In this document: piece by piece, positions 1 through 64,000 of the stretch
Numbering within the stretch: the first letter of the stretch is position 1
How the letters are laid out: every line of letters starts with the position of its first letter
Virus record (IMG/VR): IMGVR_UViG_3300036766_000548
Span: 14,012-78,011 of that record
DNA from: a virus
Length of the DNA stretch: 64,000 nt
Direction: 5' to 3' (one strand)
Notes under the pieces: model-generated
Seen by the model: only the letters and a program-made list of their open reading frames with translations
Databases searched by the model: none
Told to the model about the DNA's origin: nothing
Position numbers and translations under genes: made by a program

Positions 1-867
1 AGTTTAGACAAGTTCAAGCCGCAGATTTGGAGTTCTAAGCTATTTGTTAGGCTTCAAAAGAATTTAGTTTTTGCTTCTGTAGTGAATCGTGATTATGAAG
101 GGGATATTTCTGGTTATGGTGATACTGTAAAGATCAATGAAATCGGTGATATTACTGTAAGTGATTATACTGGTACGCTTACTTGGCAGACTCTTACTGA
201 CGCTCAAAAGATTCTATTAATTGATCAGAAGAAGTCTTTCAGCTTCTCCATTGATGATGTCGATTCTGCTCAAATGCATCCCAAGGTAATGAATGCCGCT
301 ATGCAGGCAGCTTCTTATGCTATTGCAAATACTGTAGATTCTTTTATTGCTGGACTTTATTCTGGTGCTGGTATTACTAACTCTACCTATATGGGAACAG
401 CGACTGCACCTATTGCCATTACAACTGGCAACGTACTTTATACTCTTTCTTATGCTGCAAGATATATGGATGAGAATAATGTTCCTACCCAGGAACGTTT
501 CTTAGTCATTCCTCCTTGGCTTCACCAGAAACTTTTACTTGTTGAAACAGGGTCTATCACTGCAGCGGCTGAACCTAAAGTATTTAGTGATGATGTTCTA
601 ACTTCTGGTTATGTTGGCCAGCTTTATGGGTTTAATTTACTTCTTTCCAATAACGTTGTTAATGCTGGTACCGCTGCATCTGTAATTTCTGCTGTAATGG
701 GTCTTAATAGAACTGCTATTAGTTATGCAGGGCAGATTTCTAAGATTGAAGCCGTGCAGAGAGAATCTACTTTCGATGATGGTGTTAAGGGTCTTTATGT
801 TTATGGTGCTAAGGTTGTCCGCCCTGCTGCTTTAGCAACCTTATATCTTACTGAAGCTGCTGGCTAA
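1..867 (+). CDS. Major capsid protein (5' end at or just before window start)
   Basis: Frame is open from base 1 (SLDKFKPQIWSSKLF...VVNRDYEGDI..GDTVKI) and ends KGLYVYGAKVVRP, typical of P22-coat-like capsid proteins; first gene of the structural block. Confidence 0.85.
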   Translation, partial: SLDKFKPQIWSSKLFVRLQKNLVFASVVNRDYEGDISGYGDTVKINEIGDITVSDYTGTLTWQTLTDAQKILLIDQKKSFSFSIDDVDSAQMHPKVMNAAMQAASYAIANTVDSFIAGLYSGAGITNSTYMGTATAPIAITTGNVLYTLSYAARYMDENNVPTQERFLVIPPWLHQKLLLVETGSITAAAEPKVFSDDVLTSGYVGQLYGFNLLLSNNVVNAGTAASVISAVMGLNRTAISYAGQISKIEAVQRESTFDDGVKGLYVYGAKVVRPAALATLYLTEAAG

Positions 868-885
868 GGCTAGGAGGATAAAAAT

Positions 886-1278
886 ATGGCTGCTAGAACA
901 CTTGTTGCTACCACTCCCGCATTGACGGGAACTTCTATTGTTTCCGCTTCCAGTGCATTAGGAACTGGTGATATTTGTACCATTTCCTGCACTACTGCTC
1001 AAAGCTCTCTGGACCTTTCACAGACGTATATCAGGGCTACTAATGCTAATACAATCACTTCTGTTATTTTAACTATTAGTGTTGGTACTATTTATTCTGA
1101 AGTTGGACAGGGTTCTGCTTCCATCACTCTTGCTACTGCTGATAGCATTATTATTGGTGGACAGGGTTTTGAAAGCGCCAGATTCCTGCAATGCACCGCA
1201 AAGACTGTACTGGTTTCCGCTACAGGTACTGGTCCTACAACTTTGGAATGCTATGTCTATCCAAAAGCAACCGAATAG
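886..1278 (+). CDS. Putative virion/head decoration protein
   Basis: AGGAGG RBS; Thr/Ser/Ala-rich; between the capsid gene and a terminator. Confidence 0.5.
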   Translation: MAARTLVATTPALTGTSIVSASSALGTGDICTISCTTAQSSLDLSQTYIRATNANTITSVILTISVGTIYSEVGQGSASITLATADSIIIGGQGFESARFLQCTAKTVLVSATGTGPTTLECYVYPKATE

Positions 1279-1287
1279 TTAAGTAAT

Positions 1288-1349
1288 AGGCCGAGGAAAT
1301 TTCAAAATGATAGATATAAATCTATTAAAAATAAATCTTCGGCCTTTTT
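1288..1349 (+). terminator. Putative intrinsic terminator after the capsid operon
   Basis: AGGCCGAGGA (1288-1297) pairs with TCTTCGGCCT (1336-1345); inner ATAGAT/ATCTAT stem; T-run follows. Confidence 0.6.
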
Positions 1350-1366
1350 ATTCAGGGGGCATATAA

Positions 1367-1885
1367 ATGCCTGGTGTACCAGTAACCTCTAATCCCATTA
1401 GTAACGATGGTTATAGACTCGTAGAAGATCAAAGTGATTATGAAATAATTTTAGGACATAGATATTCTACATTTTATAGCACAACTATATCAGGAAGTAT
1501 AGGAACAAATATTTTAGCAATTACCACTAATTCTATAAAAATATGTGAAGCGTGGTTTTCAATAGAAGTTGATAAGGCTGGTTTATATGAATTATATGAA
1601 GGCGCGGTAATATCTTCTGGTTCGGTATTGACTTTATTTAATAATAATAGGAATAGTTCTAATGTTGCCGATTGTACAGTAGTAGGCAATCCAAACGTTT
1701 CTACCGTAGGAACATTTATCGGAGCGCATGTGATAGGTTCTGCAACGGGTGGAACATCTAAATCTGGTGGAAGTTCTACTACGAATAAATATCAATTAAA
1801 GTATAACACTACATATATATTAAGATTTACCGCAGATGTTTCTAGTACAAGAGTTACACAAGGAATTTATTGGAGGGAAATATAA
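1367..1885 (+). CDS. Hypothetical virion protein, paralog A
   Basis: Shares blocks with the next ORF (GHRYST/GNHYST, FNNNRNSS/FNNNGNSS, RFTADVSSTR/RFVADGASTR). Confidence 0.6.
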   Translation: MPGVPVTSNPISNDGYRLVEDQSDYEIILGHRYSTFYSTTISGSIGTNILAITTNSIKICEAWFSIEVDKAGLYELYEGAVISSGSVLTLFNNNRNSSNVADCTVVGNPNVSTVGTFIGAHVIGSATGGTSKSGGSSTTNKYQLKYNTTYILRFTADVSSTRVTQGIYWREI

Positions 1886-2440
1886 ATGCCTTATCCATAT
1901 AATCCTAAAATAAACATAAACATAAACAGTCCTTTAGATGATTCTGGATATCTTGTTGGAATTGATATTATACATCACGAAATACATGAGGGTAATCATT
2001 ATTCCACATCTTACTACGAAAAAATTGGTTCTGGAACTGCAATAAATGTTTTAATTACTGTAGGCACTAAATCAATACATATGGTTGGCGAAATGGTTTC
2101 TGATAATCCTGGGATGGCCACATTTAGTAAATCCCCCAATGCCACTACTACAAGTTCTACAGCAATTACTTGTTTTAATAATAATGGCAATAGTTCAAAA
2201 ACAACTGATACGGTATTTACTGTTGGTGGTACATATACAAGTTCCGGAACTATATTAAGGACTTATTTATTTGGTAGTAGTTCAGGAACTGGAGGCAATA
2301 AAATATCAATGGGTTCTACAGCTGGTGAAATAAACGAAGCTATTTTAACTCCTGGAGACAAATATTTAATTAGATTTGTTGCTGATGGAGCGTCTACAAG
2401 AACAATTATTAGAACAGCTTTTTATGAACAGGATTGGTAA
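1886..2440 (+). CDS. Hypothetical virion protein, paralog B
   Basis: Tandem paralog of 1367-1885; starts immediately after its stop. Confidence 0.6.
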   Translation: MPYPYNPKINININSPLDDSGYLVGIDIIHHEIHEGNHYSTSYYEKIGSGTAINVLITVGTKSIHMVGEMVSDNPGMATFSKSPNATTTSSTAITCFNNNGNSSKTTDTVFTVGGTYTSSGTILRTYLFGSSSGTGGNKISMGSTAGEINEAILTPGDKYLIRFVADGASTRTIIRTAFYEQDW

Positions 2441-3034
2441 ATGGCCATAATAACCGCATCTGCTGTTTCTATATATGCCCCTAAAATAACCGCCTCTGCG
2501 GGGACTATAACGGCAGGCAATTATATTCCCGTGGTTCAGGAACGCATATGCCTGATGCTTAACAATTATTTTGATTCCGAAATCGTCAACCTGGAGACGA
2601 CTTGCGTATTCAATGCCACGGCCAGATCGATAGTCATCAGGCAGAACAGTTGGGAGGAATATGGGTTTAAGGCTAATGATGATATATTGATATATAAAAG
2701 TATTAGGAACGATAAAGTAGTAACAATAGAATCTTTAACCACTAATACTTGTGTTTTAACTTCTGCATGTTCTGTAGTTGACGAAAGTTATTCTACCGCT
2801 ACAGGAACATCTGTATGTTTCGCCTTAGTGCAATGGCCAATATCTGTAGTGCAAACTGCGGCACTCATGGTTTATTTTGATGTAGATATAAGAGATAAAG
2901 TTTCTGGTAATATTAAATCAAGAAGTCTTGGCCCCCTTAGTGAGAGTTTTACTTCTGGTGATGAAGATGAGTATGGATATCCACGAAAAATTACAGATAA
3001 ATTAACTCCGTTTAAATTAGCGAGATTGAATTAA
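2441..3034 (+). CDS. Head-tail connector/adaptor
   Basis: Position; C-terminal IKSRSLGPLSESF...YGYP..I...L resembles SPP1 gp15-type adaptors. Confidence 0.6.
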   Translation: MAIITASAVSIYAPKITASAGTITAGNYIPVVQERICLMLNNYFDSEIVNLETTCVFNATARSIVIRQNSWEEYGFKANDDILIYKSIRNDKVVTIESLTTNTCVLTSACSVVDESYSTATGTSVCFALVQWPISVVQTAALMVYFDVDIRDKVSGNIKSRSLGPLSESFTSGDEDEYGYPRKITDKLTPFKLARLN

Positions 3035-3147
3035 TGAAAAGAGTAGGATATATTTATAAGACAACCAATCTCATAAATAATAAAATCTATATTGGCCAAC
3101 ATCAAAGAGATGAATTGCGATTATTAAATAATAAGGAATCTGCTTAA
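3034..3147 (+). pseudogene. Truncated GIY-YIG homing endonuclease remnant (37 aa)
   Basis: MKRVGYIYKTTNLINNKIYIGQH... then stop; only the N-terminal motif remains. Confidence 0.75.
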
Positions 3148-3510
3148 ATGGCTTTAGTTGATATGCTGAATTTAGTTTCTGCCGTAAGCGTCATAAAAAC
3201 TATAGAGACTAATGATGGCATGGGAGGAACTTCGGTTTCATCTACAACATATACAATTTCATTGTGTACAATGTGGACCAACGGCCAAACGAATAAATGG
3301 GTGTCAGATAAATATGCAAAAGACTCGACTGATAGTCTGGTAATGGAATATGGGGCATATACATTTAACGATGTTTCCAGCTTGACTTCTACACAGTCAT
3401 TGATTGAACAAGTTACATATAATGGCAATACTTATAAGACAGTTGGTTTTTCTAATAATATAATGAATCTTAATGAAATTATTTTACAACAATTGGAAAG
3501 AATATCATGA
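3148..3510 (+). CDS. Head closure protein
   Basis: Position and size; N-terminal DGMGG motif of SPP1 gp16-like proteins. Confidence 0.6.
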   Translation: MALVDMLNLVSAVSVIKTIETNDGMGGTSVSSTTYTISLCTMWTNGQTNKWVSDKYAKDSTDSLVMEYGAYTFNDVSSLTSTQSLIEQVTYNGNTYKTVGFSNNIMNLNEIILQQLERIS

Positions 3511-3959
3511 TTAAAACTACTGTAACGCAAGAATGGCATGGAAAGGAAGTCAAGGTTCAAGGGAAACAAGTGGTGGGTCATTCTGCTTATGAAATAGGTT
3601 TGGTTGTGGAGGGACAAGCAAAATTATTGGCTCCCAGGGATACGGGACATTTAGCTGCTTCTATTACTACGCAATCATTTAACGAAGGAACAGAGTTGGA
3701 CAATCCTTCTAAATATGCCACAAAAGAAAAAAACAAGTTATGGAAAGTAGATGGCACATTCAAGAAGATAGCTAAGCCTAATGATGATACAGAAGCATTA
3801 ATTGGTACAGCATTATCATATGGCCCATATATGGAATTTGGGACTGTCGGGGCCGATGCCCAACCATTTCTTAGACCCGCATTAGATTTGGCCATGGGCA
3901 AGACATTGACGATCATACAAATGGCTGGAAAATTCTTTTTCAAGGAGTATTTAAAATAA
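3507..3959 (+). CDS. HK97 gp10-family neck protein
   Basis: APRDTGHLAASI, YGPYMEFGT, AQPFLRPA motifs. Confidence 0.85.
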   Translation: MIKTTVTQEWHGKEVKVQGKQVVGHSAYEIGLVVEGQAKLLAPRDTGHLAASITTQSFNEGTELDNPSKYATKEKNKLWKVDGTFKKIAKPNDDTEALIGTALSYGPYMEFGTVGADAQPFLRPALDLAMGKTLTIIQMAGKFFFKEYLK

Positions 3960-4372
3960 TGACGCCTAGTCAATGCGTAGGATATTTATTAAATCAAACA
4001 ACTGCGATAACTGCAATTATAGGGACAAGAATATATAATGGATTACGTCCTGCGACTACAATAGTACCTTGTATAAATTATTTTGAAATGCCAGGAGGGA
4101 GAAAACAGTATGGATTGTATTCACAAAAATATTCCATAAATTGCAGGGCCACCACGGCAGAAACGGCTTTAGGATTGGCAAGATTAGTCGAGGATACTTT
4201 TAATGGTACATCGGGAACAGGAATGTATGGGTATACATCGTCTGGGAGTTCTTTTGAAATTACCAGATCATCAACGGTGCAAATGCAAGGTTTGATTCCC
4301 GAACCAGATGATAATTTATATAATGCGCCAATTGATATTCAAATTATATTCCCTGCAAGTTCAATAGCATAA
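3959..4372 (+). CDS. Tail terminator/completion protein
   Basis: Position before the tail tube gene; ITAIIGTRIY...P motif. Confidence 0.65.
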   Translation: MTPSQCVGYLLNQTTAITAIIGTRIYNGLRPATTIVPCINYFEMPGGRKQYGLYSQKYSINCRATTAETALGLARLVEDTFNGTSGTGMYGYTSSGSSFEITRSSTVQMQGLIPEPDDNLYNAPIDIQIIFPASSIA

Positions 4373-4385
4373 AAGGAGAAAAATT

Positions 4386-4931
4386 ATGCCACTTTATCAG
4401 AACAGTACGGTTACAGATTCCAAGATTGAAGTTGGAAATTACGCGATGTATGTGGGCAGTGCAGGCACTTCCGCTACTGCAATCACCATCAATTTGGGCC
4501 TTGGGATGTTGAAGGGGTTCACTTATGTCCCTGAAAATTTCACTTCCCAGGCTGGAAACGGTGTTGATCCAATCACTGGTATTGCTAGGGAAACCGCAAC
4601 GTTTGAATTTGATTTGATTGAATATGGCCCATCAGCATTCTCTCAGATTCTAGGTGGAGCAATGTCTACTCCAACTGCAGGAACCGTAACTGTAGGTGGT
4701 CAGGTAACTGTAGTAACTGGAGTTGGTATTAAATTAGTTAATAGTAGAAAACTCAAATCTGGTTCCACCCAGACCACGACCTATGTATTGAATGATTGTT
4801 ACATGAATGGTGGGTATTCATTCACCCCCAAATCTGATAATGATGCCGATCCTGTTGGAGTATATAGCTTTAGCATGACTGCAAAACAATATGCCACTGC
4901 TGGAACTATTTATACGAAGACGGTAGCGTAA
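4386..4931 (+). CDS. Major tail tube protein
   Basis: AAGGAG RBS; position before chaperones and tape measure; beta-rich 181 aa. Confidence 0.7.
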   Translation: MPLYQNSTVTDSKIEVGNYAMYVGSAGTSATAITINLGLGMLKGFTYVPENFTSQAGNGVDPITGIARETATFEFDLIEYGPSAFSQILGGAMSTPTAGTVTVGGQVTVVTGVGIKLVNSRKLKSGSTQTTTYVLNDCYMNGGYSFTPKSDNDADPVGVYSFSMTAKQYATAGTIYTKTVA

Positions 4932-5311
4932 TGAAAGTAGAAGATCTTGATGTTCTGCGTCCTGAACCTAGATATGTAAAAATAGGTGGGAAAGAAGTTG
5001 ATGTTAGTTTCATCCCTTGCGGTATTACTTTTGAAATAGATAGAATTGTTAATGAATTAAGGGGATTCACTCAAGAGGATATGCTTAGTAACAATGAAAT
5101 AACCAATAGGGCTTTTGATTTATCAATTGATATGTGCGTAGCTTTTTGCGAGCGGAAATATCCCGAATTAAACAAGGAATATTTCATGGATAATTGCAGT
5201 CCCGAACAGATTAGGGCTTTTTCCGCCGCAATCAGTGAAGCACTATATAAGGCATATGCAGGGATAATCGAAATAAAAAACTTGAAAGCGCCCAAGAAGA
5301 AAAACCCATAA
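4931..5311 (+). CDS. Tail assembly chaperone (G-like)
   Basis: Between tail tube and tape measure genes; slippery site near 3' end. Confidence 0.8.
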   Translation: MKVEDLDVLRPEPRYVKIGGKEVDVSFIPCGITFEIDRIVNELRGFTQEDMLSNNEITNRAFDLSIDMCVAFCERKYPELNKEYFMDNCSPEQIRAFSAAISEALYKAYAGIIEIKNLKAPKKKNP

Positions 5312-5324
5312 ATCTTGGGCGCTT
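5275..5324 (+). other. -1 programmed ribosomal frameshift signal
   Basis: In-frame A AAA AAC (5275-5281) followed by a perfect 12-bp stem AAGCGCCCAAGA (5286-5297)/TCTTGGGCGCTT (5313-5324); the -1 frame is open to 5535. Confidence 0.85.
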
Positions 5325-5535
5325 ATTTGTATCAATGGCATTATTATATCCATGGGCCACAAAGGAATACCTGTTATGGGAAATGACGATTGGGCAGATA
5401 ATCATGTACTATAATAAGGGAATAGAAATAAAGTATGGAACAGAAAAAACCAAGTCCTCAGGGTTAGTGGATATGTCAGAGGGACAACTTCGGGCGTGGC
5501 GTGATGAGATGAAACAAAAATACGGAGCAATATAA
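5281..5535 (+). CDS. Tail assembly chaperone frameshift extension (GT-like)
   Basis: -1 frame reads LESAQEEKPINLGRLFVSMALLYPW..., continuous with ORF 5335-5535. Confidence 0.8.
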   Translation, partial: LESAQEEKPINLGRLFVSMALLYPWATKEYLLWEMTIGQIIMYYNKGIEIKYGTEKTKSSGLVDMSEGQLRAWRDEMKQKYGAI

Positions 5536-8500
5536 ATGCCTAATCCTATTGGCGATATGGTTGTTCGGATAGTAGCCGATAATGCCCAATTTAATCATTC
5601 AATAGATGAAACTCAAAAAAAATTCTTAACGTTATCCCAAACGATTGCAAACAGTTCTAAAAATATTGTCTCATCAATGAAACAAATAGATGGTGAAATA
5701 TCGGTATGGGGTAAAAGTACTGATTTAATAAGACAAAAACAAGAAGTATTAAAAAATGAAATAAGTAATCTTATTGCTCAAGGCGTTGATCCACTAGATA
5801 GAAGTATAGAAAAATTACAAAATGAATATTATAAATTAGGAAATGAAGCAATTGCATTAGATAAAAAACAACATGGTTTGAACGATTCCTTACAAGCATT
5901 TTCTTCTGTAGCTATTAAAGTAGGAACAGGATTGATGTTGGGAGTTACGGCTCCTTTGGTAGCAATGGGAAAAGCTGCCATTCAATCTTCTGCGGAAATG
6001 GAAATGTATACTTCTTCTTTTGAGGTAATGTTGGCGAGCAAGTCTAAAGCCGAAAAATTAACAAAAGAAGTGGTTGCATTAGCCGCTGTTACTCCATTTA
6101 ATGTTCCTGAAGTTATGGATGCTACTAAAATGTTATTGCAATATGGAGTTTCAGTAAATAAAGTATTACCAATGGTTAGGCAATTGGGAGATGCTTCTGG
6201 AGGGATGAAAGATAAGTTCCAGTCCTTAGTTTTGGCTTTTTCACAAATGCAAGCAGCTGGTAAGGTATTATCACAAGATTTGCGACAAATGTCTACAGCA
6301 GGTTTCAATCCTCTAAAAGCAATTTCTGATACTACCGGCGAGAGTATGAATTCTCTTACTAAAAGAATGGAACAAGGGAAAGTATCCATCGAGGAAGTAA
6401 ATAAGGCAATGGTTGCCGTTACTTCTGAGGGTGGGAGATTTTATCAAGGAATGGAAAAAGGTTCTAGAACTGTTTCTGGTTTATTTTCAACACTACAGGA
6501 TAATATAGGAATTACAAGTAGATCATTAGTTTCTGACTATATGCCTGCCATTAAAAATACAATAATTAGCCTTATAGATTTTACTAAAAACCTTACAACA
6601 ATTAATCCTGAATTAAAAACGTTTATAACTACAATGGCAATTGGAACTGCTTTATTGGGACCATTAGTATTAGGATTAGGTGGTTTATCTAAGGCAATTT
6701 TGACGATAAGAAGTATATTAACATCAACAATGGCTTCTAATCCAGTTGGGTGGATTACATTAATTGCATCTGCTGTAGCAGCATTAACGATAACAATAAT
6801 TGCATTAAAAAAAGCTTCCGATACAAAATATATTCAAGAAGGATTTTCAAATATAACAAAAGAATTAAAAAAATCTGTTGATGAAGGTGAGAAATTAGAA
6901 GATGCCATAAAAAGGATTTCTAAACAAACCGGGTTGTCCATATCTACTGTAATTGATTTAGCTAATAAAGAAAAATTGATTACTGAAGAAAACGAAAAAC
7001 AAGTTACTGAATTAGAAAAACAAAATATACAAATAGGAATACAAAAAGAGAATGTAAAAGAAATATTAAAAACAAATGACGGAATAAATAAGGATTTAAC
7101 TTTTGCTTCTGATAATCATTTGAATATTCAAGATCAAATAAAAGCTATTTCAAATTATTGGGGTGTTACACAAGATAGGGTTATCGGGGTTGGCATTTCA
7201 TCAAAAGATGTTACTTCTGAATATAAACAACAATTGATGTATATATATCAACAGACAATAGCAGAGGATAATCTTAAAAAAATAGTTTTTGATGGCGCAA
7301 AGCAAACTAAAGAACAATTAGAAGAAAGAAGAGTAAAAAATCAATTAGTATCTGAAGCTCAAGAAAAATTGGATAAATTGTCATCCGAAAGACTGGCTTC
7401 CATAAAAACACAAAGAGAATCCGCTGAAGTTTCTTATCAAAAAGAAATGACAGAAACACAAAATGTATTTACTGCTGGTGGTATAGAAAGACAAGCATTT
7501 TTAGAAAAAAATATTTCTGCAACAAAAGATTTTATATATGCATTGCAAGCTATGGGGTTTACTGGAGATAAAGCCACTAATTGGATAGGCGATCTTGATT
7601 TGGCAAAAGCTAAAGATGATTTATTATTATTTAATAACGAATTAAAAAAAGTAAATGGCGACCAGCTAAAGGAATATTCAGAACTCAATGAGTCATTAAA
7701 AGAATCCGCAGACTGGGAAAAATATTTATTGACATTGAAGGACAACGAACAAAAAAAGGAAGCAGAATTAGCTGGTTATAGAGAAGAATGGAGTAATAGA
7801 AACTTAACGTCATATGATAATGAAATAATAGCTATAAATAAAAAAGCGGCAGAATTTATTGCTGCTGGCGAAGATGAAATAGAAGTTAGAAAATGGCAAG
7901 CAAAAGAAACAGAAAAAATTCAAATATCGTTGGCGGGGTCTATTATAAGTATAACCTCTTCTATGATCGGAGAATTAAAAAGTTTATATGACCAGAATGT
8001 TCAAAATCAATTATCTGCAAATGATACGGCCTTACAAGCGGCTCTAACTTCTGCTGGGGTACAAGACGATTCTGCTATAGAATCGGCACAAAAAAAATTA
8101 GATGCGGCAAAATTGGCGTTATCTTCCGAAATAGATGAAACTAAAAAAGCCGCCGAACAACAAAATATAGTAGAAGCAGAAAAGGCATTAAAAAAGGCTC
8201 AAATAGAAAAAGATTATGCTCAAAAAGCTTATGAAATAAAATTAGCTGCATTTAAAAACGATCAAGTATTTTCATTGGCGCAAATAGCTATGAACACCGC
8301 AATGGCAGTAGCAAAGGTATGGGGGCAAACTGGCGTAGCTGGTATCATAGCTGAATTAGCACCAATCGCCATGGGGCTTACACAAACCGCAATAGTCTTA
8401 GGCCAAGCTCCGCCTTCCCCTCCTGCATTAGGAGACGGTGGAATTGTAATGCCCAAGGTAGGTGGAGTGTCGGCAACGTTGGCTGAAAGAGGAAGTCCAG

Positions 8501-8688
8501 AAGTTGTTTTCCCATTGGATAAATTAAATCAATTCATATCACAAGGGAACATGCGAAATGTTACGGATAATTCTTCTAATATGTTAAATTTAATTGTTAA
8601 TATGGATGGGAAAGAAATATTAAAACAAATATTCCCAGCGACAAAGAATGGTACAGTACTAATATCAGCCCGAGCGGTGGTGGCATAA
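5536..8688 (+). CDS. Tape measure protein
   Basis: 1050 aa, helical; tape-measure domain (AAVTPF...QMQAAGKV..QDLRQM), hydrophobic segments, C-terminal GGIV...AERGSPEVVFPL. Confidence 0.95.
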   Translation: MPNPIGDMVVRIVADNAQFNHSIDETQKKFLTLSQTIANSSKNIVSSMKQIDGEISVWGKSTDLIRQKQEVLKNEISNLIAQGVDPLDRSIEKLQNEYYKLGNEAIALDKKQHGLNDSLQAFSSVAIKVGTGLMLGVTAPLVAMGKAAIQSSAEMEMYTSSFEVMLASKSKAEKLTKEVVALAAVTPFNVPEVMDATKMLLQYGVSVNKVLPMVRQLGDASGGMKDKFQSLVLAFSQMQAAGKVLSQDLRQMSTAGFNPLKAISDTTGESMNSLTKRMEQGKVSIEEVNKAMVAVTSEGGRFYQGMEKGSRTVSGLFSTLQDNIGITSRSLVSDYMPAIKNTIISLIDFTKNLTTINPELKTFITTMAIGTALLGPLVLGLGGLSKAILTIRSILTSTMASNPVGWITLIASAVAALTITIIALKKASDTKYIQEGFSNITKELKKSVDEGEKLEDAIKRISKQTGLSISTVIDLANKEKLITEENEKQVTELEKQNIQIGIQKENVKEILKTNDGINKDLTFASDNHLNIQDQIKAISNYWGVTQDRVIGVGISSKDVTSEYKQQLMYIYQQTIAEDNLKKIVFDGAKQTKEQLEERRVKNQLVSEAQEKLDKLSSERLASIKTQRESAEVSYQKEMTETQNVFTAGGIERQAFLEKNISATKDFIYALQAMGFTGDKATNWIGDLDLAKAKDDLLLFNNELKKVNGDQLKEYSELNESLKESADWEKYLLTLKDNEQKKEAELAGYREEWSNRNLTSYDNEIIAINKKAAEFIAAGEDEIEVRKWQAKETEKIQISLAGSIISITSSMIGELKSLYDQNVQNQLSANDTALQAALTSAGVQDDSAIESAQKKLDAAKLALSSEIDETKKAAEQQNIVEAEKALKKAQIEKDYAQKAYEIKLAAFKNDQVFSLAQIAMNTAMAVAKVWGQTGVAGIIAELAPIAMGLTQTAIVLGQAPPSPPALGDGGIVMPKVGGVSATLAERGSPEVVFPLDKLNQFISQGNMRNVTDNSSNMLNLIVNMDGKEILKQIFPATKNGTVLISARAVVA

Positions 8689-8689
8689 T

Positions 8690-10456
8690 ATGAGAATAAT
8701 TTATGATAATTTAATAGATAGTTTGACATCAGGAAGTATAATAGCATCTAGTCAAGCAACAAATTATCCTATTACTAATATTCAAGATCAGAGGTTATCA
8801 ATAAAATATATTTCTTCTTCTTCCACTACACAAAGTATAACTATAACATTGCCTACTTTTCCAGAAATCCCCAATAACAGTGCTGGAACTTTTTTTAATA
8901 CGTCATTATCAACTGATTTTGCGAATTGGACAGCCGGAAATGGTACTATTTCTTTAGTAAATGATAAAATAAGATTATCTGCATCAACTGCGTCACCTTA
9001 TTTAGGTAAAGCAATTACATTTAATCCATCTATATATAATAATGTTGTGGCTAATTTTACTAGAATTTCGGGAACTGGGACAACAATAGAAGTAAATGTT
9101 TATAATCCAGGTATAAATAGAGTAACTTCATTGTCCGTTTTTTCTTCTTCAAAAGTTAATTCTACAAATGTGTTTGATTTATCCGCAATTACGACTACAA
9201 TAACATCTGTTTATTTTGTTGTAATTGATGGGTCTGCAACTGACATATGGGATTTTGCATTTTGTTATATTGGAACTGGTTTATATGATTCACAAATTAC
9301 TGATATCTCAAACAATACCAATACTTCTGTTTTATGTACTGGGGTCACTCCAAGTAAAGGGCCAAAAAATAAAGCTTTATTTTTTAATGGGCATTCTTGT
9401 CATTTTGACTTATCTACTGAAAAAATAATTTCTAGTTCTGGTTCTGTATCGTTTTGGTATAAATCAAAATATAATGTTAATCAAGTTTTAGCATCAACAA
9501 ATAGCGGATCTGCTTATTATTTATTTATTCTTAGCACCGGCAATTTTCAATTTTGTTTGGACAATGATTCGACTTATGCCATAGCTAGCGGTATTAATTA
9601 TATTTTATTTGATGATAGCTGGCATTTTTATACTTTCAATTTTTCATCAAGTGGGGCTACATTTACTAGAGATAATATAATAAAATATACTAATAGTACT
9701 GATTATTCAAATAATACTTGGCATTATCAATATTTTGGCTATTATAAATCAGGATCAAATACATGGCTCAAAGGGTCTATTTATGATTTTAGAATTTATT
9801 CTAGGGTTTTATCTGATATAGAAAAAAATAATTTATATCAATTAAAATCATTTTCAATGGAAAATTTTGGGTTAGAATATAGAATGGAAATAGATAGCTA
9901 TTTAGATGTAGATACAATAGCTATATTAGGACATAATTTTTTATCTGGTACAAAAATAAATATTCAAGCTATATTAGGTGATACTAATGAAAATTTAGTT
10001 ATAAATGATAATGTAATATTGAAATTCATTTCTTCAGAAATAAATAATGTATGGAAGCTTTCTTTTTCTGGGCAAGGTTCTATAGAAATAGGACGTTTAT
10101 GGATTGGGAAATATTTAACTATTGATCCTTCATCATTAATTGATTTTTCTGTAACTAAAAAACGTTCTGATAATGTTGTTCACGGGAAAAATAGGCAAAA
10201 ATTTGCCAGTATAGGTATAGGATGGAGAAAATTCAATTTGAGTTTTCCTCCAAGTAATGAAGCTATGTTATATTTAATAAATAAATTATATGATTCTGTT
10301 GGCAATCATTCTTCTTTTATATTTTGTAATTTTGATACCATTAGAGATTATTGTTTAGTCGAACCGTGTTATGTCAGTATAGCGGAGGAAATCGATTTTA
10401 ATCATGGTAATAGAGATAATTTTTCATATGAATTAATCATGGAGGAAGAAAAATAA
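8690..10456 (+). CDS. Distal-tail-like protein with internal LamG/concanavalin A-like domain
   Basis: Follows tape measure; WHFYTF...KGSIYDFRIYSRVLS LamG-3 signature in the middle. Confidence 0.65.
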   Translation: MRIIYDNLIDSLTSGSIIASSQATNYPITNIQDQRLSIKYISSSSTTQSITITLPTFPEIPNNSAGTFFNTSLSTDFANWTAGNGTISLVNDKIRLSASTASPYLGKAITFNPSIYNNVVANFTRISGTGTTIEVNVYNPGINRVTSLSVFSSSKVNSTNVFDLSAITTTITSVYFVVIDGSATDIWDFAFCYIGTGLYDSQITDISNNTNTSVLCTGVTPSKGPKNKALFFNGHSCHFDLSTEKIISSSGSVSFWYKSKYNVNQVLASTNSGSAYYLFILSTGNFQFCLDNDSTYAIASGINYILFDDSWHFYTFNFSSSGATFTRDNIIKYTNSTDYSNNTWHYQYFGYYKSGSNTWLKGSIYDFRIYSRVLSDIEKNNLYQLKSFSMENFGLEYRMEIDSYLDVDTIAILGHNFLSGTKINIQAILGDTNENLVINDNVILKFISSEINNVWKLSFSGQGSIEIGRLWIGKYLTIDPSSLIDFSVTKKRSDNVVHGKNRQKFASIGIGWRKFNLSFPPSNEAMLYLINKLYDSVGNHSSFIFCNFDTIRDYCLVEPCYVSIAEEIDFNHGNRDNFSYELIMEEEK

Positions 10457-11409
10457 TGGCCTTTACTCAAATTTCTACATCGGTAACCATAATCAATTCC
10501 GGTTTAATAGGATATGATGGAATATCACTTACTAATTTCACTACGTCTACAGTATCGGCAATAGCTTCAGGAAGTTCTATCGAAATAGCTGGGGCTTTTT
10601 TTAAGGCTGATTCAGACATAACTATAAATGCATCTTCGTGGACTGCTATAACAACGGCGACTACTGCTTATTTAGGATTGACTCCTTCTGGAACTGCTGG
10701 TAGTCAAATAATCACGGCGGAATGGTTTAGTTATGTTCCAGTATGGTCAACATCAAAACAAGGTTGGTATGCTAGCGCTGCATCGGTTTCTAGGGTAATA
10801 GGTTCCGCATATAAAAATAGTAATGCTTCATTAAATAAAAAAAATATATTTTGTAAAATATATCAATGGCAAGGGATGATAGAAAGAATAACTTCAGGCT
10901 CTGGTAATTGGATAGTCCCTGGGGGAGTTAGTAGAATTAGAGTAACTTGTGTTGGTGGTGGTGGAGGTGGTGGAGGGGCGGGATATTATGATCCATTTTC
11001 GGGTGGTGGTGGCGGCGGGACAAATATTTCTCTTGTGTTAGGAGACATTATTCCGGTAATTCCTGGACAAAGCTTTGCTTATTCTGTTGGCGCAGGAGGA
11101 GGTGAAGGTCTAAAAGGCGGGGATACTACTTTTAGTGGAGCGACTACTGGAATAGGAGGAGGTGGGGGTGGTATGGCTACTAATAATCATGGAGGTTCTG
11201 GAGGACGTGGTGGAGCTGGAGCAGGAAGAAGTGATGGAACTTGTGGAACCGAGGGGCTAATAGGAGGAACTGGAGGAGGGGCGGGCGGTAGCGGGAATGC
11301 CAATGCTATTTCTGAAGTTGGTTCTTATGGTGGTGGTGGCGGCGGTGGTGGTGGAGGTGGTGGTAGTGGCGGTGGTGGTGGCTCTGGTATAATTATAATA
11401 GAGTATTAA
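10456..11409 (+). CDS. Glycine-rich tail fiber/adhesin protein
   Basis: C-terminal Gly-rich domain (W.VPGGV..IRV.CVGGGGGGG...GGSGIIIIEY). Confidence 0.7.
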   Translation: MAFTQISTSVTIINSGLIGYDGISLTNFTTSTVSAIASGSSIEIAGAFFKADSDITINASSWTAITTATTAYLGLTPSGTAGSQIITAEWFSYVPVWSTSKQGWYASAASVSRVIGSAYKNSNASLNKKNIFCKIYQWQGMIERITSGSGNWIVPGGVSRIRVTCVGGGGGGGGAGYYDPFSGGGGGGTNISLVLGDIIPVIPGQSFAYSVGAGGGEGLKGGDTTFSGATTGIGGGGGGMATNNHGGSGGRGGAGAGRSDGTCGTEGLIGGTGGGAGGSGNANAISEVGSYGGGGGGGGGGGGSGGGGGSGIIIIEY

Positions 11410-11410
11410 T

Positions 11411-12862
11411 ATGTCTTTTTCTGATTATGCAAATAAATCTGTAAATAATCTCAGAACATTAGTTCAATTAGATATATCCAAAATTAATTTACAATGGGTA
11501 AATGCAGGCGCGGGAATATGGTATGTTAATTTCGATGGTTTATATCCAGAAGTAGGGCCTCCAGGCGATGATTTATTACAAGGATTTACTTCACAATCTT
11601 TCGGAGATATTGGTTCAGTACTTGTAGATACGATTTCATATACAAAAGTAGATTCGTTACTATCTGTAACATCTAATAACATTTCTTTTTATTATGACGA
11701 TACCAATAAAGAAGTATATGTCCATTTTATAAATAATGACGAACCATTTATTCATGATGTTTGGCTTAGTATTATTTATGGGTTTTCATATAATGATTTT
11801 ATTCCAATAGGTTCTAATACTTTTTATGATGGTAGGATAACTGATGATATTTCTTTTTCGGAATCTCGTGATCCTTTATTTTTTGGTAAAATGCAATATA
11901 ATATAGGTTCTGTTACATTGAATAATTCTGATGGATATTTTGATACCTTCCAGAATAACTTATTTTATGGCAATCCAATAAGATTTTTGCTTGGATTTTC
12001 TGAATTGGATATTGATGATTATATAACTGTCGCTAGTGGAATAATTGAAAAAATAAATATATCAGAAGATAAGGCGACTATAAGCTTATCCGATAAAAGG
12101 AAAACACTTTCCAAGAACATAACATATTCATGTACGAATAAAAATGCCCTTGAAGTCATTAGGGAACTGCTTCTAACTCATTATAATGCATATTATGATT
12201 CAAGTTATTATGATATGACAGCATGGGGAATTGCCGAAGCTGTTGCTCCAAATATTACTATAGATATCGCGCCTGGAAAGGGTATGGAAGATTCCGACGT
12301 AATAGATATTATTGAAATGATATGTACATCTATATTTGGATTATTCAAAATAACGCCAGAAAATAAGTATTCATTTAAGATTGTAGATACAACTGCCTCT
12401 TCTTTATCTACAATAATAAATAACGATATTATAGGAAACAACTCTGTAGATTACGATCCTTATGAAGTTATATCTTCTGCTAAAATAGGTTATAATAAAA
12501 ATTGGAATGAAGGTTATACTTCTCCATATACTTTTTATTATGATACTTCTTATGAAAACTCAGTATTTTTATTATATAAGGTATATAATCAAAAACAGTT
12601 TAATACGGTATTAATTGATACCTCTGCGCTGACAGTCATAAAGGCTTTTTCAAATACCATCTTAAATTATTCAAAGGACGTACATGGAATTGGTAGTATA
12701 AAAATACCAATTAAATATTATGAAATTGAGGTAGGTGATATTTATGACATAGAAATAAACAGGGAAACCACTACTATGTTAGGGACTAAAAAATGTGAAA
12801 TATTATCTAAAAGTACATCTATATATGATGGATTTATAACTTGTGGATATAGAATTATATAA
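11411..12862 (+). CDS. Tail tip/baseplate hub protein
   Basis: Last large gene of the tail module; beta-rich. Confidence 0.55.
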   Translation: MSFSDYANKSVNNLRTLVQLDISKINLQWVNAGAGIWYVNFDGLYPEVGPPGDDLLQGFTSQSFGDIGSVLVDTISYTKVDSLLSVTSNNISFYYDDTNKEVYVHFINNDEPFIHDVWLSIIYGFSYNDFIPIGSNTFYDGRITDDISFSESRDPLFFGKMQYNIGSVTLNNSDGYFDTFQNNLFYGNPIRFLLGFSELDIDDYITVASGIIEKINISEDKATISLSDKRKTLSKNITYSCTNKNALEVIRELLLTHYNAYYDSSYYDMTAWGIAEAVAPNITIDIAPGKGMEDSDVIDIIEMICTSIFGLFKITPENKYSFKIVDTTASSLSTIINNDIIGNNSVDYDPYEVISSAKIGYNKNWNEGYTSPYTFYYDTSYENSVFLLYKVYNQKQFNTVLIDTSALTVIKAFSNTILNYSKDVHGIGSIKIPIKYYEIEVGDIYDIEINRETTTMLGTKKCEILSKSTSIYDGFITCGYRII

Positions 12863-12871
12863 GGAGATCGT

Positions 12872-13267
12872 ATGGAACTAAGAAAATTTCTTTCACAAAT
12901 CCCATTTCTTTGTGAGGCTAAAAATGCCGCTAGGTGGTCGAGATTAATTGAATTGCAGTATGATGATGAATTGGAAAATGAGAATAGTGTATTTGCCTTG
13001 AATGAAGATGATATGCTTGAACCATCGAACAGAATGGAAACGGCATTTGGGTTTAGTGGGAATATAGAAAAGAATAATCATTGTAAAACTATTGTCGAAT
13101 TATTAATGCTTTTACATTATAAGAATAATCATAATGTGGCTGTATATGATAATAGAATAAAAGAACTTATGTTTTTTATTGAAGAAACAGAGAAGAACTA
13201 TCCAGAAATTTATACTATGGCGCCTTCTTCTGAATTGTCTGCAATGTCGTGGTGGGATGGAGAATAA
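12872..13267 (+). CDS. Hypothetical protein
   Basis: AAGGAG RBS, 131 aa. Confidence 0.6.
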   Translation: MELRKFLSQIPFLCEAKNAARWSRLIELQYDDELENENSVFALNEDDMLEPSNRMETAFGFSGNIEKNNHCKTIVELLMLLHYKNNHNVAVYDNRIKELMFFIEETEKNYPEIYTMAPSSELSAMSWWDGE

Positions 13268-13272
13268 GTAAT

Positions 13273-13905
13273 ATGGAAAATAAAGTACAAGTACGAATTG
13301 GTAAGATATTGGCGATTTTTTGTCTTGTACTTTATTTTTCTAAATTAATTATATACATTACAAATAACACTTCGTTACTAAAAATGTTCGATATTCATAA
13401 TTTAACTTTTATTGTTTTATTTTTTGTGTTTATAATTACTGTTTTTTGGAATCATGTAATTGCCAGAATTATACAATGTTTATCTATTTTTCTTTGTTCT
13501 ATTTTTTCTTTATGTTTTAATCCAATTAATTGCTTCTTTGGATTAGGAATGATAATCATATTACTTATTCTAATATATACATATGAATTTTTTACTAAAT
13601 ATGGATTATTGAAATATTGTTTATTGAATATTATTTTTTATATAGTATTCATATTTATTTGTTTAGTAAATATATCTCATAAATATATACATAGTTTTGA
13701 ATGGTTATTGTTTATTAATATTTTTATTTTTATCTTATGGTGTATTTCAAAAGAGGCGTTAGAAAGACTCGAAAATAAAGAAAATCTAGAAAAAGATAAA
13801 TTGATTCATTTATTAGATGAAGTTAAAGAATTGGCAAAAGATATATTAAGTGCTTATGAGGGGTACCTTAACAAATATGATAAAAATGAGGAACATAAAT
13901 TATGA
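13273..13905 (+). CDS. Multi-pass membrane protein with C-terminal coiled coil
   Basis: About six hydrophobic segments, then a charged helix. Confidence 0.65.
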   Translation: MENKVQVRIGKILAIFCLVLYFSKLIIYITNNTSLLKMFDIHNLTFIVLFFVFIITVFWNHVIARIIQCLSIFLCSIFSLCFNPINCFFGLGMIIILLILIYTYEFFTKYGLLKYCLLNIIFYIVFIFICLVNISHKYIHSFEWLLFINIFIFILWCISKEALERLENKENLEKDKLIHLLDEVKELAKDILSAYEGYLNKYDKNEEHKL

Positions 13906-14222
13906 GTACAACAGATATAGATATAGAAAACCTAAAAACAAGAATGTTCATCATAGAAGGAGAAATAGACGATGTAAAAAAAGAACAAGGAGAACAAAGA
14001 AAAGCTATGCATGAAGCGGCTATGGAGAGTGAAAAGATGAGTGGTAAAATAGAAGCCATTAAATCCATACTGGAAGAAATGGCGAAAGCTAAAATAAGAG
14101 GCGTTGATATTATAATAGCTATAGGAGTATTGTTAGTTGGAGCGATGTCTGCTTATGCAGCAATACAAAATAATTCAATCGCTACAGCCATGTTTGAATT
14201 GTCAAAACATACAATAAAATAA
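13902..14222 (+). CDS. Coiled-coil plus single-TM protein (holin/XhlA-like lysis accessory)
   Basis: N-terminal coiled coil, C-terminal TM, directly upstream of the endolysin. Confidence 0.5.
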   Translation: MSTTDIDIENLKTRMFIIEGEIDDVKKEQGEQRKAMHEAAMESEKMSGKIEAIKSILEEMAKAKIRGVDIIIAIGVLLVGAMSAYAAIQNNSIATAMFELSKHTIK

Positions 14223-14234
14223 AAGAGGCAATAT

Positions 14235-14723
14235 TTGAGTGTTTATTTAGAAGAACTAAGAGACGAAGAAACTAAAAATAGATTTATCGATTTAGAAGCT
14301 ACATTTAATGCACAAGGAATGCGATATATACGATGGGCAACAATAAGATTTGATAAAGAGCAATATGCATTATGGTGCCAAGGTAGGAAACCATTATACG
14401 AAACAAATAACAATAGGATAGAAGCAGGGTTGTCAATAATATCAGAAAGCGAAAATAAAAACATTGTTACATCTTGTGATGGGTATAAGATAAAATCTCA
14501 ACATCAATTTGGCAATGCTGTAGATTATGTAATATTAGATAGACGGGGGAATCCTACTTGGGACTATATTAATTTTGCTTCAGAATATAGGGCATTGCGC
14601 GATATTGGAACTACATTAGGATTTAATTGCGGGGGTTCCTGGATGAAGCATTCTGATAGTAAAGATTCTGAATATATAAAAGTAAACCTTGGATGGGACC
14701 CTCCACATATTCAATTAGGATAA
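14235..14723 (+). CDS. Endolysin, M15-family peptidase
   Basis: R...EQ..L..QGR, SQHQFGNAVD (SxHxxGxAxD) and WDPPHIQL zinc motifs. Confidence 0.9.
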   Translation: MSVYLEELRDEETKNRFIDLEATFNAQGMRYIRWATIRFDKEQYALWCQGRKPLYETNNNRIEAGLSIISESENKNIVTSCDGYKIKSQHQFGNAVDYVILDRRGNPTWDYINFASEYRALRDIGTTLGFNCGGSWMKHSDSKDSEYIKVNLGWDPPHIQLG

Positions 14724-14726
14724 ATC

Positions 14727-15062
14727 ATGAGTAAAATAAAACAATTCTGGAACAAGTTTTTTGATTTACTGGATGATATATTAGCCTACATATTAACAAT
14801 TATAGGCATATTATGTTCTAATTATTTACCATTGTTAAAAAGTAATGAAGAAATAAATATAAATATAGGAATATGGAAAATCGTTCTGGCATCGATTGTA
14901 GCATTAATGATAATAGGCAGACAGGAAAATCTTGACATAGACGAAAACGGGTCCAAAATAAAGGCCAAGGAAGGAAGAAAGAAACGTTTCTTTAGTCGGA
15001 TGATGAATGCTTTAGCCCAAGGGATTATGTGGAATCAATTGATGCAGCTAGCGTCTAATTGA
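14727..15062 (+). CDS. Putative holin
   Basis: Two TM segments plus a basic tail, after the endolysin. Confidence 0.55.
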   Translation: MSKIKQFWNKFFDLLDDILAYILTIIGILCSNYLPLLKSNEEININIGIWKIVLASIVALMIIGRQENLDIDENGSKIKAKEGRKKRFFSRMMNALAQGIMWNQLMQLASN

Positions 15063-15138
15063 AAAATATATTTCTATAAAAATTAAATTAATATTAAGGT
15101 TCAATAAGCTTGTCATATAGAATATCGTTTTCTCTTAC

Positions 15139-15170
15139 AAAACGTCGCTATCAAATGATTTAATGGGTTT
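15139..15170. repeat. Dispersed repeat, copy 1 (inverted copy at 47657-47688)
   Basis: AAAACGTC-N4-TCAAATGATTTAATGGGTTT; 28/32 identical to the reverse complement of 47657-47688. Confidence 0.75.
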
Positions 15171-15187
15171 GCGGGCATATTTTAGAG

Positions 15188-15415
15188 TTAATTTTTATCA
15201 TCTATCCAAATTCTGGTAAACTCTTGATTCTTATTCCATTTATATATTTCTCTAGCACAAAATCTACAAACACACGCCCCAGTTATATCAGATTGATATA
15301 TTGCCTTGTTCGTACAACGATGTACCGCTCTGCTTTGTATTTCAGGCCCATACCATCTTTCACATATTTTTTCATTTCTTTTTGGGAATTTAAGTTCAGG
15401 ATTTTTTATTTTCAT
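15188..15415 (-). CDS. Hypothetical Cys-containing protein
   Basis: 75-aa ORF coupled to the upstream gene. Confidence 0.55.
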   Translation of the reverse strand: MKIKNPELKFPKRNEKICERWYGPEIQSRAVHRCTNKAIYQSDITGACVCRFCAREIYKWNKNQEFTRIWIDDKN

Positions 15416-15942
15416 CTAAATAAATCTTTATATGTTTTATAAGATGCATTTGTTATTCTTTTAGCAAATTTTCTTGTACTATTTGGAACGTTATTAATAT
15501 ATCCACAATTATAATAATACAATGCATGTTTCCAATTGCCAAATCGTTTATGTAAATCCGATAGATAATGTAACGACACTATAGAATTATAAATAGGATT
15601 ATAAATATCAAAAACGGTATTTGTATTCCAATATTTCCATAATAAATAATTGTAGTTTTTGGGTTCGGTATATATCTGGAATAATCCTTTCGCCTTATAC
15701 CCATTTACGATTTGGCCATCTTGAAGTTCATCGCAGGATGATTCTTCTATCATCAATTGTGATGTTATTGAAAATGGTATATTATATGCTTTTCCTATTA
15801 TCAATATCATATAATATTCTTTTTCCGTCAATGCAAATAATGGCAAAGATAGAATAAACACGATTGTAATTAATATAAAATTACGAATAGAATCGCTCCT
15901 CGTTAAAAATGATTTTTCATTTGGCATTAAGAAGATTTTCAA
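15412..15942 (-). CDS. Lytic transglycosylase (SLT domain) with N-terminal hydrophobic anchor
   Basis: EESS, AKGLFQI and ALYYYNCG motifs. Confidence 0.8.
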   Translation of the reverse strand: MKIFLMPNEKSFLTRSDSIRNFILITIVFILSLPLFALTEKEYYMILIIGKAYNIPFSITSQLMIEESSCDELQDGQIVNGYKAKGLFQIYTEPKNYNYLLWKYWNTNTVFDIYNPIYNSIVSLHYLSDLHKRFGNWKHALYYYNCGYINNVPNSTRKFAKRITNASYKTYKDLFR

Positions 15943-16337
15943 TAATGGATCTCCTCCATATGCAACAATCCATCGTCACCTGAAAAAAATATATATTTTA
16001 TGGAAGCTTCGCGTATCGCCAAATTGCATATATTGCAAGGCCGAGCCATTCTCACAAGTCCAGTTGATGTCATTCTCACAACTATTATAGATTCTACCTT
16101 GCTTCTGTTTTTTACCAGTGATGCGATTTCGGCATGAAGATATTCCCTATTCCTTGTTCCAGCTTTTATTGATAAACGACTTTGCATGGGATGGGTTTTC
16201 TGATAACTATTCTCACCAATTGAAATAATATTGTTATGATGATCGAGCGAAGCGGCTATTACCCAGTATTTTTTACTTGAATCGATAGTAGGCGAAAGAG
16301 TATCAATCAATTTTTGGTAGACTTTTTCTAGCTTCAT
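15939..16337 (-). CDS. Cytidine/deoxycytidylate deaminase-like protein
   Basis: HAE and PCxxC (RPCNIC) zinc motifs. Confidence 0.8.
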   Translation of the reverse strand: MKLEKVYQKLIDTLSPTIDSSKKYWVIAASLDHHNNIISIGENSYQKTHPMQSRLSIKAGTRNREYLHAEIASLVKNRSKVESIIVVRMTSTGLVRMARPCNICNLAIREASIKYIFFSGDDGLLHMEEIHY

Positions 16338-16498
16338 TTTAACACTATGTTACTTTTATCTTCATCTATTTCTATTTCAGCAATACAATCACCAGCATAA
16401 TCTCCTTTCATACAATAAGGATCAATTCCATATTTATTACAATATTCATCCCACAAATATAATTTAACTAAGTCCCTATATTTAACATTAATTTTCAT
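16334..16498 (-). CDS. Small hypothetical protein (54 aa) flanked by 25-bp direct repeats
   Basis: MKINVKYRDL...NIVLK; repeats at 16317-16341 and 16518-16542. Confidence 0.55.
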   Translation of the reverse strand: MKINVKYRDLVKLYLWDEYCNKYGIDPYCMKGDYAGDCIAEIEIDEDKSNIVLK

Positions 16499-16539
16499 TT
16501 CAATACATCGCTATTTAGTAGACTTTTTCTAGTTTCATT

Positions 16540-16794
16540 TTATTCTTGAAAATACAGGGGATATTCCCAAAAACCACAATCATCTAATTTACCATATCCT
16601 CTAGTTATAGTTATTGACTCATCTATTCCAGTTGCACATTTATATTTTATTCCAGCAAAATATCTATTTATTGCCGTAGGATGTGATTTATGAATATCTA
16701 TCAATCTTTCCATCTCTTGATTTATGGGCGGATTGACTTCTGGGTGTTCTCTACCAAATTGCTTTAATTGTTCTTGGAATAAGCTCATTTTCAT
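16540..16794 (-). CDS. Hypothetical protein
   Basis: 84 aa with AGGAGG RBS. Confidence 0.6.
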   Translation of the reverse strand: MKMSLFQEQLKQFGREHPEVNPPINQEMERLIDIHKSHPTAINRYFAGIKYKCATGIDESITITRGYGKLDDCGFWEYPLYFQE

Positions 16795-17137
16795 TCCTCC
16801 TTAATATCGATGTAGTCCCGATATTGAATTATCCTCAGTGAAAATGCCTTTAACCTAATCCACGGCATTAGGTACTTTTCCACATCCGCGCATAATTGCA
16901 AGGCATACAGTTGTACTTCTGTCGCCTCGCAGTTTTTGCTTCGCTCATTGTGGCAGGCTTGGCGAAGCTTGGAAATTAGGTTAGTCATATTATCTAAATA
17001 CCTTGGCCCAAGCCTCGGCGGCTTTCGTATATTCTTCATCAGAACAATTCTGTACTTTTTGGCCGCTCTGGAATTTCTTAAGCTTGCCTGATTTGGTTTG
17101 ATAATAATTCCAACCATTCCAACTAAACTGCATATCT

Positions 17138-17174
17138 TCCTCCTATCAATCAACCTTAATAATATTATATCATA
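17138..17174 (-). promoter_or_regulatory. Repeated promoter+RBS cassette, type 1
   Basis: Minus strand TATGATATAATATTATTAAGGTTGATTGATAGGAGGA; 36/37 identical to 47008-47044. Confidence 0.75.
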
Positions 17175-17211
17175 TATTCGTTTGATTGAAACATTTATTT
17201 TCATTTTATTT

Positions 17212-17391
17212 TCAGTAATTTACCATATAAAGATACTGGGCAGCTATCAATGCCGCTTCAGGATGTTTTACTATATAGGCTTTCCTAGCTTTCTGAGCAG
17301 TTTCGGCTTTGATAGTCTCATGCGCCCAGTCCTTATACATTGCATAATCGCTAGGCTTCTTGTCACACTGAAATACATCATAAGCTTTCAT
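17212..17391 (-). CDS. Small hypothetical protein (59 aa), possibly leaderless
   Basis: MKAYDVFQCD...YMVNY; ATG lies 6 nt after a TATAAT, no SD. Confidence 0.5.
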   Translation of the reverse strand: MKAYDVFQCDKKPSDYAMYKDWAHETIKAETAQKARKAYIVKHPEAALIAAQYLYMVNY

Positions 17392-17566
17392 ACTTATATT
17401 ATATATTATTTTGAAAAGTAAAACATAGAATAAAATATTTTATAGATGATTTTTCATATATTTATATTATAAATCTTAATATTCTACTTATTAAATGTTA
17501 AGTATTTTCAATCGTTCCCGGCCCTATACTACTTTATACTGTTTCCTATGCAAAATCGATCCTAGG

Positions 17567-17956
17567 CTATTCTGCATTTAACATAGCGATCTTTTTAGCA
17601 TATTTCCTAATCAGCTTTTCATACTTTGCCCTGTCGTATTCACAAGGTATTAGAGAATCCATATATAGCTTTTCCATGAATGCCTTTGAATGATTGTTAT
17701 ACATCCATCTGGCGTAATCAGGCGCTCGGCCATGATGGTGCTTGTAGTGGATTGAGCGGTTCATGGCATTGGCATTCCGCTCGTCAAATCTAAGGTTCGG
17801 GCTTTGCATATAATCATAATAATGTGAGCAATGCAGATGATCCTTCAAGCCGGATAAAATGCATTGCCCATCGCGGAGGCGGATATAATTGTTAAATAAT
17901 TTGTCTAACTTGTTCCGTAATGATTTTAATGATGGGGGCTTTTTAATCTTCTTCAA
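17567..17956 (-). CDS. NinG/Rap-like HNH-fold nuclease
   Basis: KLDKLFNNYIRLRD..C...HCSHY...NLRFDERN matches the lambda NinG pattern. Confidence 0.8.
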   Translation of the reverse strand: MKKIKKPPSLKSLRNKLDKLFNNYIRLRDGQCILSGLKDHLHCSHYYDYMQSPNLRFDERNANAMNRSIHYKHHHGRAPDYARWMYNNHSKAFMEKLYMDSLIPCEYDRAKYEKLIRKYAKKIAMLNAE

Positions 17957-18105
17957 ATTTATAACTTTCTCTTTGTTCAGAATGAATCTTTAATAAATTA
18001 TCCAATCTGTTGTTTTCATTTCCTCGATCCGATAATTCTTTATATTGTTTCCAAAGTAAGGCATATCTACCCGTCCAATAATAAACTTGATTTTCTAATA
18101 TTTCT

Positions 18106-18339
18106 TTATCGCTTTTCATTTTCTATCTCCTTGAAATATTCCTTGTTGATACTTTCAAATCCCAACAATATGAAATACTTGAATGCGTCAAAATTGATAG
18201 CATCTATGTTCATCACCATTTCGCTAATGGCATTCATCTTGCCGACTTTCAATGACAACCTATTCCACTGTACCCATACTTCATATAATTGTTTCTTGTC
18301 TATGCCGAATTGATTAAGGTCAGATAGTTTATTTTTCAT
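18106..18339 (-). CDS. Hypothetical protein
   Basis: 77-aa ORF in the minus-strand operon. Confidence 0.5.
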   Translation of the reverse strand: MKNKLSDLNQFGIDKKQLYEVWVQWNRLSLKVGKMNAISEMVMNIDAINFDAFKYFILLGFESINKEYFKEIENEKR

Positions 18340-18483
18340 AAATCTTCCCTAATTGTACAAAATATAGTCATCATCCCAAATAATAATGCCATGCCTAAGA
18401 ATAAATCGAAATGAGGTTGATTATTAAATATTAAAATCATAGAGGCAATTATAAACAATACAGTTATTATTAAACAGAATATT

Positions 18484-19575
18484 TTACCCATCAGAATATT
18501 TTGGTTTGCGATTTAATTTGACGCTTTCTTCCAACGCTTCCCATTTATCCCTAACTTTTTTTCTCAATTCCTTTTGCAGATTATTTTTCTCTATATAATC
18601 AATCAATTCTTTCCTGTTCATAGATACTTCATTCCATTCACCACGAGGATTCTTCACCAATTGTCCCTTTGGTGTCAGGAAGTCATATAAATAATCAATT
18701 CCTGTTGTAATATCATCTAGGCCATATTCAAAAAATAATTTTAAATAACATTCCCGATATGGGCGCGGTGTTTTGCTTTTTGTGTTTTTCGCTTTTACTG
18801 TAATACCAATTGGAATGCCCTTGGCTAAAATCTTATTGACGTTTGCAAGCCATAGGACAGTATGGCAATAAAAATCCAGTGCCTTTCCACCCGCCCTAGA
18901 ATATTTCTCAAATGAGAATGGATCTAAATTAGTTCTAACTTGAGAAACAATAACTAGCATTCCATTTTTCTTTTCAATCAAATCAGCAAGGCCAGGGAAA
19001 AATGTCTGCGATAGATACTTGGCTTTTCCCATGCGATATGATCCGGCTAGCTTCTCTTCCTTTTCATTGTTGTTTTCTTTCCGCTTTTTGAATGAATTGA
19101 ATTGCTCATCGGATAATTTTTTCCCTTCCTTGGAATCAAGCCCATCTAGCGAATCGATTATATAAATGCCAAATTCATCATCAGATAGTTTCTCGAAAAA
19201 ATTACGGATATTGCAATATGCCTCTTCTACCGTAGGAGACTTGATACGCTTCTTTTCATCAAGGGGCATGATGGGGAAGCCATATAGCTTTTTAGTATTA
19301 TGAGAAAATCCTGATTCGCAATCATCATAAACCCATTTCAGTTTATCACCAAATTTATAATGAGAAGCTGCCACGATTTCACAAGTCAAGAATGTCTTGC
19401 CGCTGGACTTATCGCCTACAATATTTATAATTTTTCCTACAGGATATCCTGGTCCTTCGCCACCACCTACAAGCACATCTAATAATTCAGAACCGGTTAA
19501 ATATCTATTTGTGGGAATACGCTTAGGCTTTTTGTCTAATATGGTTTTTTCTATCTTGGACGTTTCTTCACTCAT
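18484..19575 (-). CDS. recA: RecA/UvsX-like recombinase
   Basis: Walker A GDKSSGKT, IIDSLD, SQVR, GGKALDFY. Confidence 0.9.
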   Translation of the reverse strand: MSEETSKIEKTILDKKPKRIPTNRYLTGSELLDVLVGGGEGPGYPVGKIINIVGDKSSGKTFLTCEIVAASHYKFGDKLKWVYDDCESGFSHNTKKLYGFPIMPLDEKKRIKSPTVEEAYCNIRNFFEKLSDDEFGIYIIDSLDGLDSKEGKKLSDEQFNSFKKRKENNNEKEEKLAGSYRMGKAKYLSQTFFPGLADLIEKKNGMLVIVSQVRTNLDPFSFEKYSRAGGKALDFYCHTVLWLANVNKILAKGIPIGITVKAKNTKSKTPRPYRECYLKLFFEYGLDDITTGIDYLYDFLTPKGQLVKNPRGEWNEVSMNRKELIDYIEKNNLQKELRKKVRDKWEALEESVKLNRKPKYSDG

Positions 19576-19717
19576 TGATTACTCATTTTTTCTAAATCTG
19601 TTAATCGCTTTTCAATTTTTATCAACTTTCTGCCCTCAATAGTATTTTGGATAATTCCTCCAATTAAAGAAATAATTATAGCTATATTTACCCATAAATA
19701 CATATTATTTTCTCCTT

Positions 19718-19783
19718 AAAATAAAGTCCTGAATGTTTTTATATGGTAATTGATTTACACTTTTTGAAATAACATTCAGGACT
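19718..19783 (-). terminator. Putative terminator after the SSB gene
   Basis: 13-bp inverted repeat AGTCCTGAATGTT (19725-19737)/AACATTCAGGACT (19771-19783), followed by TTATTTT on the minus strand. Confidence 0.55.
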
Positions 19784-19790
19784 ATTATAT

Positions 19791-20960
19791 CTACTTCTTG
19801 GCTTTGAGCTTTTTCTGTTCTTTCGCGCAATCTGCCCAGATATCGCAGTCCGAGCAATCATCAGGAAACTTATCGCAATCCTTGCCGAATACATGCTTCG
19901 ATGGGCACTTGAAAACAGTAACCGGCTTGCCTACAGTAGTTTTTTTAGCTACTTGTTTTGCCTTAGCTTTCGGTGCAGGTTCGTCGTCCTCCTCATCTTC
20001 ATCAGATTCCTCTTCTTCATCCTCATCTGATTCGTCGGTATCTTCCTCGTCGTCCGAATCGTCGTCCTCATCTTCCTCGTCGTCTTCAATTACTGGCTTT
20101 TTTGTTTTCCCCTTGGTCTTTGGCTTCTCATCTTCATCATCGGAATCGGTATCTTCATCCTCGCTAGTATCACTAGATTCATCATCGTCTAAATCACCAT
20201 AAAATAATTGCTCAATCTCTTCCTTAGCTTTGATTACCATAAATGAATCAAGCGATAATGCGTTAGGTTCTAGCTTCTTTAACAGCTTGATTTCCTTGGC
20301 ATCGCGCTCTTCAAAATTAAACTTCTTAAACTCGGGATACGGATAGCCCTTGCCTTCGTCATTGGTAAATGAAGCCTTTACGATCCTAAATGTAAACGAA
20401 TGTCCATCATCGATGTCTACATAATCGCAAATATCACCCGTTTCCTTATTGCCACTTGCTCCAGCCTCTTCACGAAGCTCCTCATGGAAATTAGTATATG
20501 AAGCACGTAGTATCTGTATACCTTCATCTGGATTATCCATATCGACTACATTATAAATAGCATAATGCTTAGGGGCTAGAGCACCGCCTTCCTTTTTCAT
20601 TCCCTTATTATAAAACTCCGCGCGTTTAGCACAAATAGGACAAGCGTCCATTCTATTATATGTTTTGTTAGGGCAAATGACATCAGCCTTAGTTGGGCCA
20701 ACAAATTGATGGACAAAAACATCTAACATAAAATCAGAATCACCAATCTTCCTTTGCTTGGCTTTTACCTCGGGGTGATTTTTGGTAGCCATATTATACG
20801 GAATAATGTTTAGATGCTGGGTAGTCCCATACTGCTTTTCATCAAAAAACTTAGTATCTTTCGGCCAATTAAAAGCCTGTTCTCCGCGTCCATTCTTCGC
20901 CTTGTCCTTGTTCTCATAATCCTGCTTCATTCTTTCTTTTAGCGACTTCTTGTTAATCAC
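19791..20960 (-). CDS. gp32-like single-stranded DNA-binding protein
   Basis: H..VG....ICP.......ACPIC zinc motif, YNVVD, long acidic tract; next to recA. Confidence 0.7.
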   Translation of the reverse strand: MINKKSLKERMKQDYENKDKAKNGRGEQAFNWPKDTKFFDEKQYGTTQHLNIIPYNMATKNHPEVKAKQRKIGDSDFMLDVFVHQFVGPTKADVICPNKTYNRMDACPICAKRAEFYNKGMKKEGGALAPKHYAIYNVVDMDNPDEGIQILRASYTNFHEELREEAGASGNKETGDICDYVDIDDGHSFTFRIVKASFTNDEGKGYPYPEFKKFNFEERDAKEIKLLKKLEPNALSLDSFMVIKAKEEIEQLFYGDLDDDESSDTSEDEDTDSDDEDEKPKTKGKTKKPVIEDDEEDEDDDSDDEEDTDESDEDEEEESDEDEEDDEPAPKAKAKQVAKKTTVGKPVTVFKCPSKHVFGKDCDKFPDDCSDCDIWADCAKEQKKLKAKK

Positions 20961-21232
20961 TGATTTACCCCTTTTCTGCTATTTGATGTTTTCTATATTT
21001 TACTGTAGCTAAATCCAATGCCTTCAATACATCATCGGGTTTTTGTCCATCGGCTACGGTAGCGACAAAATTGATATCCTCCGTTTCGTAGTTGCCAAGA
21101 TTGAATTTACGAGTGAATGAAACTTGTGTGATTTTAATATCCATTGTTTTGTCTCCATATCTAACTTTATTTGATACCTTTCCGATAAATTATCCAGATC
21201 CTTTTTCTCTACCAGAACCTTGACCGCCCATA

Positions 21233-21694
21233 TTACTTCTTATTCAGCTTGCTTCTAATTTCCCTATCCACCGTTTTATTTGCATCCTTCTTATTCATAT
21301 CAGGCGAAGCATAAAACCCGCCAATCAATAGTTCCTTTTCGCATTTCAACATATCGCGCCTATGTTCCATCGCGGTTACGGCGGCTATCAAAGTATTTAC
21401 TTCATGCTGATTATCCCTGATGCTTGCCTTGGCCGCTAGATACTCCTCATCCCCTTCTAGTTGCGCCTTGACCCCTGCCTCTGTCTGCTTGCCCCATGCC
21501 TCATTCCAATTTTGCCTAATAAACATTTCCCGTTGCGCCGATACAAGTTTATAAGCATCCTCGCTATCGCCTAAATTATTCTTGGCCTTGGCAAGTTTAT
21601 CTGCCCAATAAAAATAGATAGATGCGTGTTGCTCGCATTCGGAATCAAGCTTGTACTTATTGAACTTTACATCAGATTCAAAATCTCTAGTCAT
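21233..21694 (-). CDS. UvsY-like recombination mediator
   Basis: Helical 153 aa with K.TEAGVKA.L..DEEY; clustered with SSB and RecA. Confidence 0.55.
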   Translation of the reverse strand: MTRDFESDVKFNKYKLDSECEQHASIYFYWADKLAKAKNNLGDSEDAYKLVSAQREMFIRQNWNEAWGKQTEAGVKAQLEGDEEYLAAKASIRDNQHEVNTLIAAVTAMEHRRDMLKCEKELLIGGFYASPDMNKKDANKTVDREIRSKLNKK

Positions 21695-22080
21695 TTATTC
21701 TCCTTTTTCCCTATTGTCTTAATATCATATTCAACCCAAAACGTATTTTCTTTTATCTCATTAAGTGCATTTATAATTATTTCAAGAATAGATTTTACAT
21801 TATAATTGTCAAAATCAATCCCAAAATAATTAACTTTTTCTTCTTTTGTAATAGGATTAATAAAAACGATCTTACAATAATGAGAATAGTTTTTACTAAT
21901 ATTCGGATTTTCATCTTCTGTTCTTAAAAAATTAAAATCTTTAATTAACCAACTTCCATTGTCCTGTCTAGTTTTCCCTTCTACTATAGAATCATTTTCT
22001 CTAAGCGCCGTAAACGAACTAATATCTTTTCCCATTGTTTTCTCCTTATAAAAAGTGATATTTTTACATGGTTTGTTCAA
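21691..22080 (-). CDS. Hypothetical protein
   Basis: ORF; probable start at the internal MGKD after AAGGAG. Confidence 0.5.
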   Translation of the reverse strand: MNKPCKNITFYKEKTMGKDISSFTALRENDSIVEGKTRQDNGSWLIKDFNFLRTEDENPNISKNYSHYCKIVFINPITKEEKVNYFGIDFDNYNVKSILEIIINALNEIKENTFWVEYDIKTIGKKENK

Positions 22081-22461
22081 TTACTCGTCGTCGTCTTCCT
22101 CTTCTTCACCTGAATCATCATCGGCATCAGATTCCTCGACAGGCTCATCCTCTTCATCATCTTCCTCGACAGGAGGCTTGGCCTTTGCCTTGGGCTTCGG
22201 GGCAGGCTTCTTGTCCGCCTTTTCGACCTTGGGCTTGGCCACGGGCTCATCGACACCGAGCTTGTCAAGATTGACCTTGGAAGCCTTCGTGGTGAGCTTG
22301 GCAAGAAGCGCAAGATATGCCTTGACTACCTTGGCAACTCCCTTGGCATCAAGATCAAGGCCACCGCGCCCACGCTTGCGCTCGAAACCGGAAGCATCCA
22401 CCGCCTGCTTTACAAGCCCTTCATCCAGTCCAGCCTCTACAAGATCACGTACACTAGCCAT
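22081..22461 (-). CDS. Small protein with Lys/Pro linker and acidic tail
   Basis: AAGGAG RBS; GC-rich codons; ends EEEEDDDE. Confidence 0.7.
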   Translation of the reverse strand: MASVRDLVEAGLDEGLVKQAVDASGFERKRGRGGLDLDAKGVAKVVKAYLALLAKLTTKASKVNLDKLGVDEPVAKPKVEKADKKPAPKPKAKAKPPVEEDDEEDEPVEESDADDDSGEEEEDDDE

Positions 22462-22641
22462 TAGAATCTCCTTGAAAATATATATCTATCCCATACGGGA
22501 AAGATTATCTAAATTAGATACATCTTAATGTAAAAATCGCAGCCATCAAGCGACCCATTATAATCAATTATTTTGTTGTTGTTACGATCAAAATGATAAA
22601 CACTGAATAGATCGAGATTCGATTCTATCCCATAAACAATG

Positions 22642-22669
22642 TTCATTTTATCCTCCTATCTATATTATA
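22642..22669 (-). promoter_or_regulatory. Repeated promoter+RBS+start cassette, type 2
   Basis: Minus strand TATAATATAGATAGGAGGATAAAATGAA; identical at 36590-36617. Confidence 0.75.
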
Positions 22670-22677
22670 CAGTATCT

Positions 22678-23613
22678 CTATAAAATAGTTGAAATAGATG
22701 CTAAAATAATTCCATTTTTCCCGACGTTGTAAGTTGGCTCTGAAAATGCTTCCATCGCTGATATAGCGCGTTTATTCATAGAACCGTTTAACAGTACCGC
22801 CGACATATACCCTAGAATGATATACCTTACCGTTTCGGGCTCATCCAATTTATTGTTTTCTTTTAGCTTCTTTAATATCTTGGCAATATCCTTCCATTGA
22901 TTCTTTTCATTTAATAATGCCCTAGCCAATTCTATGATTTCAGGGTCTTCATCGTTGGTAGTATTAGATGATAAATATTCCAATTGCTCTTTTTCTGTTT
23001 CAAGTCCGATTACACTTTGCAGAATAACCAATGATTTGCGTGGTGAACCTTCGGCCTTTTCCGCGATGCTTTCTATGACTTCATTCGATAGTTTTATTTT
23101 TTCCAGTTTCAACACTCTGTTTATTACTTCTGATAATTCCTCGATACACAGTGCTTTAAATTTTATTTCAGTACAACGATTACGAATAGTAGTTATTATT
23201 TTTGAAGGTTCGGTGGTGCAAATGAAGAAATAAACAAATTCTGGCGGCTCTTCAAGTGCCTTCAAAATAGCATTCATAAAGTTATTATTTAGTTTATGGG
23301 CTTCGTCCAGAATAAAAATAGTTACATTCCCATCGGAAGGACTATAGCGCATTTGCTGAATAATTTCCCTAGCAGTATCGATACCGCGATCAGATGATGA
23401 ATTGATTTCATTTATGCAAATATCGCTAGCGCCTAAAATGTTCTTTGCCATGATGCGTGCAACTGTCGTCTTTCCACAACCAGATGGGCCTGATAGCATA
23501 TAGGCATGGGAATGGTTCTTTTTGGTTATTGCTTTTTGCAATGATGCTATGGCAGATTCATTACCGACCATTTCATCGAAGGTAGTTGGCCTATATTTGC
23601 AATATAATGTCAT
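22678..23613 (-). CDS. dnaX: DNA polymerase III gamma/tau-like clamp loader
   Basis: KYRPTTF, GPSGCGKTT, ILDEAH, NAILKALEEPP, TIRNRC. Confidence 0.9.
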   Translation of the reverse strand: MTLYCKYRPTTFDEMVGNESAIASLQKAITKKNHSHAYMLSGPSGCGKTTVARIMAKNILGASDICINEINSSSDRGIDTAREIIQQMRYSPSDGNVTIFILDEAHKLNNNFMNAILKALEEPPEFVYFFICTTEPSKIITTIRNRCTEIKFKALCIEELSEVINRVLKLEKIKLSNEVIESIAEKAEGSPRKSLVILQSVIGLETEKEQLEYLSSNTTNDEDPEIIELARALLNEKNQWKDIAKILKKLKENNKLDEPETVRYIILGYMSAVLLNGSMNKRAISAMEAFSEPTYNVGKNGIILASISTIL

Positions 23614-24095
23614 ATCTTATTTGCCTTTCTATCTGCCCACCATTTTGTTATTCTTATACTTTGTTCTTTCTTTTGTTGCTCAGTCATTGTTTTCCCTAAG
23701 TGTTTTTGTCTGTTCATTTCATTTGATTCTTTAGAGTGGTGTTTCCCATAGAAGGGGTGATTTTCCCCAGAAAAATCTGCATGGTTTTCGCTTAAGTGTT
23801 TTTTATGTATCTCTGATTGTGGCCTACCCTTTTTAACTTTACTTAATTTTATTTTTGTTTCTTCGGATAATGGTCTATCAATATTGTGTAATGAAAAATG
23901 ATCGCCTTTAGTCATTTTCTGTAAATTATTAATATCATTATTTTTATGATTGCCGTCTTTATGATGAATTACATATCCTTTTTCTGGCATTAAATTATCT
24001 GGATTATATTCATTCCATATTTTATGGACTTTTCTTGCGTCATTCATTCCATGTTTCATCGGTATTGTATTAATCATTCTATTTTCTCCTTTCAA
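23610..24095 (-). CDS. HNH homing endonuclease with NUMOD3 repeats
   Basis: IHHKDGNHKNNDINNL; SEETKIKLS and HPFYGKHHSKE. Confidence 0.85.
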   Translation of the reverse strand: MKGENRMINTIPMKHGMNDARKVHKIWNEYNPDNLMPEKGYVIHHKDGNHKNNDINNLQKMTKGDHFSLHNIDRPLSEETKIKLSKVKKGRPQSEIHKKHLSENHADFSGENHPFYGKHHSKESNEMNRQKHLGKTMTEQQKKEQSIRITKWWADRKANKI

Positions 24096-24110
24096 ATATA
24101 TTATATACTC

Positions 24111-24407
24111 TTATTTGTCTTTTTTAGTACATATTTCCAATAATTTATTTTCGATCTTTTCCAGCTTATTTTGCTTGGCAGTATCTATTATCTTATTACT
24201 ATATATAATTTTTAATATATCAATGGCAATCTCCACGTCGGCCATTTCCTTTTGTATCTCAATTTCCGAATTACCCTTGGTTAAATGTTGCAAAATGGAT
24301 GATGACAGCTCAGAGCATTCCTCGGCCAATTTCAATAAACACCATTCTTTGCCACGTACCTTCGCGCATCGCCTGATAATATTGTTTATTTGATCTTTTG
24401 TATACAT
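24111..24407 (-). CDS. MazG-like NTP pyrophosphohydrolase
   Basis: KLAEECSEL...EMADV motif. Confidence 0.75.
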   Translation of the reverse strand: MYTKDQINNIIRRCAKVRGKEWCLLKLAEECSELSSSILQHLTKGNSEIEIQKEMADVEIAIDILKIIYSNKIIDTAKQNKLEKIENKLLEICTKKDK

Positions 24408-24623
24408 TTATTTAGATTCTTTTAATATCAATATTTTTTGTCCATAATATTTCTTATTTTCTATTACAACTTCTATATAATGAGTGGCAATAGCAATATC
24501 TGAATTAAAAGCAATAATATCATTATTAGAAGTTAAGACTTGAACTGGCCAAGGATTCTGTTCCTCTTTAATTATTTTCAATATTTTATCATCATATAAT
24601 TCCATTTTAATATCCTCCTTCAA
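24408..24623 (-). CDS. Hypothetical protein
   Basis: Short ORF in operon. Confidence 0.45.
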   Translation of the reverse strand: MKEDIKMELYDDKILKIIKEEQNPWPVQVLTSNNDIIAFNSDIAIATHYIEVVIENKKYYGQKILILKESK

Positions 24624-24933
24624 TTATCTTATCCAATATCTTCTTGGCGTATGCCTTTCTTACCTTTATATCTGTAGTCTCCGACCATGTTTTATATAAT
24701 TTCAATCCTTCGATACAATTGTTTTCTAATGGGCATCCAGGGCAATTCCTAGTTCCATCATGCTTGTTATATACCGCGCAACATGGACACCAATAATATA
24801 ATTGCTTGATTATTGAATATAGTTTCCTGGGCAACTTGTATTTGTAATCAATCTCGGGAAAATTGTATAGATATCCCCACATGGTAATGCCGAGATAATA
24901 TGCTTCCTTTTTAGTTATTTTTAGGTAAGTCAT
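24607..24933 (-). CDS. Hypothetical Cys-rich protein
   Basis: CPCC...CPGCPL..C. Confidence 0.55.
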   Translation of the reverse strand: MTYLKITKKEAYYLGITMWGYLYNFPEIDYKYKLPRKLYSIIKQLYYWCPCCAVYNKHDGTRNCPGCPLENNCIEGLKLYKTWSETTDIKVRKAYAKKILDKIIEGGY

Positions 24934-25424
24934 TTGATTATTGTAATTAACTCATTTGCATATGGCAATTTTTCAATCCATTTACAATATTCTTTCCAAT
25001 GTGGCAATCTATGATTCCTTCTAGCAAAATATATCCTTCGCAATGTTTGATAGTTAGTCATAAAGTATCGTGTCTGTAAAAATCCCTCTTTGATATTTTC
25101 CTTATAATTTATAAAATCATTTTCATTTTCAAACTTAGGCGCAGAATGCATAGTTGATTCAGAACCTAATTGTTCATTTCCAATTCTATAGGCAACAAAC
25201 TCATGCCAAAAATATCTAGGTGCAGTTAATGAATAATATACTTGTAATCCTCGTAATGATTTCGCTTCATCGTCACCATGTAAAACTAATTTGGAAAGCA
25301 ATTTAATATCGTCGTCTGTTGAATGCTCATTGTCTCTTTGTTTATGGGATAATCTAGCGGCAGCAGAACAAAAAGAAAAATCATAATCTTGTGGCACATC
25401 AAAACAATTTATATTTATAAACAT
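24930..25424 (-). CDS. Phage ThyX-like protein
   Basis: LTAPRYFWHEF..YR.G....SESTMH and NYQTLRRIY..RRNHRLPHW resemble divergent phage ThyX-like proteins. Confidence 0.5.
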   Translation of the reverse strand: MFININCFDVPQDYDFSFCSAAARLSHKQRDNEHSTDDDIKLLSKLVLHGDDEAKSLRGLQVYYSLTAPRYFWHEFVAYRIGNEQLGSESTMHSAPKFENENDFINYKENIKEGFLQTRYFMTNYQTLRRIYFARRNHRLPHWKEYCKWIEKLPYANELITIIK

Positions 25425-25433
25425 TTATCCTCC

Positions 25434-28148
25434 TTATTTGAAACTAAAATCAAAATACTGCTTCAATTTATTATTCTGTTCGCTAGTAACTTCGCAATCT
25501 TTATGCGCTCCAATAATAGTTAATATATCATCTGCCTTTGTTTTCTTTCCTAGGTTATTATCAATATCGAAAAATCCATTATTTACTTTTGTTTTTCTAT
25601 TGGCTATCTCTTTCGCCGTGCTTTCGCCAAATCCTTTAATCTCAATAAATGGGCAATAGATAATATCATTTTTTACTATCCATTTCTTGCTATCAGATTT
25701 TCCAATTTTAGGTGGCCTAATATCATAATCTTTTCTAAGCGCATTTTCAATAATATCAGGTTTATTCCCATCAGAACCACAAGTCAATGAAGCACAAATA
25801 AACTCTAATGGGTAATATACTTTTATAAACATCTGCCAAAAAGCCAATACAGAATAACCTACACTGTGGGATCTGTTAAATCCGTATGCGCCGAATGTAG
25901 CCAATTCATCCCATAATTTTTCTGCCTCCTCCCTATTTAATGTTTTATTCTTTATACAACCTTTAGCAAATGTATTTTTGAATTTTGCAAACTCTTCGCC
26001 GCCCTTGCTTTTAGCGACTATTTTCCTAACTTTATCTGCTATTGTCCAATCTAATCCGGCTACTTCATTTACTATCTGCATTAATTGCTCTTGATATACT
26101 ACGATCCCATAAGTGTCTTTTGTAATTTTTTCTATAATGGTGTTTTGCTTAGGTATTTTCTTACCGTTCTTTTTTCTATCAATGAATATATCAACCATTC
26201 CCGCCTGCAATGGGCCTGGCCTAAATAAAGCATTGATATGTGATAAAGTTATGAAATCATTTACTTTCATTTCATTGCAAAGCTTTTTTATTCCATAAGT
26301 ACCAAATTGAAAAATACCAGTAGTATTGCCATTAGAAAACTCTTTTAATATTTTAGGATCATCCAATTCAATATCTTCATAAACAATATCTTTATCAGTA
26401 TTTATCTTAATCAATTCCTTGGCTTCATTCAATATAGTTAATGCGTTTATCCCTAAAATATCCAGCTTCATCAAGCCTTCAAACTCTATATCATATTTAT
26501 CCCAATTGACCGTCAATTCTTTTTTTGACTTACCGCCATATTGTAAGGATACTTTATTTCCGTTTGTCAAATCATCTTTTGAAATCACTACTGCCGCCGC
26601 ATGGCTTCCTTTGCCCCTAACTTGATTTTCCAGTTTAGTGCAAACACTAAATACTTCCGGGTATTCTTTCTTAAAGCGTTTTCCTTCATTAAAATTATTC
26701 AACAACTTTATTACAGAATCTTCGCTTTCCTCATCTCCTTCGACTTCATCTATGGATTTATTCAATTCATTTATTCTGTCAAATGGAATATCAAATACCC
26801 GCGAAACATCCTTTAATGCGCTCTTGCCTTTCATTGTCAAGAAAGTGGAAACGCAAGCTACATGATTTTCGCCGTAAGTATCCTTGAAATGATTTATAAC
26901 CAATTGCCTTTTATCGTCCTGGAAATCATTATCAATATCGGGTAAGTCTATTCTATCTGGAGATATAAACCTAGAGAAAAGCAAATTAAATTCAATAGGA
27001 TCAATTTTAGTAATTCCTAATAAATAACAAACTAATGAACCGCCCGCACTTCCTCGGCCTGGACCTGTCATTATATTGTTATTTTTGCACCATTGTATAA
27101 CTTCATCGACAATAAGAAAATATTCGCAAAATCCTTGTTTCATTATCAATTCCATTTCATCTGTCAATCGTTGTCTATAAAGAGATATATTAAATTTTCT
27201 TTTGGGATTATTTATTATTTTATTCTTGAACTCTACTGAACATTTATGTTTTAATAGTTCCTCGGCAGTACACCCGCATTCTTTCAATTCTGGCGTTTTT
27301 GGCAATTCTACTTTACGTTCTGTTATCCTGAAATCCTTGCATTTATTGAATACTTCAATGGTATTATTCAAATATTCTTCTATTTGTTTATCATCAAATT
27401 GTTTTTGCTTTTTGAATGTCAGAAACATCTCATCATAATTTTTCGCATATAATCCTTCAACTTCAAATCGCCACCTATCAGGATCATTCCATTTCTTTTT
27501 TGTCTGTATTGCCAATAATACTTCTTGCGCCTTCGCATCATCCTTATGTATATAATGGCAATCATTAGTGGCTATTACTTTTATTCCTAGTGCTTCTGAA
27601 TATTTAATAGCCAATTCATTAACTTCTAATTGTTCTTTCATGTTATGTGGCATCACTTCTGTATATAGATCATCGCCTATTTGTTTATATAAATCCTTTA
27701 ATAGCTTGATGCCCCATTTTTCTTTTATGAATGAAGCGGTACAAGCGGTAGAAATAATCAGCCCTTCGCAATGTTTTAACAATATTTCTGGAGATATACG
27801 CGGCCTGTAATATTGCCCTTCAAGATTGGCAATGGTAAGCATCTGTAAAATATTTGTCCAACCAATATCATTTTTAACTAATGCCAATAAATGAGAACGC
27901 TTCTCACCTTTTGTATGATCCTTGATATCATTGACAATATAAAACTCGCATCCATGGATAGGAATAAGGCCATTTGAAATAAACTCATTCTGGAATTTTA
28001 TATTGCCATCTACATTTGAATGATTGGTCAATGCCATTCCTAATTGATTGTTTTCTAATATCTTTGAAGCGTAATTCTTGGCGGCTCCAAATCCATCGAG
28101 CAGGGAATATTCATTGTGTACATGAAGATGGATAAAATCTTTAGGCAT
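25434..28148 (-). CDS. dnaE: DNA polymerase III alpha subunit
   Basis: PHP HLHVHNEYSLLDG, GPGRGSAGGSL, LPDIDND, KLDILG, YGFNRSH. Confidence 0.95.
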   Translation of the reverse strand: MPKDFIHLHVHNEYSLLDGFGAAKNYASKILENNQLGMALTNHSNVDGNIKFQNEFISNGLIPIHGCEFYIVNDIKDHTKGEKRSHLLALVKNDIGWTNILQMLTIANLEGQYYRPRISPEILLKHCEGLIISTACTASFIKEKWGIKLLKDLYKQIGDDLYTEVMPHNMKEQLEVNELAIKYSEALGIKVIATNDCHYIHKDDAKAQEVLLAIQTKKKWNDPDRWRFEVEGLYAKNYDEMFLTFKKQKQFDDKQIEEYLNNTIEVFNKCKDFRITERKVELPKTPELKECGCTAEELLKHKCSVEFKNKIINNPKRKFNISLYRQRLTDEMELIMKQGFCEYFLIVDEVIQWCKNNNIMTGPGRGSAGGSLVCYLLGITKIDPIEFNLLFSRFISPDRIDLPDIDNDFQDDKRQLVINHFKDTYGENHVACVSTFLTMKGKSALKDVSRVFDIPFDRINELNKSIDEVEGDEESEDSVIKLLNNFNEGKRFKKEYPEVFSVCTKLENQVRGKGSHAAAVVISKDDLTNGNKVSLQYGGKSKKELTVNWDKYDIEFEGLMKLDILGINALTILNEAKELIKINTDKDIVYEDIELDDPKILKEFSNGNTTGIFQFGTYGIKKLCNEMKVNDFITLSHINALFRPGPLQAGMVDIFIDRKKNGKKIPKQNTIIEKITKDTYGIVVYQEQLMQIVNEVAGLDWTIADKVRKIVAKSKGGEEFAKFKNTFAKGCIKNKTLNREEAEKLWDELATFGAYGFNRSHSVGYSVLAFWQMFIKVYYPLEFICASLTCGSDGNKPDIIENALRKDYDIRPPKIGKSDSKKWIVKNDIIYCPFIEIKGFGESTAKEIANRKTKVNNGFFDIDNNLGKKTKADDILTIIGAHKDCEVTSEQNNKLKQYFDFSFK

Positions 28149-28641
28149 TATTTAATATCTTAATTGCTTTTTCTGCATTTTCTTTTGATAAACCAGTTTT
28201 ATTATCTACTAATACTAAATTTTCAATTAAATCTTCCATATCAGAATCATCGTCAATAATTACAAATGATTCTATTGGTTCTTTATAAATACACCATTGA
28301 GAATCTTTATATTTAACTATTTTAGATGCATGTTCAATTAACCAACATTTAATTTCTGCTCCTCTATATGAATCTAATCGAGGAGTAATATCAATAACTT
28401 CTCCAATAATTCCTAATGCGTGAAAATATCTATCAAATAAAGAAGCGTGATTCCCATGACGCCAAGTAGAACTAATAACTATTTTTGCATCGGTTTTTTC
28501 TATAATTAAATTTAACCATCCAATATTTTCTATTGAAGGTTCATCCGACCATTTTCTATCATCAGATTCTGTCATTGATTTAACTGAATTTAATACTCCA
28601 TCTATATCTAAAAATATAATCTTAATTTTATTCTCCTCCAT
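28141..28641 (-). CDS. HAD-family phosphatase (Swiss-army-knife RNA repair HAD type)
   Basis: FLDIDGVLN, VISSTWR, RGAEI..WL, FVIIDDDSDM. Confidence 0.8.
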   Translation of the reverse strand: MEENKIKIIFLDIDGVLNSVKSMTESDDRKWSDEPSIENIGWLNLIIEKTDAKIVISSTWRHGNHASLFDRYFHALGIIGEVIDITPRLDSYRGAEIKCWLIEHASKIVKYKDSQWCIYKEPIESFVIIDDDSDMEDLIENLVLVDNKTGLSKENAEKAIKILNNA

Positions 28642-29707
28642 CGAACGTCGAGATAAGCTGAATACCAAATTCTGATACGAACACCACCCTGGTCTTAACT
28701 TTCTCTTGCACTACGGTATTTTTTAGATAGAAACTCTTACTATATTTTATCCCGTTCTGTATCATCGAATAATCCACATAAATGCTTATAGGCGAAATAT
28801 CATTCTTGAACGGCTTTTCCCATGGAACATTTTCAGTATACTTGCCGCTTGGCCTTTGACTGAATACTTCTATATTGTCCTTAGTAAAAGTCAATTTAAC
28901 CGTATCGAAACTTTCTATATTCTGGCTAAGTGCCGCTGCTCTGTTCACTGCATCAATCAACTTATTAGGAAGCTCATTTGAAATATCGCCTTTTTCCTTT
29001 TTATGACTTTCAATAAAATCAATTACTTTACTATATGGATAATTTTCCTGAGCCAATCGCTTGCAACTGAAGATAGTTTTGTCCTCTGTCTGGAAATGCA
29101 CCCAAGAATCCGACACATAATATTTTACGACATTATTCAATTTCAATAGTTCGGTAACAGCATCATTATTGATCCAGAATGAAGTTACAATCTCATCATC
29201 CAAAGTATAATGATTAACCTTCAAATTATCGGTTGAAATGATATTCTTATCTGAACAATAAACACCGGACAATTGTGATTGTGACTTGAAATTGCATATT
29301 GCCAAGCCCTCGAAAAACCGTTCAAGAATATTTACCCATTTGAACTTACCATTGGTTATTCCCTGGATACGCTCAATGAGATTGTTTTCAAGCAATGTCA
29401 ATTCAGCTCGGGCATTCTCAGATTTTACAATCCACATATCAGACTTTGGAACGATGGAAATGGTATCACCTTCATAGCGGGAAATAAGATCGTAAAAATC
29501 CTTGGCCTTGATGGCGGCAGAAATGTTCTCGCCTGCCTTATTGGTGATAGGAAAATGCACTGATACCGAGATGGTGTCATTATAGGTATGGATAAACCCA
29601 TCATGGAAAATGAAGGTATCGGCACCTTGCAGGATGGTGTTGCCGGATTCAACACCGGGCATGGCTTGTTTCATCGCGGTCAGGAATTCTGATCTTTGTA
29701 AAATCAT
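28628..29707 (-). CDS. Sliding-clamp-like protein (divergent DnaN)
   Basis: 359 aa three-domain pattern (LSGVY...IISTD; L..ENYPY; LIDAVNRAA); next to dnaE. Confidence 0.6.
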   Translation of the reverse strand: MILQRSEFLTAMKQAMPGVESGNTILQGADTFIFHDGFIHTYNDTISVSVHFPITNKAGENISAAIKAKDFYDLISRYEGDTISIVPKSDMWIVKSENARAELTLLENNLIERIQGITNGKFKWVNILERFFEGLAICNFKSQSQLSGVYCSDKNIISTDNLKVNHYTLDDEIVTSFWINNDAVTELLKLNNVVKYYVSDSWVHFQTEDKTIFSCKRLAQENYPYSKVIDFIESHKKEKGDISNELPNKLIDAVNRAAALSQNIESFDTVKLTFTKDNIEVFSQRPSGKYTENVPWEKPFKNDISPISIYVDYSMIQNGIKYSKSFYLKNTVVQEKVKTRVVFVSEFGIQLISTFDGGE

Positions 29708-30582
29708 TTATTTATCTCCTTTGTTATCTTCTTCAAATCTATACCATCCTTGACTAAGTATAATAAATGCGACCGCTGCCACTGAAGGAACTTGTCCATT
29801 CCCAATGGCTGCAATGCGGTCCACTCTATTGGCCAACCCATCAGCCACTCTACCCAATTCGGATTCAGTTGACCACCAGTTTCTATTGCTTCCTTTGCCG
29901 TTATTCTTGTTAGGCTGTCTTTCCTGTTTATATTTATTTGTTTCAATAAACTTTCTTTGCTGTATGTAGATGTTATTGAATCCATTTTCATTGGAGTCGG
30001 ATACATTCTTACATATCGATCCAATGTCATTTGACTTTTTCCGTTGCGGACTAGATTCAATGTATGTTCCGATTTTCCTGCTTCGCTTTTCATTGGTGTT
30101 GGCAAGAATCCAGATTCGTTCCCGTTTATGTTTCGCCCCAACATCGCAAGCTCCCAGCACTCCCCATCTAGCATCATACCCCATCGTGGCCAAGTCTCCA
30201 AGAACGATTCCAAGTCCTCGAATAGTGAGAAGTGGTGAGTTTTCAATAAGACACCATTCTGGTTTAATTTCGCAAACGATCCTGGCCATTTCTTTCCAAA
30301 GTCCAGAACGCTTGCCTTCCAGTCCAGCTCCCTTTCCTGCTGCGGAAATGTCTTGACAAGGGAATCCGCCGGTAATAATATCCACTCTTCCTTTCCACGG
30401 TTTACCGTCAAATGTTGTAATATCATCCCATATAGGGAATCTTGGTAGTATTCCGTCCCTTTGTCTTTGTAATAGGATTTCAATACAATATTTTTCGATT
30501 TCGACGGCGCAAACCGTTTTCCATCCCAGCAAAGTCCCTCCGAGGATTCCGCCGCCCGCTCCACTAAATAATGAAAGCTCAC
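29704..30582 (-). CDS. Overlapping alternative-frame C5-MTase beta chain (true start uncertain)
   Basis: Stop-free 292-codon frame carrying the motif-IX-like GQLNPNWVEWLMGWP and two PTP repeats. Confidence 0.7.
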   Translation of the reverse strand: MSFHYLVERAAESSEGLCWDGKRFAPSKSKNIVLKSYYKDKGTEYYQDSLYGMILQHLTVNRGKEEWILLPADSLVKTFPQQERELDWKASVLDFGKKWPGSFAKLNQNGVLLKTHHFSLFEDLESFLETWPRWGMMLDGECWELAMLGRNINGNESGFLPTPMKSEAGKSEHTLNLVRNGKSQMTLDRYVRMYPTPMKMDSITSTYSKESLLKQININRKDSLTRITAKEAIETGGQLNPNWVEWLMGWPIEWTALQPLGMDKFLQWQRSHLLYLVKDGIDLKKITKEINK

Positions 30583-30586
30583 GCAT
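29708..30586 (-). CDS. C5-cytosine DNA methyltransferase, alpha chain
   Basis: Motifs I LFSGAGG, IV GGFPCQ, VI ENS, VIII HKRERIW, X AIGNGQV; motif IX absent. Confidence 0.9.
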   Translation of the reverse strand: MRELSLFSGAGGGILGGTLLGWKTVCAVEIEKYCIEILLQRQRDGILPRFPIWDDITTFDGKPWKGRVDIITGGFPCQDISAAGKGAGLEGKRSGLWKEMARIVCEIKPEWCLIENSPLLTIRGLGIVLGDLATMGYDARWGVLGACDVGAKHKRERIWILANTNEKRSRKIGTYIESSPQRKKSNDIGSICKNVSDSNENGFNNIYIQQRKFIETNKYKQERQPNKNNGKGSNRNWWSTESELGRVADGLANRVDRIAAIGNGQVPSVAAVAFIILSQGWYRFEEDNKGDK

Positions 30587-30687
30587 TCTCCTTTTCTCCA
30601 AATAATGATTGCCCGATCAATGTCATCCCCTTTTTCTTATTAGCCATTTTCAGATTAGCTACTGATTGATTATTCGTACTGTTCTCC

Positions 30688-31788
30688 TTAGTCTAATTGC
30701 ATCGGCATAATAATATGATTACTTCCATCTTTATAAATGAAAGTAATTGCTTTTACAAAACTAGTAAATTGTATCTCTTTTAATTCTTTTAGGGTCAATG
30801 CGTCATTCAGATATTTATAATTTATTGCCAAACTAGTCAATAAAGACACAAACGGTTTTCTGGGATTTTCTATAGTATCTTCAATATGCTTCCAACATTT
30901 ATTTTCATTTTCAATTCTATCATTATCATAAAATCCTTTCCATTGCATAGTGCCCATTGTTTTGTTTTCCCATTCAACTATTACCATATCATCTTTATCG
31001 TGTTTAATTATTATTCTTTCCATAGTATCCTTGTTTTTCAACTGCATTGTTTTGGAATAAATATCTTTCCATGCAATTATATCAAGGATATTAATTGTAT
31101 ATGTTTGTTTTTCAGGGACTACTTTCCTCCAATTAGGGAATTGCCCTTCGATATTTGTAGTGCAATAATAAAATACATTACCTTTGTATTCGAATTGAAA
31201 TACATAAAATGCCTTATCAATCTTATACTTTATATTGGCGCCTTTTTTCAATAGCCATTCAAGCATCTTTGAATTAGGAAGTATAACCGCCGGAAACTTA
31301 TCAAATCCTTGTGAGGAAAATAGCCTTCGTCCATCTGTAGATACTACATTTCCTTCATCAAAATAAATACCATTCATGAAATATTTAGTTTCATCATCAG
31401 AAACAAACCTGAAAGCATCCAGCATCAATTGTGATTGAACGCTATTTATATCTACCCATTCTCCAGTAATATCAATTTCTGTTTGCGGAAACTTTTCTAG
31501 CGTATTGTTATTTGTATTAAATCCATCCAACTTCTTGAATGCTTTGCTCAGGGTGTATTCATAGATACCATTTTCTTCATTTCCATTATAAGGCATGACA
31601 AGAAAACTTTTGATATTAGTTGCCAATAGTTTGTTTTCGTTTTTTGCAATATAAGAACAAATCGATAAACTATTTTTGGATAGTTCCATGTGTGAAGCAG
31701 CATCTAAAAAAGCATTGACAGGATCAACCACAACTTGTTTCTTTTCGGGCTTTTCATGTTTCATTTCCTCGCCAAATATATTTTGCAT
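30688..31788 (-). CDS. Second DnaN (beta clamp)-like protein
   Basis: VSDDETKYFMNGIYF, VSTDGRRL, EGQFPNWRKVVP, INYKYLNDAL, IIMPMQL. Confidence 0.8.
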   Translation of the reverse strand: MQNIFGEEMKHEKPEKKQVVVDPVNAFLDAASHMELSKNSLSICSYIAKNENKLLATNIKSFLVMPYNGNEENGIYEYTLSKAFKKLDGFNTNNNTLEKFPQTEIDITGEWVDINSVQSQLMLDAFRFVSDDETKYFMNGIYFDEGNVVSTDGRRLFSSQGFDKFPAVILPNSKMLEWLLKKGANIKYKIDKAFYVFQFEYKGNVFYYCTTNIEGQFPNWRKVVPEKQTYTINILDIIAWKDIYSKTMQLKNKDTMERIIIKHDKDDMVIVEWENKTMGTMQWKGFYDNDRIENENKCWKHIEDTIENPRKPFVSLLTSLAINYKYLNDALTLKELKEIQFTSFVKAITFIYKDGSNHIIMPMQLD

Positions 31789-31798
31789 ATTTACTCCT

Positions 31799-32077
31799 TT
31801 ATTCTAGCATCTTGATATTTTCGTTCTTCACATATTCTATCATGCCAATATTTTTATTGTAGCTATCCTTTCCTTCAAATGATTTTACTATTTCCTTTTC
31901 AATACAAGACATATGAAAAGCACCACGATAAGAACATTGCTCTTTTATATAATCTAAAATATCGCCCTTGCCTGCCGATGGCTCAAGAATATTTGAAATA
32001 TCGTTATGGTCTATTTTACTCCACATTTTAGCGATGAGTTTTTTAGGTGTAGGATAAAATGATTTATTCAATAACAT
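31799..32077 (-). pseudogene. Truncated amino-DNA methyltransferase
   Basis: FYPTP and ILEPSAGKGDI are present, but there is no NPPF/Y catalytic motif; only 92 aa. Confidence 0.65.
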
Positions 32078-32093
32078 TCATATTCCTTTCATC

Positions 32094-32111
32094 TATTATA
32101 TATCATTACTC
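32094..32111 (-). promoter_or_regulatory. Repeated promoter motif, type 3
   Basis: Minus strand GAGTAATGATATATAATA; identical at 51412-51429 (-), near-copy at 51541-51556 (+). Confidence 0.7.
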
Positions 32112-32119
32112 AACATTTT

Positions 32120-32893
32120 TCAAAACAAATCGTATTTACTTTTTCTTCCTTTTAATTGTTTTTCTGGGTTTCTTATTCTATCTACGGATAAATTGAAATA
32201 TTTTTCATCCTTTTCTATTCCTATAAAATTTCTGTTTATATATTTACAAGCTATTCCTGTTGATCCTGAACCCATGCAATTGTCCAATACTGTTTCATTT
32301 TCTAAAGTATACGTTTTGATTAAATATTGTAGTAATAATACTGGCTTTTGAGTTGGATGCAATCTATTTTTATCTCTTTTGAATTTTATAATTGATACTG
32401 GAAATCTATCCCCATTATTTTTTGTAATTATGTTTGTTTGATCTCCATAATTTTTACTACCATTGCCACTTTTACAAGTATATGGAATCCCTTTTCTCAT
32501 TTGTGGATTATATATTGATTGTTTTTTATAAAATACTAAAATATTTTCGTGGTTTTTTAATGGCATTATTTTTGAATTCAAATGGCCACTTCCTATTTCC
32601 TTATTCCAAATCCATTCATATTTTAACATTTTTAGATTAGAATAACTTAAAACTTTATCAAATGGGGTTTGAGAAAATAACACTATAGCTGAGTTATCTT
32701 TACAAACTCTATTATATTGTTTCCAAAGTAAAGATAAATCTATAACAGAATCCCATGAATTATTTGTAGTTCCATATGGCAAATCACACAAAATCATATT
32801 AATACTTTTATCAGGAATGATTTTCATCACTTCCAGACAATCGCCTAGATATAAAGTGGAATTATCAATTATAGTTTTATTGTATTTATTCAT
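32120..32893 (-). CDS. Beta-class N6A/N4C DNA methyltransferase
   Basis: DLPYG, HPTQKP, VLDNCMGSGSTG. Confidence 0.9.
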   Translation of the reverse strand: MNKYNKTIIDNSTLYLGDCLEVMKIIPDKSINMILCDLPYGTTNNSWDSVIDLSLLWKQYNRVCKDNSAIVLFSQTPFDKVLSYSNLKMLKYEWIWNKEIGSGHLNSKIMPLKNHENILVFYKKQSIYNPQMRKGIPYTCKSGNGSKNYGDQTNIITKNNGDRFPVSIIKFKRDKNRLHPTQKPVLLLQYLIKTYTLENETVLDNCMGSGSTGIACKYINRNFIGIEKDEKYFNLSVDRIRNPEKQLKGRKSKYDLF

Positions 32894-34319
32894 TTATTTT
32901 TCGTTTATATCTACATTTTTCTTCACTTTTATTCTCATATCCTATAACCTCTTTTTTCATCCTTGAATCGATGCATGGCCTGCCTAAATCCAAGCATTGC
33001 AACACCACGGCCTGATCCGATATATGTCTACCTTCCCGCACTTCCATTAACCCTAACCTGATTATGTTATTCTCATTTTCCTTGTCTGTAGCGTTCAAGC
33101 TCACTGCCAATGTCACATGGTTTATTTTCCTGATATCCTCAGATGCCTGCGAAGTCTTTATGTCGCTATCAAATGTTTTCTTTTCTGTATGGCTTGCCGT
33201 GATTATAGCTATATTCCGTTCATTAGCCATATCGCGTAAGCCTTTCCAAATAGTGTTTATTTTATCCCTATTATCAGTATATTTTTTCCCAGGCTCCATG
33301 TAATCTGCATAATCAATAATAATCACATCTGGAATGAAGTTCTCATAATAATATAAATTATCACAAAGGCTTTCAATCATATTCACCGTTGCCCCAACCA
33401 TAGGAACTATTTTTATCCTGCCTTTTCTATATAACCTCCTCAATTTTTTCTGGAAATCCTCGATGGTGTTCAAGTCCGTTCCTTGCATGTCAATCTCATC
33501 TTGTTCTATTTTATATTTATTGGTAGATTCATCCAATTCAAAATGCGCCGAATGGATAGTACGATTATATAACGGTTCTCCGGTAAGTGAAGGCCATGAA
33601 CGCTTTATTATTGATACATCATTCATCTCCAAAGGAATATAAATGACCTTATTCCCTTGGCTCATTGCTACTTCCGACGTATACCAAAGCCAGAATGACT
33701 TGCCACGTTTGGCAGGCCCAAAATACGACATGAAATCGCCACGAGAAATAGGTTGGATGATTGTCCCTACGGCACCAGGAAATTTTATTATCTCTGAATG
33801 CTCTTTTGTCAATGCGTCTAGTATTTTGTTATGGTCATGAAGTAAATCGATGCCTTGGCCTGTCGGCTTTTCTACTCGCTTATAATTTGATACGTATTGT
33901 TCGGCCTTCACAGGATCATTACTAGCTATAGCATCTTCTAATTGTTCTTTTAATAATTCAGCAGAACGTATCTTCAAATAATTCACACACTGGGTTATTT
34001 CAAAATTGATATTTATGTTTTCTGATTCTTCGTAGCTCTTACTTAACGATTGCAGCAAGACAGAAATATTATCAGATGTTTCCTCATCATCCTGCAATGA
34101 TAATTTATTATTTAAATAGATATCCTTGATGTGCTGTTTTGGCGCGCAGGAAAATTCGGAATAGAACTTTTCGACCCACTTATGGATTTCGCGCCCGTAT
34201 GAAGTTTTCCAATATGAACTTCTGATTATAGGCAATACTTCTTGGCAAAATCTTGTATTAGTTATGAGGAGCGTTAAAATTTTTCTTTCAAAATCCAAGG
34301 AAATTTTCGTTCGCGTCAA
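32886..34319 (-). CDS. DnaB-like replicative helicase
   Basis: GPAKRGKS, IPLEM, IIIDYAD, IITASH. Confidence 0.85.
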   Translation of the reverse strand: MTRTKISLDFERKILTLLITNTRFCQEVLPIIRSSYWKTSYGREIHKWVEKFYSEFSCAPKQHIKDIYLNNKLSLQDDEETSDNISVLLQSLSKSYEESENININFEITQCVNYLKIRSAELLKEQLEDAIASNDPVKAEQYVSNYKRVEKPTGQGIDLLHDHNKILDALTKEHSEIIKFPGAVGTIIQPISRGDFMSYFGPAKRGKSFWLWYTSEVAMSQGNKVIYIPLEMNDVSIIKRSWPSLTGEPLYNRTIHSAHFELDESTNKYKIEQDEIDMQGTDLNTIEDFQKKLRRLYRKGRIKIVPMVGATVNMIESLCDNLYYYENFIPDVIIIDYADYMEPGKKYTDNRDKINTIWKGLRDMANERNIAIITASHTEKKTFDSDIKTSQASEDIRKINHVTLAVSLNATDKENENNIIRLGLMEVREGRHISDQAVVLQCLDLGRPCIDSRMKKEVIGYENKSEEKCRYKRKINE

Positions 34320-34894
34320 ATAATATCCTTTTTATTCAAGATATATTTTTGAATATCTATGAACCTAATCAGTGGTTCCTTATATTCTGGTTTCTTAGAA
34401 AAATGATACCAAGCATAAACCATCATTCCAGTATGTATTTTATTATCCTTTCGTAATGGTTCACCTAACATCGGATATCGATCAAATACATAAATACAAT
34501 TTAATGGGAATATCTTATCTGAATAAATATAATCTAACCGTTGTTTCCCATGCAAATATGATAATGGAAGCAGAAAATAAAAATCATTACATAAAGTTTT
34601 TGCCTTTTGTATAAATTGAAACGCCAATGAATAAGGTGGATTAGTTATGATAGTTTTATACTTATTGGTTTCTGATAAAAAATCCTGCCCATGTTTAATA
34701 TCATAAAAATCCACATTTTCATATTCTTTTAATAATATCTTTACTATCGCTCCATTGCCACAAGCTGGTTCTAATATCGGCTCTTTTAATTTAACTAATT
34801 CTAATAATTTAATAGTAAGACATGAAGGAGTTTCATAAAAATCAGATTTCTTGCGTTGTCCAACATTATTACAAGAAAAGTTTTTACCTTTCAA
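34316..34894 (-). CDS. DNA adenine methyltransferase
   Basis: DFYETP, ILEPACGNG, IITNPPYS. Confidence 0.85.
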   Translation of the reverse strand: MKGKNFSCNNVGQRKKSDFYETPSCLTIKLLELVKLKEPILEPACGNGAIVKILLKEYENVDFYDIKHGQDFLSETNKYKTIITNPPYSLAFQFIQKAKTLCNDFYFLLPLSYLHGKQRLDYIYSDKIFPLNCIYVFDRYPMLGEPLRKDNKIHTGMMVYAWYHFSKKPEYKEPLIRFIDIQKYILNKKDII

Positions 34895-35256
34895 ACGATA
34901 TCCTTTTTACTTATATCTAAAATCCAATCCTCACACATTAATCCTAAATCGCTAGGGTGTGGGTCAAATACTAATTTGCCATTTTTATAAATACAAACAT
35001 GATTGCATCCACGTTCTGATTTTCCCATAACAATATAATATCCGTCTTTTATATATCTATCATATTCTTTATCAAATCTTACCAATCCATTATATTCATA
35101 TCCAATACTATCTAAATACTCAATTACTTGACTCCAAAAATCTTTCATTCCAATAAAATCAGGAATATCATTTATGTCTTTTTCAAATATAGAAGCAAAA
35201 CAAGCTGATAAACAATTACCACCAGGATAAAGGGTGGTTTGTTTTACTTTTACCAT
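34891..35256 (-). CDS. Hypothetical protein, possible papain-like fold
   Basis: Q...GNCLSAC...NHVCI...FDPHP. Confidence 0.5.
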   Translation of the reverse strand: MVKVKQTTLYPGGNCLSACFASIFEKDINDIPDFIGMKDFWSQVIEYLDSIGYEYNGLVRFDKEYDRYIKDGYYIVMGKSERGCNHVCIYKNGKLVFDPHPSDLGLMCEDWILDISKKDIV

Positions 35257-35609
35257 ATTATCCTATCCTTTAATTTTTCTATCAATGCTTTTGAATATAA
35301 TCCCGTAATTCCAACTATTGTTTCTTCATATCGCTTAGAAAAACATTTACCCATGTGATAACAAGTTTCAATAGCGGCGTGGCAACATTCATGGACTATC
35401 GTATCAATCGTCAAATCTTCTTTTGATAATTTCACGCTGCCTATATATGAACTATTTTGACTAGCAGGAACAAATAAACCAAACGATCCTTTTAATCTTT
35501 TATTATCCTCGATCATTTCTTCTCTAGAATCATACAAATAAACCGCTAATTCATATTCCTTGTGTTTATGCTCGGGCATATACCAATATGAACCAATATA
35601 TTCTTTCAA
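35250..35609 (-). CDS. Putative zinc metalloprotein
   Basis: TIVHECCHAA (HExxH) plus downstream EE. Confidence 0.5.
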   Translation of the reverse strand: MKEYIGSYWYMPEHKHKEYELAVYLYDSREEMIEDNKRLKGSFGLFVPASQNSSYIGSVKLSKEDLTIDTIVHECCHAAIETCYHMGKCFSKRYEETIVGITGLYSKALIEKLKDRIIW

Positions 35610-36594
35610 GGTATCTTCTTAAACAGTTTCCAGAATAATCTATAAATGATATTCTTTTCGTTTATAGCAATATCCATGGCATTGTTTATCGACATTCCAC
35701 CAGCTCTATATAAGATTTCATAATCCTTGCTTTCAAAACCCATTATATCATAAATCAATTTTCTAAAAGCACCCTTGCCCGCATTTTCACATATCTTAGT
35801 AAATACCCATGCAACTTGCTCAACGGTTGGTTTGTCCATTATATGTCCTTGGTAAAAATATGAAAACCTAAAATATACAAAAATCCTACTTTCATCGATT
35901 CATTGGCAAAATATTTTACATCCTTCCTGAAATCAATTATGAAATATGAGAATATCGGGAAACTGAAAATGATTATAGAAAATATATCTTTTCGCCTGCC
36001 GCCCTTGATAGTACCAAATGGATATTTCATAATGAAAATACCATAATAAATAATCTAACAAAATGATATAACATACCTAAGCTAATAAGTAAAAATAAAA
36101 TAAAGTTGATTTTATGAAATAATGGATAATCTGAAAAATAAAAATTATATCCTGCTATCGTTCCATTATAAATAACTCCCATAATTGCAAACAATAAACC
36201 GTTAATAAGTAATATTTTCAACTCTAAATTATTCATATAATCACCACCTCCCCATTATAAGCTTCTGCCGCTTTCCGTGCAGTACTTTCAGAACAATATT
36301 TATGGGCATGTTCAATATCGATTCCATACTTGATGCCCGACCATTGCTTTTTATAGCTTGTCACTTTATAGATATAGAAAATCATTCGCCAATTGAAAGA
36401 TGACTTGGAAAGCTTGACTATATATTTCATGAATAAAAAATAGCTTCTATTTCAGTTGAACGTATTTGACAATTATTAAAAATCAATACAGATTTATTTC
36501 CTAAAAATGCTTCGCAAATATCATCCCATTCATCTTCCTGATATTCAGCAATTATGGTATTCCCACTTTTCAAATATACTTCGCAATTTTTCAT
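35606..36594 (-). other. Run of five small hypothetical ORFs (35606-35839, 35839-36030, 36027-36236, 36233-36430, 36427-36594)
   Basis: Overlapping start/stop codons downstream of the type 2 cassette. Confidence 0.5.
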
Positions 36595-36617
36595 TTTATC
36601 CTCCTATCTATATTATA
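36590..36617 (-). promoter_or_regulatory. Repeated promoter+RBS+start cassette, type 2
   Basis: 28/28 identical to 22642-22669. Confidence 0.75.
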
Positions 36618-36622
36618 TCGCC

Positions 36623-38077
36623 TTATTGCAAATTTTTTAGCAATATTTCGTCAAAACTATAATTAAAAATTCCTTTAGATTCTTTGCCATCGAGTATCAT
36701 TGACATTGACCTAAAGCTTTCCTCTATTCTGTCTGCAACTATATTCTCAATAGTTCCATTGGCAAATGGGAAATATACATTAGCCCTTTCCGCTTTTTGT
36801 CCATATCGATCTATCCTGCTTAATACTTGTATAACCTGTCCTGGTGTATCTGGCATTTCTACTATTCCTATCCCTTCGCTTGCCGTTAATGTTAAACCCT
36901 CCCCACCCGCTTCTGTTTGGATAAAAATCAATTTAACCTTTTTATCTTTTTGAAAACTATCTTCGGCCTTCTGCCTATTTATTCCAGAAATACTTCCATC
37001 TATTTTAACTGCTACATTTTTATATTTAGTGTATAAATCATCCATGACGTTTTTATGCCAAACAGAAATAACCAGTTTATCGTGATCTTCTAAATATTCG
37101 TCTATCCATACAAATAATGCTTTTTGCTTTGCTAAATATGCTAATCGTTTTAATTCACTTAACGTATTCTTTCTATCTTTCTTGTTCAGTATCTTATTAA
37201 AATCATTGCTTAGATTATTGTAATTCTTAGCTTCTAATTTTGTCAATTCCAATGGGATAACAGTAAATATTGGTTCTTTTCTTGTTTTCTTTCTTCGTAT
37301 CATTATCTTTTTTAATTTTTCATTTAATTCTTTTTCGTTACTCGATCCGTTAAATTCCCATCCGCCTTTATATCCGATGGTAGGCTCGCAATAATGCCAA
37401 TAATAAGAATATTCTTTAGGGAATAATTTAGGCGCTGTTAAATGCAATATGGTCCAAAAATTACGTGGACGCTTCCTGATTGGTGTTCCTGATAATGGAA
37501 TGAACACCTTGGGCTTTAATTTATTTACTAATTCGACAAAACACATTGTCCAAATAGCTTTTGGATTCCCAAGTCTATGCGCTTCATCCGGTATTACACC
37601 GATTATATTTAATTTAGTTAATTCTTTCCACCACCCTTCTAACCTGACTATGCCCTTTTTATATCTATGCTTTTTATATTTTGTTCCATTCAATTCACAT
37701 TCTTGCTTTATCAATAATTCTTCTTTATCAAATTTCAATTTTCGTTTATCTTCTAATTTTCTGTCTTTAGCGTTTTCCTTTCCTAATATATGATAATTGA
37801 TAATATAGTAACAATAATTTTTAGATAAACTGAATTGCTTTTCGCCATTGATTATATATGAATCTTTTCCCGTCCACTTTTCTATTTCTCGTGCCCATTT
37901 GAGTTTCATTGATTTGGTGCAGACAATTAAATATTTCCCTGGATAGCTGATATCGCTTATACCGATAGCTTCTATTGTTTTGCCAAGGCCACACTCATCC
38001 CCAATAATAGCATAGCCATTATGTTCCTCGACAAATTTAATACATTCTTTTTGATACGGAAGATACTTAAGCTTCAA
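36623..38077 (-). CDS. SNF2-family helicase
   Basis: DECGLGKT, DEAH, LSGTP, GGEGLTL, QVLSRIDRYGQ. Confidence 0.9.
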   Translation of the reverse strand: MKLKYLPYQKECIKFVEEHNGYAIIGDECGLGKTIEAIGISDISYPGKYLIVCTKSMKLKWAREIEKWTGKDSYIINGEKQFSLSKNYCYYIINYHILGKENAKDRKLEDKRKLKFDKEELLIKQECELNGTKYKKHRYKKGIVRLEGWWKELTKLNIIGVIPDEAHRLGNPKAIWTMCFVELVNKLKPKVFIPLSGTPIRKRPRNFWTILHLTAPKLFPKEYSYYWHYCEPTIGYKGGWEFNGSSNEKELNEKLKKIMIRRKKTRKEPIFTVIPLELTKLEAKNYNNLSNDFNKILNKKDRKNTLSELKRLAYLAKQKALFVWIDEYLEDHDKLVISVWHKNVMDDLYTKYKNVAVKIDGSISGINRQKAEDSFQKDKKVKLIFIQTEAGGEGLTLTASEGIGIVEMPDTPGQVIQVLSRIDRYGQKAERANVYFPFANGTIENIVADRIEESFRSMSMILDGKESKGIFNYSFDEILLKNLQ

Positions 38078-38133
38078 TTATTTTCCTTTAATAATAGGCT
38101 GTTTTTTATTTTTCCAACCCATTATATTATCCT

Positions 38134-38256
38134 TTAATTCTCACAGATAATAGCGAGTTGACCACAAGCAGCACCGGCGTTAATTTCGGCTTGTGTCGCG
38201 ATTGCAATGGCATAATCATAACCAGACTTCTGTAATTCTTCCTTAATGCGTTCCAT
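38134..38256 (-). CDS. 40-aa peptide equivalent to the RlmN/Cfr C-terminal catalytic segment
   Basis: MERIKEELQKSGYDYAIAIATQAEINAGAACGQLAIICEN; GAAGGAG SD 7 nt before ATG; AACGQL motif; absent from the ORF track. Confidence 0.8.
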   Translation of the reverse strand: MERIKEELQKSGYDYAIAIATQAEINAGAACGQLAIICEN

Positions 38257-39067
38257 ATATTTCTCCTTCTACTAAAATAGGATCGTCGATAAATCCGTTC
38301 CTCAAAGAATGAATATCAAGTACTAAATTACCCGCAATGCATTTCATTTGATTATTTACTTCACGTTGATATATTTTTGGATATGGATATTTGTTGTATA
38401 TAAAATTAGCACATGAACAACCGTCCCTTTCCATTGATATTGTTTTTCTATAACCAATTAAATCATTTATTGCGACATAATGATTGACACTATAATCGTT
38501 TACTTTCATAAGACCCACAAATCCAAAATCCAATACTCCTTTATTTGAATAATATTCTATATATTCATTTATTTTTTCGTTTGAATCAACAAGTCCTTTT
38601 TGTAGAACGCATGATAAATGCAATTTATCATTCCCATAAATATCAATCATTGAATCAATCTCGAAATCGTTTATTGAATGCCTACTTAATGAAATACTAT
38701 TCACTAATTCATTATTCAACTCGATGCCCTTTCTAGTGTTTATAATTATAAACATTTCAGGGAAAAATGACCGTATCAATTTACATGCCTGTTCTACCTC
38801 ATTAGTAAAATATCCTGGCTCACCTCCAGTAAAAGAAACCCTGTTTATATTGATATTTTTGTCTTTTATGCTAGTCAAAATATAAGACAAAAGGTCCAAA
38901 GAAAATACATCCTTTTTATCTGAACTATATACACAAAATGGACACCCCATATCACAATAATCAGATACGCGAATAAATAAATTAACATAAGGATCGCAAT
39001 ATTTTTGAGATAAACAATCAAAATTTTTTGTCTTTACAACATCTATCCAACTAGACATTTTTAGCAA
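38243..39067 (-). CDS. Radical SAM protein
   Basis: CDMGCPFC and SFTGGEP; extra N- and C-terminal Cys. Confidence 0.85.
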   Translation of the reverse strand: MLKMSSWIDVVKTKNFDCLSQKYCDPYVNLFIRVSDYCDMGCPFCVYSSDKKDVFSLDLLSYILTSIKDKNININRVSFTGGEPGYFTNEVEQACKLIRSFFPEMFIIINTRKGIELNNELVNSISLSRHSINDFEIDSMIDIYGNDKLHLSCVLQKGLVDSNEKINEYIEYYSNKGVLDFGFVGLMKVNDYSVNHYVAINDLIGYRKTISMERDGCSCANFIYNKYPYPKIYQREVNNQMKCIAGNLVLDIHSLRNGFIDDPILVEGEIYGTH

Positions 39068-39351
39068 TGCCCACTACCACAACCACAACCACCGCTACTA
39101 CCGCCTCTATTTATATCACTAGAATTAATAATCTTTTTTTTACTCATGTTTTTAATAGGCTTGTCCTCACAATATTTATTATCGATAAAATGAATTAGTA
39201 AATCAAAACACTCATTAGATATGGCGCCGTCAATATGGAGCTGATTTATTCTTTTATACACATTTATTATACCATTTGTTTTTATGCTCTCTTTTATACT
39301 CGGTAGCCAGAATTCCATTTCTTCGTTCAATTCTCTTTCATTTGATTGCAT
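39061..39351 (-). CDS. 96-aa protein with Gly/Cys C-terminal tail (candidate radical SAM substrate)
   Basis: AAGGAG RBS before MQSNE; ends RGGSSGGCGCGSGHC. Confidence 0.65.
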   Translation of the reverse strand: MQSNERELNEEMEFWLPSIKESIKTNGIINVYKRINQLHIDGAISNECFDLLIHFIDNKYCEDKPIKNMSKKKIINSSDINRGGSSGGCGCGSGHC

Positions 39352-39364
39352 TTTTAGTACTCCT

Positions 39365-40150
39365 TTATATGATATTAATGCCTTGAATGGCACCATTTCC
39401 CATATTGTTTTTCTCAGAAATCGTATTTTTATTTATTGGTGATAACTTGATAAAAAATCTATTCTTGTCAAAAAGTCTCTTTAATTCTTCTATATCAAAA
39501 TCGCCTTCTTCAACCAATGTCATGTTAATAGTTGTTTTAAGATTGCTTTTGGTCCGTATATTGCTTAATTGTTCTAGTGTCATTTTATTTTTATATGGAA
39601 TAAGCCAATTTCGTTTTTCATTTTTAAGAGAATGCACGGATATTTGAAGGGTTATGTTGTCCTTTATCCAAGAAAAATCAGAACCAATAATGCCTATCGT
39701 AGAAATATAATGATGAGTTTTAGGATATTTTTCATCTATTTTAAATATAGCATCCTTTACATTATCTATATTTAGGAACGGTTCACCCATTCTAGTATAA
39801 TTTATCTTGTGTTCAAATGCTTCTTGAAAACGTTCAGTTCTTTTAGATAAAACAAATTCAACTTGTTCCACAATTTCTTGCGATGTAAGGTTCCTGTATT
39901 TTTTCATTGCACCCGTAGCACAAAATTTGCATCTAACTGGACATCCCGACATCGTAGAAACGCCAATCATCCAACGTTCTTTTCTACTCCCTATTTTTGT
40001 ATCATGAAGTATATTTTGTTTTTGTCCAATAGCATCTTTAGTATATGAAGGCAAAAATGTATCGGTTACCTCAATAAGAAAATTATCTTCTGTTTTTAAG
40101 GCATATACAATTCCATTTGCGAATTCTTTATGCTTAATTTCTGTCAACAT
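39365..40150 (-). CDS. RlmN/Cfr-like radical SAM core lacking its C-terminus
   Basis: VSTMSGCPVRCKFCATG..RNLT..EIVEQV, MGEPFLN, ISTIG, LQISVHS; no AACGQL; Gly at the C118-equivalent position. Confidence 0.85.
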   Translation of the reverse strand: MLTEIKHKEFANGIVYALKTEDNFLIEVTDTFLPSYTKDAIGQKQNILHDTKIGSRKERWMIGVSTMSGCPVRCKFCATGAMKKYRNLTSQEIVEQVEFVLSKRTERFQEAFEHKINYTRMGEPFLNIDNVKDAIFKIDEKYPKTHHYISTIGIIGSDFSWIKDNITLQISVHSLKNEKRNWLIPYKNKMTLEQLSNIRTKSNLKTTINMTLVEEGDFDIEELKRLFDKNRFFIKLSPINKNTISEKNNMGNGAIQGINII

Positions 40151-40240
40151 TTACCATCTCCTTATTCCATTTTCTACTATTCAATGTCGTAACCAAATCA
40201 TCCACATCTCCAGTATAATATCTCCAATAATCCCGCTTGT

Positions 40241-41215
40241 CTATTTTGTTATATTCCCTTGACCAATATCCTTTGCCTTATTATTATGATCTATACAAAC
40301 ATCCAAACAATTTTTTCTGCAAATAAGATCGTTATAAGTATTTGTTTTTTCAAACCATATTTTTCTTTCTTGTCTAATTTCTTTAATAGATTTCCCATAA
40401 ACATTCCCAATAGCTTCGCCTTGCTCGCGCATATAAATTACACAAGGAAAATGTTTTCCATGTAAAATAACCATATCATCTTTTACTAAATGGCATTTAT
40501 TGCAATCGGTTTCTTTCATGCCTCTAACATGCCTTCCATTATTTATATTATTGATCCTATATTTCAATATCTTATATTTTGTTTTTACGTTTATATTCAA
40601 ATAATGATTTGATTGTGCTGTAGGAATAATTCTAATATCTGATACTTTTAATTTAGTTGCAAATTCAATAATATTTTTCAATTCATCATTATTTTGTTTG
40701 TCCAATACCACCCCTACAGTTACATAAGTCAATTTAGATAATTCTTTTATAATCATCGCTATATGCTCAAAATGAGAATTGGTCCCTGCCATAATATCGG
40801 CAGTAGAAGAGCAACAGGCATCTAGCGAAATTGAAAAATCATTTATTCCGGCTTTGTGTAATTGCTTATAATATTCTAATTCTGCCGATCCATTTGTAGA
40901 AATAGCAATATGTTTAATACATTTTTTGCTTTTAGTGTATTGAACCAATTCTAATAAATCTTTCCATATAGTAGGCTCACCACCTGAAAATCTTATATTA
41001 TGTAAATTAGCAGAAGTCCAGATATCTACAATTTCTTTTGCTTGCTCTAAAGTTAAATCCCCTTGAAGGTCTTTTACTATCCCTCGGCAATAAGGACATT
41101 TGAAATTACAACGATTAGTCAATATCAATTCACACCGTTGTAAATCACTTTCCCAAGAAACGTTTTTTGCCCTTTTATCGGAAAGAGTATAAAATCCAAT
41201 ATCTTCAAGTTTCAA
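40241..41215 (-). CDS. MoaA-like radical SAM protein
   Basis: CNFKCPYC, IRFSGGEPT, ISTNG, SISLD; C-terminal Cys cluster. Confidence 0.85.
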   Translation of the reverse strand: MKLEDIGFYTLSDKRAKNVSWESDLQRCELILTNRCNFKCPYCRGIVKDLQGDLTLEQAKEIVDIWTSANLHNIRFSGGEPTIWKDLLELVQYTKSKKCIKHIAISTNGSAELEYYKQLHKAGINDFSISLDACCSSTADIMAGTNSHFEHIAMIIKELSKLTYVTVGVVLDKQNNDELKNIIEFATKLKVSDIRIIPTAQSNHYLNINVKTKYKILKYRINNINNGRHVRGMKETDCNKCHLVKDDMVILHGKHFPCVIYMREQGEAIGNVYGKSIKEIRQERKIWFEKTNTYNDLICRKNCLDVCIDHNNKAKDIGQGNITK

Positions 41216-42086
41216 TATTTAACTCCTTTCTAACTATATTTTCCTCATCCTTTGTATAATCACCAGGATCATGTTCAAACTCAGGATTGAATATTTCCAC
41301 TTCCACGCCTAATGCCGATAACTGCTCACCATATTTTCTCGCCCTATCCTGCGCCATTTTCTCATTGTCGAATAAAAATATAACTTTCTTGAATCGTTTG
41401 GAAAGTAGGTTTATTTGTTCCGGTGTAATTTCAATACCGAAAGAACAAGAAACATTATTGTGGCCTAATCTCCAACAATCGAATGGCCCTTCTACCAATA
41501 TTATATAGTTATTCATACAATTATCTAGGTTATATAGTATTTTTTTATTGGAAATAATTGCTTTATCTGTTTTTAAATTTCTATATCTAATTTCATTGTT
41601 TACAATTGTTCTCCCTAAGAATGTCACTAATTTATTTTGATAAAAAACTGGAATAATAATTCTAAAATTCCATTCTCCTATAATCCCTCCACCTTGTATT
41701 TTATATGTATCTACTAAATAATAAGGATCAAAATTCCTTTTAATCAAATATTTCCTTTCTTTTTCATTTAATATACTTCCAGGCAATTCAATATTATGTA
41801 TTTTACCTTGTGTTTTATTCAATTTATTCAATACTATTTTATCAATAGTATTTTCATTTAATAATATATTAAGATCATTAAACGACAAATTCAATAATTT
41901 TTGTAAAATATCCTTTGCATTTATTCCACCACATCGCCAACAATTATAATAAAATTCATTTAGATTAAATCCACCATGATATTTAGTATCATTACAATTT
42001 GGACAGCAAACATTTATCCATCCATTATCACCTACTTGATATTTTATTCCATATTGTTTGAACATACTAGGAAGATCAATTTTCAT
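41205..42086 (-). CDS. DNA primase (zinc finger + Toprim)
   Basis: CPNC...CWRC, LVEGPFD, FLFDNE, DPGD. Confidence 0.85.
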   Translation of the reverse strand: MKIDLPSMFKQYGIKYQVGDNGWINVCCPNCNDTKYHGGFNLNEFYYNCWRCGGINAKDILQKLLNLSFNDLNILLNENTIDKIVLNKLNKTQGKIHNIELPGSILNEKERKYLIKRNFDPYYLVDTYKIQGGGIIGEWNFRIIIPVFYQNKLVTFLGRTIVNNEIRYRNLKTDKAIISNKKILYNLDNCMNNYIILVEGPFDCWRLGHNNVSCSFGIEITPEQINLLSKRFKKVIFLFDNEKMAQDRARKYGEQLSALGVEVEIFNPEFEHDPGDYTKDEENIVRKELNIET

Positions 42087-42849
42087 TGTTCTTCCTTTTT
42101 GCTGCTTCTTTTCGTTCTCTAGTTTTACGTTTTGTTTCTTTTAATTTGTTTATAGATTCTTGTGTCCATACTCTACCTACGCCTCTTAATCCAATTATTC
42201 TTTTTTGTTCATCTGTTAAATGTTTATGTAATCTTAATTGCGCTTGTCTATTTTTTTCTATTTGTTCTGGAGTCTTTTTTCTGCCCTTTTGTGCATCGCT
42301 AATTTTCTTTTTAGTTTCCTCTGATACTGGATGACCTTTTATCCTTTGTGATAATTTCTTTTTGGCCTCTTCTGTATGATGTCTACCTAGATGAGCTAAT
42401 CTGTTTTTTTCTTTTGCTTCTTTAGATGGTTTCCATCCTAAATTTCTTAATCTAGATTTTTCACAAAACTCTTTTGATCTTTTTTGTCCTTTATTAGCTA
42501 TGCTTAATTTCTTTCTTGTAACTTCGTTGGGTATTCCTCCTGATCCACCGCCGTCCATAAGGTTATATCCATATTTGCTGTTTGTGCTTTTATATTCTTT
42601 AATCCAATATTTTTCTTTTCTATCTAATGTTCTTTTTGAGTAAGCAAAATCTATTGTAGCCCATTTGAAATTGTTTTTGCCATATTTTTTTAACGCCCTT
42701 TGAAAATAATAACCATCCCCTCTTTGAGCACTAGATAAATGCAATGATTTTCTTCTTCTTAATGTTCCAGTAGTTTGCCCAATATAAACTTTATCATTCA
42801 TGATGTTTCTAGCTCTGTAAATAATGCCATAAAGTTTCTTTTCTTTCAT
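42076..42849 (-). CDS. GIY-YIG homing endonuclease with NUMOD3 repeats
   Basis: GIIY...KVYIGQT, GYNL..GG, repeated SEETKKKIS-like units. Confidence 0.9.
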   Translation of the reverse strand: MKEKKLYGIIYRARNIMNDKVYIGQTTGTLRRRKSLHLSSAQRGDGYYFQRALKKYGKNNFKWATIDFAYSKRTLDRKEKYWIKEYKSTNSKYGYNLMDGGGSGGIPNEVTRKKLSIANKGQKRSKEFCEKSRLRNLGWKPSKEAKEKNRLAHLGRHHTEEAKKKLSQRIKGHPVSEETKKKISDAQKGRKKTPEQIEKNRQAQLRLHKHLTDEQKRIIGLRGVGRVWTQESINKLKETKRKTRERKEAAKRKNNEN

Positions 42850-42864
42850 AAATATTTGTTAAAT

Positions 42865-42981
42865 AAAAAACCATTAGTGAAGCGGGCTGGCAGGCCTTCA
42901 TAGGAATGCACGTTCCTATTCGCTTCACTAATGGCTCTATTTTCTCCGTGCAAAGTTTTAGATTAGTTACTGCCATAACTA
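42865..42981 (-). ncRNA. c4/CI-like structured leader RNA (three-way junction plus two upstream target boxes)
   Basis: 14-bp closing stem 42871-42884/42921-42934 with two inner hairpins; their loops are complementary to 42947-42952 and 42970-42975; U-tract follows. Confidence 0.65.
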
Positions 42982-43097
42982 TTCCATACATATAATATAT
43001 ACTCCTTTTGACAAAATGTAAAGTACCTTATCCATCCATCCACTTCTTGCTTGTAATCAATATTATTGTCTTTCAGCAGACGGATGAAATCAATCAT

Positions 43098-43394
43098 TTA
43101 CTTAATTTCAAAAATATCTTTAACATCTGGATGGGTAAAATTATCTGATTCTGTTGTTTTTTTAAACATCTTTTTATGATAATATTTACAACTTCTCAAT
43201 TCTGATATTGCACATGAAAAAGCAAAAATAGGGTTTAATTGTTTAAATTCCGGTTGATAATCTCTAGTCCTTTCTTCATGAAAAATAGCTCTACTAATCA
43301 ATTGATTATAAGCATTTTTATTTTTGCAATAACTAATAATTCCCATCATAGTAATATCATATGAATAATTTTTGCAGCTTTCACATACGCTCAT
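43098..43394 (-). CDS. Hypothetical protein
   Basis: 98-aa ORF with CxxC. Confidence 0.5.
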   Translation of the reverse strand: MSVCESCKNYSYDITMMGIISYCKNKNAYNQLISRAIFHEERTRDYQPEFKQLNPIFAFSCAISELRSCKYYHKKMFKKTTESDNFTHPDVKDIFEIK

Positions 43395-43398
43395 TTAA

Positions 43399-43782
43399 TT
43401 ACTCCTTTCCATTATCAAGAGGAAGCAATTCATTCCTAGTCGGTAGTTCCACCTTCGGCTTTGCCCTGCTCTTCCTTACCTTTGGTTTTGCCTCGATGAT
43501 CATATCAGCCACTGCCTCAATTTTCTCATCCTCGCATGAAGTGATCTTGGTAATATATTCTGTTACCTTCGCACGGCACTCATGATTCGGCAGAATGATA
43601 TATGACCCATTGCTAAATGTCTCCCACATAAGCTGGATGAGTTTATTGATGTCCGTCCTGCCATTAGCATCGGTGTACAGGTTTTCCACCTTCGCCCTCT
43701 GCAATGCCTTATAAAAATACTCCTCGGTGACATAGCCATAAACCTTGTGATTCGTCGGATCATTCATCTTCACTTCCATCAT
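43399..43782 (-). CDS. Hypothetical protein
   Basis: AAGGAG RBS, 127 aa. Confidence 0.6.
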   Translation of the reverse strand: MMEVKMNDPTNHKVYGYVTEEYFYKALQRAKVENLYTDANGRTDINKLIQLMWETFSNGSYIILPNHECRAKVTEYITKITSCEDEKIEAVADMIIEAKPKVRKSRAKPKVELPTRNELLPLDNGKE

Positions 43783-43794
43783 ATACTCCTTTGA

Positions 43795-44529
43795 TTAAAA
43801 ACCTTTATAAACATAAAATATTCCATCCTTATCCCACATATATCCATAACCCAATTTCCAGATTTCCCAAACTTTATTAAAAAAATCAATAGCTATTGAA
43901 TCTTCAGAAATAATAGATGCGGCTGACTCTGCGGCTGACTCTGCGGCTGACCATGCGGCTGACCTTGCGGCTGACCTTGCGGCTGACCATGTGGCTGACT
44001 CTGCGGCTGACCATGCGGCTGACCATGCGGCTGACCTTGCGGCTGACTTTGCGGCTGACTTTGCGGCTGACTTTGCGGCTGACCATGCGGCTGACTTTGC
44101 GGCTGACCATGCGGCTGACTCTGCGGCTGACCATGCGGCTGACCTTGCGGCTTCATAAGTATCAAACACTTTCCAATTTTCTTTTATCTCGCCATGATTA
44201 TCAAACCATTTTACATTCTTGATGTCATTTATGAATTTCTGAGCATTCAACCACCATTCATTTTTAATATTACCTTTTGCATCATACCTTACGCCAGCAA
44301 CACCAAAGCATTTTGCCATCTTATCCATATGGCCATCATTTATTCTTTTAGCAATCTGTACGGGAACCTTTTGCCAATTCTCATGGTGAGTACCAGCAAT
44401 TCCATAATATTTTTCTATTGCTGAATGTCCGATAGCATCTTCAAATTCAAGTCCTTTGGCCTCGATGATGTCATCTTCAAGCCAATACAATTTCCGTCCT
44501 ACTGATACCCAAGAACAAAAATCGCACAT
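43795..44529 (-). CDS. Protein with (SAAX)n repeat tract
   Basis: AGGAGG RBS; unique N- and C-termini flank the repeat. Confidence 0.75.
   Translation of the reverse strand: MCDFCSWVSVGRKLYWLEDDIIEAKGLEFEDAIGHSAIEKYYGIAGTHHENWQKVPVQIAKRINDGHMDKMAKCFGVAGVRYDAKGNIKNEWWLNAQKFINDIKNVKWFDNHGEIKENWKVFDTYEAARSAAWSAAESAAWSAAKSAAWSAAKSAAKSAAKSAARSAAWSAAWSAAESATWSAARSAARSAAWSAAESAAESAASIISEDSIAIDFFNKVWEIWKLGYGYMWDKDGIFYVYKGF
43919..44152. repeat. 12-bp coding tandem repeat, 19.5 units
   Basis: GCGGCTGAC(TCT/CAT/CTT/TTT) units. Confidence 0.95.
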
Positions 44530-44563
44530 TCAAAATACCTCCTATAAAATAACTTCTGATCTA

Positions 44564-44902
44564 TTATATATTAACTTTAAGTTTTTTCCTCTCACAAATG
44601 AAATATTCTGAAAGTATTTTTATTATCTCCTCCTTGTTCTGCCAAATATCATTTTGAATAATTGCCCTTTCGATCTTTCGGCACTCGTCATATCGATGCA
44701 ATGGCCGCATGGCATTCCTGATGCTTGGCCAAAAATCAAAGCCAGTTTTCCAATGCCGAGATATCTTCAATACAGGCTTTTCATATACTTTTACTTCTTC
44801 AACCTTATTTCGCTTTTGTATCCTGCCCATTCGCATTTTGTCTTTTTGCTCTTGAGATAATACAAATCCTTTTGGTCTACCCATTTTCATGCCTCCATGC
44901 AA
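44564..44902 (-). CDS. Hypothetical basic protein
   Basis: GRPKG..LSQEQKDKM N-terminus. Confidence 0.55.
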   Translation of the reverse strand: MHGGMKMGRPKGFVLSQEQKDKMRMGRIQKRNKVEEVKVYEKPVLKISRHWKTGFDFWPSIRNAMRPLHRYDECRKIERAIIQNDIWQNKEEIIKILSEYFICERKKLKVNI

Positions 44903-45510
44903 AAAGAATCTTTATTAGACTCTTGCCACCACAATTTTATCTCTTGCCATGTCCTTAGTATCCTTGAATTTTTCCAACCCCTCAAACCATATATTTCCTT
45001 TATATGTGAAAATCTCGGTATCCAGTTCTTTTCTACATCTTCCCATTCCCGCGATAAAATATATTGTAAAATGTCCTTTGCATCGCCTGACAAGGAAATT
45101 TCATAATCCATTTTATCCAATACTTTTTCAAATATGGAATAATCATAAATTGTCGCATCATCAGTATATAAGCGATTAATATAAATATTATGCCCATATC
45201 CCCTAACCTTTGGATGCTTAATACGTTGTACTGATTTCAGATTGTTTCTATGTTCATTTTTACAATATCTATCTAATCTATTTAATTCTCCATAAAGATA
45301 TGTAGCAAAAGATGCTTTAGTTGGATCGAGTTTTTCTAGCGCCTCGCAAAAAATCAAATACCCTTGCCCTTCGATTTCCGAAAAATCAAGATGATATTTT
45401 TTTGAATATTCCCATGCCGCCTTCTCGACCATCGGGCGGAATTGGTTGAATTGCCTTGTAGAATATTCTTTTGTTATCATTTTTCTATGATCCAACCTAA
45501 AAACAACCAT
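44887..45510 (-). CDS. Sigma-70 region 2-like transcription factor (probable start 45480)
   Basis: EIEGQGYLIFCEALEKLDPTKASFATYL resembles sigma region 2. Confidence 0.65.
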   Translation of the reverse strand: MVVFRLDHRKMITKEYSTRQFNQFRPMVEKAAWEYSKKYHLDFSEIEGQGYLIFCEALEKLDPTKASFATYLYGELNRLDRYCKNEHRNNLKSVQRIKHPKVRGYGHNIYINRLYTDDATIYDYSIFEKVLDKMDYEISLSGDAKDILQYILSREWEDVEKNWIPRFSHIKEIYGLRGWKNSRILRTWQEIKLWWQESNKDSFCMEA

Positions 45511-45811
45511 CTATATATTTTGGGATAACCTTGTCTATATCCAATTTTATTCAGCATAACGGGCTTCCAATACCAATTATGTGCATTGACAAACCAATTC
45601 ATAAAATGAAATTCGATATGCTTCATTCGACTTCCTCCATTGAAGGTATTTCATTCTCAGAAAAAATAATACTTGCTCTTGAAATCGGAACTGAAGCAAT
45701 TATATGTTTTGTTGCATTATATATATTGATCTTGCCATTTTCATTCCTTATATCAAAAGCCATAAAGACGATCCCGGTTTCCTTATCCATTACTTTCAAT
45801 TCATCACTCCT

Positions 45812-46033
45812 TTATTCAAACTTGGTGGAAATCCTACCTTCACGCCACATCTCAAAAAGTCTATTCTTTATCTTGTTCTCGCAAAGCTCCAATTCGTGTT
45901 TCATGAAATCGTGTTCATCCTCGGAACATGCTGCCAAGTCATCCCTTGCGACAAAATATCTTTTTACCATCTTCCCAAAAGATATTTCAGAATCTGCCTT
46001 TTCAATATGCCCCATGGCGTAATTCTTACTCAT
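45812..46033 (-). CDS. Hypothetical protein
   Basis: AAGGAG RBS, 73 aa. Confidence 0.5.
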   Translation of the reverse strand: MSKNYAMGHIEKADSEISFGKMVKRYFVARDDLAACSEDEHDFMKHELELCENKIKNRLFEMWREGRISTKFE

Positions 46034-46332
46034 TTATTTCTCCTTGCACAATCCTTCTTGGCTTCTTCCGTAGTCAATGCTATTTTCCGTTTCTTGTAGT
46101 CGTCTTTTTCAGAATAAAAAACAGGATAAGGACGCGGATCGTCATTGGACATATAATATCCAACAATCATCGGAGATTTTTCTTTTTTGATCATTTTGTA
46201 TTTGCACCATGAAGTTGCCATATAGCAATGGCAAAAGTAAGTTCAGTTTTGGAAATCTCGTCCCGATGAAATGCCTGGAAATAATACTTCAACTCTTCAT
46301 AGCTCATAATAACTCCTATCAATTAAATCTAT

Positions 46333-46407
46333 TAGCTCCAGTCAGATTTGAACTGACACTGAATGGATTTTAAGTCCATTGCCTACTGCCAATTGGGCTA
46401 TGGAGCC
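46333..46407 (-). tRNA. tRNA-Leu(TAA), short variable loop, no encoded CCA
   Basis: GGCTCCA/TGGAGCT acceptor stem, ATGGA-CTTAAAA-TCCAT anticodon arm, GTCAG-TTCAAAT-CTGAC T arm. Confidence 0.9.
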
Positions 46408-46799
46408 ATAAAAATCTATTTTTGCATCCGCCACATCTTATAATCATCTATGGTGTCAAAAAACATCCATCCGCCAGAGACTTTGATGATCTTTGCCCAG
46501 TCATGACCGGCCCTCTGTAATGCCTCTTCCCTAGTATCAGCCTCGATGAACTTCATTTGGTCCTCCTATAAAAAGACTATTGGCAAGGCGAAGAGCATCA
46601 ATGCTAGTCGGGGCTTCTTGGACGATTGTCCCGAGTCCATGCCACGCGGGCTGTTTGAAAAGAAAGCAAGTCTCTACATTAGCGCTCATTAGTGACTCCT
46701 TTTGAATCCTTAATCTTCTTCGTGCAAAGCTTCAATGCCATGCAGCCCCGACAGCCGCGCAAATGCCTCCGTTCGCAATCAGTTTTGATTTTCATTTAT

Positions 46800-47003
46800 T
46801 TATACGGATTTTAGTTGACCACTATCGGCATCATAAATCTTATTTACTGTAAGGTTATAAATCGAAATGCGATATGGTTCATAACCTTTATCAATTAGTC
46901 TTTGACGATCCTGGAGAGCTTCGCTTAAATCTGAATCCCAATAAAACTTATCTTCCAGTTCCATTACGCAACTTTCCGCCGTAACCAAATAATTCTTATA
47001 CAT
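46800..47003 (-). CDS. Hypothetical early protein
   Basis: Directly follows the type 1 cassette. Confidence 0.6.
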   Translation of the reverse strand: MYKNYLVTAESCVMELEDKFYWDSDLSEALQDRQRLIDKGYEPYRISIYNLTVNKIYDADSGQLKSV

Positions 47004-47007
47004 TCCG

Positions 47008-47044
47008 TCCTCCTATCAATCAACCTTAATAATAGTATATCATA
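47008..47044 (-). promoter_or_regulatory. Repeated promoter+RBS cassette, type 1
   Basis: 36/37 identical to 17138-17174 (TATACT versus TATAAT). Confidence 0.75.
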
Positions 47045-47122
47045 AAATAGAAACAATAAAATATAAAACATAGCAAATAATCATTTATTCTAACTATTTG
47101 CTACGATTTTACTTAACAGACG

Positions 47123-47461
47123 TTAAGCAGAAACGATAACTCCTAAAATCTCGTTGTTATTAATTAGGCTCTCATCAGGATCGCAATATACCTCATGAGC
47201 GTTATGGCATCGTCCGCGGAGAAGAAAAACATATTTACCATATTTCTTCGCCCTGGCTATTTTGTTAATAATTTGATCGGAAAAATCGAGCTTGAAACAA
47301 GAAATTCCGTCAAGTTCAAACTCAGATTCTTCGTCACCGTGATAGTGCGAATTGGCAAAAGAAACTTCAGGGACATAATCATCGCCGCGAATTGCGAAAT
47401 CGTCAAAAGAATCGGCGCTATCAATAATTGTAATGGCCTCCGAAACCGTCAACTCTTTCAT
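47123..47461 (-). CDS. Hypothetical acidic protein
   Basis: AGGAG RBS, own promoter-like region. Confidence 0.6.
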   Translation of the reverse strand: MKELTVSEAITIIDSADSFDDFAIRGDDYVPEVSFANSHYHGDEESEFELDGISCFKLDFSDQIINKIARAKKYGKYVFLLRGRCHNAHEVYCDPDESLINNNEILGVIVSA

Positions 47462-47656
47462 TTTCGTCTCCTAAGCAATCCTTGATAATCCAATTATAAA
47501 GTATATTCTCAAATTGAAAAGCCACAAAATAAACAATTCTTTAGCTAAATTGATTATTTAGCCTTAATTTGCCTATACGAATGTTAAGTTAATTTTTTAT
47601 AGCTTTTGCTTGTCTTGACTAGGAATCGGTAGAAACTATTCCTCTAAAACCGTCAG

Positions 47657-47688
47657 AAACCCATTAAATCATTTGACTATGACGTTTT
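47657..47688. repeat. Dispersed repeat, copy 2 (inverted relative to 15139-15170)
   Basis: AAACCCATTAAATCATTTGA-N4-GACGTTTT. Confidence 0.75.
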
Positions 47689-47745
47689 ATAGCCTATCCC
47701 GATACTTTCCTAGTGGTATGGCTGGAAAATAGATCCTGGAAATGA

Positions 47746-47943
47746 TCAAATGTCTTCGTGTTCAAGACAACCGGCAATTTCTTCGGCAGGATAAACCTCC
47801 ATTCTACCCAAAATATTTATAGCCTTTTCGTATAAAATTCTATCCTGTTCCCATTCCCATATTTTTCCTGTTGACGAATGTGTCCAGCTGCCCACTTCTT
47901 CCAGGTAATCGATAACGTCCCTAGCAAAATCATATATGTCCAT
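47746..47943 (-). CDS. Hypothetical protein
   Basis: TATAAT plus AGGAGG upstream. Confidence 0.55.
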   Translation of the reverse strand: MDIYDFARDVIDYLEEVGSWTHSSTGKIWEWEQDRILYEKAINILGRMEVYPAEEIAGCLEHEDI

Positions 47944-47994
47944 TTATTGCCTCCTGCCACTATTATATCGTGTATTCATATATTTTATCCCTCT

Positions 47995-49212
47995 TTATTC
48001 ATCTATCCCATGTTGTTCTTTCATTTCATCCATGAACCATTTCCAAGTCGGGCATTTCGCTCCAAAATGTTTCAAGTGTTTTATCCCTAAATGGCTGTTC
48101 AGAAAATCATAATAGCTATGAATGAACGTATCCTCATCCTCCAAACAATATTTGTAATTTATGTTTTCAGCTATCAGGTCATCGGCATTGTCTCGATACC
48201 ATGTATGCACGGAATATACCCTGGTCCAATATGCAAGGCCATCCCAATCACTATTATATAGCTCTTCAAAGTAATTTTTATAGATTTCTGGAACTTTATT
48301 GTAGATAGACTCGGCAATTACTTCGCGGGTCTTGGATGCCTTCTTCAAAATGGTTATATAAAACATTGAACTATTATTTATTGGATTAAACATGAATGAC
48401 CCTATATCTCGCGTCAACCAATTCTTGTTTTCTGATTCCCTGTCGTTTTCAAACCATGATAAATAATTCTTGGCCGAGCATTTCAGAACCATATATATTT
48501 GATTCCAATTTCCTTTGCACCTGTTTATCTCTTTTATTGTTTCATTTGTTATGTATGAAATATTCTTTTCAATAAACCAATCAGCTAGTTTATGCCTAGA
48601 TAGATATCGCCCTTCATAAAGATCATATAGGGCATCCTGGAATTTCTTCATTGATTTTGTATATATCTTGTGATCGGTCGGAAAGGTGAAGCTGAATAAC
48701 TTTCTATTGTCCGGCAATCGCAATTTGTCTAATTCAATTAATATTTTTTCGGTATTGGGAAGTAATTGTCCTAGTGATTTTTTAGTTTCTTGTTTGGGTT
48801 GTAATTTATTGATAATGCCTTCATCGAATAATCCATCGGTATATTGTACGCCTTTCATTTTAGCTATCACCTCCGGGCGAATGGCAACAAATGATTTATT
48901 GACTAGATTGATATTTACTTTCTGCCGTATCAATGGATATTCATTATAATTGCTTTTATTCTTTCCTGAAAGCCTATTTAACATGGCATTTATGGAAGTA
49001 TTGTTTTTTAGATATAACAAAGGAAGGTCTTTTATCACTTTTGTATAGGTGATCCAATAATAATCATGTTCTTTTTCTTCATTCAAATCATCAGGTAATT
49101 TTAGCATTCTGTTTGAATCCTTGAAGTTTATGAGCCATTCAAGGAAATAAGCATCATCCAAGGTTAAACCAAGTTTTACCAATTCCTTGTCATCATAGGA
49201 TGCTATATACAT
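47995..49212 (-). CDS. Putative replication initiator-like protein
   Basis: N-terminus (LGLTLDDAYFLEWL...YYWITYTKVIKDLP) resembles winged-helix phage replication proteins; structured leader and AT-rich region upstream. Confidence 0.45.
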   Translation of the reverse strand: MYIASYDDKELVKLGLTLDDAYFLEWLINFKDSNRMLKLPDDLNEEKEHDYYWITYTKVIKDLPLLYLKNNTSINAMLNRLSGKNKSNYNEYPLIRQKVNINLVNKSFVAIRPEVIAKMKGVQYTDGLFDEGIINKLQPKQETKKSLGQLLPNTEKILIELDKLRLPDNRKLFSFTFPTDHKIYTKSMKKFQDALYDLYEGRYLSRHKLADWFIEKNISYITNETIKEINRCKGNWNQIYMVLKCSAKNYLSWFENDRESENKNWLTRDIGSFMFNPINNSSMFYITILKKASKTREVIAESIYNKVPEIYKNYFEELYNSDWDGLAYWTRVYSVHTWYRDNADDLIAENINYKYCLEDEDTFIHSYYDFLNSHLGIKHLKHFGAKCPTWKWFMDEMKEQHGIDE

Positions 49213-49234
49213 TTTTTAACTCCCTTTAGTAAAA

Positions 49235-49340
49235 AGAAAACCCTTCCTTGCGCCACTACACGCTTAGAAGGGTTATATTATCCAAGAAAATCAGCTATTC
49301 AAGGTAGTGGTCTCGAATAGGTGATCTTGTTTTTCTTGAC
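49235..49340 (-). promoter_or_regulatory. Two-hairpin leader with complementary loops (attenuator-like)
   Basis: CCACTAC (49253-49259) in a terminator-like hairpin; GTAGTGG (49304-49310) in the neighbouring hairpin. Confidence 0.6.
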
Positions 49341-49526
49341 TCTATAAATATAACACATATCTATATAAAAATAAAATGGCTAAAAATAGAAATAACAGGA
49401 AGCGAAAAGCTTCTATGTATTTATTACTATAAATACTCTATCTCTTCTAATGTATTCTATCTCTTATACATAGAAAATGAACATTTTTCATCGATAGATA
49501 ATATCCATTTTCTATGGTAAAAACAA

Positions 49527-50093
49527 TTAAGCCTTCTTTGTCTTTGTCTTTAATTTTTCTTGTTCTTGTTCTATATATTCATATGTTACCTTTTCCATTT
49601 GTTCTTTATTCTTTTCAATGGTATCATCTATTTTATTAATTTGCTTTTTCAATGAATCTTTTTGTTTATCTAATACTTTCATTTGTTTAATCAATTCTTT
49701 GTTTTTAGTTGATTTTATATATGTATCTTTAATATCAATCTTTTTTCTCTTTTCATCTGGGAATTGCACCCATAATCCATTATAATGGTCTTGTGGACGT
49801 ATAGAGGTAATAACACCTTCTTTATAAAATGTGCTATGAATTTCCCAATCATCATCTACAAATATTGGAACATTTAATTTATATAGGTTTGGTTTATCGA
49901 TTCTATCGTCAATGAATCTTTTAGCTTCTTTCAAAGAAGTGTGTTCAGATTCTAAATCTTTATTGCCATCTTCTACTTCCCATGTTTCACAATATTCATT
50001 ATACTTTATTTTTATTCCTTTGTATATTTCTGAATATTTTTCTTCCTTGATTACTTTTTCTTGTCGAAACTTTTCAATTTGTAGTGTTTTCAT
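49527..50093 (-). CDS. Hypothetical protein with C-terminal coiled coil
   Basis: GAGG RBS, 188 aa. Confidence 0.6.
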   Translation of the reverse strand: MKTLQIEKFRQEKVIKEEKYSEIYKGIKIKYNEYCETWEVEDGNKDLESEHTSLKEAKRFIDDRIDKPNLYKLNVPIFVDDDWEIHSTFYKEGVITSIRPQDHYNGLWVQFPDEKRKKIDIKDTYIKSTKNKELIKQMKVLDKQKDSLKKQINKIDDTIEKNKEQMEKVTYEYIEQEQEKLKTKTKKA

Positions 50094-50160
50094 TTTATTC
50101 CTCTTTAATAAAATATTTCCAGTTTTTAAGAGTTCCCTGGGAAACTCTGAGAAAAATTAT

Positions 50161-50634
50161 TTATGAAGTTGCAATGTCTCGCTTTACCATATCAATTATC
50201 TTTGAATCGGTTAATCCTTCTTTCGCTTCTGCCATCTTTATTGCAGCTTGCTTCCTTTTTTCAACTCTAAGAAGATTATTTTTCTGATGTTCTATTTTTC
50301 TACTAAATCCATGGTGGACTCGTTTATCTTCTTCCATTTTAACGGATAAATAATTAAACCCATATTCATCACATAGCCATTTTCCGATTTGATTAATAAC
50401 CGTTCTTGCTTGTGATTTAAATACAAGAGCTGAATCAGGGTGTTTTGGTAATTTATAACCGGCTAAATTAATAATTTGTTCGTTATTAGGAAGAAATTCC
50501 CAATGAGGTTTCCATGTATTAAGATCAAAAAATATTGGAATGATCCTATTGGGGTTGACTTTACATCGGCCTCTTTTTCTTCCTCGCACTGCTTGTGGCA
50601 TTAGATACGGGCAAGTCTTTTTTCTTGTGCTCAT
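50161..50634 (-). CDS. Hypothetical protein
   Basis: GGAGG RBS; coupled to the upstream gene. Confidence 0.6.
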   Translation of the reverse strand: MSTRKKTCPYLMPQAVRGRKRGRCKVNPNRIIPIFFDLNTWKPHWEFLPNNEQIINLAGYKLPKHPDSALVFKSQARTVINQIGKWLCDEYGFNYLSVKMEEDKRVHHGFSRKIEHQKNNLLRVEKRKQAAIKMAEAKEGLTDSKIIDMVKRDIATS

Positions 50635-51383
50635 TCTTCTTCCTCCTCTGAGATATTAGAGATTAAAAGCTTTTTACTGTTAGTGGATTTTTCCTTTTTT
50701 AGTCTTTTGAAAATGTTGATAAACATTTCTACAGCCTCGCCCAATTTTTCTTTTGCTTTAGGACTTATATCATCCCAATGGTCGGTGTATAAAGTTAATG
50801 AATTACAAAGATTATTAATAATTTCGGCAGTCTTTAATACTTGTTCATTAATATCTTTGAATTTTGCTTTATCTTCATTGTCAACTTTTTTCTTTTCTTG
50901 TCTATTTTTTGTGTTTATAATATTTATTACATCGGAGGCGGTGGGGATTTCCTCATCTTCTCGCGCCTTCGCTATCGCTTGTTCTACCGCTTCAGGATTG
51001 GCATTCATGATTTCATAATTCCTTGCCTTGGTTATAGGCAATTTCATTTCTTTTAGCTTTGATTTTTTAGTGCCTTCCACCTCTATTTTAGGTGAATAGA
51101 GGTGCTTTTTTGGATCGCCACCTCCACCCTTTCCAGGTTGTTTTTCCAGTCTGCTACAGATTTCCCCAATCCTCGTTTCGATCCTGATAAGCATCTCCCC
51201 TGCATCCTGCCCATCGGAAAGCGTTGCGGCTCGCTGTTCCTCGGCAATCCCTAATTCCTTCATGGCCTTTATCTTTTCTGTGTAAGCCTTTACAGCGGCC
51301 CTCCCCATGAAAGAAAGAGGCACAAGTTCCTCCATCGTAGCGGGGAGCATCTTGTTCTTAATTGCAACGTCAAAAGTATTCAT
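50631..51383 (-). CDS. Hypothetical DNA-binding-like protein
   Basis: First gene after the leftward promoter; AAGGAG RBS. Confidence 0.6.
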   Translation of the reverse strand: MNTFDVAIKNKMLPATMEELVPLSFMGRAAVKAYTEKIKAMKELGIAEEQRAATLSDGQDAGEMLIRIETRIGEICSRLEKQPGKGGGGDPKKHLYSPKIEVEGTKKSKLKEMKLPITKARNYEIMNANPEAVEQAIAKAREDEEIPTASDVINIINTKNRQEKKKVDNEDKAKFKDINEQVLKTAEIINNLCNSLTLYTDHWDDISPKAKEKLGEAVEMFINIFKRLKKEKSTNSKKLLISNISEEEEE

Positions 51384-51411
51384 TCTTACTCCTTGAATGG
51401 CTCGATATCCA

Positions 51412-51556
51412 TATTATATATCATTACTCCATATTTTTATATTTAAATCGTCCTTTCTACATATTTTTTCATCTCTTCACCATTTGTACTTAACAGATTT
51501 TTAGTATTTTCGATATGCGATTTTATGTAAAAATGATGAATAATGATATATAATAG
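51412..51556. promoter_or_regulatory. Divergent promoter region
   Basis: TAATGATATATAATA on both strands (51412-51429 -, 51541-51556 +) at the strand switch. Confidence 0.7.
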
Positions 51557-51568
51557 TGAAAAGGAGCA

Positions 51569-51793
51569 TTGAAAATGGCAAAACCGGATTGGGTAGAGGC
51601 TATCAGGGATCAAAGATTTCATGGCAACGATTATGGCATCATTGTAAAATTAAAGAGAGGATTTTCGTTTACAAAATTTGAATATAATAGAATAAAAGAA
51701 TTTTCAGATCATGAGGAAGTCAATGAAGCAATCAAAATGAAAAATATTTATATCTATAATGGTGAAAGGGAAGTAATAAGTGTCCCCAACTGA
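51569..51793 (+). CDS. Hypothetical protein
   Basis: AAGGAG RBS after the rightward promoter. Confidence 0.55.
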   Translation: MKMAKPDWVEAIRDQRFHGNDYGIIVKLKRGFSFTKFEYNRIKEFSDHEEVNEAIKMKNIYIYNGEREVISVPN

Positions 51794-52907
51794 TTTTTAC
51801 AATATAATTAAAGTCCTTCCCGTCGGCCAATCAGGCTTCCCGACAAAACAAGCTATGGCTGATGCCACTGGTTTGAATATCTATAATGTCAAATTATTCT
51901 TGAAGGGACTTGTCAATAATGGCAAGATACGGATGGAAGGTAATTGGTATAAGTTTAATGAAGAAGTGCTTTCAAGAAAAGGGTTGGAAACGATTGATAC
52001 CGCAAAAGCCAACTTTAAGAAATGGATTGTTTCTGATCCTGTGGAATTGAATGGTTATATAGAAGAAATAAACAACGATAACCTTCCGTTAAATGACAAA
52101 TATTCCATTGCCATGCCAAAACGGTTCAAGACTAAAATGGACTCGTTTACGATACTTCGATATGTCATGGGCATTATCGGAATTTCCGCATCGGTCATGT
52201 CGGCATATTATACCCAGATTTGGCAGCATGAGACTTTAAGCATTTTCTGGTCATGGTTTTTATCGTTGATAATGATAGGATTTTCATCTACGGCATTTTT
52301 GACATTGATAGGAATATTGACAAAATCATTGAAAGGGAATTGGAAAAATATTGGCATAGCTGTAATATTTACTGTTTTATGGATTATATGTTTGATATAT
52401 TCGGTGCAAGTTACTTTTGCAGGGCGTTTCAATCAATACCAGGAAATAGTATTGAATAATAAATTAAGGGAAAATAGTAGTAATATAAATAGATTAAGAG
52501 TTTCTAATTTATCACAATCCATTGAAGAATTGAAATTGGAAAACACGAACAACCAGAAACAATTAGTTATATTGTTGAATCAACTGGATTATATCCAAGT
52601 AAATATGGGCGTAAAGGGTGAAACATTCCAAACAATACAAAGTAAAATAAGTAAAACGCAAGAAAAAATATCTATAATTAATGATAAAATAGAAAGTAAG
52701 AATATTGAATACGAAAAATTGCTAGGCGAAGTGTCATTGAATACAAACGAAGTCAAGTTCGGCTTCTATGATTGGGCTGCGAAAATCTATAAAACCGACA
52801 GGGGCAATATAGAATTTATATTTATTCTTTTCCCGTCATTATTTTTGGATATAGCCGCGCCCATCGCTTTGGCGGTATTTATGTTTTTAGGAAAGAAAAA
52901 GGAGTAA
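51780..52907 (+). CDS. Membrane protein with N-terminal HTH-like region and coiled coil
   Basis: TKQAMADATGL...VKLFLKGLV..GKI wHTH-like; 3 TMs, coiled coil, C-terminal TM. Confidence 0.65.
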   Translation: MSPTDFYNIIKVLPVGQSGFPTKQAMADATGLNIYNVKLFLKGLVNNGKIRMEGNWYKFNEEVLSRKGLETIDTAKANFKKWIVSDPVELNGYIEEINNDNLPLNDKYSIAMPKRFKTKMDSFTILRYVMGIIGISASVMSAYYTQIWQHETLSIFWSWFLSLIMIGFSSTAFLTLIGILTKSLKGNWKNIGIAVIFTVLWIICLIYSVQVTFAGRFNQYQEIVLNNKLRENSSNINRLRVSNLSQSIEELKLENTNNQKQLVILLNQLDYIQVNMGVKGETFQTIQSKISKTQEKISIINDKIESKNIEYEKLLGEVSLNTNEVKFGFYDWAAKIYKTDRGNIEFIFILFPSLFLDIAAPIALAVFMFLGKKKE

Positions 52908-53069
52908 TAGATTGGCAAAAGAAATAAAGAATGGTAAGGCAATGGAATTGGCCAATTGGTTGAAAGAAAATAAAAAAGAGCTTTGTATACGAGAAAATCT
53001 TTATGCAATTACATTGGATGAAGATAATTTTGATGCCCTTATAGAGTTGTTTATAAGGGTTTCAAAATT

Positions 53070-53348
53070 ATGAAATTATTATATTGTACGAAATGTCACG
53101 ATTTGTTTAAATTAACTAAATCAATAAAAAATTGTGAATGTGGTAATGTTTATGGGTGGTATGAGGACAATTTGAATGCCGTTTATTATGGCGATTCTGC
53201 TATTCCATTGGGGATAGATAATGGATCATTTGTTGATGCATTAAAGAATAGAAATAAAATTGGGTTAGGAATAAGATTTGAAGCCTTTGTCATTTCTGAA
53301 GAATGTTCAACTTTTTTACATAATATTGAAGAAAAAGAGGAAAGATAG
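53070..53348 (+). CDS. Hypothetical zinc-ribbon protein
   Basis: CTKC...CECG. Confidence 0.6.
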   Translation: MKLLYCTKCHDLFKLTKSIKNCECGNVYGWYEDNLNAVYYGDSAIPLGIDNGSFVDALKNRNKIGLGIRFEAFVISEECSTFLHNIEEKEER

Positions 53349-53805
53349 TATATAATAGCAATAAGGAGCTAATGATGGAAGTAGGCAATATTGTCAAATT
53401 GAATAATGGGAATGCAATTGCTGAAATTATAAAGATATTTTCAAACCAAAGTTATATAATTGAGTGTAAGGATAAACGTTTACAATTTGTTAGATTGGTT
53501 GATTCAAACGATCAACAAAGTGACTTGGCATTTTCTTCATGGTCAAATTTGTTTAAGAGATATTGATATGAATTTAAGAGAAGCAAATAATGAAGTTAAT
53601 AGAATAGAAAATATGGAACATGATGGCGAAAAACATATTGCTGAAGATAAACTATATCTGGCATTCATAAAATATATAGCTGAAGATTATGATTATGAAA
53701 TGCTAGGAATACTAGCAAAAGAAGTATTAAAAGTTAGTAAAATGCAATTTACTCGTTATTATGGATAACTAGAAATATTTTAGTAAATAGTCTATAATTG
53801 ATAAG

Positions 53806-54069
53806 ATGCCTGGATGGGAATACCGTAAGGAGTATAAAATGAGTTGTTATAATACTTTAATTTTTAATTGTCCTTCTTGTGGGTTTGATATAGAAAAACA
53901 AAGTAAGGGCGGAAATTGTTCACTTGGTATTTATAGAGCTGAAGAAGCCTCATTGAGTGATTTGGCTTATATTGAAGATGAAATCGTTACTTGCCATATT
54001 TGTGAAAAAAGTTTTAGAATAAAAATACAGAAAATAATTCGGCCTTATCTTCAAAAAATAGAGGATTAG
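53806..54069 (+). CDS. Hypothetical zinc-ribbon protein
   Basis: CPSC...CHIC; probable start at the internal MSCY. Confidence 0.55.
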   Translation: MPGWEYRKEYKMSCYNTLIFNCPSCGFDIEKQSKGGNCSLGIYRAEEASLSDLAYIEDEIVTCHICEKSFRIKIQKIIRPYLQKIED

Positions 54070-54074
54070 GATTA

Positions 54075-55169
54075 ATGATATCTGAAATAATTCTTCAAAA
54101 CTTCCAAAGCCACAAAAAAACATTAATAGAATTGCATCCTGGGATTAATTGCATTATTGGTCCCAGCAATAATGGGAAAACTTCTATTCTTCGCGGTCTC
54201 TATTGGGATTTATATAACCGTCCTTCAGGTGATTCATATATTGCCCATTGGAACAGGGATAAAAACGATAAGCCAATTAAATCCACATTTGTTAGGATTG
54301 CTACAGATAAGGGAACAATTGAACGTAAAAAGGGATATATAAAGCGAGATGATAAGTTATTAGATTTTAATGGATATATAGTAAATGCTTCTGAACTAGA
54401 AGCAATAGGTCAAAGTGTTCCTGATGAAGTAACTAATTTATTTAATTTAGATTCTGTCAATATTCAAAGGCAGACTGATGCCCCATTTTTATTATCAGAA
54501 AGCGCCGGTGAAGTGGCTAGGTTTTTTAATTCTACAATACGATTGGATCAAATAGATTCAGCATTGGCTAAAGCAGAAAGTAAGCGACGTGATACGAATA
54601 AAGAAAAAATACGATTAGAAAATGAATTATCTCAAATAGCTAAAGACATTGAAACATTTAATTGGTTAGAGCAAGCAGAAATTATTGCTAATAAAATAGT
54701 TAAATTAGAAAATAGGATTAATGAGAATGAAAATAAATCTGAAAGATTATCTAGTTTGCATGAAGATTTTAATGAAAGTATCGTTATAATAAGTAGTCAG
54801 GAGGTTATGTTATCCGCCGTTCCTTTGGTAAATAAAATAATAAAAATACAGGAATCGCTAGAACAAAAAATCGAAAGATATGAGCGATTACAAAATCTGT
54901 ATGAACAGTATATAGAACAAAATACTATAATCGAAGGAACGGCGGATTTTTCTTTGGCATATGAATTGATTGATAAAATAGAAAAATTAGATGACATAAT
55001 TGATAAAAAAAATAGTAAGAAGGAACGATTAGAAGAATTATTTGAAGAGTATAGAGAAAAAGAGAATAATATTATTACATTGAAAACGGATATTGAAAAA
55101 TTAGAAAAGCAATTACCAGAAAGATGTCCGATCTGTAATCAATTATTGAAGGGAGATAAATGTAAATGA
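54075..55169 (+). CDS. SbcC/Rad50-like ATPase, N-terminal half
   Basis: LQNFQSH, GPSNNGKTS Walker A, Q-loop, coiled coil, terminal CPIC hook. Confidence 0.85.
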   Translation: MISEIILQNFQSHKKTLIELHPGINCIIGPSNNGKTSILRGLYWDLYNRPSGDSYIAHWNRDKNDKPIKSTFVRIATDKGTIERKKGYIKRDDKLLDFNGYIVNASELEAIGQSVPDEVTNLFNLDSVNIQRQTDAPFLLSESAGEVARFFNSTIRLDQIDSALAKAESKRRDTNKEKIRLENELSQIAKDIETFNWLEQAEIIANKIVKLENRINENENKSERLSSLHEDFNESIVIISSQEVMLSAVPLVNKIIKIQESLEQKIERYERLQNLYEQYIEQNTIIEGTADFSLAYELIDKIEKLDDIIDKKNSKKERLEELFEEYREKENNIITLKTDIEKLEKQLPERCPICNQLLKGDKCK

Positions 55170-55936
55170 AGGGATTATCTATAATTGAAGAAAAAGAATT
55201 GATCACCGATGATTTAATATTTTTAGGGTATCGAGGAAGCATAGCTCATGGAATGTATGTTCCTAATACCGATCCTAATAGTATTGATGATAAAGATATT
55301 ATGGGAGTATATATAAACCCTATTTCTCATTATTTAGGGATCAATAAAAGTAAAGATGTTAGAGAAAAGTGGTATAAAGAATGGGATTGTGTTTATTATG
55401 AATTATTAAAAATTGTTTCTTTATTGATTAAAGGTAATCCAAATGTATTGGCTTGTTTATGGTTAGATGAACGATATATTATTTATCAAAATGATGCATG
55501 GAGAGAATTAGTAAAAATAAAAGATGCATTTACTTCTAAAAGTGTTTATCATTCTTTTTGTGGATATGCTCATGGGCAATTTCATAGAATGACTCATATG
55601 GCTTTTGATGGATATATGGGAGAAAAAAGGAAAAAGTTAGTTGAAAAATATGGATATGATTGTAAAAATGCGGCACATTTAATTCGTTTACTTAGAATGG
55701 GGATTGAATTTTTAACTGAAGGTGTTTTATATGTTGAAAGAAAAAACGATGCTACACAATTATTAGAAATTAAAAAAGGAGAATGGACTTTAGATCAAGT
55801 GAAAATAGAATCAGATAGATTATTTAGATTGTGCGAAGAAGCATATATTCATAGTAAATTACCAAATAAACCTAATGAAGAATTGATAAATGAAGTTTGT
55901 ATAAATATAATTAGGAATAGGATTATTAATGCCTAA
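55166..55936 (+). CDS. Pol-beta-family nucleotidyltransferase (RlaP/YcgL-like)
   Basis: RGSIAHG...DKDIMGV, GNPNVL, YDCKNAAHLIRLL. Confidence 0.85.
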   Translation: MKGLSIIEEKELITDDLIFLGYRGSIAHGMYVPNTDPNSIDDKDIMGVYINPISHYLGINKSKDVREKWYKEWDCVYYELLKIVSLLIKGNPNVLACLWLDERYIIYQNDAWRELVKIKDAFTSKSVYHSFCGYAHGQFHRMTHMAFDGYMGEKRKKLVEKYGYDCKNAAHLIRLLRMGIEFLTEGVLYVERKNDATQLLEIKKGEWTLDQVKIESDRLFRLCEEAYIHSKLPNKPNEELINEVCINIIRNRIINA

Positions 55937-56834
55937 ACTTATATGGTCGGCCGATTGGCATTTGTGTGATATCGCTCCTCGTTGTCGCATCGATGAAGAT
56001 TGGTATATTTTCCTAGAAAGTGTTATTCAGTTTATAGTAAAAACCGCAAATAAGAAAAATGCAATTTTAGGAATAGGCGGTGATTTATTCGGGAAACGTT
56101 CACCTAATGTTTCTAATTATTTATTGTCAATGTTTATTAAGAATATTTTACAAGTGAATAAGGGTACTAGGATTTTAGCTGGTAACCACGACGAGTATTT
56201 TCATAACTTTGATTATATATCTAAAACGTCATTTGGAATATTAGACGCATTTATTTCTTCTAATGAAAATAATGGAAAATTATCATATATAGATGATTTA
56301 GGGACATGGTATAATTTTAATGAAGAGATAATTAACCCTGATAGAGAAATTGCTTTTGTTCATAAGTTGGCATTTGAAAATAACAAAGTAATGCCTCCGA
56401 ATGTAAATGCTTGTACGGCGCAGGATTTATTAGATGAATACCCTAAAGCCAATTTGATTTTAATTGGGGACAATCATCATAGTTTTATTTATGAAAAGAA
56501 AGGCAGAAAGGTTCTAAATCCTGGGTGTATTTATCGCGGAGCAATTGACTTTGTTGATTATGAACCTTGTATTTATTTTATTGATACCGATAAAGATATT
56601 ATAGAAAAAATATTAATTCCTGATAATGGTAAATTAGTTGAAGATCGATATATGACTGAGCAGGGTGAAAGACTTGATAGGGTTGAAGCATTCGTAGAAA
56701 AAATAAAATCGAATGGGAAGATAACATTGGATTTCAAGGGTAATTGTCTGAATAAAATTGAAACTAATAAAAAGACCATGAAGAAAGAAACTATTAATTG
56801 TATTTTAGAATTACTAGGCGAGGAGGAAAAGTAG
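55929..56834 (+). CDS. SbcD/Mre11-like nuclease
   Basis: ADWH, GGDLF, AGNHD, GDNH, NPG metallophosphoesterase motifs. Confidence 0.9.
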   Translation: MPKLIWSADWHLCDIAPRCRIDEDWYIFLESVIQFIVKTANKKNAILGIGGDLFGKRSPNVSNYLLSMFIKNILQVNKGTRILAGNHDEYFHNFDYISKTSFGILDAFISSNENNGKLSYIDDLGTWYNFNEEIINPDREIAFVHKLAFENNKVMPPNVNACTAQDLLDEYPKANLILIGDNHHSFIYEKKGRKVLNPGCIYRGAIDFVDYEPCIYFIDTDKDIIEKILIPDNGKLVEDRYMTEQGERLDRVEAFVEKIKSNGKITLDFKGNCLNKIETNKKTMKKETINCILELLGEEEK

Positions 56835-56986
56835 ATGAAGGAAATAACGGTTATAATTGACGACAACAATAAAATATCCGTAGAATCTAATGATATTCCA
56901 ATGGCTAATGCTGCCTGTATTTTAGAAGTGGCTAGGGTCTGTATAATGCGAGATGTTGTTTTTGGTAAAGACGTTGGAGAATCTAA

Positions 56987-57229
56987 ATGACTCCACAAAA
57001 ATTTGCAGAAATCAAGCAATCTATCGAATCCGCTAAAAAGCGTTCCGATATGGCCGAAGGGGCTAAAAATAAAATATTGGAAAGTTTACTCAAGGAATTT
57101 TCTATCGATGATATTGATGATGTACAAATTGAATTAGAAAAAATGTCAAAGGATATTAAGAAAGATAAAAAGTCAAAAGAAGCATTGGAAACAGAATTGG
57201 AAGAAATGCATAATTGGGAGAAGGAATAA
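56987..57229 (+). CDS. Small coiled-coil protein in the SbcCD locus
   Basis: GGAG RBS; heptad-like sequence. Confidence 0.6.
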   Translation: MTPQKFAEIKQSIESAKKRSDMAEGAKNKILESLLKEFSIDDIDDVQIELEKMSKDIKKDKKSKEALETELEEMHNWEKE

Positions 57230-57417
57230 AATGGATAAAGTAAAAAGTGCAAATGAATTGGCGAAAGAGATAATCAATATATTTAATACTCTTAAAAAAG
57301 ATGAGGATATTTTAGATTCTATTCAAGGGAAATTAATGTTATGGGGAATTAGTATTGCAGATTTTGCTAAAGATAAACCATTGTCATGTTTGAATAATAT
57401 GATGTTTAAGTAAGTAA

Positions 57418-58062
57418 ATGAATATTCAATCTTACATTAATGTTATCGAACAAAATAAAGGCAAATTGTCTTCATTACAATTAAGGCAAAAAAGTTTACA
57501 ATCAGTTTATGATAAATTATTAGTATATCAAATATCATTAGAGGAAGCGCAAGCGTTTATCCAGGAAGTGGCAAAAAGTACTCAAGAGACTTTGAAGTTT
57601 AATATAGTTGACGTGGTAAATCTTGCTATTTCGGCTTGCTTTCCAAACATTACTTTTGATATTGATTTCAAAATATTAAATAATCGTACTGCGGTAAAAT
57701 TGTTATATAAAAAAAATGGCTATGAAATAGATCCATTAGAAGGTTCTGGATTAGGTTTAGTAGAACTAACTGCTATGGCATTGCGAATAGCATTATGGGA
57801 AATTGGACACACTGATAATGTATTGATATTCGATGAGCCATTAAAATCATTACAGCCGAGAGAATTGCAGCGCGAGGCTTTTAAGATAATTAGAGAAATA
57901 GCTGATAAGTTAAAAGTACAATTTATACTTGTGGCCAATTCGGTGGGATCAGAAAATATATTGGAAATAGCAGATAGAATTTTTGAAGTAGAGTTAAAAA
58001 ATGAAAAAATAAATAATGAAATTTACGAAGTATCAAAGGTGATAAGGAGGGATATTGCATGA
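57418..58062 (+). CDS. SbcC/Rad50-like ATPase, C-terminal half
   Basis: Coiled coil, signature-like GSGLG...ALRIA, Walker B LIFDEP. Confidence 0.8.
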   Translation: MNIQSYINVIEQNKGKLSSLQLRQKSLQSVYDKLLVYQISLEEAQAFIQEVAKSTQETLKFNIVDVVNLAISACFPNITFDIDFKILNNRTAVKLLYKKNGYEIDPLEGSGLGLVELTAMALRIALWEIGHTDNVLIFDEPLKSLQPRELQREAFKIIREIADKLKVQFILVANSVGSENILEIADRIFEVELKNEKINNEIYEVSKVIRRDIA

Positions 58063-58404
58063 GTATTGAAGAGGCTATGGTATTGCCAAAAGGTTGTATT
58101 ATAATAGATTCATGGTCTGGTGAAGAGTTGAAATATAATGGAACTGATAATAGTTATGTTATGGGATTAGACAACAGAGGAACAACGGTATGGTTACTAC
58201 CGGAAAGGATTATTTTTCATGAATAAAAAGTTTATAGATAATGTAATTTCTTCTAAGGTTAAATATATGAACAAAAAAAGAATTATGAAAGAAGATATTC
58301 CATTAAATAATAGATATTTTGATTTGTGTTTTAGTGAAAAAAGAGAACCTTTAATAAAACATCCTTGTGTACATTGGATCGGTTATCATCCATAAGGAAT
58401 TTTT

Positions 58405-58650
58405 ATGAGCAGAAGTGAAAAGAAAAATCCAATTATTTGTTATGGTAAAAATCCTGGTTCAAAAAGACAATCTAATAAAAAAGTAAGAAAAAGTGATATT
58501 GGCAATGGCAATAATTATAGAAAGGTTTTTTGTAGTTATGATATTTGTGACGCATCGAGCAATTTATACAGGCATCATAATGGAATATGGAAATATACAA
58601 ATGGGATTAAAATGACAATTGAAGAAATAAACAAGTTCTGGAGAAAGTAA
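58405..58650 (+). CDS. Hypothetical basic protein
   Basis: MSRSEKKNPI...KR..NKKVR...YDICD. Confidence 0.55.
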   Translation: MSRSEKKNPIICYGKNPGSKRQSNKKVRKSDIGNGNNYRKVFCSYDICDASSNLYRHHNGIWKYTNGIKMTIEEINKFWRK

Positions 58651-59000
58651 TGCGATGTATTATTGCAGGAGGAAGGGGTTTCATTCCTGCAAAATCTGAT
58701 TATAATATGGTTAAACATTTATTGAGACAATATAAAATTGATGAGATAGTTTGCGGAAATTGTTCTGGCGCAGATGAATTTGGAAAAGAAATGTCATATT
58801 TATTAGATCTTGAATTGAAAGTATTCCCCACTAATTGGAATGAATATTTTAAAATAGCTGGCCCCATCAGAAACAAGGAAATGGCGAGATATACCGATTA
58901 TGCTATTTTAATGAGAGCTAATAAAGGCACAGATTCAATGAGGAACGAGATGAATAGACTTAATAAAAAAATAATATACGACGCTAAAGACATATTTTAA
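58650..59000 (+). CDS. SLOG-family (DUF2493/YspA-like) protein
   Basis: IIAGGR, VCG..SGAD, AGPIRNKEMA, KGT..M. Confidence 0.8.
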   Translation: MRCIIAGGRGFIPAKSDYNMVKHLLRQYKIDEIVCGNCSGADEFGKEMSYLLDLELKVFPTNWNEYFKIAGPIRNKEMARYTDYAILMRANKGTDSMRNEMNRLNKKIIYDAKDIF

Positions 59001-59009
59001 GGGGTTTAT

Positions 59010-59342
59010 ATGTTGATACGGCACATGGGCATATTTGTAAAGGATATTGAAAAAGTAAGTTATATAATGAGACAATTAGGATTTGAGGAAATATATAACA
59101 AGATTGAAGAAATTGGCCATGTAGTAAAATTTCAAGTAGGAAACGCAAAAATAGAATTGATACAAGATAAGGAAGCAATTGAAAATAGTTTTCATATTTG
59201 TGTAGATGGCGGGATTCCAGATTTTATGCTTGTTTATGCTAAAATAAAATACGAACCATTTGATGGTAATTTATTGGTTGATTTTGTATATATAAATGAT
59301 TCAATTTATTTTGAATTTGTGAGGGATAAGAATGACATATAA
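59010..59342 (+). CDS. VOC/glyoxalase-fold protein
   Basis: HMGIFVKDIEK, KIELIQ, HIC, FEFV. Confidence 0.7.
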   Translation: MLIRHMGIFVKDIEKVSYIMRQLGFEEIYNKIEEIGHVVKFQVGNAKIELIQDKEAIENSFHICVDGGIPDFMLVYAKIKYEPFDGNLLVDFVYINDSIYFEFVRDKNDI

Positions 59343-59949
59343 GGAATATTCATATAAAGAAAGAGATATGTGGTTTATTAGAATATTGATGGAATATATT
59401 TTGCATATATGTGGTATAAAAATATACCATAATGGGTTATCAATAGGTTCAGAAGATAATGCACACGAAGATGCTATAGCTTATTTCGGGTTCAACACTC
59501 CATACACATTAAACGACATTAAAAAATATAACGCCGAGAAAGACGAGATTCCATGTTCTGATAGTGTGTTTGATTATGTATTCATTAAAAGTGTAATTGA
59601 GCATATATCCAATACAGATTTGTTCTTGTCTGAGATACATAGAGTGTTGAAGCCAGGCGGGAAATTGATCGTATTGACTCCTGATTATCAAAAACAGAAA
59701 AGTTTCTTTTATGATGATTATACCCATATAAAGCCATTTACATTGAGCAGCCTGAAAATGGCCATGCAATTAAATGGTTTTGTCTTGGAAATCGCTAAAC
59801 ATTTTTATTACTATAGAAAGATATGGGAAGGAAAGATGATTCCAAATAGCTTGAATTGTAGGGTTGGTTTTTGGCTTACAAAGAAAACTGGTATTAAATA
59901 TTTTAGATGGGGAAGTGATAGACAGCTATTTGTAGTGGGGATAAAATGA
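59332..59949 (+). CDS. Class I SAM-dependent methyltransferase
   Basis: FDYVFIKSVIEHI...EIHRVLKPGG. Confidence 0.8.
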   Translation: MTYKEYSYKERDMWFIRILMEYILHICGIKIYHNGLSIGSEDNAHEDAIAYFGFNTPYTLNDIKKYNAEKDEIPCSDSVFDYVFIKSVIEHISNTDLFLSEIHRVLKPGGKLIVLTPDYQKQKSFFYDDYTHIKPFTLSSLKMAMQLNGFVLEIAKHFYYYRKIWEGKMIPNSLNCRVGFWLTKKTGIKYFRWGSDRQLFVVGIK

Positions 59950-60788
59950 ATAAAATAGTTGTAATTTCTAATTCGCGTTTTGAAAAAGGGTTGGTGGCAT
60001 TCATCAATTCATATAGAAGAGTGAATATGCAGACTCCATTGGTGATAATTGATACTGGATTGGAAAATACTTATCCATATGAGACAATAAAAAAAACATT
60101 CAATGGTGATGGTTTGAAAAAAGCTGAATGGATGACTGATTATTCCCCTTATCTACAATTGGAATTGGGAATGATAGAAGCCGATAAGATAATTTATATG
60201 GAAGTTGATATGCTTTTATTGAAAAACATAGATCATTTGTTTGATGGGGTTACAGATGAAAATGCCATAGCGGTAATGGATGATGCGGCATATGCAACAA
60301 TGGAAGGGGATAATTATATAGATAATTGTGGAAGGTATTTTGCCATGGATTCGGAATTAAGAAATAAATATTCAAGAAGTAAGGGATATAATGGCGGCTT
60401 AATCGGAGGGACTAAAGAATTTTATGCCAATCTGCAAAATAAATATGTGTACTATTTACGCAATTATGAACATCAATATAGATTGCTTGCCCAGAGTCTA
60501 TTAAATCAATATTTCATTGAAGAAAGGATATTTGTAAAAGATATTGGCCTGGAATATAATTTTTCAGGAATAAACGAATATTATAGTAAGCCAGAACTAT
60601 ATGCAATTTGTTATAATTGTATAAATAATAAATTAAATTCTATAGGTTTGTTTTTCAATAAAAAACAAATATCAATTGTTCATTTCACTGGTAAACATAA
60701 GCCATTTATTGTTGAAAGAGAAAGCGATACGTTGAATGCCATGCAGGATGTTTGGGAATTTTATTATAATAACGGAGAATTATTTTAA
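59946..60788 (+). CDS. Glycosyltransferase, family 8-like
   Basis: KIIYMEVDML, YNGG, QSLLN, YNF, IVHFTGKHKP. Confidence 0.8.
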   Translation: MNKIVVISNSRFEKGLVAFINSYRRVNMQTPLVIIDTGLENTYPYETIKKTFNGDGLKKAEWMTDYSPYLQLELGMIEADKIIYMEVDMLLLKNIDHLFDGVTDENAIAVMDDAAYATMEGDNYIDNCGRYFAMDSELRNKYSRSKGYNGGLIGGTKEFYANLQNKYVYYLRNYEHQYRLLAQSLLNQYFIEERIFVKDIGLEYNFSGINEYYSKPELYAICYNCINNKLNSIGLFFNKKQISIVHFTGKHKPFIVERESDTLNAMQDVWEFYYNNGELF

Positions 60789-61546
60789 TGTTCAATGAAA
60801 TAAATGTAGAGTTAACTAGCAGGTGTAATAAGCATTGTAAAATTTGCCCTCGTTGGCAAAATAATATAGAAAAAGGCGATATATCCTTGTTTCTTTTGTC
60901 CATCATTGAAAAGCAATTAGAGGATAATATCATCATTCATTTTCATAATAATGGCGAGCCATTGGTTTACCCATATCTCAAGGAAGCTTTCGATATTTTC
61001 CCTAGGCAAATAAAGCATTTTGACACCAATGGGATATTACTTTTGGAAAGGGCTGAAGAGATTCAAAAAGCAAATATCATTTCTGTTTCAATTATTCAGG
61101 ACGATCCGTTGGGATATGAACAATTAGATATATTGCAAAAATATCTATCTATAAAACCTAGCAATCAAAAAGTAATAGCTCGATGTGTAGGCGACATTAA
61201 CGGAAAAAGACAATTGATTATAAAAGGTATGAATATTCCCATAGTTAAAAGAGTAATACATAATAAGGCAGGAAGAGTAAACTATACGAAAGAGACGATA
61301 AAGCCAGAAGATTTTATTTGTAGGGATTTCTTGAATCATCCAGCCATAGATTATTTAGGTAATTTTTATATGTGCGTAAAATATGATCCTAAAGGAGAGG
61401 GCATATTGGGCAATGTGAATACAGATACAATCAAGGATTTGTGGTATGGGAAGAAGCGCATGGAATATCTTGAAAAGCATGTCCAGGACAGGAATGATGT
61501 AGAGTTTTGTAAGAATTGTGAATATTATGGCTATCCAAATCATTAA
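60788..61546 (+). CDS. Radical SAM protein with SPASM/twitch domain
   Basis: CNKHCKIC, GEPL; C-terminal C...G..YMC...LGNV...CKNC. Confidence 0.85.
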   Translation: MFNEINVELTSRCNKHCKICPRWQNNIEKGDISLFLLSIIEKQLEDNIIIHFHNNGEPLVYPYLKEAFDIFPRQIKHFDTNGILLLERAEEIQKANIISVSIIQDDPLGYEQLDILQKYLSIKPSNQKVIARCVGDINGKRQLIIKGMNIPIVKRVIHNKAGRVNYTKETIKPEDFICRDFLNHPAIDYLGNFYMCVKYDPKGEGILGNVNTDTIKDLWYGKKRMEYLEKHVQDRNDVEFCKNCEYYGYPNH

Positions 61547-61556
61547 AGGAGAAAAC

Positions 61557-62381
61557 ATGAATAATTGTATCTATGTCGCTGAGGCAGGAATCAATCATTC
61601 GGGTTCTTTGGATACTGCTTTGCAGCTTATTGATTTGGCAAAAAAGCATGGATTTGATTATGTCAAGTTCCAAAAAAGGAATGTTGACCTTTGCTATACT
61701 CAAGAATATTTAGATGGGTTACGCGATTCTCCTTGGGGTAAGACGCAACGTGATCAAAAATTAGGGTTGGAATTATCTATCGATGATTATAGAAGGATAG
61801 ATAACTATTGTGATGATATTGGCATTAAATGGTTTTATTCCGCATGGGATATTTATAGTGCAAAAGAAATGCGAGAATTTGATGTCGATTTCATAAAGAT
61901 AGCGAAGGCCAGCATAAACAATAAGGAGTTAATTGAATATTATAATAGTTTCAATTCCAATCTTGTAGTATCGATGAACTATAATGATCCATCAAACGAA
62001 AATCATATTCTTTATGATTTCAATAAGAATGTGATTAGATACATTTTAAGCTGTGTATCTCTTTATCCTTCCCCTACCAATTTTAATGGACTTGAACATA
62101 TCCAAACGATTAAAAGTCGTTATCACAAGCCAGCAGGGTATTCCAATCACTCTAGCAATTGGATTCATCCTGTAATTGCTTCATATCTAGGCGCTGAGAT
62201 GATAGAATGCCATATCACTTTGGACAAGAATATGTACGGTTCGGATCAAAAGGCATCGCTTGATGATGACGATTTGACCAATATGATGAAGTATAGATAT
62301 GATTTTCCAAGTGAAGAAGATATAGACAAATATATGCTACAGGAAAATGAGGTATTGAAGAAACTCAGGCAGACTTGGTAA
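61557..62381 (+). CDS. NeuB-family nonulosonic acid synthase
   Basis: VAEAGINHSGS, VKFQKR, GYSNHS, IECHITLD, GSDQKASL; AAGGAG RBS before 61557. Confidence 0.9.
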   Translation: MNNCIYVAEAGINHSGSLDTALQLIDLAKKHGFDYVKFQKRNVDLCYTQEYLDGLRDSPWGKTQRDQKLGLELSIDDYRRIDNYCDDIGIKWFYSAWDIYSAKEMREFDVDFIKIAKASINNKELIEYYNSFNSNLVVSMNYNDPSNENHILYDFNKNVIRYILSCVSLYPSPTNFNGLEHIQTIKSRYHKPAGYSNHSSNWIHPVIASYLGAEMIECHITLDKNMYGSDQKASLDDDDLTNMMKYRYDFPSEEDIDKYMLQENEVLKKLRQTW

Positions 62382-62382
62382 A

Positions 62383-63606
62383 ATGAAAGTATTGTTAATT
62401 TATTCAAATGCCATGGAGCAGGCATGGGTTCCAATCGGTCTTCTTTATCTCGCAGCCAATTTACGAAAAAACAATATTGATGTAAAAATAATTGATTCAA
62501 AATATGACAATGTATTTGATGAAATAATACATTACAACCCTGATTATATTGGCCTAGGTGGAATGACGTTAATGGCTAATAATGCTATTAAATTAGGCAA
62601 AGAGATAAAGCAAAACTTTCCTAATATAATTTTAGTATATGGTGGTGTCCATTTTACGTTTTTACCGGAAGAGGCTTATGAAGTAGCCGATATAATAATC
62701 AAGGGAGAAGCCGAAAAAGTATTTGTAGATATAGTAAAAAATAAACCATATTGTGATATTAGGGGTATTTTATACAAATGTGATAAAGAATGGATAGATA
62801 ATGGTGATTATGAGTTTATCAATGATTTAGATTCATTGCCATTGCCTGCTTATGATTTAATTGATATGAATAGATATTCAGATGAATTGGTAACCGGCGA
62901 AAAAGCGATAAGTATATTGACTGGTAGAGGATGTCCACACAATTGTAGTTTTTGTGCCTCACCTAAATTATGGCGAAGGAAAGTAAGATATCATTCTGTA
63001 GAATACACAATCAATCACATAAAGTATTTAATTGATAATTATAATTTACACAATTTAAGGATTATGGATGATACGTTTACTTGCGACAATGCAAGAGTAT
63101 TGGATTTTTGCAAAGCCATAAAAGACAACGATATAAAACTTAACATGACTTGCTTGACAAATGTAAACAATGCAAGCCTCGATGTATTCAAGAAAATGAA
63201 AGATGCAGGATTCAGCATTGTGGCTTTCGGCCTTGAAAGTGTCGATGAAAATGTTTTAAGGTTGGCAAACAAAAACAATACTAGGGAAAAAATGACAAGA
63301 GCGGTCAATTTGGCTCATGAGGCAGGATTGAAAACAGAACTGTTGTTCATGGTCGGAAACATGGGGGATACTAAAAAATCATTAAATGACAGTTTACAAT
63401 TTTCTAAAGAGTTAAGCGGTTATAAAACATATTTTCAACTAGCCACACCATTTCCAGGTTCTAGGTTTTATGATGAGGCAGAAAAATATGGCAAGATTAT
63501 TGACAGGAATTGGAAAGATTACAACCATAAAAAGGTCACATATATTCCAGGTGGGCTAGACGAGGAAACAATGTATGATACAGTAAAAAAAGGATGTATA
63601 AATTGA
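62383..63606 (+). CDS. Cobalamin-dependent radical SAM protein
   Basis: PIGLLYLAA, GGVHFT, GEAE, TGRGCPHNCSFC, FGLES, TPFPGS. Confidence 0.9.
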   Translation: MKVLLIYSNAMEQAWVPIGLLYLAANLRKNNIDVKIIDSKYDNVFDEIIHYNPDYIGLGGMTLMANNAIKLGKEIKQNFPNIILVYGGVHFTFLPEEAYEVADIIIKGEAEKVFVDIVKNKPYCDIRGILYKCDKEWIDNGDYEFINDLDSLPLPAYDLIDMNRYSDELVTGEKAISILTGRGCPHNCSFCASPKLWRRKVRYHSVEYTINHIKYLIDNYNLHNLRIMDDTFTCDNARVLDFCKAIKDNDIKLNMTCLTNVNNASLDVFKKMKDAGFSIVAFGLESVDENVLRLANKNNTREKMTRAVNLAHEAGLKTELLFMVGNMGDTKKSLNDSLQFSKELSGYKTYFQLATPFPGSRFYDEAEKYGKIIDRNWKDYNHKKVTYIPGGLDEETMYDTVKKGCIN

Positions 63607-64000
63607 AATCATCCACACTGAAAATATTTAACGATTTTTATATTCGCTATCCACAATTATGCGGATGTACTTTCCAGAAAAGCCTTACAGATACGATGAA
63701 GATATTGTTTGAATGTTTCAGCAACGGGACAAGAAAAATGTTGGTTTGTGGCAATGGAGGCAGTGCCGGTGACGCTCAACATATAGTCGGCGAATTGATG
63801 AAGCCATTTTTGCATAAAAGAAATCTGTCAGAAACATTGAAGCAGAACATATCAAAACACATAAAAAATAAAAGCGATTCTGATTTCTTGATAAACAATA
63901 TAAAGCAGTCTTTTCCTGTAATGTCATTAGTCGGTGAAAACGCCTTGATAACGGCAATATCAAATGATTCTTCCCACGATCTTATTTTTGCCCAACAGAT
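63603..64000 (+). CDS. gmhA: SIS-domain phosphoheptose isomerase (GmhA-like), runs off the window
   Basis: Frame from TTG 63603: ...MLVCGNGGSAGDAQHIVGELM...ITAISND...IFAQQ; absent from the ORF track. Confidence 0.85.
   Translation, partial: MKSSTLKIFNDFYIRYPQLCGCTFQKSLTDTMKILFECFSNGTRKMLVCGNGGSAGDAQHIVGELMKPFLHKRNLSETLKQNISKHIKNKSDSDFLINNIKQSFPVMSLVGENALITAISNDSSHDLIFAQQ

Follow-up and report, generated by a model that had tools for sequence, protein, structure and literature searches.

A conserved two-polypeptide, RlmN/Cfr-like radical SAM enzyme of phages

Based on the sequence, structural and comparative evidence presented here, we describe a class-A-type radical SAM enzyme, conserved in many phages and made of two polypeptides, the molecular activity of which is putatively assigned by homology to RlmN and Cfr. 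The window analysed, 64,000 nucleotides long (positions 14,012 to 78,011 of IMG/VR record IMGVR_UViG_3300036766_000548), encodes a radical SAM core that ends before the catalytic C-terminal segment of these enzymes, and a separate small peptide that corresponds to this segment. By analogy with RlmN, we consider it probable that the two genes make up one class-A-type (RlmN/Cfr-like) enzyme of two polypeptides, in which Cys31 of the peptide would serve in trans as the methyl carrier.

The window belongs to a complete 78-kb phage genome with terminal repeats; a search of sequencing runs returned one DNA run with a match, from the sediment metagenome in which the phage probably originated, and listed no RNA run. 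Between 36.6 and 42.1 kb every gene is on the minus strand (Table 1) and no terminator was found between them: a promoter and terminator scan gave nothing above shuffled sequences and no terminator within the gene array, and an Rfam scan of positions 36000-42500 with E values up to 1 found no intron and no other RNA family. The ~1.1 kb from the core stop to the peptide start consists of two genes and not of non-coding DNA, and the first 14 nt of the peptide ORF are shared with the end of the gene ahead of it. The module is located among replication and nucleotide genes here, and likewise in the Kehishuvirus and Moorella phages.

Table 1. Genes and ribosome-binding sites of the minus-strand array (positions in the window)
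Feature	Position	Strand	Remarks
Toprim primase	41205-42086	-	first gene of the array
MoaA/SPASM-like radical SAM enzyme, 324 aa	40241-41215	-	third radical SAM enzyme; directly upstream of the core
RlmN/Cfr-like radical SAM core, 261 aa	39365-40150	-	ORF list with profile and structure matches
Core Shine-Dalgarno AAGGAG	40158-40163	-	7 nt ahead of the core ATG
Cargo gene 1, small protein with Gly/Ser/Cys tail (..GGCGCGSGHC)	39061-39351	-	core-to-peptide gap
Cargo gene 2, compact radical SAM enzyme, 274 aa (CDMGCPFC)	38243-39067	-	core-to-peptide gap
Peptide Shine-Dalgarno AAGGAG	38263-38268	-	6 nt ahead of the ATG at 38256; within the 3' end of the preceding gene
Peptide, 40 aa (..ATQAEINAGAACGQL..)	38134-38256	-	counterpart of the helix, strand and methyl-carrier loop at the RlmN C-terminus
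SNF2 helicase	36623-38077	-	last gene of the array

The core belongs to the RlmN/Cfr fold family. Its radical SAM domain is recognized by PF04055 (E 7.6e-12), its cluster motif C70-x3-C74-x2-C77 runs on into ATG, MGEP and SVHS motifs are present as well; the protein scores 77 bits against the RlmN profile TIGR00048 (E 1.2e-21), below the family cut-off of 290 bits, and 54 bits against the Cfr profile TIGR04432, below its cut-off of 550 bits. RlmN and Cfr chains of the PDB match the core sequence, and in a Foldseek search with its AF2 model (pLDDT 85.6) ranks 1-11 are all RlmN and Cfr chains (E 2.5e-11 to 1e-6), headed by RlmN 6fz6, 4pl1, 3rf9 and 5hr6 and Cfr 9p0p. PHROGs places the core in a family of unknown function only and gives nothing for the peptide. 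The N-terminal HhH2 domain is missing, the profile match beginning at ~100 of 355 and ~90 N-terminal residues lacking. At the other end, the core aligns up to the 'IPWNP...' segment of RlmN, beyond which RlmN has its final helix and strand and the Cys355 loop; a sequence-only reading of this DNA had noted that the core stops ahead of the C-terminal segment, and this alignment agrees. The methyl-carrier cysteine of the C-terminal CGQL loop (C355/C338) is thus absent from the core chain and is found on the 40-aa peptide instead. The Gly that the same reading had placed seven residues before the first cluster cysteine is Gly63, which HMMER alignments to 6fz6 and to Klebsiella RlmN put at the site of the resolving Cys118 (C105 in Cfr). 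Across relatives, the invariant cysteines of the core are the three cluster cysteines only, and no conserved substitute base for Cys118 was identified.

The peptide is colinear with the last ~35 residues of RlmN (helix, strand, ..AACGQL), so that core and peptide, at ~301 aa together, leave nothing missing. The ORFs and this colinearity establish that the counterpart of the catalytic AACGQL cysteine lies on a separate chain, with the Shine-Dalgarno sequence and ATG of its own that had been reported for it. Conservation spans the full length of the peptide, with A-x-A-T-x-A-E...A-C-G-Q-L as the invariant motif, and among its cysteines only Cys31 is invariant. The second cysteine of the window peptide had been suggested as a resolving residue; it is missing in the Kehishuvirus, Moorella and Vibrio peptides and in many metagenomic ones, and the suggestion is not supported. 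The peptide is under purifying selection (median dN/dS ~0.12), and identical peptides are kept at dS ~0.5. Among 5.8 billion database proteins, free-standing homologues of 36-65 aa make up 115 clusters (E 8e-18 to 5e-7), a recurrence beyond chance. When longer proteins with the peptide were sought, a single one carrying it at the C-terminus turned up, P0268 (238 aa), possibly a gene-calling run-on.

The split is a conserved design and not damage. It is present in ~70 dereplicated phage lineages and in cultured phages of Bacteroides, Moorella, Vibrio, Pectobacterium and Yersinia: core and peptide occur together in Kehishuvirus tikkala, Moorella MTATph1, Pectobacterium Arno18, Vibrio D479 and Yersinia P778, and Pectobacterium Wc4 is a carrier of the module too. 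An AACGQL ORF (43 aa in K. tikkala, 40 aa in MTATph1) directly follows the core in the first two, one gene separates core and peptide in Arno18 and P778, and in D479 a single ORF comprises two peptide units. Some 140 loci came out of scans of IMG/VR and GTDB genomes, with co-occurrence of core and peptide in ~110 IMG/VR and MAG loci; the GTDB matches are all MAG contigs (0 isolates), and the two-piece family was found only in phages and phage-like contigs. The peptide gene is adjacent downstream of the core in 39 dereplicated groups, 0.15-1 kb downstream in 5, more than 1 kb and up to 5.6 kb downstream in 17, and upstream in 2 (L052, L120). Every split core inspected (>100) has Gly at the Cys118 site, and the window pair, a Gly63-type core with a free A-T-x-A-E...A-C-G-Q-L peptide, both encoded on one strand within one operon, falls within the sequence definition of the module. 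The two parts also occur fused, as a peptide joined to the core N-terminus (P0123) and as a peptide-core-second radical SAM fusion (P0142), and one complete 304-kb phage (L119) has a peptide with no detectable core. With core, free peptide, own start and the Cys118-to-Gly change kept across distant phages and in metagenome sets, the two-component system that had been proposed is genuine.

This distribution also speaks against readings in which the two parts are the pieces of a single chain. Two genes do lie between them in the window, as they would if an RlmN gene had been broken by an insertion and the small ORF were the remnant of a decaying gene; however, this reading is refuted, and retains essentially no probability, since the split is kept in ~70 lineages with Gly at the Cys118 site, so that the close homologues are not all single chains with Cys118 intact, and since both parts are under purifying selection. 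It is likewise highly improbable that splicing, an intein, frameshifting or readthrough turns the two parts into a continuous polypeptide. In the Moorella phage the frames are in phase, one stop and a short linker apart, but they differ in Kehishuvirus, no Rfam intron was found, the gap in many loci is 0.65 to 5.6 kb of unrelated protein-coding genes, the peptide gene may even lie upstream, and each peptide has its own ATG and Shine-Dalgarno sequence. As frames, cargo and gene order vary, recoding is ruled out.

The sequence-only reading had called for a model of the complex to be compared with RlmN. When core and peptide were folded together with SAM and a [4Fe-4S] cluster, the peptide was predicted to dock at the site of the RlmN C-terminus, with a score of 0.79 against 0.02 for the best control; the docking mark is passed by 58 of 80 solved complexes and by 2 of 110 mismatched pairs. 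The runs share at least 83% of contacts, with a partner pLDDT of at least 69. Peptide residues 13-16 pair in the model with core strand 232-236, and the Cys loop contacts core residues 68-69, 77-83 and 119-121 around the cluster motif. Since solved structures of RlmN exist, passing the mark expresses likeness to RlmN and is not independent proof of binding; the prediction may be a memory of these structures.

The position of the two-piece family was examined more widely with phmmer, which gave 3725 matches among 1.84 billion representatives (38 at E <1e-30), and with a tree of 104 near-full-length proteins. The tree divides in two at 96% support, into a Cys118 side, which comprises canonical RlmN and Cfr together with single-chain phage forms, and a side of 53 representatives without Cys118. 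On the latter, 29 representatives with Gly have no cis tail, P0123 with its N-terminal peptide fusion being added to them, whereas 14 with a cis CGQ tail carry Ile, Thr, Asp, Asn or Met at this site; Gly at the Cys118 site therefore coincides exactly with the lack of a cis tail. The split form has as its sister lineages single chains which have kept the CGQ tail and lack Cys118. Another Gly clade, of the P0181 type, is without a Cys loop altogether, in cis as well as nearby; a search of viral contigs for loci related to P0181 and P0223 found nothing, and the only usable locus from a metagenome scan for P0181 had no CGQ peptide in its vicinity. The loss of Cys118 is a property of the whole clade, including its single-chain members, and not a consequence of the split: it is not tied to a free peptide, because both the single-chain CGQ-tailed relatives and the N-terminal fusions lack this residue too. 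We propose from these sequences that the two-piece family is part of a clade sister to RlmN/Cfr in which the enzymes act without the resolving Cys118.

In the two-polypeptide enzyme that we favour, the 261-aa core would hold the [4Fe-4S] cluster and SAM, and the peptide strand (residues 13-16) would be added to the last core strand (residues 232-236), a pairing that would put the Cys31 loop over the SAM site. Cys31 would be methylated by one SAM, by analogy with RlmN Cys355; the 5'-deoxyadenosyl radical from a second SAM would generate a Cys-S-CH2 radical on Cys31, and this radical would attack an sp2 carbon of the substrate, which is most likely an adenine ring. As the core has no Cys118, the adduct would have to be resolved by another route than in RlmN. 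Counting against this explanation are the persistent cross-link of RlmN to its substrate once Cys118 is missing, for which no conserved stand-in was identified here, the dependence that the predicted docking may have on solved RlmN structures, the lack of an NAD salvage gene in the window phage, the solitary peptide of L119 and the P0181 clade devoid of a Cys loop.

The account of RlmN on which the earlier reading relied is accurate: Cys355 is methylated and forms a methylene-bridged adduct with adenine, Cys118 resolves it, and RlmN without Cys118 stays cross-linked to its substrate (PMC9692996). The peptide had been suggested to be an exchangeable carrier, or else a tag left behind. As a covalent tag, the peptide would be consumed and its Cys31-S-CH2-adenine adduct would persist on RNA, DNA or a nucleotide (NAD/ADP-ribose). 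The behaviour of the RlmN mutants, the Gly of every split core, its exact association with the lack of a cis tail, the strong Shine-Dalgarno sequence of the peptide and the two tandem peptide units of one phage all speak for such tagging, but single-chain relatives without Cys118 would then be suicide enzymes, an N-terminal fusion with Gly exists (P0123), the peptide retains the helix and strand, which are predicted to dock stably, and the tandem duplication occurs in just 1 phage of ~150 loci. The two-component part of the suggestion thus stands and its carrier-or-tag part is weakened; the single-chain relatives lower the probability of a covalent tag, which we regard as unlikely.

Other radical SAM cassettes are found repeatedly in the gap between core and peptide. 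In the window, cargo gene 1 likely starts at the ATG at 39351, behind AAAGGAG, in an open frame that extends to 39396, and Cys-tailed proteins occupy the same slot in L043/L079, L074, L076, L083, L090, L091, L098, L104 and L122. The enzyme of cargo gene 2 shares 31% identity with the 310-aa enzyme of L043, belongs to a family found in 15 dereplicated groups and is the partner of the Cys-tailed protein. A cassette of a Cys-tailed protein and a compact radical SAM enzyme lies between core and peptide in at least 9 other lineages, and in others the gap holds a radical SAM and methyltransferase pair. The 324-aa enzyme upstream of the core has a full-length homologue (33% identity) 1.2 kb from the peptide gene in L121; it was not retained as a clear member of the 255-aa radical SAM family whose members in relatives pair with a 148-aa methyltransferase, the link being weak and of the single-linkage kind only. 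In a RiPP-like reading, the peptide could be the substrate or product of the core, its modified form being the functional molecule: it is small, separately translated, highly conserved and close to radical SAM enzymes, and nested within its operon is a Cys-tailed peptide-like protein together with a radical SAM enzyme. We give this possibility only a slim chance, as the peptide is homologous residue for residue to the catalytic segment of RlmN, is conserved over its whole length with no leader/core architecture, and has cis-fused forms.

To survey the neighbours, all ORFs of the loci were clustered and the families recurring across dereplicated groups were kept. Besides the core (63 groups) and the peptide (47 groups), these are Nampt/NadV (20), NMNAT-Nudix NatV (15), the compact radical SAM enzyme that partners the Cys-tailed proteins (15), the 255-aa radical SAM enzyme (15), the 148-aa methyltransferase (13), NrtR (6) and NadE (3). 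NAD+ salvage genes (NadV, NatV, NrtR, NadE) lie within 5 kb in 19 of 62 groups, a linkage which is scattered on the core tree (14 changes needed); L105 has a NatV-peptide-NadV-macro array, and in Vibrio PS17B NadV/Nampt is directly beside the single-chain form. NadV (Nampt) and NatV (Nmnat) constitute NARP2, a phage NAD+ reconstitution pathway (Osterman et al., bioRxiv 10.1101/2024.02.11.579819) that is reported in ~1.1% of phage genomes (PMC13464706); the NARP papers searched make no mention of a radical SAM partner. NARP2 genes are the commonest conserved neighbours of the split module in relatives, but they encode different enzymes, and the window phage genome contains no NARP2 gene, no Nampt and no other NAD salvage gene.

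Nothing in these data speaks for the inactivation of host ribosomes or tRNA that the sequence-only reading had considered, and the gene neighbours suggest NAD/nucleotide metabolism no less than RNA. Together with relatives missing the N-domain that occur joined to Nudix, dGTPase-type HD or isochorismatase domains, they make a nucleotide-level target a serious alternative to RNA. An RNA target is favoured by homology to the RlmN/Cfr family and by one single-chain form that lies within a phage tRNA array. As a rough weighting, RNA (such as tRNA A37) comes first, at a little less than an even chance, an adenine nucleotide (NAD, ADP-ribose or (d)ATP) is a tentative second, another substrate is unlikely and DNA is more unlikely still. 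There is also a small chance that the peptide is a consumable radical warhead, which the core would methylate on Cys31 and then attach by a methylene bridge to adenine in a nucleotide or in RNA, for instance in the NAD+/ADP-ribose-derived molecules handled by its NadV, NatV, NrtR and macro neighbours. If so, a peptide-nucleotide conjugate would serve phage counter-defence or nucleotide metabolism, and the cross-linked intermediate of RlmN would have found its first natural use as an end product.

A search of the literature (open-access papers and bioRxiv) found no description of the two-piece module. To our knowledge, no class A radical SAM methylases other than RlmN and Cfr have been studied, and the two-cysteine mechanism of this pair is a textbook case. 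Here is a large natural family that appears to use one of the cysteines in trans and to dispense with the other, and thus offers a ready-made system for asking how the cross-linked intermediate is resolved or used without Cys118; the presence of the module in cultured phages (Kehishuvirus tikkala, P778, Arno18/Wc4, MTATph1 and D479) makes it directly testable. Its placement beside NAD+ salvage genes and radical SAM cassettes suggests an undescribed phage reaction on nucleotides, NAD or RNA, possibly in counter-defence.

Among known systems, Cfr, the C8-methyltransferase of 23S rRNA A2503 (TIGR04432; PDB 9P0P), is the second-best structural and profile match of the phage enzyme, with which it shares the fold and, by analogy, the class A mechanism; it differs from it in the same respects as RlmN, and nothing links the phage gene to antibiotic resistance. 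RlmN, the C2-methyltransferase of 23S rRNA A2503 and tRNA A37 (TIGR00048; PDB 3RFA, 4PL1, 5HR7, 6FZ6), has in common with it the radical SAM core fold, the CxxxCxxC-ATG, MGEP and S-x-H-S motifs, and the helix-strand-(A/G)CGQL methyl-carrier loop, which is on the separate peptide in the phage enzyme; the latter differs in being made of two polypeptides, in having Gly for Cys118 and in lacking the N-terminal HhH2 RNA-binding domain. The single-chain RlmN-like proteins (309-319 aa) of Stenotrophomonas BUCTxx99, Salmonella Arash, Aeromonas Ahp1 and Vibrio PS17B are likewise phage-borne and devoid of the N-terminal domain, but Cys118 and a cis GGGCGQLW tail are both present in them, and the tree places them with RlmN/Cfr.

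The slot between the split RlmN/Cfr-like core and its carrier peptide is occupied in this phage by a small protein with a Cys tail and a compact radical SAM enzyme (see table), and at least nine further phage lineages have the same type of cassette there, with tails such as DPC-x9-11-C. The NAD+ salvage gene nadV sometimes adjoins this cassette, as at the related loci L098, L113 and L115.

The whole phage genome carries five radical SAM genes. The MoaA/SPASM-like enzyme encoded next to the core has a sole clear homolog (33% identity), in the related record L121, where a peptide gene is 1.2 kb away; this record, 70% complete, yielded no core. Elsewhere in the window, a sugar-modification cluster encodes a methyltransferase, a GT8-like glycosyltransferase and a radical SAM/SPASM-like enzyme, together with a NeuB-like nonulosonic acid synthase, a B12-binding radical SAM enzyme and a GmhA/SIS-like protein.

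Peptide genes also occur in two other records in which the core was not found. No core is detectable anywhere in L119, a complete 304-kb phage record whose peptide gene has CoaBC-like genes on one side and, on the other, an RtcB RNA ligase that bears an intein, nor was one found in the L105 record (29% complete). A tandem peptide ORF was seen in Vibrio phage D479 alone among the approximately 150 loci examined.

Features of the window and of related loci
Feature	Record	Positions	Strand	Remark
Cys-tailed small protein and compact 274-aa radical SAM enzyme	window	38243-39351	-	nested between core and peptide
Third radical SAM enzyme, 324 aa, MoaA/SPASM-like	window	40241-41215	-	directly upstream of core
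Sugar-modification cluster	window	59332-64000	+	
Tandem peptide ORF, 93 aa	L004 (Vibrio phage D479)	4303-4584		two complete units
Peptide gene	L119	4872-5117		well conserved
NatV - peptide - NadV - macro-domain array	L105	3967-7166		peptide gene sandwiched within
SPFH/band-7 gene	L001 (Kehishuvirus)	2446-3663		two genes upstream of core

In Stenotrophomonas and Xanthomonas phages, the single-chain RlmN-like genes (e.g. 3477-4436 of L005) carry the annotation 'prohibitin family protein', apparently in error. An intein interrupts the split-type core in the related protein P0119 and at loci L061 and L116 (600-aa ORF before the peptide); the insertion falls within the CxxxCxxC cluster motif (C-x3-C-x2-C / intein / C-ATA..).

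Follow-up and report, generated by a model that had tools for sequence, protein, structure and literature searches.

Pairs of a radical SAM enzyme and a small protein have yielded much new peptide chemistry. In sactipeptide and ranthipeptide systems such as CteB/CteA, PapB/PapA and SkfB/SkfA, a radical SAM gene lies beside the gene of a small protein that combines a recognition region with a variable, Cys-bearing C-terminal region, and QhpD/QhpC is a comparable system. In mature sactipeptides and ranthipeptides, Cys sulfur is joined to the alpha, beta or gamma carbon of an acceptor residue. Their maturases are marked by a C-terminal SPASM domain, whose seven-Cys motif binds two auxiliary clusters, and by an RRE (PqqD-like) for leader recognition, either in cis or in trans. 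Mycofactocin (MftC/MftA) and pearlin-type systems direct their chemistry at the last residue of a small scaffold peptide; MftC has a SPASM domain, needs the RRE protein MftB and targets a C-terminal Val-Tyr, and pearlins use tRNA-dependent ligases. MoaA (GTP 3',8-cyclase) carries its extra Cys in the pattern CxxC...C. The class A radical SAM methylases RlmN and Cfr use two mechanistic Cys, a methyl carrier in AACGQL and a resolving Cys located seven residues ahead of that motif which binds the cluster; in E. coli RlmN numbering the two are C118/C355, the resolving Cys being C118.

The locus described here lies in a window of 64,000 nucleotides (positions 14,012 to 78,011 of the IMG/VR virus record IMGVR_UViG_3300036766_000548) and contains a 96-aa protein ending in Cys, encoded directly upstream of a radical SAM enzyme that we term rSAM-C. 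As in sactipeptide and ranthipeptide systems, a radical SAM gene stands beside that of a small protein with a putative recognition region and a variable Cys-bearing C-terminus, the enzyme fold is related to those of CteB, SkfB and SuiB, and multiple copies of the presumed precursor may occur at one locus (L004; loci from our survey are labelled L and a number). Unlike in these systems, Pfam detects neither a SPASM domain nor an RRE in rSAM-C, the enzymes measure only about 270-300 aa throughout the family, the 'leader' is predicted to be a folded three-helix domain, the very last Cys is invariant, and the family is virus-restricted and linked to RlmN-like genes. Unlike in mycofactocin and pearlin systems, none of MftB-type RRE, SPASM domain and tRNA-dependent ligase was seen in the window locus. 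Our literature search found nothing on a pair of Cys-tailed protein and rSAM-C or on phage RlmN-like enzymes, and there is no curated family for the small protein or for rSAM-C. Together, the two look like an undescribed enzyme-substrate module.

Gene order and setting of the cassette

The phage genome is complete, measures 78,011 bp and has direct terminal repeats; the cassette lies in its replication module, alongside genes for a DnaE-type polymerase, helicases of the DnaB-like and SNF2 kinds, a Toprim primase and a GIY-YIG/NUMOD3 endonuclease. On the minus strand it runs from rSAM-A through the RlmN-like core, the 96-aa protein and rSAM-C to a 40-aa ORF with AACGQLA (Table 1). The stretch was found in one sequencing run, a sediment metagenome that is its probable source, and no RNA run was among the matches.

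Table 1. Genes of the radical SAM cassette, with positions in the window
Feature	Position	Strand	Basis
Third radical SAM enzyme rSAM-A, 324 aa	40241..41215	-	PF04055, weak PapB-family match
RlmN/Cfr-like radical SAM core, 261 aa	39365..40150	-	TIGR00048 match, alignment to PDB 6fz6
Small partner protein P0001, 96 aa	39061..39351	-	Translation, AF2, family alignment A3
Radical SAM enzyme rSAM-C (P0002), 271 aa	38243..39058	-	Pfam PF04055, family alignment A2, AF2
40-aa peptide, detached RlmN C-terminal segment with the AACGQL Cys	38134..38256	-	ORF list, homologues

An AAGGAG Shine-Dalgarno-like motif stands 7-8 nt ahead of the ATG of the 96-aa protein, and the 40-aa ORF shares 14 nt with the 3' end of rSAM-C. 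The initial annotation, made from the sequence alone, had the 96-aa ORF overlapping the start of the radical SAM gene. This is true of a TTG start at 39067, which yields a 7-nt overlap with the Cys and stop codons of the partner, but not of the ATG at 39058, which is the start in the database gene call P0002 and leaves a 2-nt gap. A promoter and terminator scan of 37900-42300 found no terminator, and promoter-like sites did not exceed the shuffled expectation; this slightly favours a single transcription unit across the cassette and was given no weight.

The radical SAM enzyme rSAM-C and its family

Cluster motif, Pfam threshold, GGE-type motif and fold all place rSAM-C in the radical SAM superfamily. 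It scores 30.5 bits against PF04055 (cut-off 29.5) and carries CDMGCPFC (CX3CX2C) at residues 35-42 as well as SFTGGEP, and both the three cluster Cys and SFTGGEP are invariant in the 29-member family alignment A2. The same alignment shows invariant C15, C214 and C216 and a nearly invariant C150. The AlphaFold2 (AF2) model is confident (pLDDT 91.6), has only about 30 residues ahead of the barrel, and all of its top structural matches are radical SAM enzymes. The nearest folds are effectively tied, with MoaA as best overall match (VIA Z 16.8 over 242 residues, Foldseek TMq 0.68), followed by GDGT-MAS (Z 16.5), viperin (16.2), SuiB (15.9) and BlsE (15.9); weaker matches are CteB (14.1), SkfB (14.0), PqqE, ChlB and the PFL-activating enzyme (13.1). 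The peptide-modifying enzymes SuiB, CteB, PqqE, SkfB and ChlB are thus represented among these folds, as would be expected of an enzyme with a peptide substrate.

None of the curated families accommodates rSAM-C, all scores being far under their cut-offs. Like MoaA, it has further Cys in the region of its C-terminal sheet; unlike MoaA, it reaches 24.1 bits with TIGR02666 (cut-off 284) with only the N-terminal 72 residues aligned, has no Mob_synth_C (PF06463) in Pfam, and bears its extra Cys as C15, C150 and a CxC. MoaA, in turn, has no protein partner of the Cys-tailed kind. The viperin/pVip model NF038283 gives 26.5 bits (cut-off 180), with the pVip matches of PADLOC spanning residues 31-130 only, and the NrdG-type models of the PflA/NrdG group give 14-17 bits against cut-offs of 126-152. 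Pfam reports no SPASM or Fer4_14 domain in rSAM-C, and only C15, C150, C214 and C216 are conserved beyond the SAM cluster, as against the seven Cys of a SPASM domain; these four may bind one twitch-like cluster. Neither Pfam nor curated family models detected a PqqD/RRE in rSAM-C or any cassette ORF. The initial annotation had likewise seen no clear RRE or full SPASM motif in the enzyme, in agreement with Pfam. Because it has neither RRE nor SPASM domain, rSAM-C is not a canonical RiPP maturase.

A word-indexed search recovered only six sequence relatives of rSAM-C and one of the small protein. The closest homologues, P0009 and P0003, both have 13,392 bases as the length of their longest contig. 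A profile search of 1.84 billion representatives at E<=1e-30 returned at least 201 rSAM-C family clusters, counted at 50% identity. Full-length matches in the 185,579 species genomes of GTDB numbered two, and both were rejected as cellular occurrences: one is a 425,361-bp contig filed as a Pacearchaeota MAG that is identical to an IMG/VR jumbo phage, the other a 1.3-kb fragment. Among GenBank phages, only four records carry rSAM-C, all of them uncultured megaphages, and the pair is absent from cultured phages. Within the data searched, the rSAM-C family is essentially restricted to viruses, jumbo and mega-phages included.

The Cys-tailed protein and its family

The 96-aa protein ends in ...RGGSSGGCGCGSGHC followed by the stop codon, its translation closing with ...DINRGGSSGGCGCGSGHC. 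AlphaFold2, run with a 17-sequence alignment, predicts helices at residues 3-26, 28-41 and 46-60 and disorder from 61 to 96, with pLDDT <50 over residues 64-83. This disordered Ser/Gly/Cys tail closes with Cys96 (codon 39064-39066). The helical body and abrupt Gly/Cys tail described in the initial annotation were therefore recovered for the copy in the window, both in the AF2 model and in the translated C-terminus. A folded 'leader' of 60 residues is unusual for RiPPs, as is the location in a replication module.

No family for the small protein was found in Pfam, NCBIfam, PHROGs or PADLOC, a search of the ESM Atlas gave no usable match, and Foldseek on the model returned nothing below E 3. A detached RlmN N-terminal domain was considered as well and rejected, as no RlmN or RlmN_N match at E<=1 was obtained with any of the 17 members. 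The small proteins nevertheless belong to a single family, recognizable by a common helical domain ('E..F...F....L...G.IS.E'), in which Met1 and the terminal Cys are the sole invariant residues (alignment A3).

Across 33 distinct tails, the last four residues loosely follow (N/R)(G/S)(R/S/H)C, and 31 of the 33 have at least two Cys within the last 30 residues. A D-[PGS]-C-like motif lies farther upstream in 24, its Cys being 7-18 residues before the terminal one in about half of these and farther away in the others. Tails range from about 8 to 60 residues with 1-5 Cys. A conserved Gly is absent; some tails have no Gly at all (e.g. ...NFRSTTC in L004), and some combine a single Cys with no Gly. 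A Gly/Cys-rich core, which the initial annotation had put forward by analogy to RiPP precursors, is hence not a shared feature, only the C-terminal Cys being invariant over the 33 distinct partners. Since tail length and Cys number vary so widely, the dense Gly/Cys tail of the window is one variant and not the rule. A common helical domain followed by a variable tail with a loosely conserved end resembles the layout of leader-core precursors.

Conservation of the pair across phages

We surveyed 20 viral and 80 metagenome loci with rSAM-C relatives, which collapsed into 68 clusters at 90% identity, 60 of them with readable upstream DNA. A small ORF (76-211 aa; limit for the count, at most 220 aa) ending in Cys lies directly upstream of the rSAM-C relative in 32 of these 60 non-redundant loci, and in 25 of the 29 that are linked to RlmN-like genes. 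Two further upstream ORFs, in L128 and the 90-aa ORF of L002, end in Cys-Ser. The background is 31 Cys-ending ORFs among 805 of at least 60 aa in the viral loci (3.9%). Because of this comparison of upstream ORFs with the background, the small ORF can be regarded as a real gene and the pairing as going beyond chance. The pair is kept in about 30 other phage lineages. Junctions between small gene and enzyme mostly range from -7 to +20 nt, and in some loci the start codon of the enzyme overlaps the Cys codon of the partner. Adjacency persists in seven non-redundant loci without a nearby RlmN-like gene (e.g. L013, L018, L141). In L004, two tandem paralogues of the small gene precede one enzyme gene, an arrangement also found in multi-precursor RiPP clusters.

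A few rSAM-C homologues have no small partner. Those of the L021/L192-195 type directly follow the RlmN core, the one in L015 follows a 353-aa protein, and in a distant clade the gene directly before the enzyme encodes a large protein, which likewise has a terminal Cys in 6 of 21 cases. These large proteins were tried as candidate glycyl-radical enzymes and rejected, Pfam giving DUF1810, LRR or nothing. Homologues lacking such a partner had been named in the initial annotation as the observation that would speak against a dedicated pair. They do occur among distant relatives, but the close clade, with its 25 of 29 RlmN-linked loci paired, behaves as a dedicated pair should.

Predicted complex of the small protein and rSAM-C

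A complex prediction using alignments of both proteins gave an ipSAE of 0.63 (0.62-0.64 in three runs), while the best control reached 0.01. Of 80 solved complexes 58 attain this mark, as do 2 of 110 mismatched pairs. At least 40% of contacts are shared between the runs, and the pLDDT of the partner is at least 67. Helices 11-43 of the partner are predicted to face enzyme residues 16, 204, 206 and 220-228, which places the docking site on the C-terminal sheet of the enzyme, beside C15 and C214/C216. Confident placement covers the helices and not the tail. The model thus supports binding of the partner helices to the C-terminal sheet of rSAM-C. Taken with synteny, tight junctions and the tandem copies in L004, this controlled prediction supports the earlier proposal of a dedicated pair made up of the small protein and rSAM-C.

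The two-piece RlmN-like enzyme

The pair does lie within a split RlmN-like gene, because the 261-aa core upstream matches TIGR00048 positions 100-281 (77 bits, cut-off 290) and a longer homologue of the downstream peptide (L005) matches positions 287-343 (E 1.9e-4); this part of the initial annotation stands as it was given. Peptides 60-76% identical to the 40-aa peptide lie beside the cassette in other phages. As in RlmN/Cfr, core and peptide family match TIGR00048 with the AACGQL Cys included. Unlike RlmN/Cfr, the enzyme is divided over two genes, scores far below the cut-off and lacks the N-terminal RNA-binding domain. The AACGQL Cys sits on the separate 40-aa peptide, and the position of the resolving Cys is taken by Gly ('migvs' vs 'tvcvs' in the alignment to PDB 6fz6); the core has its three cluster Cys only.

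This two-piece enzyme has a far wider distribution than the pair, and 60 of the 61 viral loci found with an RlmN-like core have no rSAM-C. In many phages core and peptide are adjacent without an insert (L041, L071, Kehishuvirus, a Moorella phage). Elsewhere the interval between them holds a different radical SAM gene and a class I methyltransferase (a large gut crAss-like group, L023), a 90-aa ORF (Pectobacterium and Yersinia phages) or GIY-YIG-like genes (L003). The pair may also change its place and still remain near the RlmN-like genes, as in L121, where it precedes the core, and in L136, where it follows the peptide. A 213-kb phage that is 95% complete possesses the pair and an rSAM-A homologue and no RlmN-like core. 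Given the 60 of 61 core loci without rSAM-C and this one pair-bearing phage without a core, the pair is an accessory that accompanies the RlmN-like enzyme in most cases but not in all, and the RlmN-like enzyme does not need it.

Proposed function of the pair and alternatives

The pair looks like a RiPP-like substrate and enzyme, which we consider the best reading, with a chemistry that is putative. We judge it somewhat better than an even chance that the small protein is a dedicated substrate (precursor or carrier) of rSAM-C and is modified in its tail, at or near the terminal Cys. The three-helix N-terminal domain would act like a leader and dock on the C-terminal beta-sheet of rSAM-C beside Cys15 and Cys214/Cys216, while the disordered Ser/Gly-rich tail would bring the invariant terminal Cys, and often a second 'D-P-C' Cys, to the active site. 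The 5'-deoxyadenosyl radical would then act on the tail, either on the terminal Cys itself or close to it. To judge by the reactions known of radical SAM enzymes, the outcome may be a thioether cross-link, an oxidized alpha or beta carbon, or oxidative decarboxylation. The invariance of the last residue suggests that a free carboxylate or the position itself matters, and would fit a terminal-thiol cross-link, Cys oxidation or oxidative decarboxylation. C-terminal chemistry of the kind known from MftC/MftA and from pearlin-type scaffolds would explain why this residue alone is invariant. The signature of the partner, a folded helical docking domain with an invariant C-terminal Cys, is unusual and singles out one residue.

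Conversely, the small protein might not be a substrate at all but an accessory subunit or shuttle, its Cys tail providing an Fe-S ligand, carrying sulfur or electrons, or supplying in trans the thiol that is missing from the RlmN-like core. The Gly at the resolving position and the lack of any Cys beyond the cluster in that core would leave room for such a donor, the pair stays beside RlmN-like genes in most loci even where the order varies, and its predicted docking site adjoins the conserved Cys15 and Cys214/216 of rSAM-C. Nonetheless, the split RlmN-like enzyme occurs without the pair in 60 of 61 loci, and also in the cultured phages Kehishuvirus 'tikkala', Moorella MTATph1, Pectobacterium Arno18 and Yersinia P778. 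As so many phages carry it alone, the enzyme cannot depend on the pair as its thiol donor, and one 95%-complete phage has the pair without any core. The predicted partner of the small protein is rSAM-C, the enzyme covered by the complex prediction. The suggestion of the initial annotation that the tail supplies Fe-S ligands is weakened in particular, as number and spacing of the tail Cys vary more than a fixed cluster site would allow and the four extra conserved Cys of rSAM-C itself could complete a cluster unaided. We regard an accessory role as unlikely, though worth keeping in mind.

Two other explanations appear far less probable. If rSAM-C were an activase that installs a stable glycyl- or thiyl-type radical on the tail, the small protein would be a radical cofactor, similar to GrcA/YfiD with PflA. 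One rSAM-C homologue indeed bears the source annotation 'organic radical activating enzyme', the fold matches include the PFL-activating enzyme, weak NrdG/PflA family matches exist, and the tail in the window is Gly-rich. Yet tails of the family have neither a conserved Gly nor an RVxG-type motif and can be Gly-free, all activase family scores are far under their cut-offs, and rSAM-C, with its four extra conserved Cys, is nearer to the folds of MoaA, SuiB and viperin, so that we consider an activase improbable. At a slightly lower level still, we place the idea that the pair is co-transcribed cargo at a recurrent insertion site between the RlmN-like genes, with the small protein as an independent effector, e.g. 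in metal binding or anti-defence. The varied content of this interval in other phages (L023, the 90-aa ORF, L003) is what such a site would produce, but it does not account for the seven non-redundant loci in which the small ORF adjoins rSAM-C with no RlmN-like gene nearby, for the tight gene junctions, or for a complex prediction that passed its controls.

Several points count against the small protein as substrate: the complex model places its helices and not its tail with confidence, rSAM-C has neither RRE nor SPASM domain, a few homologues have no small partner, and both the folded 'leader' and the replication-module setting are atypical of RiPPs. The near-constant linkage to RlmN-like genes, too, suggests a part in some larger enzyme system and not a peptide that is released as product. 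We infer that the modified tail would work together with the split RlmN-like enzyme. In a more specific and rather doubtful version, the two-piece RlmN-like enzyme, rSAM-C and its Cys-tailed partner, joined by rSAM-A in the window phage, would make up one pathway. From the terminal Cys of the scaffold, a new cofactor or a reactive group would arise. The RlmN-like enzyme, by its Cys-dependent methylene chemistry, would then use this group or the peptide itself, or transfer it to a nucleotide or a nucleic acid. If so, it would be a virus-specific radical modification system without a described counterpart. The chemistry of the pair, once solved, may explain the role of a widespread two-piece RlmN-like enzyme that lacks one catalytic Cys, and would reveal whether phages use RiPP-like protein maturation within their replication programme.

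The third radical SAM enzyme of the cassette, rSAM-A, scores 88 bits against PF04055 and is MoaA/PqqE/PapB-like. Its residues 29-311 match positions 6-320 of 330 in the PapB ranthipeptide maturase family (E 8e-11, far below the cut-off), and its C-terminal Cys motifs are SPASM-like in appearance. A 50%-identical homologue is encoded 0.6 kb from the pair in L013. Judging from these sequence similarities, rSAM-A may be a second enzyme acting on the same tail in the window phage and in L013.

A split RlmN-like enzyme and its variable cargo

All phages examined, with crAss-like, Ounavirinae, Moorella and jumbo phages among them, encode the RlmN-like enzyme in two pieces: a core, in which Gly occupies the resolving-Cys position, and a separate peptide of some 40 aa that carries a Cys (the window and loci L023-L083, L197, L200 and L201). 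The interval between core and peptide carries different cargo in different lineages of these phages and is empty in some. Besides the Cys-tailed protein and its radical SAM partner rSAM-C, we found a second kind of nested module, in which a 148-aa class I methyltransferase accompanies a radical SAM protein of 255 aa whose Cys motif is unusual and extended (NCNMNESTGVNGNCYFC); locus L004 contains both modules. A GIY-YIG/NUMOD3 homing-endonuclease-like gene adjoins the primase in the window, and ORFs that look GIY-YIG-like by eye lie inside the RlmN-like interval of two other loci, which suggests that this region is prone to mobile insertions.

Coordinates and loci of features in and around the RlmN-like region
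Feature	Location	Remarks
Detached RlmN-like peptide	window 38134-38256	
RlmN-like core	window 39365-40150	
rSAM-A (third radical SAM enzyme)	window 40241-41215	
rSAM-A homologue, 50% identical	L013:9429-10400	close to the pair; phage without RlmN-like core
Radical SAM/methyltransferase module	L023:6780-7968; L004:5428-7316; L064; L069	between RlmN-like core and peptide
GIY-YIG/NUMOD3 homing-endonuclease-like gene	window 42076-42849	adjoins primase; Pfam
GIY-YIG-like ORFs	L003:6787-7629; L007:7243-7524	within RlmN-like interval; by eye
NAMPT-like genes	L004, L006, L007; also L071	
NadR-like and PnuC-like genes	L013, L018	
Nicotinamidase-like gene	L069	
rSAM-C in two ORFs	L019:7851-8775; L020:1876-2650	viral contigs

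The third radical SAM enzyme of the window, rSAM-A, ends in Cys motifs of SPASM-like appearance (CNKC...C, then CRKNCLDVC) and gave a weak, full-length match to PapB-family ranthipeptide maturases. Of 20 viral rSAM-C loci, 5 have NAD-salvage genes no farther than 5-8 kb from the cassette, and these 5 include both loci without an RlmN-like core in the vicinity; no such gene occurs in the genome of the window itself.

Distant relatives of rSAM-C and other observations

A distant rSAM-C clade (28-31% identity; L137, L142, L146, L152-L154, L160, L163, L165-L170, L173-L175, L177, L179-L184, L186-L189) is encoded immediately after genes for large proteins (about 480-800 aa), some of which have DUF1810 at their start and a common region 'CHPEV...GTAPVY...KSCGEGKGPN'. 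A C-terminal Cys occurs in 6 of the 21 non-redundant large proteins. The arrangement may represent a related protein-tail-modifying system. A profile search also recovered a fusion (P0118, 737 aa) of a HemN-like radical SAM domain, read by eye as the N-terminal 440 aa, with an rSAM-C-family domain (residues 442-736).

The alignment of the small Cys-tailed proteins shows a weak similarity between their helical domain and the tRNA-binding helical tail domain of GatE/YqeY type (PDB 1zq1_C, residues 513-564; profile E 7e-4), and one family member matched Pfam GatB_Yqey (E 0.029). This likeness may be a chance resemblance between helical bundles.

The two-ORF rSAM-C genes reflect either assembly error or gene decay; the gene is intact in L133, a near-identical locus from a metagenome. 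Finally, a 425,361-bp contig of a GTDB Pacearchaeota MAG (L084, JBBACR010000001.1) is identical in length and coordinates to an IMG/VR jumbo-phage contig (L010) and is probably a mis-binned phage.
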